DNA from: Catajapyx aquilonaris
Taxonomy: Eukaryota
Length of the DNA: 35,013 bases
Direction of reading: 5' to 3'
NCBI GenBank assembly: GCA_000934665.2
Contig: KZ539076.1
Location: 1-35,013, forward strand
Part shown: one piece after another, positions 1-35,013 of the stretch
How the letters are laid out: each line of letters opens with the position of its first letter
How positions within the stretch are numbered: position 1 is the first letter of the stretch
Translations under genes and position numbers: made by a program
Notes under the pieces: model-generated
The model's input: only the letters and a program-made list of their open reading frames with translations
What the model was told of the DNA's origin: nothing
The model's database searches: none

Positions 1-458
1 AGCGGACATATTCAGATTGCCATCCGCAGCAAATTTTTTTAAATGAACACCCTACATTAGTATGAACCCTACGAGACGCATATATTTCCACCCACCTTCT
101 GAGATAATGACAGAGCCTGAAAAATCCGAGGCCCCAGGGATACATTGTGGCCAACCTGCTCCAGGGGATATTAACCGCAGCACTGCCCAGAAAATATGGT
201 GCTCATTCATTATTACCAGAGGAAAAAAAAATTGTACAGCACAAGTTACAGATTTGTGGACTTTATTAGTGCCGAGATGTGACTGGATTTTTTTTTGGAG
301 AGAGAATAGGGTTTGGAAGATTGGAAATGTGTGTAACTCTCAGGTTTTGTAGGTTATTTTTTGTATTTATTTTTATATTTTTAAATAGGCTCATTGTGAG
401 TTGGGAAGAAGTAATCATAAGATGAAGAACAGGCCTCGGGAATATTGTTGTCTGGACC

Positions 459-965
<507 letters not shown>

Positions 966-1192
966 CCTGATTTTTTCGAAGGGTCCTTCAGATCGTAAAA
1001 GAGGGGTAGATAGTGCGACTGGTTTTTAAAATAGACTTTTGTAGATACATGGCAGGATAATGAAGAAAACCGGCCGTTTCCTGTCAAGTGTCGGCACGTG
1101 GAAGCCCGAACCTGGTTATTGTCAGTTGGCAACACTGAACTTCAAATGAATATAATTTTTTTTTCTCCATACGGTATTTTTCTTCTTTACAG

Positions 1193-4100
1193 CCCGGAGA
1201 TATCCAAGTCCGTACCAGCCCGGATACCAGGACTACGAGCACTACCCGCCCGTGTCCGGGGCAGAGTACCCGTACAATGCAGACCCTTACGCCCCTGCAG
1301 GCTACGTGCCTTACAGGGAACCCGGGGTGCCAGTGACCGCCCCGGAGCACGCCCTGGGGGCAGGGGTCGGGGTCGGAGTCGGAGTCGGGGTCGGGGTTGG
1401 AGTGGCCTATGGAGAGAGACCGCCCACACCTCCCAGTCCCAGCGAGAGGAGCGAATCGCCGCCGCCGCAACAAGGTCGAGGTCAGTGTGGGGTCTGCATG
1501 AGAGGTCATCTCGGGTCAGCTGCATGCAACCGAATTTAGTGTTTAGTGATTTGTTGAGACTTGAAACATTTCATGTACTATATCGCTCAAAAAGATAGAG
1601 ACGATTGGCATTTGATTCAAGTGCAAGTTGCACTTGAGTCAAATGCAAAATCGTCTCTATCTTTTTGGGCGATATAGTACATACAGGGTGGTCCAAGTTC
1701 AAGTGTCGTTTTATAACGGCGATTAATAGAAGCGCTTAACGATGACGTAGCAGCGACGTGTAAAATTGCCCACTTCGATGGCGCCGAAGATGCGCCGACG
1801 TGGGACATTTTACGCGTCGCTGCTACGTCATCGCAAAATCACTGCTATTAATCGCCGTTATAAAACGACACTTGAACTTGGACCACCCTGTATTTAGTTG
1901 CTGATTTATTTTCAAAAATTATTAAAGTACAGCCCTATAAATGGGACACTCGAGTCATCTCGGTGCTACGTTTTTAGTGGGGGGGTGTCGGATTACGTAC
2001 GGTAATACCTTACCAAATGCAATTATTTTAGATGCACCCGTTAACTTCACGTTAGGGGGGCATGGTAGGCAAAAGCGTCATTTCCATCTGCAGGAAATGA
2101 ATAATTAAACCTAATGCCAGGTAATGGATAGGCGGACTTGAGGCGCGAAAATGCCTCCCTCCCGTTGCGACTGGAGCGATAGTGATATAAATCGAGAATC
2201 GATTCTTTTTTTTCTCTCTCTCTCTCAATTCGAATCACCAAGAGACGCTTCACTTTCTACTGATGGAAAAGTGCAAATTCGGGTTCTAAAGGTAGAAAAA
2301 AATTTTAAAGACGAGGCTAAATGATGGACTACTTCATCCTAGCTACACCCCCCCCCCCCCNNNNNNNNNNNNNNNNNNNNNNNNNNNNNNNNNNNNNNNN
2401 NNNNNNNNNNNNNNNNGGGGGGGGGGGGGGGGGGGGGGGGGAACTGCTATTATGGGATAGGCTAACAAAATGCTGATCACACTTTTGAGACTTTTTTTTG
2501 GGGGGGGAAGGAAGTTGGGGAAGCTTGAGACCAGGATCTGTTCTAAAACCCTGGTTGCACTCGACAGGCGGGGAAAGACTCTCGCCGAATTTTTAATGGC
2601 TGGAATTTGCTTGTACAGGGTGTAATTTGAGGTCTTACTTCAGACGCGTCTAAAATCCGTTGTGGGGTAATTATGGCCTGTGTAAAAAGCATAGAAATAC
2701 AGGGTGGTCCAAGTTCAAGTGTCGTTTTATAACGGCGATTAATAGCAGTGATTTTGCGATGACGTAGCAGCGACGCGTAAAATGTCCCACTTCGGCGCAT
2801 CTTCGGCGCCATCGAAGTGGGCAATTTTACACGTCGCTGCTACGTCATCGTTAAGCGCTTCTATTAATCGCCGTTATAAAACGACACTTGAACTTGGACC
2901 ACCCTGTATTACTAGCAGAGGAGACCGTTCTTCGCATGGCCGTGCGCATGGTAATGTAATCAGCAACAATCGCTAATTGTTTTTCTTTTCCGCCATGGTA
3001 ACTCGTTGCCATGGACAACCAAACAAACTTTCCATGTTATACATAATTATATGGTGAAATATGATTAAAATTCTTAGTTGTCTGACAGGCCCCCCCTTTA
3101 TACGGTATTGTTCGTTCGACGTTTCCGATTGGCCGCCGTTCCGAGCCTGCGCAATGGGGGAAGGCAGCGCCTCTGGTGGATGAAAGGAGGAATTAGTGTA
3201 TGATTAGAATCCTTCGTTGCATGACCGAGACTTCTGATTTTCTCGCCGTACATTACGCGACGCTTCCGATTGGCTTCCGTTCTGCGCATGCGTAATGAGG
3301 GAAGACAGCTCCTCTGGTGGGTGATCGGAAGAAATAGTATACATAATTATGTAAGAAGATAGAGACAGTGTTGGAATGAAAATGGAAAATTGTGCGCAAA
3401 TTACATCACTATTACACAGTAATTGTGTCACTTTTATTGTCATCACAAAATAGGGTGACATTATTGCGAGGTTGTCGCACTGTCCACCCACCACCTTTTT
3501 CTCTCTAAAAAAAACTGCAATGACACTTAGCCAACTTTTTGCAATTCCGCTCGGTATCGACGTAAAGCTGTTCAAAAGTTTCTTTTATTCCGGTCCTTTT
3601 TTTTTTTTTTTGGCCAAATTTTTTGGCCTGCCCTCTCGTTCCATTCCAGTTTTTTTTCTCCCCCTCTCTAAAAATCTGGTTCCAACTTGGCAAACGTACC
3701 GCTCGACACAGCAGATGCGAGAAAACGGAACCGATGAAAGATGTCGCACTATGCGATAAGACTTATTTTCAAGCGTTCGATAAAACCGAATTGTGGGACT
3801 AGTATTAAACCGAATTGGTGGTGGGCGGACCGGAAATAAGACTCCGACCCTCACTTTTCCTGATAGGAAGTTGCTAGTGTCAGGACACTGCACTGTAAGA
3901 AGAATCGGTAATGGACGCTTTCAGTCGTCCCCATCCGTTTTACACTATTTTACTGTCGGATCATTTTGTTCCGCGTTTGGAACAACAGAGACGTCTTCCG
4001 GTAGCGTCCTGAACTAGATCTGAAGCTGAAATGGACGGTATTATGCAATAATGAGTCAACCCACATGAGATCAGTTTTGTGAAATTCAGTGTTCGTTTCG

Positions 4101-7100
4101 GTCATTTATGGCAGAAGTATGCAGATTTCGCCAGATTGATTTTAACTGATTGATGTACGATCCTTTGTGTATATTATTGTTCCTGGGTTGACACATTATT
4201 GCATAACACCGTCCAAATTACTCTCCAAGCAAGACCTGTCTTGGAGGCTAACTCAGGTCTGCTACTTTGAGTCAGATAAAAATATTAGATCACGTCTAAC
4301 ACCTATTAGGACGACACAGTGTGACTGAACTGATGAGAAATCAGGAGTATAGCGACCCCCTCAGGAGGCTGGTTTGAACTAATGGGTCCGACACTCTCCA
4401 GGGAATCTTATCACACTGTGCTCGAGCCCCCCCTGCATAAATGCATCCAACTGCATGGAAATTATCCACTTCCGTCCGCTAGAACGGGCCATGTTTTTCC
4501 TCTTTGCTAAGTTGCAAGGTTGGATACACACCTTGAACCTCATTAGCCCGGATGTTTGCTTAAAGATTAATGATTCATACTCTGTTGCAATTTTTTGGGC
4601 TCCCAACTTGCGCATTCTTGGGTATTGTATAGGTGTCAACAAGGGAGGCCGGAAGGATGCTGTGGGGGGACAATTGTTAACATCAGTAGGAAGGTCAGTG
4701 GGCGGAAAAGGTCTCTCCCACAGCATCAGGTAGAAAACGTCATTTGAGTCGAGCCCCAGCAGTATTACTAGGGAGGCCATCGATCCAAGTGTGTGCACCG
4801 TGCAGCAGGGGCTCCTGATTCCGCAAAATTTGCATTGTAGATGCGGCCCCCTCTGTTGTGGAGGATGATGCCGTCTTCGCTCATGGGGCTTGGACCATAC
4901 TGTGCGTTGTCTTGTGTCTTTTAAAGTTAACTCATACAGTGTGTGGGGGGCATTTTACACATTTGAAACGTAAATCAGATGTAGAATTGGCTAGGCGTGA
5001 TTCTGTCCCTATACGCACTGACTCATCACCAACGTGCATGTAATACTAGTTCCTCCCTGAGACCGGCTGACCTGATAGTAACGCCATCTCTCGCACGACA
5101 TGATGGTGGCCGGAGTGTGCAGTGGGAGTTTGCGCCATCTATGCATGATGAATAATACTATGTGGTAAATCTGCTAGCCATTCCTCATTAAAGTTGTTTA
5201 AGTGTTACTGTCATACTGATTAGTCTACAAGCTTTGCCATATATTGGGAACGGGTTCACTATAGTGGCTAGGCGAGACTTGGTTTGTTCACGATGATTCA
5301 TCACCAACGTGCATGTAGTACTACTTTTCCCATGAGGGCGGCCATCTGGTTGTGGCATATCGTACTACGTCCAAGGCGGACTGAGCAGTGTTGCCATGAA
5401 GCGTTATCTACTACAGATACACTGAAATGTATTTTTTAGTGGCAGGAACATTATCTCGAATATTTCGGTGGAAATTTCCTGCTATTGAGTAACTGTCCGT
5501 TAATTTTTAGGTGCAGTATTGTATGGCGAAAAACGGAAACTTTGCGGTTGCAGTTTTTTTTTCCGTCTGTTTGTTGATGTCGAAATTATGAACCCTAGGT
5601 GGGGGCTAGGCGAAATGTTATTTTCCGAACCAATGAATAGCCCAGATTCAAATTGACAGCCGGGTACAGTGTGAGTCAGAAACACTTTTTACTGAATAGT
5701 TTTGTTGTGCAACTACCACAAAATTTAGTTACACAGTATTATTGACACCGGTTTGTTGCTTTTGTTCCCTTTTCTATACCTTCCTTGTCGAATTAAAGCT
5801 TATTTTTTTGGCGTTAATTCCGGGAAGGTTCCGGATCGATCTGAAACTCTCCGGAGATGTATTGCACGTGCCTCCCTCCCCTTTTCTGTTTAAAACCCAC
5901 CCACTTCGGAACCCCTCCTCCAACTTTACAACCCCCCCGAATTTTACACACACTAGTTCCATTTGCATGCTAATGGACATCGTATAGGGAACACAGTCTA
6001 AGGTGCCGCAAAATTTTAAAAAACAAGTTCCTCTATTAGTATAAGGAGCGCCATATATGTGAAAGCACTACCTATAGTTGTTATACATTTTGCCCTATTT
6101 CTATCACCTACACATGTCATGACCAGTTATGAATATTTTTGTGGAGATCGAGCCAACATATGTTGCACATGACCTCCATGAACTTCCTACCTTCCTCCAC
6201 GGTAACCTCTGACGGAAATAACTCGCCACAAATTTAGCTTTCTGCTCCAGGTGTCGAAATAAGGATAGTAGACCACTTCAAATAAGACACACCGGAAGCA
6301 TCCATTAAAAAAAAAAAATGTAGCAAATATTCATTATAATTCATAAAATGTACTGGAAATTGATTTTCGTTGCTATAAGCTGTGTGGTTTTTCTAAAGAG
6401 GCTGATAATGTGAATCAATATTTTGGGTATGATATGATTTTTTTTTGCAATTTTTTTTTGTATAGTGGGTGGATGAGATGGCATCACATAGTTTAGGTGT
6501 GAGGAGGGAGGGGGGACGTGGTTGCAAGCCTAGTTGGCTTACCTTCAAATGGCATCCTCCCGTATCTTTGGCTTGAGGTGCCACTTTGGTCGGAAGCCCA
6601 TAGAGGATGTTGCAGAGAGAGTGGGTGGGAAAATGGGCCAGTGCATATGCCTGGACTTGTTGGTTTTTGTCAGTTGGAGGAGTTGGTTTACACTTGGTTG
6701 TTTGTGTTTTGGATGTGCCTGCTGTGTATAGATGCGTTGCGAGTGCGGTCAGAGTGTGCTGAGAGCCTGCATGCCCAGGTCAAAGATCACGATATGGCTC
6801 AGCCACGGTGAGTTCACATTTGTTCCAGTACTGGTGGCGACTCCAGCCCGACGATTCGCTCTTTTTACTGCCAGTGGCGCCACCAGTACGACACCATTAA
6901 TTCGCACTGTTTTGTCCAGTGAGACTGACCTGGCACAACTGGACTTGAAGGGTTGTAATTTGTGTCTTCACTTGAGACTTACTCGAGCGTGTATACAAGG
7001 GACAGTGGCTAGCAGACCGTTAGGGTTTTAGCGCAAATTCGCAGATAATTAACTGGAGTAGTTACCCGGAAGGTTAGACCAGAATCGGTGCAATGCATAC

Positions 7101-10100
7101 AGTGTACTGTTCCGGTTGAAGTAAATCCTAAGCTGCTTGTTTTGCTGACATGGCTATGAAAAAAATTATGTTGATTGCGCGAATTAATTCAGAAAATTGT
7201 GGCCATTTTTTTTGCAAAGTCGAATATTTTTTGACAGCTACTAACAGTTTCTTAATTATAATTAAGCAGCGAACACAGTACACTGCAAAACGTTAAAAGA
7301 GCATTACTAGTGAGTCTCTCATGGAACATAAATTTTTAATGCTCTTCTAATGCTCTGCTGATGCTTTTTAGCAACAAAACAGCATCATAGGAGCATCTAC
7401 AAGAGCAGCATTAAAAATTGATGTTCTGTGAGAGACTCACCATTGATGCTCTTTTAATGTTTTGCGGTTTACAGTGTAGCTAACTGGTACTTTAAATTGA
7501 AACACATTACGTTATGTAGTAATTAGACATTCCGGGTGGTGAAAAAACTATTTGAATAATTAGTTGAAAGATGTCACTTGATTTATAAGTAATGAGGGGC
7601 ATGCCCCCAACAAACTGTTGACTTTTGGCAACATGGCGAACTTTCTAGGAAACTCTTTATTATTTAATGCGATTCTTGCTGCACAACGAGCGTTAGTTGG
7701 CTCTATACGTTGTAGGCTATATGTAAAGCTGGTGAATAATTGCGCGGATTACAAGTGAAATGTGACGTATTTTTTATGTAAAAAAGCTGAGGCTTCAACG
7801 TACTTGACATTTTGCTATTACGTGTTAAATACGTTGCAACAATCTCTGACTTGCGCCAGAATTTCTCGTATGATCCAAAATGCGGTTATTGATTCAGTGT
7901 TGCGTTTGTACAGCTTTGCAGAGTTTAGTGCTTTAAGAATTAGCAATATTTTGCAACATTTTTTACGTATGTTGTGCTACATTTTTGCGCATATTTTTAG
8001 ACACTGTCCTTGGTTACTCAATGATGTTACGGAATTTTTCGGTTCTTAATTCGGCAACTTTTTTGAACCAAACCTGAATTTGCGACAGTCATGCTTCAGA
8101 ATATTTTGCGACATTTCTACATACATTTTGCGATTTGTCTACATATTTTTAGAGACTGTCCTTGGTATATACTCAATGTGGCTGAATTTTTCGGATCGCC
8201 AAATTTTTTGAACCAAACTAAAATTTGCAACACTGACCAAATACCGGAAGAGTGACCCGAATTTTTCGCCCCAAAAAAGTAGGGTAGTGTCCCATTCTTT
8301 AAAAAAAAACATATCCCGATGCGACCTCGAGTTTAAAAACACATGTATTGTCAAGGACCCCTGAGTTTTATTTTTAGTCTGTGACATAACACCTAGTTTT
8401 TTTTCCTCTCTCTCTCACACTCAATGAGTCTTGTACACAGGAAGTGCAAAGCTGGGGGAAATAGTTTCGTGCTACTCGCCTATGAATCACTAGTCCAGTG
8501 CTAAAAATAGTTCCATTCATTAGAAGTCGATACACACATACACGCAGAGGTTACAATTGGGTGTTACTATTATTACGTGTGTGATTTGCCCCTTCAGGCT
8601 GATATTGATCAATTTCGGTCCGATTACCGTGTGAATAATATATTATGGATATGCTGATTGATGCAATTTCTTTGTTTGTTTGTTTGTTAAACTTTTTTTT
8701 AAAGGATATTGTGTTTTTTTGGGGGGGAAGCTGGGCCAATGGCGATGGGTGGGAAAAAAAAAATTCGTCTCTTGCTGTATTGATCGTTGGCATGGTGTAG
8801 AAAATTAGGTTGTGGCAGTAACCATAGCGCATTTTTAAAGGGGGTATGCTCCCCAATGTTTTTAGTACTACGTAAACATAGAGTTTTGTGGGGAGCTTGT
8901 TGTAACCAGAATATTACTCAGAGTGGATTGAACCTGCGGGGTGGGGGGGAAGTAAATCAATACGGGTTGTAACTACCTAGCCTGGAGTTTGTTTTCTGGG
9001 GAAAAGTCTGAAGGATTTGGAGTTTAAAAAATTTGGAGCTAATTATGAAGGTAATGAATTAAAATTGAGCTGCAGTGCAGTGACCTCTACTGTAACATGA
9101 TTTGTTCATTACTCTTTGGGGAGTTTAAATAATTGTGAATTTTTTGGTACAGTGCTTTGTTGACTCATTGTTTTCGAATTTTTCAGATTACCTGCGGAAA
9201 GGTGTGGCCTACCCGCAGTCTGGGTATGACGAACTGGATGCGACTCTGGTGCCACCTCGCCCGGATGCGTACAGGAACACTCCGTCACCTGGGATCTTAG
9301 GCGATCGCTATGGTATGCTGGGGCTGTCAATTGCGAAGCTTAAAACAGCACCAAACATTTTTATTTGGTTCATCACATGCGCACAAATTACTCTGTCGTG
9401 ACTTGAACTTGGGCGTCGTTGATTGCGGAGATAGAAACACAACCTATGAATGTATATCAAACTCTTTGGAAACTACTGCAACTGTTGCGACTGGCATAGG
9501 AATTGGTTCGCATTAGCTGTGTTGCAGATTTTGTTTGTATGTAACATAGCCCATTTGTAAAGTCACGGCAGAGTACAGTACGTACTTTGCACACTGCACC
9601 TTTTTTTGAGTTTGGCACACCTTTTTGCAACATATCAGGCGAGGTGGATCAGCAGCCCATCTATAGCTATGAGACCTCGAACCCTTACGGGAACCTCCCA
9701 CCAAGGGGTTACAACCCGCAGTCAGAGCGGGATCCCCACCTGGTGGGACAGGAGAATGGTCCGTCTTCTGCACCAAGGGCATTCTTTGATGATGAGGATG
9801 ACGAGCACTTTGCCCCCCACCATCCTGGCATGGTCTCCCCTCACCCCTTAGACGGAGACAGAATGGGTTTGTTTCGTTTGTTCGCCTTTTTTAAGTTTTG
9901 GGGGCTTGATTTTATTGGCTTGGTTCCATTTTCGATCCGCCGAGCAGTCACCAAGATGTTGCGACCCTGTTTTGCTTTACTGCAATCGTTTCAGACAATT
10001 TGTTTGAATATTTATGGATATGTTGATGGGTTTCTTCCTGTTACTTACCCGGCACACTTTCGAAGCACGGCACTTTAAGATTTGCGGCATTAATATTCGT

Positions 10101-13100
10101 TCAATAAACATGTGTTTTGGGTTACCGGTTTGTGCGCACATCACCTTATCTCAATTTGACTTCCTATCATGTAACCCTTTCTAAGCTGCATTTACATGCG
10201 AGCGATTTATCAGCAATGTTGCAGCAACGTACATTGCCGAGCGATGAGACCAACTGTTTTGTGCAAAAATATATTGTTAATATCGCTCAACATTGCTACA
10301 ACATCGGCGATAAATCACTCGTATGTAAATGCGGCGTACATGCTAGGATAGTAACAAAGTACTTTATCAGACTAAACACTATAATAAGAAACAACAGTTT
10401 CTCACACTAGTAACATGTGCTGCTACATATCATTACGACAGACTTTGACAGGTAAATATTTTTTTGCTCATTTTGCACCTACATACATCTTTACACTGCC
10501 GATATCACTCTGCGTCATGCAGTGGGTGATTCCGACAAGATGTTGCGATTCTGACAAGATGTTGCGCTTACGACTGACTTTGCCTTTAGGTGTGCGATGG
10601 AGAGACCCCGACTTGCACGAGGTGATTGAGTTCCTCAACAACCCCAACAACGTGGTGAAGGCGAATGCAGCGGCCTACCTGCAGCATTTGTGCTACATGG
10701 ACGACCCAATCAAGCAGAAGACGCGTGTCCTGGGTGGGATCCCACCGCTTGTGGCATTGCTCAACCACGAGGGACCCGAAGTCCACCGGAATGCATGCGG
10801 GGCCTTAAGGTTGGTCACTTGGGCTTTTGAAGTTGTACAAGCAAAACCTTACCAACTTCTGTTTGTGCAGGAATTTGTCGTATGGTCGACAGAATGATGA
10901 GAACAAGAAGGCTATAAAGAACGCAGGTGGCATCCCGGCACTGGTCCGTCTGCTGAGGAAGACTCCGGACAACGAGGTTAAGGAGCTGGTGACAGGAGTG
11001 CTGTGGAACCTCTCCTCATGCGAAGTGAGCACACCGCTTGAGGCTAGAGCTGCTTCCATCCGCGTCCCCCTGTGTAAAGCAGGAACTCTCACTTTACAGG
11101 AACTCAAAAAGCCCATTATCGATGACGGACTGGTCGTGCTGGTCAACCACGTCATCATTCCACACTCTGGATGGGACAGGAATGCTCCAGGGCAGGAGAC
11201 CTGCTGGACAACAGTGTTCCGGAATGCATCAGGAGTTCTCAGGTCAGGCAGCAGTTCAACGAAGACGATTCTGTTTTGTAGCTGATGTACTGACGATGCA
11301 TGTTATCTTTTCGGTGTGAGTGTTGTGACAGATTACAACTTCAAATATGATGCAGCCATAGCATGCCTGTCCTGAACTGGATTCCATCATATGAATATGT
11401 GCTGGGACGAAACAATATGTGTTTCATGCATGAAACTTTGGACCTCGTTGGTTCGTTGTCGTGTGAAGCAATTTGGTTACAAGTTCTTGTTTTCAATAGG
11501 AATGTGAGCTCGGCAGGCGAGTATGCACGGAAAAAGCTTCGTGAGTGCGAGGGGCTGGTGGATGCCCTCCTTCATGTGGTGAAGGCTGCCCTGGAGAAGT
11601 CCGACATCGACGACAAGAGTGTGGAGAACTGCGTGTGCATCCTCAGAAACCTGAGTTACCGTTGTCAGGAGGTGGAGGATCCCAACTACGACAAGCACCC
11701 TCTGCCCACACAGAGCCGGGCATCCGCTCAACCCAACAAAGGTGAAACAACATGCATTTGCTCCTTTGCTTGCTGTATTTAATTGTCGTGGCGGAGTTTT
11801 GTGGTTAATGTTGTGTACTGGTCTTGTTTCTCCGAATAGCTTACAGTTTGTGTCAAGGTACGTACGACTGCCCGTTAGGGGCCATTTCCTTTGTACGTAG
11901 AGTAGAATATTATGATCTTGGTCTTTGCTGAAAGCAGGAAATGTGTAGGTATATTGTTTCTGGAAAAATTGCATCCGATTTGATTGCGGCTGTTCTAGCC
12001 ATGTCGGTCTGACGTAACATTCACAACTGTGCAGCATACAGCATGGGTAGTTTGACTCATTATGCAGTACGTAGGATGTAATTAGGTGTGATTGCTCAAC
12101 TGGCCAGTGCATTCCAAGTGGCATATGGGTCAAAATCCATTTTGTCTGTCCATCTAGCCTCTTCTTCTCAAGAGGTCTCACGTTTCGCAATTGTATGGTA
12201 AAAGTTGTGTTGGATTTCAGCATTTTAAAGGTTGCATCATCCTTTGTGAGATTATTTTTTCAAACATTTCTCTTTGCGATTGTAATGTCTTGAGCACAAA
12301 ATTTGGGCTGTATTGTAGGACTATCATGTAAGGATCTGTAATTTCTGGCTTGCCGTCCTCATAACTGGTCAGTAATAAAAGCACTACAGTCTTCTGCATA
12401 CCTATCTGTAGACTCGACATTGCACATTCTTGGATTTTCCCGCTATTGTTATGTTCATTGAGAGTCATACATTTTGCACTCTAGGCGACAACCTGGGCTG
12501 CTTTGGTGCAAGCCGCAAAAAGAAGGAAGCGTCGCAACAGCAACAGAAGGACTCGACCGGCTCAAGCAGGGGCACGAACCAACAACCGACCACGCAGCAA
12601 CAGCAGCGTTCGGATCCTGTTCGAGGCATGGAACTTCTCTGGCAGCCCGAAGTTGTTCAACCTTACCTCTCACTCCTTTCAAACTGCTCCAACCCTGAAA
12701 CCCTCGAAGCTGCGGCTGGTGCCATTCAAAACCTCGCTGCCTGTTACTGGCAGCCAAGCATCGACATTCGGGCAGCGGTGAGAAAAGACAAAGGGCTGCC
12801 CATCCTGGTGGAGCTCTTGCGCATGGAGGTCGACAGGGTGGTGTGTGCAGTTGCAACGGCTCTTCGCAACCTGGCCATCGACCAGAGGAACAAGGAGCTG
12901 ATTGGAAAGTACGCCATGAGGGACCTGGTTCAGAAGCTGCCATCGGGCAACCCCCAGCATGACCAGGGAACGTCAGACGAAACCATCTCGGCAGTACTGG
13001 CCACACTCAACGAGGTCATCAAGAAGAACGCCGACTTCTCCAGGCCAGTACCAAGTCCTCTTTTAAAAGGTTATCAGACTAGAGGAAAATGAAGTGATTG

Positions 13101-14924
13101 TGTGCGATTTGTGCAGGTCTCTCCTGGAGGCAGGGGGTGTGGAGCGACTGTTGAACATCACACGGTACCGACAGAAATATTCACCCCGTGTCTTAAAGTT
13201 TGCCAGCCAAGTGCTCTTCTCCATGTGGCAGCATCTGGAATTGAGAGAAGTGTACAAGAAGCACGGATGGAAGGAGCAGGTACGTTAAAGCGAGGTTCAT
13301 TTAGGACGTGCTTTGTTACAATTTTGTTCCGTCTCTAAAGGACTTTGTGACCAAGACTGTAGCAGCTCGCAACACCAACCCATCATCTCCGACCCAGGCC
13401 AACAATACCCTGAACCGGCCGATGGCCAGCCAGGGTGGGACGAGGTACGAGGACAAGACGATGCAGAGGAGGGGTAGCGGGAACCTCAACAATGCTTCCA
13501 GGAGCCCAGGACCATCCAGCTACGTTAAGGTAAGCCAACAATACATATCATGCAGAAATAAGTCATGCAATAATTTCGCATCGCTCCAGCCTGGAGAGGA
13601 AGTTCCACTAGCGGACATGCCATACCCCGACGGCGGTGCACACGCACCGGTGCCATCTGGAGGTGTTCGGATATATCCTCCTCCTGTGAGTACCTTCTAC
13701 AAATCTCTGGAGCCAGTTCCGTACTTTAAAAGATCACAATGTAAAAAAAAAACAATTCGGACAAATGTACATACAAAAAGCCTTGCGCATGATCTTTTTA
13801 TTTCGGTTGTACGTCACATTTTTGAGGGGGGATTTGTATCACTTATTGTTTCCATACATTTCTTATGGCATCATGTGCACTTTGGAGGACCTGTCTCACT
13901 CTTTTTCTCTGTATGTTTACCTCTTCTTTTTTTTCTCCTCATTTTTCATACACTTTACCCCCTGGGCCAGCCTGTGCAGCAGCTCAGCTAACCTGCTTTG
14001 CCGGTGGGTGTTTTTTGCGAGTGAGGCCTCCACGAACTATTTTTCCTTCTTACGGAAGTGTAGAGAGTCAGTGGAGATAGATCCGTAGTGATAATAGAGG
14101 GCTGCCTCTCTCTCTCACGTGGTAGACATAGTTGCATCGGAATATTCGGAAAGTGTGGTCCTCCTTGAGCATGGCATAGTTGCGTGTATGTGTGTACCAG
14201 GACATGAATAAGAGAACAATCGGTACTAAACAACCACACAAAAATTGGTCACTGGATTTGAGAGCGAAAGTGTTCACGACTGAAATTTGCCTGCACCTTT
14301 TATTATGTTCTGTGCATGTGACTGTTTGCACTGTCGTCTTGTGTCCCTTGCAAGTGTTATGCCTTACGTGAGTGTGTGCACAACAAGAACACTCGTTGAG
14401 TGCACATTCATTACTTGCCTTTTGACGTCACAAGAAGTGGCATTGTTGATAGGACACACTGAGTCGTTATGGGAAGAAATGAAATGCTGTCATTTAATAT
14501 TTTGTCAGGTATGACCTAATTGCTGCAAGATGTGTCCAATGTACTAAAGTGGAACTGAAATTCTTCGCCAGCTTCTTGTGACTTCATAATTTTAATGCAA
14601 CACAGACGAGCCGCCTTCTATTTCACTCTTGTTTTGCTCTTTGTCTCCACAGTCTTCCAATGGTGTATGAACGTTGTTTTCCAGGCGAAACCCGGCGAAC
14701 CTGTGTATGCAAAGGTGAACCGGGAGAAGAAGAAGAACCGGCAGTATGATGGACAGGTTGACCACCAGATGCTTGCGGGGGACGGCTGGGTTATCGAGGA
14801 CGGAAGCGGCACGATGGGGGTGAGTGTCGGAGGAGGCGGAGGTGCGGCAACAATGCCTGCCACGATGGCTATGGAAGGGACTGCCGGAGGACCTCACGCA
14901 GCCGGAGGAGACTCGTGGGTGTGA
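1193..14924 (+). CDS. p120ctn: p120-catenin / delta-catenin family armadillo-repeat protein; 5'-incomplete, 12 coding exons in window
   Basis: Phase-consistent exons: 1193-1480, 9187-9312, 9639-9866, 10590-10809, 10871-11024, 11100-11242, 11500-11741, 12485-13043, 13117-13279, 13341-13529, 13590-13685, 14685-14924. Family motifs: [66 protein letters not shown]-x-x-RKKK insert, [28 protein letters not shown]-terminal DSWV. The first three exons (Pro/Tyr-rich) are linked by splice phase rather than by motif. Confidence 0.95.
1684..1890. mobile_element. 207-bp fold-back MITE, Tc1/mariner-type (TA target), copy 1
   Basis: TA|CAGGGTGGTCCAAGTTCAAGTGTCGTTTTATAACGGCGATTAATAG ... CTATTAATCGCCGTTATAAAACGACACTTGAACTTGGACCACCCTG|TA. 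The interior is also largely palindromic. Confidence 0.92.
2361..2416. other. Assembly gap (N run) flanked by poly-C and poly-G
   Basis: Ns seen directly. Confidence 0.99.
2700..2906. mobile_element. 207-bp fold-back MITE, copy 2, inverted relative to copy 1
   Basis: Same TIRs and TA flanks as 1684-1890. The asymmetric interior (GAAGCGCTTAAC vs GCAGTGATTTTGC) is in the opposite orientation. Confidence 0.92.
3115..3320. repeat. Degenerate ~60-bp direct repeat pair (probable TE remnant)
   Basis: TTCCGATTGGCCGCCGTTCCGAGCCTGCGCAATGGGGGAAGGCAGCGCCTCTGGTGG vs TTCCGATTGGCTTCCGTTCTGCGCATGCGTAATGAGGGAAGACAGCTCCTCTGGTGG, about 140 bp apart. Confidence 0.7.
4033..4214. mobile_element. 182-bp MITE with 31-bp TIRs and 4-bp AAAT target duplication (Sola1-like)
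   Basis: AAAT|GGACGGTATTATGCAATAATGAGTCAACCCA ... TGGGTTGACACATTATTGCATAACACCGTCC|AAAT; TIRs match at 29/31. The superfamily is inferred only from the AWWT TSD. Confidence 0.8.
4989..5342. repeat. Degenerate direct repeat pair about 280 bp apart
   Basis: GGCTAGGCG...TCATCACCAACGTGCATGTA[A/G]TACTA...TGAG..CGGC occurs at ~4989-5067 and ~5266-5342. Confidence 0.65.
7281..7469. mobile_element. ~190-bp palindromic MITE flanked by TA
   Basis: CACTGCAAAACGTTAAAAGAGCATTACTAGTGAGTCTCTCATGGAACATAAATTTTTAATGCT pairs with AGCATTAAAAATTGATGTTCTGTGAGAGACTCACCATTGATGCTCTTTTAATGTTTTGCGGTT. Confidence 0.8.
7950..8240. repeat. Two degenerate tandem copies of a ~150-bp unit
   Basis: CATATTTTTAGA[C/G]ACTGTCCTTGGT..ACTCAATG..GAATTTTTCGG..TTTTTTGAACCAAAC..AATTTGC occurs twice. 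Confidence 0.7.
10185..10335. mobile_element. ~150-bp degenerate MITE-like inverted repeat in a catenin intron
   Basis: GCTGCATTTACATGCGAGCGATTTATCAGCAATGTTGCAGCAA pairs with TTGCTACAACATCGGCGATAAATCACTCGTATGTAAATGCGGC. The TSD is unclear. Confidence 0.65.
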
Positions 14925-14960
14925 GACAAAAAAAAAGTTTTATTTGTTTTTAAAATTGCA

Positions 14961-15000
14961 AAGGAGATAAATGGTGTGGAAAGGAGATAAATGGTGTGGA
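14961..15000. repeat. Perfect 20-bp tandem duplication at the start of the catenin 3' UTR
   Basis: AAGGAGATAAATGGTGTGGA x2. Confidence 0.9.
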
Positions 15001-15436
15001 TAAAAAAAATCATATTGCAGCAGGATGAAAATCTTTTAAAACTATACATTCCAATGGATCGACAAAATGTGTGTTTTCTTTTTCTTTTTCACAATCCCAA
15101 CTTTTGTGTACAAGACTTCCAAAAAAAGAAAAACAACAGTGATGGCAGCTCTTTTTTATTATCAAATTTTTTTATTTACACAGGTTTATTCCTTCCCCCC
15201 CAAACCCCTCCCCCAAGAGAAAAGTGATAAGTGTTAGTGCAATTTTTTTGTTTCAACAAAATGTGTGAGAGAAATGAAGCAGGATGATGCGGGTTTCGAT
15301 GAATACGGACAATCAAGGAGCAGTGGCCACCCAATTGTTTCATAATCGTACACCAATTTTTTGAGCCATCGTCAACATTTTTTTTTTTTTTTGAACACTT
15401 CCTACCGAAAGTGAAGCGGAAAAATATTTGTGTGTG

Positions 15437-16263
15437 TGTGTGTGATTTTTTGTGTGGATGATTTGTTTTTCCTTTTTTTTTATATATAGTGCAGGCAGAT
15501 TTTAAAAAAGAAGAAAAAGAGAGGCATTTTCCAATATTGTCGTTATGAAATCTCTCCGCCAACTGATGGGACTTAAAGGAGAGATTTTTTTTTTCACCTC
15601 AGAAGAGCCATTTTGGAAGAAAAAAAAAAGATGGAAAAGAGGGGGTGCTGCCATGGTTTGAAGAAAACATTTTAACGGGAACAATGTTTGGTGCAATCAG
15701 GTTCCGAAAAGAAAATAATATGAAAGATGGATTTTGCAAAATGAGGGTCACAAAGTGTTCCAAAGACTCCTGCATTTCTCCTATTTGCTCTTGGCTTGAA
15801 CATTCCAGTCTTGCCATTTTTTTGGGTTTTATTTCCAAAAAAAAAAACNTGTGTGTGATTTTTTGTGTGGATGATTTGTTTTTCCTTTTTTTTTATATAT
15901 AGTGCAGGCAGATTTTAAAAAAGAAGAAAAAGAGAGGCATTTTCCAATATTGTCGTTATGAAATCTCTCCGCCAACTGATGGGACTTAAAGGAGAGATTT
16001 TTTTTTTCACCTCAGAAGAGCCATTTTGGAAGAAAAAAAAAAAGATGGAAAAGAGGGGGTGCTGCCATGGTTTGAAGAAAACATTTTAACGGGAACAATG
16101 TTTGGTGCAATCAGGTTCCGAAAAGAAAATAATATGAAAGATGGATTTTGCAAAATGAGGGTCACAAAGTGTTCCAAAGACTCCTGCATTTCTCCTATTT
16201 GCTCTTGGCTTGAACATTCCAGTCTTGCCATTTTTTTGGGTTTTATTTCCAAAAAAAAAAAAC
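15437..16263. repeat. ~412-bp near-identical tandem duplication around a single N (likely unmerged contig overlap)
   Basis: 15437-15848 and 15850-16263 appear to differ only in homopolymer lengths; N at 15849. Confidence 0.85.
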
Positions 16264-17003
16264 AAATATGTGATGGGGATTTTTTTAAATATTGGGGGCC
16301 AACCCAGCAACATGAACATTGTAAAAACTGGTTTTAATAGAAAATCAACCCCTTAAAAAAAAAATCATGGTGCCAAAGGTGGGGGGAGAGGGTCGCGAGC
16401 CTTTTTTAAAAAAACAGAAAATGCGGAACGTTTGCGGATTTGGAAGAGAAAAAGAGAGCGTACGGCTTCCATTCCCTGCACCCGAAAGTGATTCATACTT
16501 TTTACTTTTAACGCGCATTTTTTAAAGGAGACTTGCATCACCGTCCAGCAGTTTTTTCCAGGCAGAGATGTGGGCTGAGCTTTGCATTGAGATTTTTTGA
16601 AACCAGTTTTTACCATGTGTATGTTACATTTCCACATGTTCCCAAAAATATATATATACTGGAAAAAAAATTCACTTTGTTTTTTTTTGGATGGAAATAC
16701 TTTTTTCCTGCTAGGTCATTCCAAGTAATGGGTAAATAGGCTTTCAGGGTGTTCAAATTTTCTTTACTTTTCCAATTTACCAAAACTTGTACGACTCTGG
16801 TTTCAAAGCGAATGAAAGATTTTTTTTTTTTTTCATTACGTGTTTCTTCCAACGAAATTTTTGATTGTTTAACGTGGTGGTCTCAAAAGATTCTTTATGT
16901 AAAGTACAGTATTGTGTGTATCGTGTACATCCTATGNCCCCCCCCCCCTCTTTTTTTTTGGTTTATTACAGAAACAATGTAACAGTACCCAAGGGTAGTA
17001 TAT

Positions 17004-17009
17004 AATAAA
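17004..17009 (+). terminator. Candidate polyadenylation signal of the catenin gene
   Basis: AATAAA at the end of a ~2-kb AU/GU-rich 3' UTR-like region, just before the convergent gene array. Confidence 0.5.
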
Positions 17010-17361
17010 GCAGTTCTATACAGAATTAAGTATGCTCATATTTTCTCCGTACATTTAGGGTCAGGCGTCATCATTTTAGTTACAACGGTAGTGACAACTG
17101 CATGACCTGCTCCTATGTGAAGTGTGCTTGGATGCTGCGGAACGAATTATTTTCCAGCACTTGAGACTGGAATACCAACAACCGGTATGTTGAAATATGT
17201 AGCTATAAATTAACAAGTAATCAGAGGGAAAACATATGTGCAGTGTACATCACAATTTATTGTCTTGACATTAACGTGCGGAAAAGCTTAGTGTTGATTT
17301 TACTAAGGGGATGTGCAGTTGTTATTTTGCTTCAATTGATTCCGATCAGGAGAATTTTCTT

Positions 17362-18005
17362 TTAGTGCCTTCGCTTCCTTTTCCTAGATGGCTTGGAGCG
17401 GCGCTGCTCGTTTTCCTGCTGGGCTGCCCAGGTGAACAGGTCATCGGGGCTGGTCTTCCTGCTCCAGTCTTGCACTGGAAGGGTCACTATGGTTTTGGCG
17501 GCGAAGTCGGGGTATTTCACCACGTCCATCGGATTCTCCTCCTCCTCTTCCTCGTGCTCCTTGTGCTTGGCCTCCTTCCCAAAGTAGCAGTAGGCCGGAG
17601 ACGAGAAGATGCCGCCGGTCCGATAGGCTGCCAGGGACTCCCTGTATTTGTCCAGCGCATTTTCGTAGAAATGCACGTAGTAATCGTGTGGCTGGATGGG
17701 AATAGGCTTCAGCAAAGGATTGGGCAACTCGGACATCTTGTCCACCTCTGCATCCTGCGGAGTAGCCCGGTCAGTTGACATCTAGTGAAAATCCAGAGAA
17801 TTACATTTGAAATGTAAAGCGGTTACGCTTACAGAAGCTATTTTTTAAATACGTACAATATCTATCTGTTTTGAATTAGTGCCAAAAATTGCGGACTGTT
17901 ACGGGCAATTGGATCATGGCTTATGGAATTGTCACTTGCCACGGAAGTAAATGCAGGACTTACGTGACTCAGCGGCTTTTTTGCGACAGGGGGTTGTCCT
18001 GGCAT
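17362..18005 (-). CDS. Orphan array gene A, 153 aa, two exons
   Basis: Exon 1 18005-17964 (MPGQPPVAKKPLSH|gtaagt); exon 2 17781-17362 after ...cactag. Acidic run EEEEEENPMDVV, basic tail RRSKPSRKRKRRH. AATAAA near 17256-17261; X-box-like GTTGCCATGTAAC at 18100-18112. The most divergent member. Confidence 0.75.
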
Positions 18006-18247
18006 TGTTGGATATTGCGTTGGGTTTTACACTGATAAAATTTTAATGAAGCCCACGTTTCTTTTCAAGAACAATTTTGAATCCTTGTTGACTTATTACG
18101 TTGCCATGTAACCGAGCCAAGGCTGCCAACAAAGAAGAGTACTGACATCACAATGGCAACAATATATTTATTGATCATATCCTCTTTGGTGTATATTTCA
18201 GACAAAAATTTTTCTCCAGATTATTTTTCTCGGACAGCATCTCTTCA

Positions 18248-18587
18248 CTATGGTTCATCCGTGTCCATCTCCATGACATGTGATGGTCCTCCACCGTCAG
18301 CTTGCTTCTGTCCACCTGTGTTGTCGGACATGTCCTTGTTGCGGCTGGACTCACCACCACCAGCCCTTCCGGATCGGTAGCATTCTGACACAACATGAGC
18401 CGCAATAGAACTTAGCTTCTGGAGTCTCCTTCCCGTGTACTCCCCATTCTGTGTCCAATCCATCTCATCTACCATCATGGGCTCCTGATAATAATTACAC
18501 ATGCCTAATCAGCTTATTTCCTTCAAAATTTGCAAGCGGGACAGTTACCTCACTCTGGGGAGTCGTGTTCATTTCTTGGTCCGACAT
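18248..18587 (-). CDS. Orphan array gene B, 91 aa, two exons
   Basis: Exon 1 18587-18549 (MSDQEMNTTPQSE|gtaact); 64-nt intron; exon 2 18484-18248 (EPMMVDEMDW...MEMDTDEP*). Confidence 0.82.
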
Positions 18588-18636
18588 ATTTTTCTGGAGA
18601 CGATATGCTGGTTCTGTGACAATGATTTGTTTAATT

Positions 18637-18649
18637 GTTGCCTGGCAAC
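18637..18649. promoter_or_regulatory. RFX X-box (GTTGCCTGGCAAC) 50 bp upstream of the gene B ATG
   Basis: Exact fit to the GTNRCC-N0-3-RGYAAC consensus. Related motifs lie upstream of all ten array genes. Confidence 0.7.
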
Positions 18650-18812
18650 TACCTTGTAAATAATGTTGCAATAATTTCTGGCTTCTGTATGGCCTTGTCT
18701 TGCTGTCATTATACTATAGACTTTGGTGTAAACATATTTTTATTTCCCAACAGGATGCATCCAAGACTATAACTTCAGCATATCACACCGAACATATGAA
18801 CATCCGGCATCT

Positions 18813-19242
18813 TCACCTGGAACGTTGTTTTTCTTTCTTGGACTGCATCATCTTCCTCTTCTTTTCCACTGGCTCATCATGTTCCTCCTCCTCCATGTCC
18901 ATTGCCTCACCACCACCATCAGTATGCTGCCCACCATCTGTGGTGTCGGACTTAATGCAGCCAGCCTCATCATCAGTACATAGATTGCTCTCCCTCATTA
19001 GCCTCAGTCTGAACTCTAACTGTGCACGACGTATGAGCTCTTCCTTCTCTAACGTTCCCCACATGACTTCATCCTCCGTGTCCTCCTCCCTCTCATCTGA
19101 ATCCCATGAGTCCTGGTATACAAAAGGTTCCGGTGGTTCCTCCTCATCCTGAACGATGCAATTTGGACAAATATTTGGAGTCTGAAGTAATTGGATGGGA
19201 AGAAGATTGTGGACTTACCGAAGATTTATCATTGATGTCCAT
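18813..19242 (-). CDS. Orphan array gene C, 119 aa, two exons
   Basis: Exon 1 19242-19219 (MDINDKSS|gtaagt); exon 2 19148-18813 (DEEEPPEPFVYQDSWDSD...EKKRKMMQSKKEKQRSR*). Its segment SDTTDGGQHTDGGG...MDMEEEEHDEP is homologous to gene B SDNTGGQKQADGGG...MEMDTDEP. Confidence 0.8.
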
Positions 19243-19624
19243 ATTTTCAGGAGCGGACAATATTCCACTGCCGATTTTTGTACAGTACTGGTACTGTACA
19301 ATTGAGTGCTTATTCACCCGGTGTTGCCTGGAAGCATGTTGTGTCCTAATTGAAAATGTGCAAAACTGGAATTTAATTGTGCCTTATTTTAATATTTTCA
19401 GAACAAAACACGAGCCGGAACCAACTTATTCTGAAACGTTTAGTGCATGGTTCAAAAGTGTTTAATTTTGGTCGGATTGGCAACCGACTTGGACCCAACT
19501 TATTACCCAGAAATTTGGGCTGTTCCTTCTAATGTCCAAGGGACCAAATAAAGGCCAACTTCAAAAACATCCCTACTAATTAAATAAATAAATAAATCAG
19601 TCTCCATGGAATTTAATTGTCCTA

Positions 19625-19805
19625 CACAGGAATTTCATAATGAAACATTTCAAATCCAGGTTTCTTCCAAGACCTCCCAATTAATTAATTTTAAATGGAT
19701 AAAAATAAATAAAATTTTCTACCAAGGCGCAAGGCCCCACAATTAAGGAGCAATTAATTAATTATGAGACCTGAATTTGAAATGCTTCATTACAAAATTC
19801 CTGTG
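19625..19805. mobile_element. ~180-bp MITE-like element with ~40-bp TIRs, between genes C and D
   Basis: CACAGGAATTTCATAATGAAACATTTCAAATCCAGGTTTC pairs with GAGACCTGAATTTGAAATGCTTCATTACAAAATTCCTGTG. Confidence 0.72.
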
Positions 19806-19955
19806 CATCTGACATGTAAATGCCAGTGTAAGTAAAGGATAAATTGCCTTTTATTACTGCTGCAATTAAATTTGAAATCAGCTGGTTTTTCAATCTGGTT
19901 TATTCCTCAAGCACTCATAAATTTTATTTTGACAGAATCCACTCCCGAGCACACA

Positions 19956-21217
19956 CTATTTTTTTGGATATAATCTTGATGGTATTTTCCTTCCAGATCT
20001 GCTGCCTTGACCTCTGACGTGGCATCCATCATCCTCCGAATCATCGTCATCCATTGGTGGCGTAAACTTTTTCTTATCATTAAGAAGCTTTACTTTGAAC
20101 TCCTCGCGCTTCTTGGCCAGATATTTTCCGAAATAAGTGGCCTTACCTTCCTCGTCATCATCTGACCCATCACTGTCCAGGTCATCCAGGTCATCCGGAC
20201 TATCCTTGCTGGTTTTCCACTCCCCAAGATACCTCTTCTTGACCTCTTCATGCTTCAAGTCAAGGTAGCTTCCAGGTGGAGAGGGATCAGCCATCCACTT
20301 TACTTCAACGACCTTTGGATTAATGGCAAGTTTGTTCTCTACAATCTCTCCAATAGATTTCTTTCCGATCGCTTCATACTTTAAGGCAAAGTAGCTGCCT
20401 GTGGATGATGTAGACTTCCACTCTCCTTCTTCAGCTGGCTCATCGTCGTTCATGGCTGCCTGAAGCACCTTCTGTTTCAGATCTTCAAGCGCCTTCTTTC
20501 TCCGTTGTTCACGTCTCAATGCGAAGCTATTACGAGGTGCCTCACCGCCACCAGCTGTACGCTTGCCTTTACCATTCTCAGGCTTCTTGGCCTGCACACT
20601 AACGTCTCTCTTTGTAATCTTCTCACGAGTCATTCTGATCTTTTCATGCTTCACAGCAGAGGGGTTGGCGCTGGAAGAAGGCCTACTTGCACCAGCCTTC
20701 TCTTCTTCTTCTTCGTCTTCGGGCTCCTTTGGGATTTCCTGCTCTTTCTTTTCCAACTTATCAAGAGCCTTCTTTCTGTTCTCTTCCAGCTTCAAGGAAA
20801 AGTAGCTGCTGGTTGAAGATGGACGAGCGCTACCAAACTTCAACTCTCGTTCGTCGTCATCAGTGCCGTCGTCATCTGAAGCATCGTCGTCAATGCCGTC
20901 CGGAATTGGTTCCTTTTTCATGTCCTCAGGAGCCTTCCTTTTGCTTTCTGCATGCTTCAAGCTGTCTGTGGTAGAGTGTTTACCACGACCAGCCTTTGTA
21001 GATATGTTGAATTTTTGAGACAGTAGTTTTAGCTCCTGTGCTTTCTTTTCCAACTTGTCGCGATGCACCCGATTGTGACGACTCTGGCCCTTCTTCTTCA
21101 CCTTAATGGGCTGCTGATAAATTAGAACGCCATAATTAGCTTCTCTCCTTCAAAATTTGCAAGGGGCGCTTACTTTACCTTAGTACGTGGAGTAGTCGTG
21201 TTCTCTTTGCCAGACAT
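19956..21217 (-). CDS. Orphan array gene D, ~398 aa, two exons, internally repeated Lys/Glu/Asp-rich protein
   Basis: Exon 1 21217-21179 (MSGKENTTTPRTK|gtaaag); NAGNAG acceptor (cagcag); exon 2 21113-19956 is an open frame of 385 codons with repeated SYFxLKxEExRKKxL motifs. Confidence 0.88.
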
Positions 21218-21613
21218 ATTTAGGGAGAGGCGTGGGAAGCTGAATTCTGTGACCAATTTGGTTTGCTGCTTATTTAAATTTTGCATGCCTGGTAACGACC
21301 AAAGAATGTTATGTTGTTTTACATTGTTGTATATTCTCTCATCATGGCTCCAATTTTTAGGGGGAAAAAAATGAAGAATGCAGTATTTGTAGAGTAAAAT
21401 AATGTGAAAATTGTACTGCACTGCCACAATCGATTTGAATTGCGTCGGTTTTAATCGCATTTATTTGTCAAACAGAGAGGTTATGAAACATATCAAATTA
21501 GGATTTACTCCCAAAGCCCACACATTATTTTGTGTGTGTCGCACAGTCCGGAATGGTCTTGTTGTTGGGCCACCTCCAGCACTGCTGTCTTGGACCTTTG
21601 ACCCCACCCTCCT

Positions 21614-21960
21614 CTAAGTCCCCTTGGTCCCTTCTTCCATGTTCTTTGGCTCATCGAGGAGATCCTTCTTGTCCTTCTGAGCCTTCTCATCAAGTGTAGG
21701 TGGAGCCGGAGCATCCTCCTCACCACCACCTCGGACCAATAGTTGAGCTACCTTAGCCCCTAGGTTACACAAAGCCTTGTGGTAGTTGTACGCATCAAAG
21801 TAAGGATACTCTGGATGTTCCTGGTCCTCGACATCCTCCACCTTCAAGGGCTGCTGATAATAATTAAGACATGTTAATCAGCTTCTCTCATACATAACTT
21901 GCAAGAGAAAATAGTTACCGGTACCTCACTCTGTGGAGTAGTGTTCTCTTTGCCAGACAT
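21614..21960 (-). CDS. Orphan array gene E, ~91 aa, two exons
   Basis: Exon 1 21960-21925 (MSGKENTTPQSE|gtaccg; alternative in-frame donor 6 nt further on); exon 2 21853-21614 (QPLKVEDVEDQEHPEYPYFDAYNYHKALCNLGAKVAQLL...). Clear paralog of gene H. Confidence 0.87.
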
Positions 21961-22285
21961 TTTTAGAATGAAGAGAGATATGCTTATGGAGGGAAAATGA
22001 TTTGTTGTTTATCAGAAATAATTGTATCGGCCTAGTAACCATCTGGTCATGAGTGTTGTATAAATTGTTGAGTCTGTTATAAGTCGCATTTATTTGCAAA
22101 ACAAGCAGGAATTATATTCTGACACAATTAAAATCATGAGCCACACCCCCAGAGTTTGTGATCTTTTCGAGCTCCCTGCAGAATGGCTGTCTTGACCTCT
22201 GACCTGGCCTCCTCTTAACCACTCTTGGTCTCCATTTATATCCTTTGGCTCATCGTATAGTCAGTGCCTGCAATCTTCTTTTTTT

Positions 22286-22598
22286 CTATTCATCACGAGT
22301 CTTCCTGATCTTCCTGATTTGTTCACTCTTCCAGAATTCGTATGAAGAGCCATCTTCATCATCACCATACTTTGTGTTGTATTCTTGCACCATTGTGCCC
22401 AGCTCCTTCAATCTCTTTTCCAATGTCTTCTTGGCAAACTGCGCTCGATCATGAATTTTTGGTTTCTCCTCGTTCACCTTCGTGGGCTAACCGATAATAA
22501 TAATGACATAAATCAGCTTCACTCATACACATAACGTGCAAGAGGAGATAATGGCTTACCTCACTCTTGGGAGTAGTGTTCTTCTCTTTGTCAGACAT
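22286..22598 (-). CDS. Orphan array gene F, 79 aa, two exons
   Basis: Exon 1 22598-22560 (MSDKEKNTTPKSE|gtaagc); exon 2 22486-22286 (PTKVNEEKPKIHDRAQFAKKTLEKRLKELG...). Confidence 0.82.
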
Positions 22599-23078
22599 CT
22601 TGTAGGGAGATGTGCTGGAATAATTCTGTGACAAACGTCAGTTGTTGATAGAAATTGGATTTCCCTGGCAACCAACTGGTCAAGTATGTTACATATTGTT
22701 TCACATCGTTAGAATATTTTTCTATAAATACTTTTGATCGACTTCGTCCATGCGATTTTATGCACGTTATTATGGAATGTATGGATATTGTGTGATATCG
22801 ACAAAATTGTGTGCTAGAATTTATTTCACCAATATCATGGTACAGTGTGTGCTATAGTTTCTGTGGAAGTAAAGGATAAAATGCCAGCTGTCGCCAATCA
22901 ATAGAAAGTGAATCGGTTTCAATATAATTTATTTGTTAAACGCACAGATTTTTAAGCATTTCAAATCAGGATTTACTCTCAAGCACACACATTAATTTTT
23001 TGTTTTGGTTTTTAGTACAGTCCGGAATGGTCTTGTTTGTGGGTCGCCTCCAGAACTGCTTGACCCTATGACCATTTC

Positions 23079-23395
23079 TTAACCACTCTCATTAGTTTCT
23101 TCTTCCATGTCCATTGGCTCATCGTCTCCCTTGGCTTCTGGGATATACTTGTCTGTCTCAGCATTCATCTCGAACTCTTCCAGCTGAGCGAGCAAGATGC
23201 CATGTTTCTCCTCCAATATTTGAGCTATCTTGTTCTTTAGGTCTATTATCTTCTCAAGATATCCTGTGTGGGACTCCTAATAATAATAATTAGATACCTT
23301 AAAGTTTCTCTCCTTCATATAATTTGCAAGGGGGGGGGGGGAGAGAAAATATTTACCTCACTCTGGGGAGCAGTGTTCTCTTGTTTGACTGCCAT
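23079..23395 (-). CDS. Orphan array gene G, 78 aa, two exons (absent from the ORF track)
   Basis: Exon 1 23395-23357 (MAVKQENTAPQSE|gtaaat); exon 2 23276-23079 ESHTGYLEKIIDLKNKIAQILEEKHGILLAQLEEFEMNAETDKYIPEAKGDDEPMDMEEETNESG*, homologous to H (LEEFE..AETDKKDIPGAKGD). Confidence 0.85.
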
Positions 23396-23549
23396 CCTTT
23401 AGGGAGTTGTGCTTGGAAGTCGAATTATCTTGTAGAATTTTATGTTGTTTGTCGAATTGAGCCTGCTTGGTAACGTTCATATTGTTGTGTGTTAATATCG
23501 TTGTCCTGGTGACAGGAATTGTGTAATGATCAATCTTGAAGTGAGCGAG

Positions 23550-25448
23550 TTATGAAATGTACGGATATTTTGTGTGCGTCATGGACTGGTTTATTTTCGC
23601 CTTGTTTTTGCAATGCTGCTTACATGAATTGCACCACAGTTCAATACCGATCGCCATCAAGGACAGGGCGATTCCAAATAAATAAATGAAAAACGTGCCT
23701 TCATACCTATGAAGCGACAGTCTTATTTCGCCTTCAGAATAGTGTCCTCCACTTTGTCTGGTGGCTCTGGCTACATTCAAGTGGTGCAGATGAGCCAGGA
23801 AACTACTTCTCTTTTCCTTCAGACCAATCGACTCAAACACTTGCATCCAAAAGTTGATGTTCTCTGAATACACGCTCTGTTTGGGCAAAGCAACAGAATG
23901 GTATATGAGGGCCATGTGGTCTCTGGATGTTATAGTCTTGCGATCGTCGCACTTTCGAGATGATTCGATCGCACTTTGTATCCGATACCCTGTGCTCATG
24001 CAGACGTGTCTCTCTGTCAGCATACCGTCGACACACTCTTTCATATCGTCTGTCTGAATAGAATTGTCCAGAAATTCACGGTACTTAACCTTGGTGTATT
24101 GGTCCATGTTGGCCAACATGCCTTCGTACACTTGGCGCTCCCAAATGACTTGGAAATCTGATGCACACAGTTCGTCCAGACTGTTTGGGATTGTTTCTTT
24201 CGGAGGCGACATTAGGAAGTTGAACAGGTTGCTCTTGTATCCTGTGGTGAACACTATTGAAAAGCAGATTAGGAGGAAGAGAAAAATACGTGACGATGAC
24301 AACACAACGGTTTTCTGATGCTGCTGATCAAACAGTATCCGTACCAGACTCAGCAGCACAGAGTCGCAACTTTTGTATCGCCGTGATTGTGATAAAAAAC
24401 GTGACTGAACATAGTCTGTCATACGCATTTGCAATGCGCATACAATAAGCGTAGTAATGAAACAAATCCACGGCACTGCTTGGTACGGAAGGATTAATAA
24501 AATATGTGGAGTTATTATAGGTAGAGGTTGTCGACTCACGAAAGTCAAAGGGTTGACTTCTCTAGTTGCAGCAAAGTCCACCACTTGAAGCATCAATTCA
24601 AGCTGCATTATGTCCAACAAGTATGGTATCTTACCACTCTTGATGTCAGCCAAGAATTCCAATCCGGTTTTAACATCTGTGACAACATCGATGAAATCTT
24701 GTCGTCTGACCTTCCACTTGAAATTGAGCGCTTGTCCCAAAAAACAAAAGTGAATGTACACCACGTAAGGATCGCAATTAGTGTAATTAGTTTCCTGGTA
24801 ATAATACGTGCTGTTCCATAACAATCCATTGAAGTTCCTTGCAGTGTCTGGAAACAGGGTTTGCAGTGTTGGCAAGCCTTCAAACGAGTAGTTGCCCAAC
24901 TCAACAATAGCAGGGCTACCATTGTTGCAGAAGAAGCAAGTTGAGTGCAAGTGTTGTTTGGTCACTGCGACTTTGTACTTGATTTTGGAAACATGATCTT
25001 CCAAAAGGTAGTTCACATCATCTGAGTCTCTCAGCCAAAAGATGAAGCGATCTTGGTTCTTTTTGGTGAGTCCCACCAGCTGGTCCATTAGTGACTCGAA
25101 ATTGTCGGAACAACTGGTGACAACATGGATCGAGCAGGAATGAGTCGGACTGGTCCAATAATCGTCCGAATCGTCCAATTCGAACGATTCGGAACAATTC
25201 AGTGAACTAAGTGCGTCGGAATTCCTTCTGATAATCACTGGTCTTCCTGTGAATGTCACAAAATTGTCAATAATGGACACTGGAACTGAACCGTGTAGGT
25301 CGTGAGTGAAAACCAGTGTACAATCAGGAGGAAAGTTTCTGCTCACAAGAAGTCTGACGAATGACAAAATTGGTGACATCTGTTGCACGACACTGATGCT
25401 GGAGACTGACATTTGAAGTAGGACGAAAATACCTGTTGACGAAATCAT
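23550..25448 (-). CDS. Divergent ionotropic receptor (IR, iGluR-related chemosensory receptor), intronless, ~632 aa
   Basis: Hydrophobic N-terminus; LFPD..RNFNG before S1; VDF...LTFVSRQP; M1 LLILPYQAVPWICFITTL; pore segment LLSLVRILFDQ; SSRIFLFLLICFSIVFTTGYKSNLFNFLMSP (xYxxNL motif); PNSLDEL; terminal TM LSLHRYEGTFFIYLFGIALSLMAIGIE. First ATG at 25448; the track start at 25469 is a GTG. Confidence 0.9.
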   Translation of the reverse strand: MISSTGIFVLLQMSVSSISVVQQMSPILSFVRLLVSRNFPPDCTLVFTHDLHGSVPVSIIDNFVTFTGRPVIIRRNSDALSSLNCSESFELDDSDDYWTSPTHSCSIHVVTSCSDNFESLMDQLVGLTKKNQDRFIFWLRDSDDVNYLLEDHVSKIKYKVAVTKQHLHSTCFFCNNGSPAIVELGNYSFEGLPTLQTLFPDTARNFNGLLWNSTYYYQETNYTNCDPYVVYIHFCFLGQALNFKWKVRRQDFIDVVTDVKTGLEFLADIKSGKIPYLLDIMQLELMLQVVDFAATREVNPLTFVSRQPLPIITPHILLILPYQAVPWICFITTLIVCALQMRMTDYVQSRFLSQSRRYKSCDSVLLSLVRILFDQQHQKTVVLSSSRIFLFLLICFSIVFTTGYKSNLFNFLMSPPKETIPNSLDELCASDFQVIWERQVYEGMLANMDQYTKVKYREFLDNSIQTDDMKECVDGMLTERHVCMSTGYRIQSAIESSRKCDDRKTITSRDHMALIYHSVALPKQSVYSENINFWMQVFESIGLKEKRSSFLAHLHHLNVARATRQSGGHYSEGEIRLSLHRYEGTFFIYLFGIALSLMAIGIELWCNSCKQHCKNKAKINQSMTHTKYPYIS

Positions 25449-26109
25449 TTTAGGAAGAAAATTGAGCACAGAAATCCTTCACAGCGCACATGATAGATTT
25501 TCAACGATGAAACTAAGTCCTTCGTGAAATACCTGTAACGCACTGACTATACGTGTCATGAATATTTTGTGTCTATGATGACAAACATTATTCTGTGAAT
25601 TCGACATCAATCACAATGAACTGTTTCATCTTTGAAGCGGAACATGTACCCACGAATGAAATCGTTGAGCATTCCAAATGCTGAAGGTTGTAACCCATGG
25701 TGATATCGACAAAACTGATATTCACTGTCAGCATTTTTGCGCTCATTTATAGCTCAGAATTGAAGCTATTGAATATCAGAAAAAAAGCTAGAGTATTATC
25801 AAGTGATAGTGAATTTTCATACCACCATTTTCCTGCATTTCTTTTACGTGGTTGAAGATTAATTTTACCAACATCACCATCATAATTATAAAACTTGCAT
25901 TACTTAGTTCTTTGGAAGTAAAGTTACTGCAACAATATTGAGTCGGGTTTCAATCGAATTTATCTGTCAAACACACACAGGTTTTTAAAAAACATATTAA
26001 TTCAGAATTTCGCCCCAAACACAGACAATAATATTTTTGATTATCGCACAGTCCAGTTGTTGAGTCACATCCAGCACTCCTTCCTTGACCCCATTGACCC
26101 AACCTTCTC

Positions 26110-26490
26110 TTAACCCTTAGACCCTCCTCCAATGTCCTTTGGCTTCTCATCGCCTTTGGCTCCGGGGATATCCTTCTTGTCAGTCTCAGCACGAGTCAAT
26201 TTCTTCTCGAACTCTTCCAGAGTAGGTATAGCGTACGAGATGCCCGGGTCCTCCTCGCCAGTGGCAATGAGTTGAGCTACCTTGGTCTTCATGTTCCTCA
26301 TGGCCTTCTGGTAGTTATACTCGTCATAGTAAGGATGCTCAGTGTTTGGCTGTTCCTTCTCCACCACCACCTTCTTGGACCCCTGATAATAAATTAGATA
26401 CCGTACCTTAAAATTGTTATCTTCAAGAATTTAAGAGGGGAGATAATATACCTCACTTTGTGGAGGAGTGGTCTTCTCTTTGCCAGACAT
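26110..26490 (-). CDS. Orphan array gene H, 103 aa, two exons
   Basis: Exon 1 26490-26452 (MSGKEKTTPPQSE|gtatat); exon 2 26382-26110 (GSKKVVVEKEQPNTEHPYYDEYNYQKAMRNMKTKVAQLI...). Confidence 0.87.
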
Positions 26491-26618
26491 CTTTTAGGGT
26501 GATTATAAGATGTGCTGGGAAGTCGAATTCTCTGGAACGTGTGTTGTTTATCGAATTTGTACTGCTTGGTAACGACCTTGACAGTTGTTAACATTGTTGC
26601 GTATTTTTTTGTAATGTT

Positions 26619-26632
26619 GTTGCTCTGGTAAC
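26619..26632. promoter_or_regulatory. X-box-like element upstream of gene H (second, distal site)
   Basis: GTTGCTCTGGTAAC. The homologous distal site upstream of gene G is GTTGTCCTGGTGAC at 23500-23513. Confidence 0.55.
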
Positions 26633-26774
26633 AGGAGTGACGAACTATTCAATGAAAGTCCTCACGATGTTGTGTTTCAGTATAGTAAATATTTATTAGA
26701 AATTTACATGACTTTTCGTCCATTTTCCACACGTAAATTATTCTTGCTCAGCAGCATTTCCTGTCCTATACGTT

Positions 26775-27107
26775 TTAATCGGTATCCACCTCCATCGGAG
26801 TCGAATTGTCGACTGATGTCCCAGTATCAACATTCTTGTGGACACCAGCCCTTCCATAATATGGATTGTTGGCTGCCAGTATTGTATTGGCTGCAAGACC
26901 ATCCGCCTTTTTCTTAAGACGCTCCAACTTTTGCTTGAAGTAGCTCATGAACTTCAAGTGACCATCGAATGAATTGGAGTTTCTAATCATTGGCAGTGTC
27001 TGCTGCACCTCCTGGTCCACCTCCATGGGCTGCAGGTTATTGCAAAAAAAAAAAAGCTGTCAAGAGTCAAGGTTTGACATAATATTGTCACTTACCTCAT
27101 CAGTCAT
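26775..27107 (-). CDS. Orphan array gene I, 88 aa, two exons
   Basis: Exon 1 27107-27096 (MTDE|gtaagt); exon 2 27029-26775 (PMEVDQEV...FMSYFKQKLERLKKKADGL...TPMEVDTD*). Confidence 0.8.
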
Positions 27108-27445
27108 GGTTTTAGGAGCTGTGAATATAATTCGATGCAGAATGCTGATTGTGCAAATAGTAATGTTTGTTGACTGGAATTCGCATTGTCTGGCAACGCA
27201 CTGTCTTATTTTTTTTAAGGATAACATCATTGTATCATTGTAATTCTGTAACAATACATTTTAATCATCCTAATACGCAGGCATTGGGTAAATATAACCA
27301 TCTTTATTCACATTCTCTAATGATGATTAAATTAGCTCATTATTGTATATGGTTCACTCAATCCCTTGATTTTTTTTAGATAAAATCGCATGATATTGTT
27401 GCAATGCTGCCGGAATTTAATTCAAATATCTTGTTAATTTAGTAA

Positions 27446-27947
27446 TTATTTTTCACGATGGCGCTTCCATGGAGTGTCTGTTTTTTCCTCCAGTTGCTGC
27501 TGTTGCTGCTGTTCCTGACCTCCAACGTCCTGGATGCTCATCCTGTCGTTCGGAGGTTGCATGGCAGGAGCATTCTGTCCGCTGCCTCCCTCGGTGTCCA
27601 GGTCCATCAGGGACGTGTTAGTCCGTGACCCTTGACCCTGCTGCTGACCATCGAAGCTGAAGGGCTTGGACCAACGATAGGTCAGTGGCAGGCGTTGTTG
27701 CCTGTAGGAACTAATGATGCTGTCGCACCAATCACTGACCGATGTCTGATGTTCAGGAGACGGTGGAGCACCATCTTTGTCCACATCCATAGGCTGATTT
27801 AAAAATAATAATAATTATGTATAGTCGTAGACATATACTGGTACTGTCACACTGCGTTTCAACCGTTGCGATAGGAGACGTGGAATTGGAGGAACTTACC
27901 TCTGACTCCTCGGATATTACGGAGTTATTGCCCTCAGGAAAAGACAT
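27446..27947 (-). CDS. Orphan array gene J, 131 aa, two exons
   Basis: Exon 1 27947-27900 (MSFPEGNNSVISEESE|gtaagt); exon 2 27793-27446 (PMDVDKDG...LMDLDTE...QQQQQQLEEKTDTPWKRHREK*). Confidence 0.8.
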
Positions 27948-28166
27948 TTAAAATTTTTTTGTAATTTAATTTTGAGATGGAAAATCAGAAGGCAAAATTA
28001 TCTGTGTTCTTGAAAATTTTGAGCGGTTGTTGAACAATTTTGTTTGCCAGGAAACGTAACAATGTGCCTGGCCGATTGTGTGATCAGAGAGGTAATAATT
28101 AATTGACATTTATTTATTTTATTTATTTATTTGACACATTATTCCACATTTTTGGGGTGGATAGCA

Positions 28167-30505
28167 TCACATTTTGGCAACTCTTTTAGCAAGTGTTCGT
28201 ACTGCTGCGAATATCTCTTCTCCGCTTGGTATGATGTGCTCCGGAGGCAGTACAAACCCGTATTCACCTGTGTCTCGTAATTCGACAGAATAAGCATATT
28301 TTATTCCAACAACACCTTTCGCCCAATCGCTGGCCGATCCAGACGCCAAATCTGTTCAAAAGAAAAGTTCAAAGTTCAAGGACCTGTCGCATTATTATTG
28401 TGGTTAAAAAGTGCAATACTCACATAGCAAGTCGGGTATGGTACCTGCGATGTACCTGGTATTGTTCACTAAAAATATTGAAGTCACCGCATCTGACGCC
28501 AATGTTTTCTGCAAAAAATGATATTTAAAAAATATATATACCAATTTAGAATTTTTTTTGCAAATTTCTTCTGATTAGAAACGTACCAGGTCGTCGATAT
28601 CAGAAGGCGTCTCTCTGGCATAACCCCAAGGTAGAAGCCAATACTGTAGAATGAGTTGAACTTAATATTAATGTATAATTAGCATAATTAATGTAAATGT
28701 ACCTGACCGAAGCTGTGAAAGTTGATGTACAATTTGATTCGATCTTTATTATTCGCCAAGAATTCAGACATAGCCTTGGTTTCAGGTTCAGAGAAAGGGT
28801 ATGCTCCTCTGAAGTTGAGAGAGCAAGGGTCTGAACTTGCTCCTCCTTCAGCTGTATAAGTTGTGAATAATATTTGTCAATTATTTTAATATCAATAATT
28901 TAAACAGTATTAGACACACTGTACCGTCAAAGTGAAAATCATAGTTGCGATTAGCATCAGCTCCTCTGCATCCACTGGATGGGACATTGTTGGACCGAGT
29001 TTTTCGCCAAAGTCTATCCTGCAAAAAAAATTCGCACATTTTGTTAATCCAGATTTTGCTCAAGTAGCCTACTTACTGTATTGTGAGTGTATTCATATCC
29101 GTCCACGTTAAGTACAGGAAGTATGTACCAGTCGACCGCATCAACAATATCTTTGTTGTGAGTGTAATTAGTCACAAGCTGGTTAATAATGTAAGTGACA
29201 GTCGCTGGTGAAATCCATTCTCTAGCGTGGATGCCTGAGGTCAAAGGTCAAAATAGGAACATATGACTAATTAAAAAGTGGTTATCAATTTTCGGCATAA
29301 AAACAGTTGGCTATCAAAAGTAGCTGCTAATATTAGATAGATTTGAATCATCTTAATTTTTTAAATTTTAATCACATAATTACCGCCATCAAAAAATATG
29401 GCTGGTTTTGACCCAGAATTTCCGCCGCTTGAAATGTGAATTAGTCTCATATCTCTTTCCTCATAACTTGTGCCTATTGACTTCACAGAAGCTAGATGCG
29501 GATAGTTCGCAGCCAGTGTGTCCATCCAATCATAGATCTGCAAAAAAGTTTTTTAAACAGTAATTTTTGTAGTTGAAAATAAGGCGTTAACAAAATCATT
29601 AATGAAAAATTTGCGGTAAATTAACTTTTCCGCCCGAAAAATGTTTTCCTGGGGTTGGTGCAACCAGAGAAAACTTACCGCTGCAATGGTCAAAATCACT
29701 AAAGAAGTATTAATTGTGGTTAAGTCAACATTTCCGGTTCTTTTCCCGCCGAAAAATGTTTTCTAGGGGTTGGTGCAACCAGAGAAAACTTACCGTCTGA
29801 AATGGGTCTACAACAAAATTGTTTTAAATGAAATACTGCATATGAAGTAAACTTTTCCGGCAGGAAAATATTTCCTGGGGGAGTTGGTGCAACCAGAGAA
29901 AACTTACCCCTGCAATGGGTCTAGAACAAAATCATTAATGAAGTATGAAATTGCTGTAAAGTGAACTGTTCAGTCTCTTTTCCGGCCGGAAAATGTTTTC
30001 TGGGGTTTGGTGCAACCGGAGTTAACTTACCGTCTGCAATGAGTGGTAACTTTTCCAATCCATTTTATCCCCTGATATCTCTTTGGTCTTGTCAATCGCC
30101 CTGCGATAAAACATTAATTTAAAAATGCAATCGCAATTATTATTTTTTAAATGTGTCGCTTTACTTTTGAACATCTTGAATGGTTATGATGTACTTAATT
30201 CCGTGCTGATCCAAGTACTCTTCAAACTGTATTTTGTACGTGTCTGACACCATTATTGTTGTCGGATCACTCAGGTTCGGTTCGCTCCAAAAATCGACCT
30301 CAACATTTTGTCTCATGTGCAGAAGACGTTCCATGAACATCTTGTTGGTCGCATTAACCGAATACACCTGGTGGCTTTAAGGATTTAAGTAGTTTAATAC
30401 AGCTCACGACACTTCAATCGCCCTGTAGACTTACCCATTGTAAAGCTTGATGGATGAAACAGTGCAAAAAATTGCGGACAGGAGTACGAATACTTGTGTC
30501 TTCAT
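28167..30505 (-). CDS. M14A zinc carboxypeptidase (A/B-like preproenzyme), 10 exons, ~410 aa
   Basis: Exons 30505-30435, 30374-30165, 30100-30031, 29537-29384, 29234-29077, 29018-28925, 28851-28703, 28643-28587, 28508-28424, 28351-28167, all phase-consistent. Signal peptide, propeptide (VDFW), GIHAREWISPA, WRKTRS, DANRNYD, FSEPET, FHSFGQ, LYLASGSASDW, VELRD. Confidence 0.95.
29590..30040 (-). repeat. Four ~115-bp tandem units in carboxypeptidase intron 3; three duplicate the exon-3 donor junction
   Basis: CATT[G/T]CAG(A)CG|GTAAGTT..CT..GGTTGCACCAA..CCC.AG.AAA.ATTTT recurs, with donors at 30030, 29907, 29793 and 29678. Confidence 0.85.
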
Positions 30506-30530
30506 GTCTGACACCTCACTCGTACAGTAC

Positions 30531-30560
30531 ACTGATAAAAACGTATTTGTTGGTATATAT
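30531..30560 (-). promoter_or_regulatory. Candidate core promoter of the carboxypeptidase (TATA-like plus Inr)
   Basis: On the minus strand, ATATATA at 30560-30554 is followed by ATCAGT (arthropod Inr) at 30536-30531, about 28 nt before the ATG. The spacing is slightly short. Confidence 0.45.
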
Positions 30561-30878
30561 CTTACCGTATCTGATTCGGTCGGGCATAGGTCGTCCCCAT
30601 ATCTATAAAATGCTCCAATTTCTGTTTGCTAATAATTGAATCAGTATCGTCGCTAAGTAGGTTGACAACCGATATTTCGCACGATAAACACGGGAGTGAA
30701 TTCCATACCAAAACATGGCAACACTGTGCAGGTAGTACAACATCCACCACATAGATGGCGCACTAAAGATGACTCACCGCGGACAAACCACAAGCCCAAG
30801 ATTGACTTACCTTTTAAGTTTGGTTTTATTGACTTACAAAGTAATATTATACGATTACAAAACTTTTGGCACGGGGAG

Positions 30879-33800
30879 TTAGTAAAATTGCCTTCCAGCC
30901 AAATTTTCGTATTTAACTTTCCGCATTGCTATTCTTATCCAGTGTTGTCCAATGTCAGCCACAGCTCGCTTCACAGCCGGTCGAACTTCTTCCAAAATGG
31001 CATCGGCGTTGGTGTTAACAAAGGCTGATCCTGCTTCTCCTGTTAATATATTTGGGGGGGGGTGTTTGAAAACATCGAAAAATATTAACCAAAGTTTGAA
31101 TATCTAAAAGTTAACCACTATCAGTAAAATTAGTTTGAAACTGCTTAAATGTGAAAATCTTTCATATGTGAATGTCAAATTTTAATCGGAGATTTGCACT
31201 AACATTAATGGCATTAATGGACGGTTAACTCTCAAGTAAAGTGGCATTCAACTATTTTCAAATGTGACTTTAGAAAAATAATCCTCACTCAGCACTGGAT
31301 CGTTGTCGAAAAGTCCGTTGAGTCTCATAGTGACGTTCTCATACGAATAGTCCAATTCGGATTCAATCGGATAGTATCTCATATCTCCGTCTATTTCCTT
31401 ATAGGTAAAATTGGTCGTACCATTAATCAAAACATTACCTGAAAAGCAAAAAAGTTCATTTAGAAAAAAACAGAAAATTTTTCTATCTGACGTCATGGGC
31501 TTGAGTGACGTCAGTCACACGCGAAGTGACGTCAGACTAAAGTTTAAATTAATGCTTCATATTTTTTGGAGGAAAAAATTCAGGCAACTTACTCAATTTA
31601 AACCAGAAAGTTCCGTCTCCTTTGAGTGGAACGAGCAAAAACTGTGCGTCCATTCGGTACCGACCATTCGGGTACACTTCGTTGAACCTGACTTGATAAG
31701 TGGCCTGCCTTTTAGGAAAGTCGATGCTGGGGGGAAAAAAAATATAAATGAAAAAGCTGAGCCAAAGTACAAAGAGCGCAAAATGTTCGAGGGGAATTTA
31801 CTTCAATTTGAGCAGATCAAAGTCCGTGAATCCTTTGAACCTGATGTTGCTAAAAATGGCGTGAATGAAGTTGTTTCCGTCGTCTTCGTGGACCGCTATG
31901 TCTTCTGCTGGGAGGTTCGATAGGGAAGGAAGGTCCAGGTCCGGAATTCCTGTTGGTAAAGGCATAGAATGAAGTACTATAGCTGACAAAAAAGATGGGG
32001 GAAAATACGAAATTGAACCACATTGCCGAAGCTTAGCAAATCTCGCACATAGATGGCGCACACTACTGATGACTCACCGCGGACAAACAGAAACCACATT
32101 CTAAATAAGATTAAGCTTGACGCACTGATTTTGTCGCGAAATAAAACATTGGCACATATTCCTCCAGAACATGTTACAATATTTTTGACAATTACAGGTT
32201 GACTTTTTTTTTGTTACCTCAGGGCTCACGTGAAGAAAGCAACCGAATTGACCTTCTGGTGTAACCTTGTCTGCCGAAAAATATACGAGGTCAGCAGAAC
32301 CTGGGATGGGTGACCCCTAATTTGGGATGACCATGCAGAGAAGGTCGCCACAAATAAATGTCTCCTTAGTATGCAATGAACATAATAATATTTTTCAACG
32401 GGGGGAAATTAAGGAGTTTGTTATGTTATACGATTATTGTCTATTTTCCTATTTTCATATCTATATCAATGTTATTTTTATTACATACTATTGTTTTATT
32501 AAAATTAAACGATATAATTATGCTACCAGAGTAATCCAATGGAATCTGTTTCACCTTAGAAAAATATTTTGGTATTCATGTACTTATTTTTAAGCATTTA
32601 CTTTTGCACTATAACTTTTAGGGGTCATCAGGAGATATTAAATCATTGATTCAAGATGTGAATTTTAATGAATGTCCTATTTTGTGTAAGGTTGCCACGT
32701 GCCTAGTGATTGAGAAACACCTGCCAGGTTTAATTCCCTTGCATAATGTGCACTCGTGAGTTATTATATCTGAAATGCAGACGTCCTCGGCAAAAAAAAA
32801 ACCTGTCGCCATAGTTTGCCTTCTAAAAAGCCATTAACCTAGCATGAAAAGCAAGGGTGCGTGACCTTCGAAGCAATTGCGCAACAGGTCATGACACTCA
32901 ATATTGCGTTTTAAGATCGGTTGAAAAAAGGTGGGATTGTATTATTTTCATGTCAGTGGGCAAGGTGTCTAAATTAATTATATTCACACTTGGCACACTT
33001 TGCTTAATAATTATGGAATGGGAGGTAATTAATATGATTGAGACTGCATAATTTATGAGAATATTTAAGCACAATATTTGATCAATCACTGGGAATGTTT
33101 TGTCTACTCGTATATCATCATGAAAGCACAGAAAATGGTTACATATTAATTTCATTTACACATGCTGCTAACTAGCATCGTATTTAAACTTACCTTCTTC
33201 CAGCAAGGGTCGAACTTCCTTGATAAGTTTGATGAGACATGGCTCCAGATCCTCTCTCGGTGTGTCCAAACATGTCGTAAATATTGCATCTGACAAAAAA
33301 TGTAATCCAATATATTATAAAAGTGTAAGTAAAAGTGTAATGGGCGTATTTACACGACTCGTTAGACTTGCGATTGGATCTGTACGCCCCTTCAATGTAA
33401 TTGCTAATGTAGCTCTAATTGCGCAGATTTTTTAAACAGATAAAAACAAGGTAGCGGATGCACAATACACCATGTAATAGAATGCTAATGAGTACTTGAA
33501 CCAACAACACTATTTTATTCCGCACTGTCTCTCGTGTGTGATAACAATTCCGACCATGACACTTTGTGCTTAGAAAATGCTTTTAAAAAAATTAAGGAAA
33601 AAAAAACCCAACCTCGTGGCCTAAACAAAACCGGTCGGAAACCTTGTAAACAACCGGGATTTTGTACCGCCTGGACTTGACATCAATTTTTTTAAACAAG
33701 GATAAGGAGATTTTGCAATTGCACTAGCCAGTAATTACATTTTTATCAATAATAATGTTGAGATATAAAGTCACGGCAAGACCATGTTACTTGAGAAACA

Positions 33801-34958
33801 TTTTTGCTTTCATATTAACCAGAAGGAATGCAATAATTATGCCTACTCACAAATGTGCACGAGTAAATATTGTAGATTAATATGAATAAATAATGCCCAA
33901 ATATTAATAAAATAATCGATTGAAATACGTAACGAAATATGATTTTGAAATCAATATAGAGAAATATCATTTGGCAGTAAATGGATAATTTATTATTTCT
34001 TAACACTGAGAATGTGAGTGTGAAGTTTCTTTGGTTCTTCATAATTATGTTCCTAAATTCGAGTAATTTTTTAAGTGCCATTTTGAGAATGAAGTGATTA
34101 CGTCACTTTGGTGCTATTTAGCCATCCGGATGCCAAAAAAGTATAAGACCTACATTAGAGTTCCGGTTGCTGAAGTTGCTTAAATTATTCAGGCCTTTAT
34201 ATAAGTACTACTGTATGTTATGTTTGGAATAAAAGGCGTTACGTATTAACCACAGCTGTTCACTTACTTTTTACAACCTAGCAAAGTTGTCCAGCGAAGG
34301 TTAAGTTGTGTAATAATGTCGTAAATACTTATAACTTATATAAAATAGTGACATAATTATAACTCGTAATTTTAACACGACATTGGCAAGAATGCCTCAG
34401 ACAGCCAATGATTTTGATTATCTCATTTTGATTTGATTTTAATTTTTGTACTTGTGATTCAAATTATTTGGATTACAAGCATACACATTTTTATTTTCAA
34501 GATCGAGTTAATGACCCATGAAGCAAAAATCTGCGTGCAAAATATTCGGTCACAGCGAAATTGGGAGTGAAAGTATCGCCAAAATCGCCACGGGGTCATT
34601 TTCACCTCCCTCCAATTAAGACAAGCTATCATCAAGCAATCAAATCATAAACAAAGTTAATGATATTAATCTTCAAACATAGAATTTCTACCACAATTAT
34701 TTATTTATTTTGAACACTATAATATATTTTCGGTGTAGTTGCTTTGGACCAGTTTATGAAAGCAAATTAGAGATAATATCTGATTAATTACACTCACAAT
34801 ACAATCAGAGATTTTCTTTTTAATTAGAGTTGACGCAATTGGCCTTTATGTTAAAATTAAAATAAAATGTTCCGTTTACCCATGGTGATGGCTGCCGACG
34901 CCGCCGACGCCAGGACCAGGAGCGTCGTCAAAACACACGTGTCCCAGACCCCGTTCAT
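30879..34958 (-). CDS. Takeout / haemolymph juvenile-hormone-binding protein (JHBP) family, 6 exons, ~255 aa
   Basis: Exons 34958-34880 (signal peptide MNGVWDTCVLTTLLVLASAASAA), 33289-33194 (TCLDTPREDLEPCLIKLIKEVRPLLEE), 31949-31802 (GIPDLDLPSL), 31726-31593 (GRYRMDAQFLLVPLKGDGTF), 31438-31289 (LNGLFDNDPVL), 31039-30879 (FVNTNADAILEEVRP...VKYENL). The two N-terminal Cys and the motif order match the family. Confidence 0.92.
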
Positions 34959-35013
34959 TTTCACACTGCCGCCTTGGAAAAATAACCTTCGAAGTTTAAT
35001 ATTATGCAGAGAG

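Follow-up and report, generated by a model that had tools for sequence, protein, structure and literature searches.

A tandem array of ten small two-exon gene models with an upstream X-box-like motif in an arthropod genome

The stretch of DNA analyzed here (the window, 35,013 nt from an arthropod genome) carries ten two-exon gene models (A-J) for proteins of 78-398 aa on the minus strand of positions 17362-28055. Six of them (B, D, E, F, G and H, the core genes) are clear paralogues, judged by the promoter, exon 1 and intron that they have in common at the DNA level. In addition, we report as a new finding that the ten genes all have an upstream motif in agreement with the consensus sequence of the RFX X-box. 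As an explanation for the locus as a whole, we tentatively put forward a taxon-restricted, tandemly duplicated family of small coding genes that may be co-regulated through this RFX-type X-box.

Gene models and paralogy of the core genes

Our rebuilt models agree with the first-pass annotation, which had described ten same-strand genes with two exons, a first exon of 12-48 nt and products of 78-398 aa (Table 1). All predicted donors are GT, all acceptors AG and all introns in phase 0, with predicted intron lengths of 182 nt in A, 64-80 nt in B-I and 106 nt in J. Conservation extends to the splice sites and, in most units, to the poly(A) signals. For gene A, an alternative product of 139 aa, starting from the ATG at 17781, is possible. 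The array also encloses a non-member, an intronless ORF resembling an ionotropic glutamate receptor (Pfam Lig_chan, E 7.3e-7 and 29.5 bits, below the cut-off of 30.8; PDB GluD1, E 6.4e-4).

The exon 1 peptides of the core genes, MSDQEMNTTPQSE (B), MSGKENTTTPRTK (D), MSGKENTTPQSE (E), MSDKEKNTTPKSE (F), MAVKQENTAPQSE (G) and MSGKEKTTPPQSE (H), agree with each other, and a six-copy DNA repeat family spans this exon, bearing out the earlier proposal that it is common to all six genes. Exon 1, the intron, the start of exon 2 and the 3'UTR are all covered by DNA repeat families; one such repeat connects the last ~23 codons of D with the 3'UTR of F. When promoter, exon 1 and intron (the 5' module) were combined into an nhmmer profile, this retrieved the six core genes at E values of 1e-46 to 1e-59, and its remaining matches in the 35-kb window were the promoter of I (E 0.034) and a chance-level match inside exon 2 of D (E 4.4). 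In shuffle tests, exon 1 reached z values of 4.5-13.7 in all 15 core pairs and the intron z values of 6.6-14.6 in 13 of the 15, with low values for E-H (2.4) and F-H (1.4). The similarity of the introns can exceed that of exon 2, as seen for B-D (z 14.6 vs 4.8) and D-G (10.7 vs 2.3). Among the proteins, H is closest to E (pairwise blastp, E 2.4e-22).

The motif (Q/E)P-x-[KEDM]-V, previously assigned to the exon-2 start of six genes, indeed occupies this position in B, D and E, whereas it straddles the exon junction in F, I and J. The 5' module shared by the core genes at the DNA level supports the notion of a tandemly duplicated family. Duplication of whole units, as originally suggested, applies to E, G and H, which are related from the promoter to the 3'UTR, and weakly to D-F, whereas the other core pairs share the 5' module only, so that simple duplication followed by divergence is not the whole story.

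Table 1. Positions of the gene models, upstream sites and enclosed ORF in the window.
Feature	Position	Strand	Details
Gene A, weak member	17362-18005	-	exon 1 17964-18005 (42 nt), exon 2 17362-17781 including stop; donor GTAAGT; 153 aa
Gene B, core	18248-18587	-	exon 1 18549-18587 (39 nt), exon 2 18248-18484; 91 aa; 5'-module profile E 6.6e-54
Gene C, weak member	18813-19242	-	exon 1 19219-19242 (24 nt), exon 2 18813-19148; 119 aa
Gene D, core	19956-21217	-	exon 1 21179-21217 (39 nt), exon 2 19956-21113; 398 aa
Gene E, core	21614-21960	-	exon 1 21925-21960 (36 nt), exon 2 21614-21853; 91 aa
Gene F, core	22286-22598	-	exon 1 22560-22598 (39 nt), exon 2 22286-22486; 79 aa
Gene G, core	23079-23395	-	exon 1 23357-23395 (39 nt), exon 2 23079-23276; 78 aa
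Gene H, core	26110-26490	-	exon 1 26452-26490 (39 nt), exon 2 26110-26382; 103 aa
Gene I, weak member	26775-27107	-	exon 1 27096-27107 (12 nt), exon 2 26775-27029; 88 aa
Gene J, weak member	27446-27947	-	exon 1 27900-27947 (48 nt), exon 2 27446-27793; 131 aa
iGluR-like ORF, non-member	23550-25448	-	within array; intronless, 632 aa
A X-box-like site	18100-18112	-	GTTACATGGCAAC; 1 mismatch; 107 nt before ATG
B palindromic X-box	18637-18649	-	GTTGCCAGGCAAC; 0 mismatches to GTNRCC N1 RGYAAC on both strands; 62 nt before ATG
C X-box-like site	19323-19335		2 mismatches
D X-box-like site	21284-21296		
E X-box-like site	22027-22039		
F X-box-like site	22660-22672		
G X-box-like sites	23462-23474; 23500-23513		proximal, 2 mismatches; distal, 1 mismatch
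H promoter sites	26561-26632	-	26561-26573, proximal, X-box-like, 2 mismatches; 26619-26632, distal, perfect X-box, GTTACCAGAGCAAC
I X-box-like site	27185-27197		
J X-box-like site	28043-28055		

Coding status and predicted proteins

Exon 2 evolves in a frame-preserving manner. When E, G and H are compared with one another (three pairs), all 15 exon-2 indels are multiples of 3 (sizes 3, 18, 15; 54, 9, 6, 9, 3; and 54, 9, 3, 6, 9, 3, 15), whereas 3'UTR indels are not (e.g. 1, 10, 2, 1, 5, 4, 5), which argues that the exons are coding. Codon position 3 is the most divergent in seven of seven pairs, tying with position 1 in E-G. We consider it very probable that the array represents a real coding family. 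Its fast evolution, already assumed in the earlier description, is reflected in dN/dS values of 0.49-0.79 in six of seven pairs (dS being saturated in B-E) and in many in-frame indels. Values of ~0.5-0.8 are also expected under relaxed constraint.

The proteins had been described as largely disordered and devoid of signal peptides and transmembrane segments, in agreement with our measurements. Relative to the charge-hydropathy line, all ten lie on the disordered side (GRAVY -0.76 to -1.70). The 8-residue hydropathy in their first 30 residues reaches at most 0.64, giving no sign of the signal peptide that would mark secreted small peptides, and their 19-residue Kyte-Doolittle mean peaks at 0.67, giving no sign of a transmembrane segment. 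AF2 models contain one helix (pLDDT 82-85; exon-2 residues 21-42 in E) and coil elsewhere, and the products are predicted to consist of one amphipathic helix with disordered acidic tails. In D, the helix motif S-x-Y-[FL]-x-L-K-x-E is present in 4-5 internal copies. The acidic motif [PA]M[DEM][VM][DEV], which was defined post hoc, has seven occurrences when the window is translated in all six frames, and each of them falls in the reading frame of a gene model (A, B, C, G and J once each, I twice).

The acidic and largely disordered proteins may follow a shared plan that comprises an N-terminal peptide (for the core genes, MS.KE.NTTPQSE), a (Q/E)P-x-x-V junction motif, a single aromatic-led amphipathic helix (4-5 times in D) and an acidic P-M-[DE]-[VM]-[DE] motif, with a basic tail in some members. 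Such proteins could serve as adaptors or regulators acting via short linear motifs, with the helix and the acidic motif binding one common partner and exon 2 free to diversify.

As noted before, no known family is recognizable. Pfam returned no family at E <=1 for eight of the ten proteins and one chance-level match each for H and I (E 0.12 and 0.082); PDB sequences gave no matches at E <=1 for D and for the core profile, 1,835,955,588 representative proteins none at E <=0.001, and metagenome contigs no homologue of the array proteins. These blank searches are consistent with lineage specificity of the array genes. Close relatives may be unrepresented in the collections, because the receptor-like ORF likewise found no match in the protein collection and because a conserved p120 exon yielded matches of 88-94% identity only.

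The upstream X-box-like motif

Scored against the RFX X-box consensus GTNRCC(0-3N)RGYAAC, as given in PMC5752003 and PMC10530576, all ten genes contain a site with a 1-nt spacer and at most two mismatches at -62 to -108 from the ATG. Eight of the ten proximal sites have two mismatches, mostly in the second half-site, and, as read from the sites listed, a perfect monomer site (GTTRCY) is found at the proximal position in nine genes. The 35,013 nt contain two distinct perfect X-boxes, both within the array, one in B and one at the distal site of H, as well as nine further loci elsewhere in the window with at most one mismatch. The pattern GTTNCCNRRCA has 8 matches vs 1.36 expected, a number reached in none of 100 shuffles, and the motif columns hold 1.31 bits vs 0.42 in the flanks, as calculated from ten paralogous and non-independent promoters.

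In A, E, F, G, H, I and J, the start of the X-box is followed at a distance of 8-27 nt by a same-strand forkhead-type site (RYMAAYA; ~5% expected per gene; present at 3 of 23 control X-box-like sites elsewhere), and no consensus Fox site lies beside the X-box in B, C and D. X box and Fox sites paired at close spacing near the start of Rfx/Fd3F targets, whose X boxes frequently have a single strong half-site, have been described by Newton et al., 2012 (PMC3414849). According to Laurencon et al. [quoted passage not shown]

RFX-type regulation of the array is a possibility that we put forward with some reserve. Each unit would be a complete and very compact transcription unit, in which a promoter of ~110 bp or less is succeeded by the short coding exon 1, a 64-182-nt phase-0 intron, exon 2 and the poly(A) signal. 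The ten genes would be co-regulated through the RFX-type X-box 62-108 nt before the ATG, in most cases with a forkhead-type site alongside, and would be switched on jointly in RFX-positive cells. The fit to the X-box leads us to predict that these cells are, as may apply to arthropods in general, ciliated type I sensory neurons or spermatids, two options that appear about equally likely if the array is RFX-regulated. Ciliated cells in Drosophila are type I sensory neurons and spermatozoa, and a reference title in the same source refers to Rfx expression in spermatids and brain (PMC2375033).

Alternative readings and related systems

A, C, I and J, the weaker members, have ties to the array through architecture, the short acidic motif and the promoter motif only, and they could be unrelated small genes or non-genes whose strand and layout match by chance, with the family limited to the core genes. 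In line with this idea, the core protein profile gave none of the four a significant score among 463 window ORFs (I E 12, J E 19; A and C absent among the matches listed), so that the division into core and weaker members in the first-pass annotation is retained. Moreover, A, C and J go undetected by the 5'-module DNA profile, blastp links are weak (best E for A 0.49 or worse; I-J 0.18) and A is also readable as an intronless 139-aa ORF. However, A, C, I and J all have the spacer-1 X-box-like site in the same place and a P-M-[DE]-[VM]-[DE]-type motif, absent outside the array frames in the six-frame translation (AMDME in C, PMEVD twice in I). The exon-2 starts of I (PMEVD) and J (PMDVD) resemble EPMMVD in B, the helix motif of I matches the D repeats, and the C-terminus of C resembles that of B (E 6.5e-4 in a 10-sequence database). 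Gene A, finally, is colinear with E in its N-terminus and helix, and its exon 2 start (MS..TPQ..EVD) is colinear with core exon 1 plus the exon-2 start. We lean towards a single family of all ten genes and regard a core-only family as distinctly unlikely. It is highly improbable that the array is non-functional, consisting of mobile-element copies, duplicates in decay or non-coding transcripts whose ORFs are due to chance. The blank homologue searches would suit such an origin, as would dN/dS values of up to 0.79 and an exon 2 that has diverged as much as the 3'UTR or more (E-G, K 0.53 vs 0.31), but the ten intact open frames, the exon-2 indels that, unlike those of the 3'UTR, preserve the frame (15 of 15 in E/G/H), the excess of third-position differences (seven pairs, with the tie in E-G), the conserved splice sites and, in most units, poly(A) signals all speak for function, as does the 5' module, of which no copies were found beyond the array in the 35-kb window when it was examined as a possible transposon.

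It is also conceivable, albeit unlikely in our estimation, that the same coding family has a non-ciliary expression, e.g. in testis, stress or development, and that the upstream palindrome is bound by a non-RFX factor or acts as a core-promoter element. Rapid evolution, amplification in tandem and promoters of very short length would also suit orphan genes with a non-ciliary, reproduction-related role. Furthermore, most proximal sites retain one good half-site and have two mismatches, their spacer is always 1 nt vs 2 nt in the classic Drosophila palindrome (PMC3414849), and a lone X-box is not predictive (PMC2375033). Against this, the conserved core GTT[GA]CC-N-RGCAA corresponds to the published RFX monomer/dimer site (PMC5752003, PMC10530576), the sole two perfect X-boxes in 35 kb fall within the array, and the forkhead-type site follows in seven of ten genes, similar to known Rfx/Fd3F targets (PMC3414849).

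Extending our preferred explanation of RFX-type co-regulation, one may speculate, as a long shot, that the array arose by lineage-specific expansion and encodes a new class of disordered proteins that associate with cilia or flagella, under the control of an RFX/Fox promoter cassette, with a uniform 5' module and a diversifying exon 2. The promoter, exon 1 and intron would then be kept near-uniform by selection or gene conversion, and D would have multiplied its helix. If true, the 5' cassette of the locus would be fixed while one exon varies, an arrangement that could supply new partners for a single target in cilia or sperm.

Endosulfine/ARPP-19-type phosphatase inhibitors and kinase inhibitor peptides are small regulatory proteins of ~80-130 aa that are largely disordered and have one short helix or aromatic motif. 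The array proteins resemble them in size, disorder and a single helix or aromatic motif as a possible docking element, a likeness of general features; they have no Pfam Endosulfine match, and we do not claim membership. With Drosophila Rfx/Fd3F (FoxJ1-type) ciliary genes such as nan, iav and Dhc93AB, the array shares an X-box-like site near the start codon and, in seven of its ten genes, an adjacent RYMAAYA site (PMC3414849). Unlike them, its products resemble none of the known ciliary proteins in Pfam and among the representative proteins, and it comprises ten paralogues, whereas the Rfx/Fd3F ciliome genes are conserved and single-copy; Rfx/Fox dependence and ciliary localization of the array are putative. 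Like insect orphan families, a taxon-restricted gene class (PMC3590893), and amplified male-germ-line genes for disordered proteins, exemplified by mouse Laidx (PMC7263670), the array combines amplification in tandem with small, disordered and fast-evolving products that lack detectable homologues. The array has no sequence relationship to these families, and its expression in testis is only possible. Unlike most de novo orphans, it has a shared, conserved promoter-exon 1-intron module together with a recognizable cis-regulatory motif.

Gene models, reading frames and genomic setting

All ten predicted two-exon genes of the array (A–J) were rebuilt from the sequence on the minus strand, with the layout proposed in the first-pass annotation. 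Each begins with an ATG-initiated first exon of 12-48 nt, followed by a phase-0 intron with a GT-start donor and an AG-end acceptor (64-80 nt in B-I, 106 nt in J and 182 nt in A), and the products comprise 78-398 aa. The exon-1 consensus and the exon-2 start reported earlier were also correct when re-read from the sequence. An AATAAA or ATTAAA signal is found within 200 nt of the stop codon in nine of the ten genes; H lacks it within this distance, yet retains the signal-flanking block that is conserved in E and G. The ORF track of the window misses one array gene and splits the others, so that automatic annotation is likely to lose these genes.

The reading frames of the array bear the marks of coding sequence. 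When exon 2 is aligned between E, G and H in the three possible pairs, 15 of 15 indels are multiples of three (3, 18, 15; 54, 9, 6, 9, 3; and 54, 9, 3, 6, 9, 3, 15 in the respective comparisons), and the 3'UTR indels of the same genes have arbitrary sizes, such as 1, 10, 2, 1, 5, 4 and 5. Nei-Gojobori dN/dS values amount to 0.58 for E-H (88 codons), 0.71 for G-H, 0.49 for E-G, 0.79 for D-F, 0.65 for F-H and 0.68 for E-F, with dS being saturated for B-E. Moreover, the divergence K of exon 2 equals or exceeds that of the 3'UTR (0.53 vs 0.31 for E-G, 0.44 vs 0.41 for E-H). Together, the in-frame indels, the dN/dS ratios and the high divergence of exon 2 indicate that the frames are maintained while the proteins change rapidly, and the fast evolution claimed previously is thus borne out by ratios of 0.49-0.79 in six pairs and an exon 2 that has diverged at least as much as the 3'UTR.

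The proposal that the proteins belong to no known family agrees with our searches of Pfam, PDB, protein and metagenome collections, none of which yielded a significant match. Eight of the ten proteins have no Pfam family at E 1 or below, and H and I each show one match at chance level (E 0.12 and 0.082, respectively). Among PDB sequences, there was no match for D or for a profile of the core genes (B, D, E, F, G and H), and an exhaustive HMMER search with this profile against 1,835,955,588 representative proteins returned none at E 0.001 or below. The protein of gene A alone retrieved two candidates, neither of them scoring, and none of 120 pattern matches of the E/H alignment in metagenome contigs was confirmed by tblastn. 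However, these blank searches are weakened by the fact that the receptor-like ORF inside the array also has no relative in the protein collection, and close relatives of the organism may not be represented in the collections. At Rfam gathering thresholds, the window contains no match, which gives no reason to assign the conserved intron or 3'UTR to a known RNA. Two short-motif readings were rejected: a KEN-box in exon 1, since K-E-N is kept in D and E only, and an Endosulfine-like motif, which lacks Pfam support.

The window itself is eukaryotic and of arthropod origin (see table). One exon of its armadillo-repeat gene is 88-94% identical to catenin delta-2/p120 proteins of many insects, crustaceans and chelicerates among the matches listed (the best 120, with 4386 of 6499 candidates at E 1e-10 or better). 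The ORF between G and H, which is not a family member, has a weak similarity to Pfam Lig_chan (E 7.3e-7, slightly below the cut-off) and matches GluD1 among PDB sequences at E 6.4e-4; its sequence suggests an ionotropic receptor of the chemosensory type that has diverged strongly. The window contains 58 N positions, and its first kilobase has a GC content of 0.198 and an AT skew of -0.61, with a homopolymer that yields poly-F or poly-K from every reading frame. Nearby, the p120-like locus harbors in its 5' part an element present three times, two copies of which are inverted, with 15 protein letters common to their ORF translations. An element of ~330 nt is present in two almost identical copies, whose ORF translations share long identical stretches; a repeat element or a duplication at this site is the probable explanation.

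Features of the window and their positions
Feature	Position	Strand	Location and remarks
T homopolymer, ~500 nt	~450-960	plus (A on minus)	
Three-copy element, copy 1	1617-1838	minus	5' part of p120-like locus
Three-copy element, copy 2	2543-2839	minus	5' part of p120-like locus
Three-copy element, copy 3	2752-2976	plus	5' part of p120-like locus
Armadillo-repeat (p120-like) gene		plus	Upstream of array; Arm repeats E 1e-10 to 6e-16
~330-nt element, copy 1	15567-15902		Between p120-like gene and gene A
~330-nt element, copy 2	15990-16337		Between p120-like gene and gene A
Ten-gene array	17362-28055	minus	
Gene A, start of exon 2	17736-17781	minus	Met-Ser and TPQ..EVD stretch
Intron repeats (D10)	18493-18539, 21120-21166, 21862-21908	minus	Core introns
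Gene D, last ~23 codons	19956-20030	minus	
Receptor-like ORF	23550-25448	minus	Intronless, 632 aa; inside array, between G and H
M14 carboxypeptidase gene	28167-30376	minus	With activation propeptide; downstream of array, same strand
JHBP/takeout-type gene	30879-32073	minus	Downstream of array, same strand

Mosaic paralogy within the array

The six core genes are paralogues, although their likeness differs between regions. Shuffle-based z-scores for the 15 core pairs are 4.5-13.7 for exon 1 in every pair and 6.6-14.6 for the intron in 13 pairs, with low values for E-H (2.4) and F-H (1.4), and range from 1.0 to 12.3 for the promoter. Exon 2 shows clear likeness only for E-H (22.4), G-H (13.1), E-G (9.8), D-F (8.5) and D-E (6.4), and the 3'UTR for E-G (24.7), E-H (20.8), G-H (17.4), D-G (8.0) and E-F (8.0). 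DNA repeat families comprise exon 1 (D2, six copies), the intron (D10, three copies), the exon-2 start (D7, five copies, I among them), the poly(A)-signal region (D9 and D19) and a 3'UTR block (D17). When run over the window, a nucleotide profile built from the 5' module (promoter, exon 1 and intron) detects the six core genes at E 1e-46 to 1e-59; its only two other matches are the promoter of I (E 0.034) and a chance-level hit in exon 2 of D (E 4.4). The duplication of whole units, as suggested by the first-pass annotation, therefore holds for E, G and H, whereas the other core genes mainly have the 5' module in common.

The nearest neighbor of a gene changes from region to region, with D-G and B-D being closest in the intron, E-H in exon 1 and E-G in the 3'UTR. 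From this mosaic, we infer that the 5' module is either constrained or subject to gene conversion. The core intron is as conserved as exon 1 and contains a block, ..CTTGCAAAT.., that may act as a control element within the intron or, alternatively, represent a trace of gene conversion. The combination of a uniform 5' module with a diversifying exon 2 makes the array a useful case in which the roles of selection and gene conversion can be compared for gene families of young age.

The remaining genes A, C, I and J had been considered more weakly linked, in line with the finding that the core protein profile retrieves none of them. Applied to the 463 ORFs of at least 40 aa in the window, it recovered only its six training members, with I and J scoring E 12 and E 19, respectively, and A and C absent among the 30 matches listed. 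On sequence grounds, these four genes are joined to the core by position, strand, layout, an acidic motif, short local similarities (the B-C tail and the D-I helix) and the promoter motif, without demonstrable global homology. Exon 2 of A begins with its own Met-Ser and TPQ..EVD, colinear with core exon 1 plus the exon-2 start. Translation of A may start from the ATG at position 17781, and the intron typical of the family may be absent from this gene, so that its predicted upstream coding exon may be 5'UTR. All results on the array derive from the 35-kb window itself and from database searches. The array very probably represents a real gene family that could not be recognized before; as a putatively taxon-restricted set of genes in tandem, it is of a kind already familiar.

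Predicted architecture of the proteins

As proposed, the proteins lack transmembrane or hydrophobic segments (19-residue hydropathy maximum of 0.67 over all ten) and appear disordered, as the charge-hydropathy line assigns all ten to the disordered class. AlphaFold2, provided with the six-sequence alignment, models exon 2 of E as a single helix (residues 21-42, pLDDT 82-85) within low-confidence coil; the mean pLDDT of the whole model is 64. Aromatic residues open the helix (E, YNYHKAL; H, YNYQKAM; A, VHFYENAL). In D, the helix element S-x-Y-[FL]-x-L-K-x-E is clearly present four times and a fifth time in degenerate form, and the helix of I is similar to these copies (64% identity over 14 residues). 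A single-sequence model of A, with two short helices and a mean pLDDT of 51.7, was too poor for use. The acidic motif [PA]M[DEM][VM][DEV] lies near the C-terminus or directly at the exon-2 start. Translated in all six frames (70,026 residues), the window contains seven instances of it, each within the reading frame of an array gene (one in A, B, C, G and J, two in I); defined post hoc from these proteins, it demonstrates specificity rather than providing an independent test. We propose that the products would be disordered, motif-bearing proteins that dock via one amphipathic helix and the acidic motif. At its end, the coding sequence of D shares ~23 codons by homology with a 3'UTR block of F (D12), which is also repeated downstream of the stop codons of E, G and H in their 3'UTRs, so that the reading frame of D seems to have been extended into a former UTR.

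An X-box-like motif in the array promoters

An alignment of the upstream regions revealed one block common to all ten genes, GTT-N-CC-A-GGCAA, and this X-box-like promoter motif is a new observation. It fits the RFX site, published as GTNRCC(0-3N)RGYAAC with the monomer GTTRCY (PMC5752003, PMC10530576). Only two distinct perfect X-boxes exist in the 35,013 bases, at -62 nt (B) and -142 nt (H) from the ATG; one-mismatch versions are found in A and at a distal site of G homologous to the distal site of H. A spacer-1 X-box-like site with up to two mismatches lies 62-108 nt before the ATG in ten of ten genes. Loci with up to one mismatch number 13 in the window, four in array promoters and nine elsewhere. 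The string GTTNCCNRRCA matches 8 times vs 1.36 expected, a count reached in none of 100 shuffles, and these matches represent seven distinct sites, six in family promoters and one inside the receptor-like ORF. The 13 motif columns carry a mean of 1.31 bits, compared with 0.42 in the flanks. Readings of the palindrome as an NFI, EBF or STAT site, judged by their consensus sequences, were rejected because the conserved GTT[GA]CC fits an RFX half-site better. A second conserved block, ..CCAGCACATCT.., is located ~25-35 nt before the ATG and, by comparison with the initiator consensus, may be an initiator. Laurencon et al. caution that an X-box by itself is not predictive and name conservation as the useful criterion (PMC2375033); in the array, conservation is among paralogues only.

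A forkhead-type site (RYMAAYA) follows on the same strand, 8-27 nt past the X-box start, in seven of the ten genes, with ~5% expected per gene; among 23 X-box-like control sites located elsewhere, 3 have one. We hypothesize that the ten compact units are switched on jointly via the RFX-type site, aided in most of them by a forkhead partner site, and the X-box/Fox signature predicts expression in RFX-positive cells, which would be either spermatids or ciliated sensory neurons such as those of chordotonal organs. Rapid evolution, expansion in tandem, promoters of very small size and conservation of the UTRs are in keeping with genes of the male germ line. The Fox pairing, in turn, is consistent with sensory or motile-cilia genes. 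The ciliated cells of Drosophila comprise type I sensory neurons and spermatozoa, and the title of a reference in the same paper mentions that Rfx is expressed in spermatids and brain (PMC2375033).

The array carries a specific, testable regulatory prediction. If expressed as predicted, it would constitute an unannotated ten-protein family; if not expressed, it would be an ordinary lineage-specific duplicate cluster. To our knowledge, little has been learned about genes that joined the RFX regulon in a taxon-restricted manner, and a fast-evolving tandem set would illustrate the recruitment of new genes by a conserved ciliogenic regulator. As described by Newton et al., Drosophila Rfx/Fd3F targets have closely spaced X-box/Fox pairs near the start, and their X-boxes frequently possess one strong half-site only (PMC3414849); seven of the ten array genes display a candidate pair of just this type.

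Follow-up and report, generated by a model that had tools for sequence, protein, structure and literature searches.

A position-constrained, X-box-like motif upstream of ten genes in a diverged tandem array

Ten small neighbouring genes in the stretch of Catajapyx aquilonaris DNA analysed here (the window, 35,013 nucleotides) encode proteins whose exon-2 portions are only 13–24% identical in pairwise comparison, and each is preceded by a similar 12-letter motif that resembles the X-box, to which the cilia regulator RFX binds. The question raised by this locus is whether the motif is more than a relic of duplication and, if so, which factor would read it. In our own gene models each of the ten has two exons and lies on the minus strand; 'upstream' here means higher plus-strand coordinates, and the modelled ATGs, in order from A to J, lie at 18005, 18587, 19242, 21217, 21960, 22598, 23395, 26490, 27107 and 27947.

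The array and its upstream sites

The genes of the array are the following.
Gene A, 17362 to 18005, minus strand: 42-nt exon 1, 182-nt intron, exon 2 from 17781; AATAAA 100 nt past the stop codon; exon 1 and the ATG are modelled, and with a start at the ATG at 17781 the motif would lie ~320 nt upstream
Gene B, 18248 to 18587, minus strand: two exons, 64-nt intron; AATAAA 75 nt past the stop codon
Gene C, 18813 to 19242, minus strand: two exons, choice of splice acceptor uncertain
Gene D, 19956 to 21217, minus strand: longest member, exon 2 of 385 aa with internal repeats
Gene E, 21614 to 21960, minus strand: exon 2 frame is the ORF 21614-21877
Gene F, 22286 to 22598, minus strand: two-exon model
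Gene G, 23079 to 23395, minus strand: two-exon model
Gene H, 26110 to 26490, minus strand: exon 2 frame is the ORF 26110-26430
Gene I, 26775 to 27107, minus strand: two-exon model
Gene J, 27446 to 27947, minus strand: two-exon model

In nine of the ten genes the stop codon is followed by AATAAA or ATTAAA. The motif occupies the short interval from the poly(A) signal of the upstream gene to the ATG, 135-620 nt past the upstream stop codon (2,635 nt at G, where an IR-type gene is spanned), and the upstream poly(A) signals are only ~50-90 nt ahead of sites A, B and E. Pfam gave no match for six array proteins, and database searches with array proteins returned no relatives and no ciliary or other annotation. 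This counts against a role for RFX, as weak evidence, because the databases are also empty for the neighbouring IR-type gene. The AF2 model of protein A consists of two helices, with a pTM of 0.24.

The first-pass annotation had listed twelve motif strings and placed the motif 50-100 bp upstream of every ATG. Each string occurs once in the window, exactly where it had been positioned, and in all ten genes 49-95 nt separate the end of the primary site from the modelled ATG, in agreement with that claim; the primary sites begin at 62-108 nt, with centres at 56.5-102.5 nt, and the additional sites G2 and H2 are at 112 and 136 nt.
Site A, GTTACATGGCAAC in gene orientation, 18100 to 18112, minus strand: promoter-proximal half exact; end 94 nt from modelled ATG 18005
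Site B, GTTGCCAGGCAAC, 18637 to 18649, minus strand: perfect palindromic X-box with 1-nt spacer; end 49 nt from ATG 18587
Site C, GCTTCCAGGCAAC, 19323 to 19335, minus strand: proximal half exact; end 80 nt from ATG 19242
Site D, GTTACCAGGCATG, 21284 to 21296, minus strand: distal half exact; end 66 nt from ATG 21217
Site E, GTTACTAGGCCGA, 22027 to 22039, minus strand: weakest, distal half fits the RGYAAC reverse complement; end 66 nt from ATG 21960
Site F, GTTGCCAGGGAAA, 22660 to 22672, minus strand: distal half exact; end 61 nt from ATG 22598
Site G, GTTACCAAGCAGG, 23462 to 23474, minus strand: distal half exact; end 66 nt from ATG 23395
Site G2, GTCACCAGGACAAC, 23500 to 23513, minus strand: 2-nt spacer, fits RYYRYY N1-3 RRNRAC on both strands, aligns with H2
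Site H, GTTACCAAGCAGT, 26561 to 26573, minus strand: distal half exact; end 70 nt from ATG 26490
Site H2, GTTACCAGAGCAAC, 26619 to 26632, minus strand: 2-nt spacer, exact GTNRCC N0-3 RGYAAC, a 14-mer
Site I, GTTGCCAGACAAT, 27185 to 27197, minus strand: distal half exact; end 77 nt from ATG 27107
Site J, GTTTCCTGGCAAA, 28043 to 28055, minus strand: one mismatch in each half; end 95 nt from ATG 27947

Enrichment and conservation across diverged promoters

Motif discovery upstream of the ATGs against background had been proposed with the first-pass annotation, and its listed sites proved to be the top motif, above all controls. Applied blind to the 200 nt upstream of each of the ten genes, our own expectation-maximisation search gave GTTRCCAGGCAA at the same ten sites with a log-likelihood of 58.6, compared with 34.9 +/- 1.1 (maximum 37.3) for 12 dinucleotide shuffles and 37.5 +/- 4.1 (maximum 45.4) for 12 sets of ten random window segments. 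At widths of both 10 and 12 the gene strand was chosen for all ten sites, and a scan of both strands of the window with the ten-site matrix gave one further placement only, at 27556 within the coding sequence of J. The background for all motif statistics is the single 35-kb window, and within its limits a chance origin of the motif is excluded.

How much the recurrence of the motif means depends on how independent its copies are. Promoters B and D-H are alignable paralogues (flank z-scores up to 10) with introns that are also alignable, so that their six sites amount to approximately one event and conservation within the group proves little. In A, C, I and J, by contrast, the flanks could not be aligned (z mostly below 2), and the motif had been said to persist there all the same. 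This was borne out in four of four cases: with a matrix made from the B and D-H sites, the listed site is the top-scoring one between -30 and -150 in each of them, and the fraction of background windows scoring as high is 0.025 for A, 0.0185 for C, 0/1511 for I and 0.0185 for J (Fisher p 7.6e-6). A blind search on A, C, I and J with B as the only other promoter reached a log-likelihood of 35.8, against 25.5 +/- 1.7 for shuffles (maximum 28.9).

Information content is limited to 12 positions and is near zero in the flanks, and upstream of the array ATGs the motif is the sole strongly conserved block. In this comparison of paralogues within the array it is kept where flanks and coding sequences have diverged past alignment. 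Given proteins of such low identity and flanks that cannot be aligned in A, C, I and J, the element looks selected and not passively inherited; judged by this comparison, GTTRCCAGGCAA(C) is best read as a proximal-promoter element under selection, common to all ten members of a tandem family that evolves fast. Co-regulation of the array, as suggested by the first-pass annotation, is a fair inference from a shared, position-constrained motif kept in A, C, I and J, and the ten genes are probably switched on together.

X-box character and a neighbouring forkhead-type motif

When each half was compared with GTNRCC or the reverse complement of RGYAAC, both halves were exact in B only, the distal half in D-I and the proximal half in A and C. 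At least one exact half is thus present in nine of the ten primary sites (J being the exception), and the earlier description of several sites as good half-sites only holds. The decay pattern is palindromic, with the exact half on either side, and suits a dimer site that tolerates decay of one half or the other. In D-J the relaxed half has kept the inner GGCA and lost the outer AAC. In RFX logos more of the information resides in the outer bases, and this loss is counted against binding by RFX.

The consensus given in the first-pass annotation, GTNRCC N0-3 RGYAAC, is the same as the version attributed to Emery 1996 in the excerpted text of PMC3414849; as a description of the array it stood less well, being exact in only two of ten promoters, B and H, which hold its only two exact occurrences in the window. 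The best match is exact in B and H (in H through H2), has one mismatch in A and G and two in the other six, and among 762 background windows at most one mismatch was found in 21 and at most two in 188. Five fly variants taken from excerpts of Laurencon 2007 (PMC2375033) were also tried: RYYNYY N1-3 RRNRAC is found in seven of ten promoters (nine placements against 1.76 expected), RYYVYY..RRHRAC in five, GYTNYY..RRNRAC in four, the restricted GYTRYY N1-3 RRHRAC in three and RTNRCC..RGYAAC in two. Promoters A, D and E match none of these published variants, a further point against RFX. Since most sites combine one good half-site with a partial second half, 'X-box-like' is the right wording, and on their letters and placement a position-constrained motif of X-box type shared by the array promoters is supported.

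The closest known counterparts are the dRfx sites of flies, as far as they are given in Table 2 and the accompanying excerpts of PMC2375033. The palindrome type GTTRCC-N-RGYAAC occurs in both; four dRfx-dependent fly genes have X-boxes with a 1-nt spacer 66-141 nt upstream of the ATG; fly genes have a single site, mostly 56-146 nt upstream, and the array sites start at 62-108 nt. Site B is letter-identical, on the plus strand, to the D. pseudoobscura site of GA14573. In both systems the site is kept while the flanks diverge, although between orthologues in flies and between paralogues in the array. Unlike the fly targets, which are conserved genes of ciliary function (IFT, BBS), the array genes are without detectable relatives. 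According to the same source, dRfx dependence does not follow from the presence of an upstream X-box alone, which also counts against RFX here.

Six promoters carry a sense-oriented forkhead-type motif close to the site.
RYMAAYA (GTCAACA), 18086 to 18092, minus strand: 7 nt downstream of site A
RYMAAYA (ATAAACA), 22006 to 22012, minus strand: 14 nt downstream of site E
RYMAAYA (ATCAACA), 22643 to 22649, minus strand: 10 nt downstream of site F
RYMAAYA (ACAAACA), 23446 to 23452, minus strand: 9 nt downstream of site G
RYMAAYA (ATAAACA), 26545 to 26551, minus strand: 9 nt downstream of site H
Two overlapping RYMAAYA (GTCAACA, ACAAACA), 27164 to 27174, minus strand: 10 and 14 nt downstream of site I

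These exact matches, 7-14 nt downstream of the site in A and E-I, represent three of five lineages. With a background rate of 279/6204 anchors p is 8.5e-4 by lineage, for a 0-30 nt window set after the data had been seen, and the matches could equally be a weak TATA-like box. In excerpts of Newton et al. 2012 (PMC3414849), the Rfx/Fd3F targets of fly chordotonal neurons are characterised by a strong half-site and a Fox motif next to it, near the start site. As in the array, those targets combine a strong half RGYAAC with a degenerate half and have RYMAAYA within a few nt, both motifs being near the gene start. The array differs in that RYMAAYA is exact in only 6/10 promoters, in being known from sequence alone, and in encoding orphan proteins, where the products of the Rfx/Fd3F targets are components of axonemal dynein and of TRPV channels. 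Related pairings occur in vertebrates (RFX/FOXJ1) and in C. elegans (DAF-19/FKH-8; PMC10393296).

Candidate factors and biological meaning

The explanation that we prefer is that the selected element is an X-box to which the organism's RFX factor would bind as a dimer, on a strong and a relaxed half-site. In most members RFX would work with a forkhead factor at the RYMAAYA further downstream, transcription would start inside the 49-95 nt between site and ATG, and such action at the array promoters would make the array a co-regulated battery active in RFX-positive cells. Taken as a whole, this explanation falls just on the probable side. That the site is a selected cis-regulatory element bound by some other factor, lineage- or germline-specific and recognising GTTRCCAGGCA, its likeness to an X-box being partly coincidence, is unlikely, yet several features suit it: the central CCAGGCA is among the best-conserved letters, the second half has lost its outer AAC in 7/10, the X-box is strict in only 2/10 and the gene products have no link to cilia in Pfam and database searches. 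An AATT block lies exactly 3 nt past the 13-mer in 7/10 promoters, a fixed distance that suggests a longer composite site. We know of no other factor with an X-box-type palindrome, and it is on that basis only that other factors are excluded. The perfect palindrome at B and the exact 14-mer at H2 argue for RFX, as do exact halves on either side in independent lineages, which point to a symmetric dimer site, and a sequence, spacer and ATG distance like those of validated dRfx sites (PMC2375033, Table 2).

The motif might instead act in the transcript, as a 5'-UTR element with transcription starting upstream. The precedent is Drosophila Mst(3)CGP, a small, clustered and fast-evolving family in which, by the excerpted text of PMC3439415, a 12-nt translational control element (TCE) has a fixed 5' place, invariant at +28 in the transcript of every member; the position of all ten array sites on the gene strand and the TCE-like strings in promoters A and J would agree with this. 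It is nevertheless quite improbable. The TCE is A/T-rich (ACATCNAAATTT in PMC3439415), whereas the array motif is a G/C-containing palindrome whose decay fits recognition of double-stranded DNA. Matches to a ATCNAAATTT-like TCE element were not enriched, with at most one mismatch in 2/10 promoters against 68/1461 background windows and with at most two in 6/10 against 550/1461. The central base is T, not A, in A and J, so that a strand constraint is absent across lineages, and the poly(A) signals closely preceding sites A, B and E leave scant space for a promoter. Very improbable, finally, is passive carriage by tandem duplication of a motif without its own function: it would suit the clear paralogy of B and D-H in flanks and introns, but in A, C, I and J, with unalignable flanks and proteins 13-24% identical, the 12-mer is still found 62-108 nt from the ATG, the background fraction per promoter is <=0.025, and information content falls to background level immediately beyond the motif.

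If RFX is the factor, where would the array be expressed? In mouse, RFX2 drives a gene battery in differentiating male germ cells (excerpts of PMC4498915 and PMC4745085), a parallel to the testis suggested as one alternative by the first-pass annotation, but RFX2 is a vertebrate paralogue; the one arthropod pointer to testis in the literature consulted is Vandaele 2001, which deals with expression in spermatids, going by its title as cited in PMC2375033. For arthropods the testis is the weaker half of the tissue inference, and the TCE, a fly core-promoter element of testis (PMC3439415), shows no enrichment in the array. Going by flies, expression in ciliated type I sensory neurons is favoured over that in male germ cells. 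The motif predicts the places to examine, namely chordotonal and chemosensory organs, or testis, and the array offers a compact promoter of ~100 bp for reporter work.

The widest proposal is of a taxon-restricted, fast-diverging protein family with ten small and mostly disordered members, whose genes have each stayed under an ancient promoter module of RFX (plus forkhead), placing the whole young array in a ciliated-cell programme (sensory neurons or sperm). We put this forward tentatively, as somewhat short of probable. Should RFX not bind, the element would be a new, well-delimited 12-bp site of an unknown factor. If RFX does bind, the array would provide ten independent readouts of the decay that a retained X-box tolerates: the series starts with a perfect palindrome, continues with sites that have a single good half and ends with one mismatched in both halves. 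A lineage-specific protein family would also join a regulon whose other known members are ciliary genes of deep conservation. On the widest proposal, new genes would have entered an old regulon in nature, and stayed in it, through a 12-bp site while the rest changed, and lineage-specific components, so far unrecognised, could be expected in the sensory cilia or sperm of arthropods.

Array gene models and neighbouring features

The ten genes of the array (A to J, the same letters naming their promoters and their primary X-box-like sites) lie on the minus strand and were modelled from the reverse-complement sequence as two-exon genes, each with an exon 1 of 12–48 nt followed by a GT donor, a short intron and a single long exon 2. 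In four genes (C, E, H and I) choosing the longest ORF led to doubtful acceptors and family-like frames were used instead; gene A has a modelled exon 1. The exon 1 peptides of B and D–H resemble M-S-G-K-E-N-T-T-P-Q-S-E, and a poly(A) signal (AATAAA or ATTAAA) follows the stop codon by 24–191 nt in nine of the ten genes. An ORF of the ionotropic receptor (IR) type, a ligand-gated channel, sits within the array between G and H.

Start codons of the array genes (from the gene models) and the inserted ORF
18005, minus strand, ATG of gene A
18587, minus strand, ATG of gene B
19242, minus strand, ATG of gene C
21217, minus strand, ATG of gene D
21960, minus strand, ATG of gene E
22598, minus strand, ATG of gene F
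23395, minus strand, ATG of gene G
23550-25478, minus strand, single-exon IR-type ORF of 642 aa, probably encoding a variant ionotropic receptor (weak Pfam Lig_chan match, E 7.3e-7, slightly short of the gathering score)
26490, minus strand, ATG of gene H
27107, minus strand, ATG of gene I
27947, minus strand, ATG of gene J

The array encodes small proteins with many charged residues, whose hydrophilic N-termini by eye lack a signal peptide. A Pfam search with six of them matched no family, querying a word index with A exon 2 returned no relatives, a protein atlas search gave no usable match, and neither the 598 pattern matches of a metagenome protein scan (none a relative) nor an exon 1 DNA pattern run against metagenomes (0 matches) added any. 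Exon 2 of H had a single match in a full HMMER scan, a 2035-aa repeat protein (E 1.3e-4), which was judged to reflect low complexity. Since the same databases also returned nothing for the neighbouring IR-type ORF, they probably cover this taxon poorly. The predicted structure of A, two helices, is of low confidence (pLDDT 67, pTM 0.24). A peptide P-M-[DE]-[VM]-[DE] recurs in the second exons of six members (A, B, C, G, I and J), at the exon-2 start and/or near the C-terminus (PMEVD stands at both ends of I exon 2, 27015-27029 and 26784-26798), and may be a short linear motif.

Several other features were observed in the window. An inverted repeat resembling a MITE (19625-19664 and 19766-19805; 40 nt, 88% complementary, 101 nt between the arms) lies in the D–C spacer, which is unusually long, and a direct repeat (15567-15899 and 15990-16334) consists of near-identical ORF fragments, probably of a repeated element. 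A T homopolymer of ~540 nt (418-955) and a gap of 56 N (2361-2416) are probably assembly or low-complexity features. A tandem-repeat scan of the array found nothing relevant.

The upstream element, its background and its lineages

The first-pass annotation had placed an X-box-like motif 50–100 bp upstream of every array ATG, and this holds in the modelled genes, the primary motif centres lying 56.5–102.5 nt 5' of the ATG in 10/10; the 12 motif strings (ten primary sites and the second sites of G and H) stand exactly where they had been reported, each single-copy in the window. In G and H the second site is found at 112 and 136 nt from the ATG, respectively, also on its 5' side. Spacing within the array is tight: 135–620 nt separate each site from the stop codon of the preceding gene, except for G, where 2,635 nt span the inserted gene; the gap from the upstream poly(A) signal to the site is ~50–90 nt in A, B and E, and the primary sites end 49–95 nt 5' of the ATG. 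This geometry would make the site a proximal-promoter element, unless the promoters overlap the 3' ends of upstream genes.

Motifs were sought in the ten 200-nt upstream regions with our own expectation-maximisation finder, which places one site per sequence on either strand, and all motif statistics take the 35-kb window alone as background. The top motif at widths 10 and 12, GTTaCCAGGCAa, fell on the annotated site in all ten promoters, always on the gene strand and at -62 to -108. Its log-likelihood (58.6 at width 12) exceeded that of 12 dinucleotide shuffles (34.9 +/- 1.1, maximum 37.3) and of 12 sets of ten random 200-nt window segments (37.5 +/- 4.1, maximum 45.4). When both strands of the 35 kb were scanned with the ten-site matrix, only one extra placement reached the weakest training score (27556, in J coding sequence), and the motif was absent from the neighbouring IR-type, M14 carboxypeptidase and JHBP-like genes. 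Of these neighbours, the IR-type and JHBP genes are in keeping with an arthropod. Masking the sites yielded the candidate motifs AACAATRT and GCAACAATAT (log-likelihood 23.5 and 31.8, at varied positions) and TTGTCACAGAAT (44.1), the last owing its score to three paralogues, B, D and F.

Local-alignment z-scores, taken over the 80 nt preceding the motif and over the stretch from motif to ATG, identify promoters B, D, E, F, G and H as paralogous (z up to 10), whereas those of A, C, I and J gave no convincing alignment (most z <2, highest 3.2, 3.2 and 2.5); on these grounds there are about five independent promoter lineages. A matrix built from B and D–H ranked the annotated site first within -30 to -150 in all four remaining promoters; for A, C, I and J, respectively, the fractions of background windows that reached its score were 0.025, 0.0185, 0/1511 and 0.0185 (Fisher combination 7.6e-6). 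Persistence of the motif in these four members, whose flanks cannot be aligned, is thus borne out by both analyses. Blind searches on promoter subsets again returned the same sites.

Blind searches on promoter subsets (log-likelihood; shuffles as mean +/- sd and maximum)
A, C, I, J and B: 35.8; 25.5 +/- 1.7, maximum 28.9
A, C, I, J and F: 33.3; 25.4 +/- 1.6, maximum 28.4
A, C, I, J only: 26.4; 22.3 +/- 1.4, maximum 24.4

Site anatomy and likeness to known X-boxes

All ten primary sites share one geometry, 13 bp made of two hexamers and one spacer base, and the extra sites in G and H are mutually alignable 14-mers. One half-site is exact in nine of the ten, both halves only in B, and in J each half carries one mismatch. 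The exact half is promoter-distal in D–I and promoter-proximal in A and C, and the spacer base, T in sites A and J, is A in the other eight; across lineages strand is thus unconstrained and either half can be relaxed, the behaviour predicted for double-stranded DNA bound by a symmetric dimer. The relaxed half keeps the inner GGCA and loses the outer AAC, which counts against a textbook X-box. AATT lies exactly 3 nt past the 13-mer in D–J (e.g. 21277-21280), that is in 7/10 promoters including the non-alignable I and J, and given this fixed offset the conserved element may be ~20 bp long. A sense-oriented RYMAAYA, a forkhead-type motif, occurs 7–14 nt downstream of the 13-mer in A, E, F, G, H and I; its background in a 0–30-nt window chosen after seeing the data is 279/6204 (p 8.5e-4 for 3/5 lineages).

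Fit to the consensus for RFX, a regulator of cilia that binds the X-box, is partial, and binomial or Poisson figures overstate significance wherever the ten promoters count as independent. The consensus quoted in the first-pass annotation, GTNRCC N0-3 RGYAAC, is that of human Rfx1 in PMC3414849; exact matches in the window are confined to two sites, B and the distal one of H, leaving eight of the ten promoters without one. With up to one mismatch it is found in 4/10 promoters against 21/762 background windows, and with up to two in 10/10 against 188/762. The form quoted in PMC4168999, RYYRYY N1-3 RRNRAC, has 26 placements in the window, six of them inside the ten promoter windows (3.5% of the sequence), and is matched exactly in 5/10 promoters against 105/1511 background windows; the match in J is another string (28026-28038), distinct from its primary site. 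Five consensus variants in PMC2375033 are matched by 2 to 7/10 promoters, and A, D and E match none. Outside the array, a palindromic X-box-like string at 3005-3019, GTTGCCATGGACAAC, fits RYYRYY N3 RRNRAC on both strands and adjoins a repeated ORF (1620-1838, minus strand; 2752-2973, plus strand).

The X-boxes described in PMC3414849 often show a strong match in one half-site only, and a single upstream X-box is given there as typical of Rfx factors. Among the dRfx-dependent genes in Table 2 of PMC2375033, conserved X-boxes mostly lie 56–146 nt 5' of the ATG, four genes have 1-nt spacers, and one D. pseudoobscura site is letter-identical to array site B; the paper also warns that an upstream X-box alone is not predictive, conservation being what discriminates. 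Among the matches listed, none described a tandem array or an array of orphan genes regulated through an X-box.

Alternative readings and the predicted role

Passive carry-over of the element by gene duplication agrees with the introns of the core group (B and D–H), which are also still alignable, so that the argument for selection is weak within that group. Against it, the 12-mer kept its position while flanks and coding sequence decayed, which argues for selection: information content is ~1–2 bits at 9/12 motif positions and mostly <0.7 outside, and exon-2 proteins share 13–24% identity with A (mean column identity 23%). Carry-over is the least probable reading, and action of the element within the 5' UTR is scarcely more credible. 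PMC3439415 describes an element in such a setting, the translational control element (TCE) of the fly Mst(3)CGP testis family, 12 nt long and at a fixed +28 in each member; TCE-like strings in the ten array promoters showed no enrichment over background windows. Single instances were seen in the J promoter (27993-28002, -76 from the ATG), where CTCAAAATTT is identical to a TCE sequence in that source, and in the A promoter at -42 (ATTAAAATTT).

Binding by a factor other than RFX is doubtful, though a more serious candidate than either of these. NFI, STAT, EBF and CTCF-type sites are not known to fit the array palindrome.

The X-box-like element is very probably real and under selection. As to what it does, the preferred reading, held at somewhat better than even, is that it would be an RFX site, with a predicted forkhead partner and the start sites that its placement suggests.
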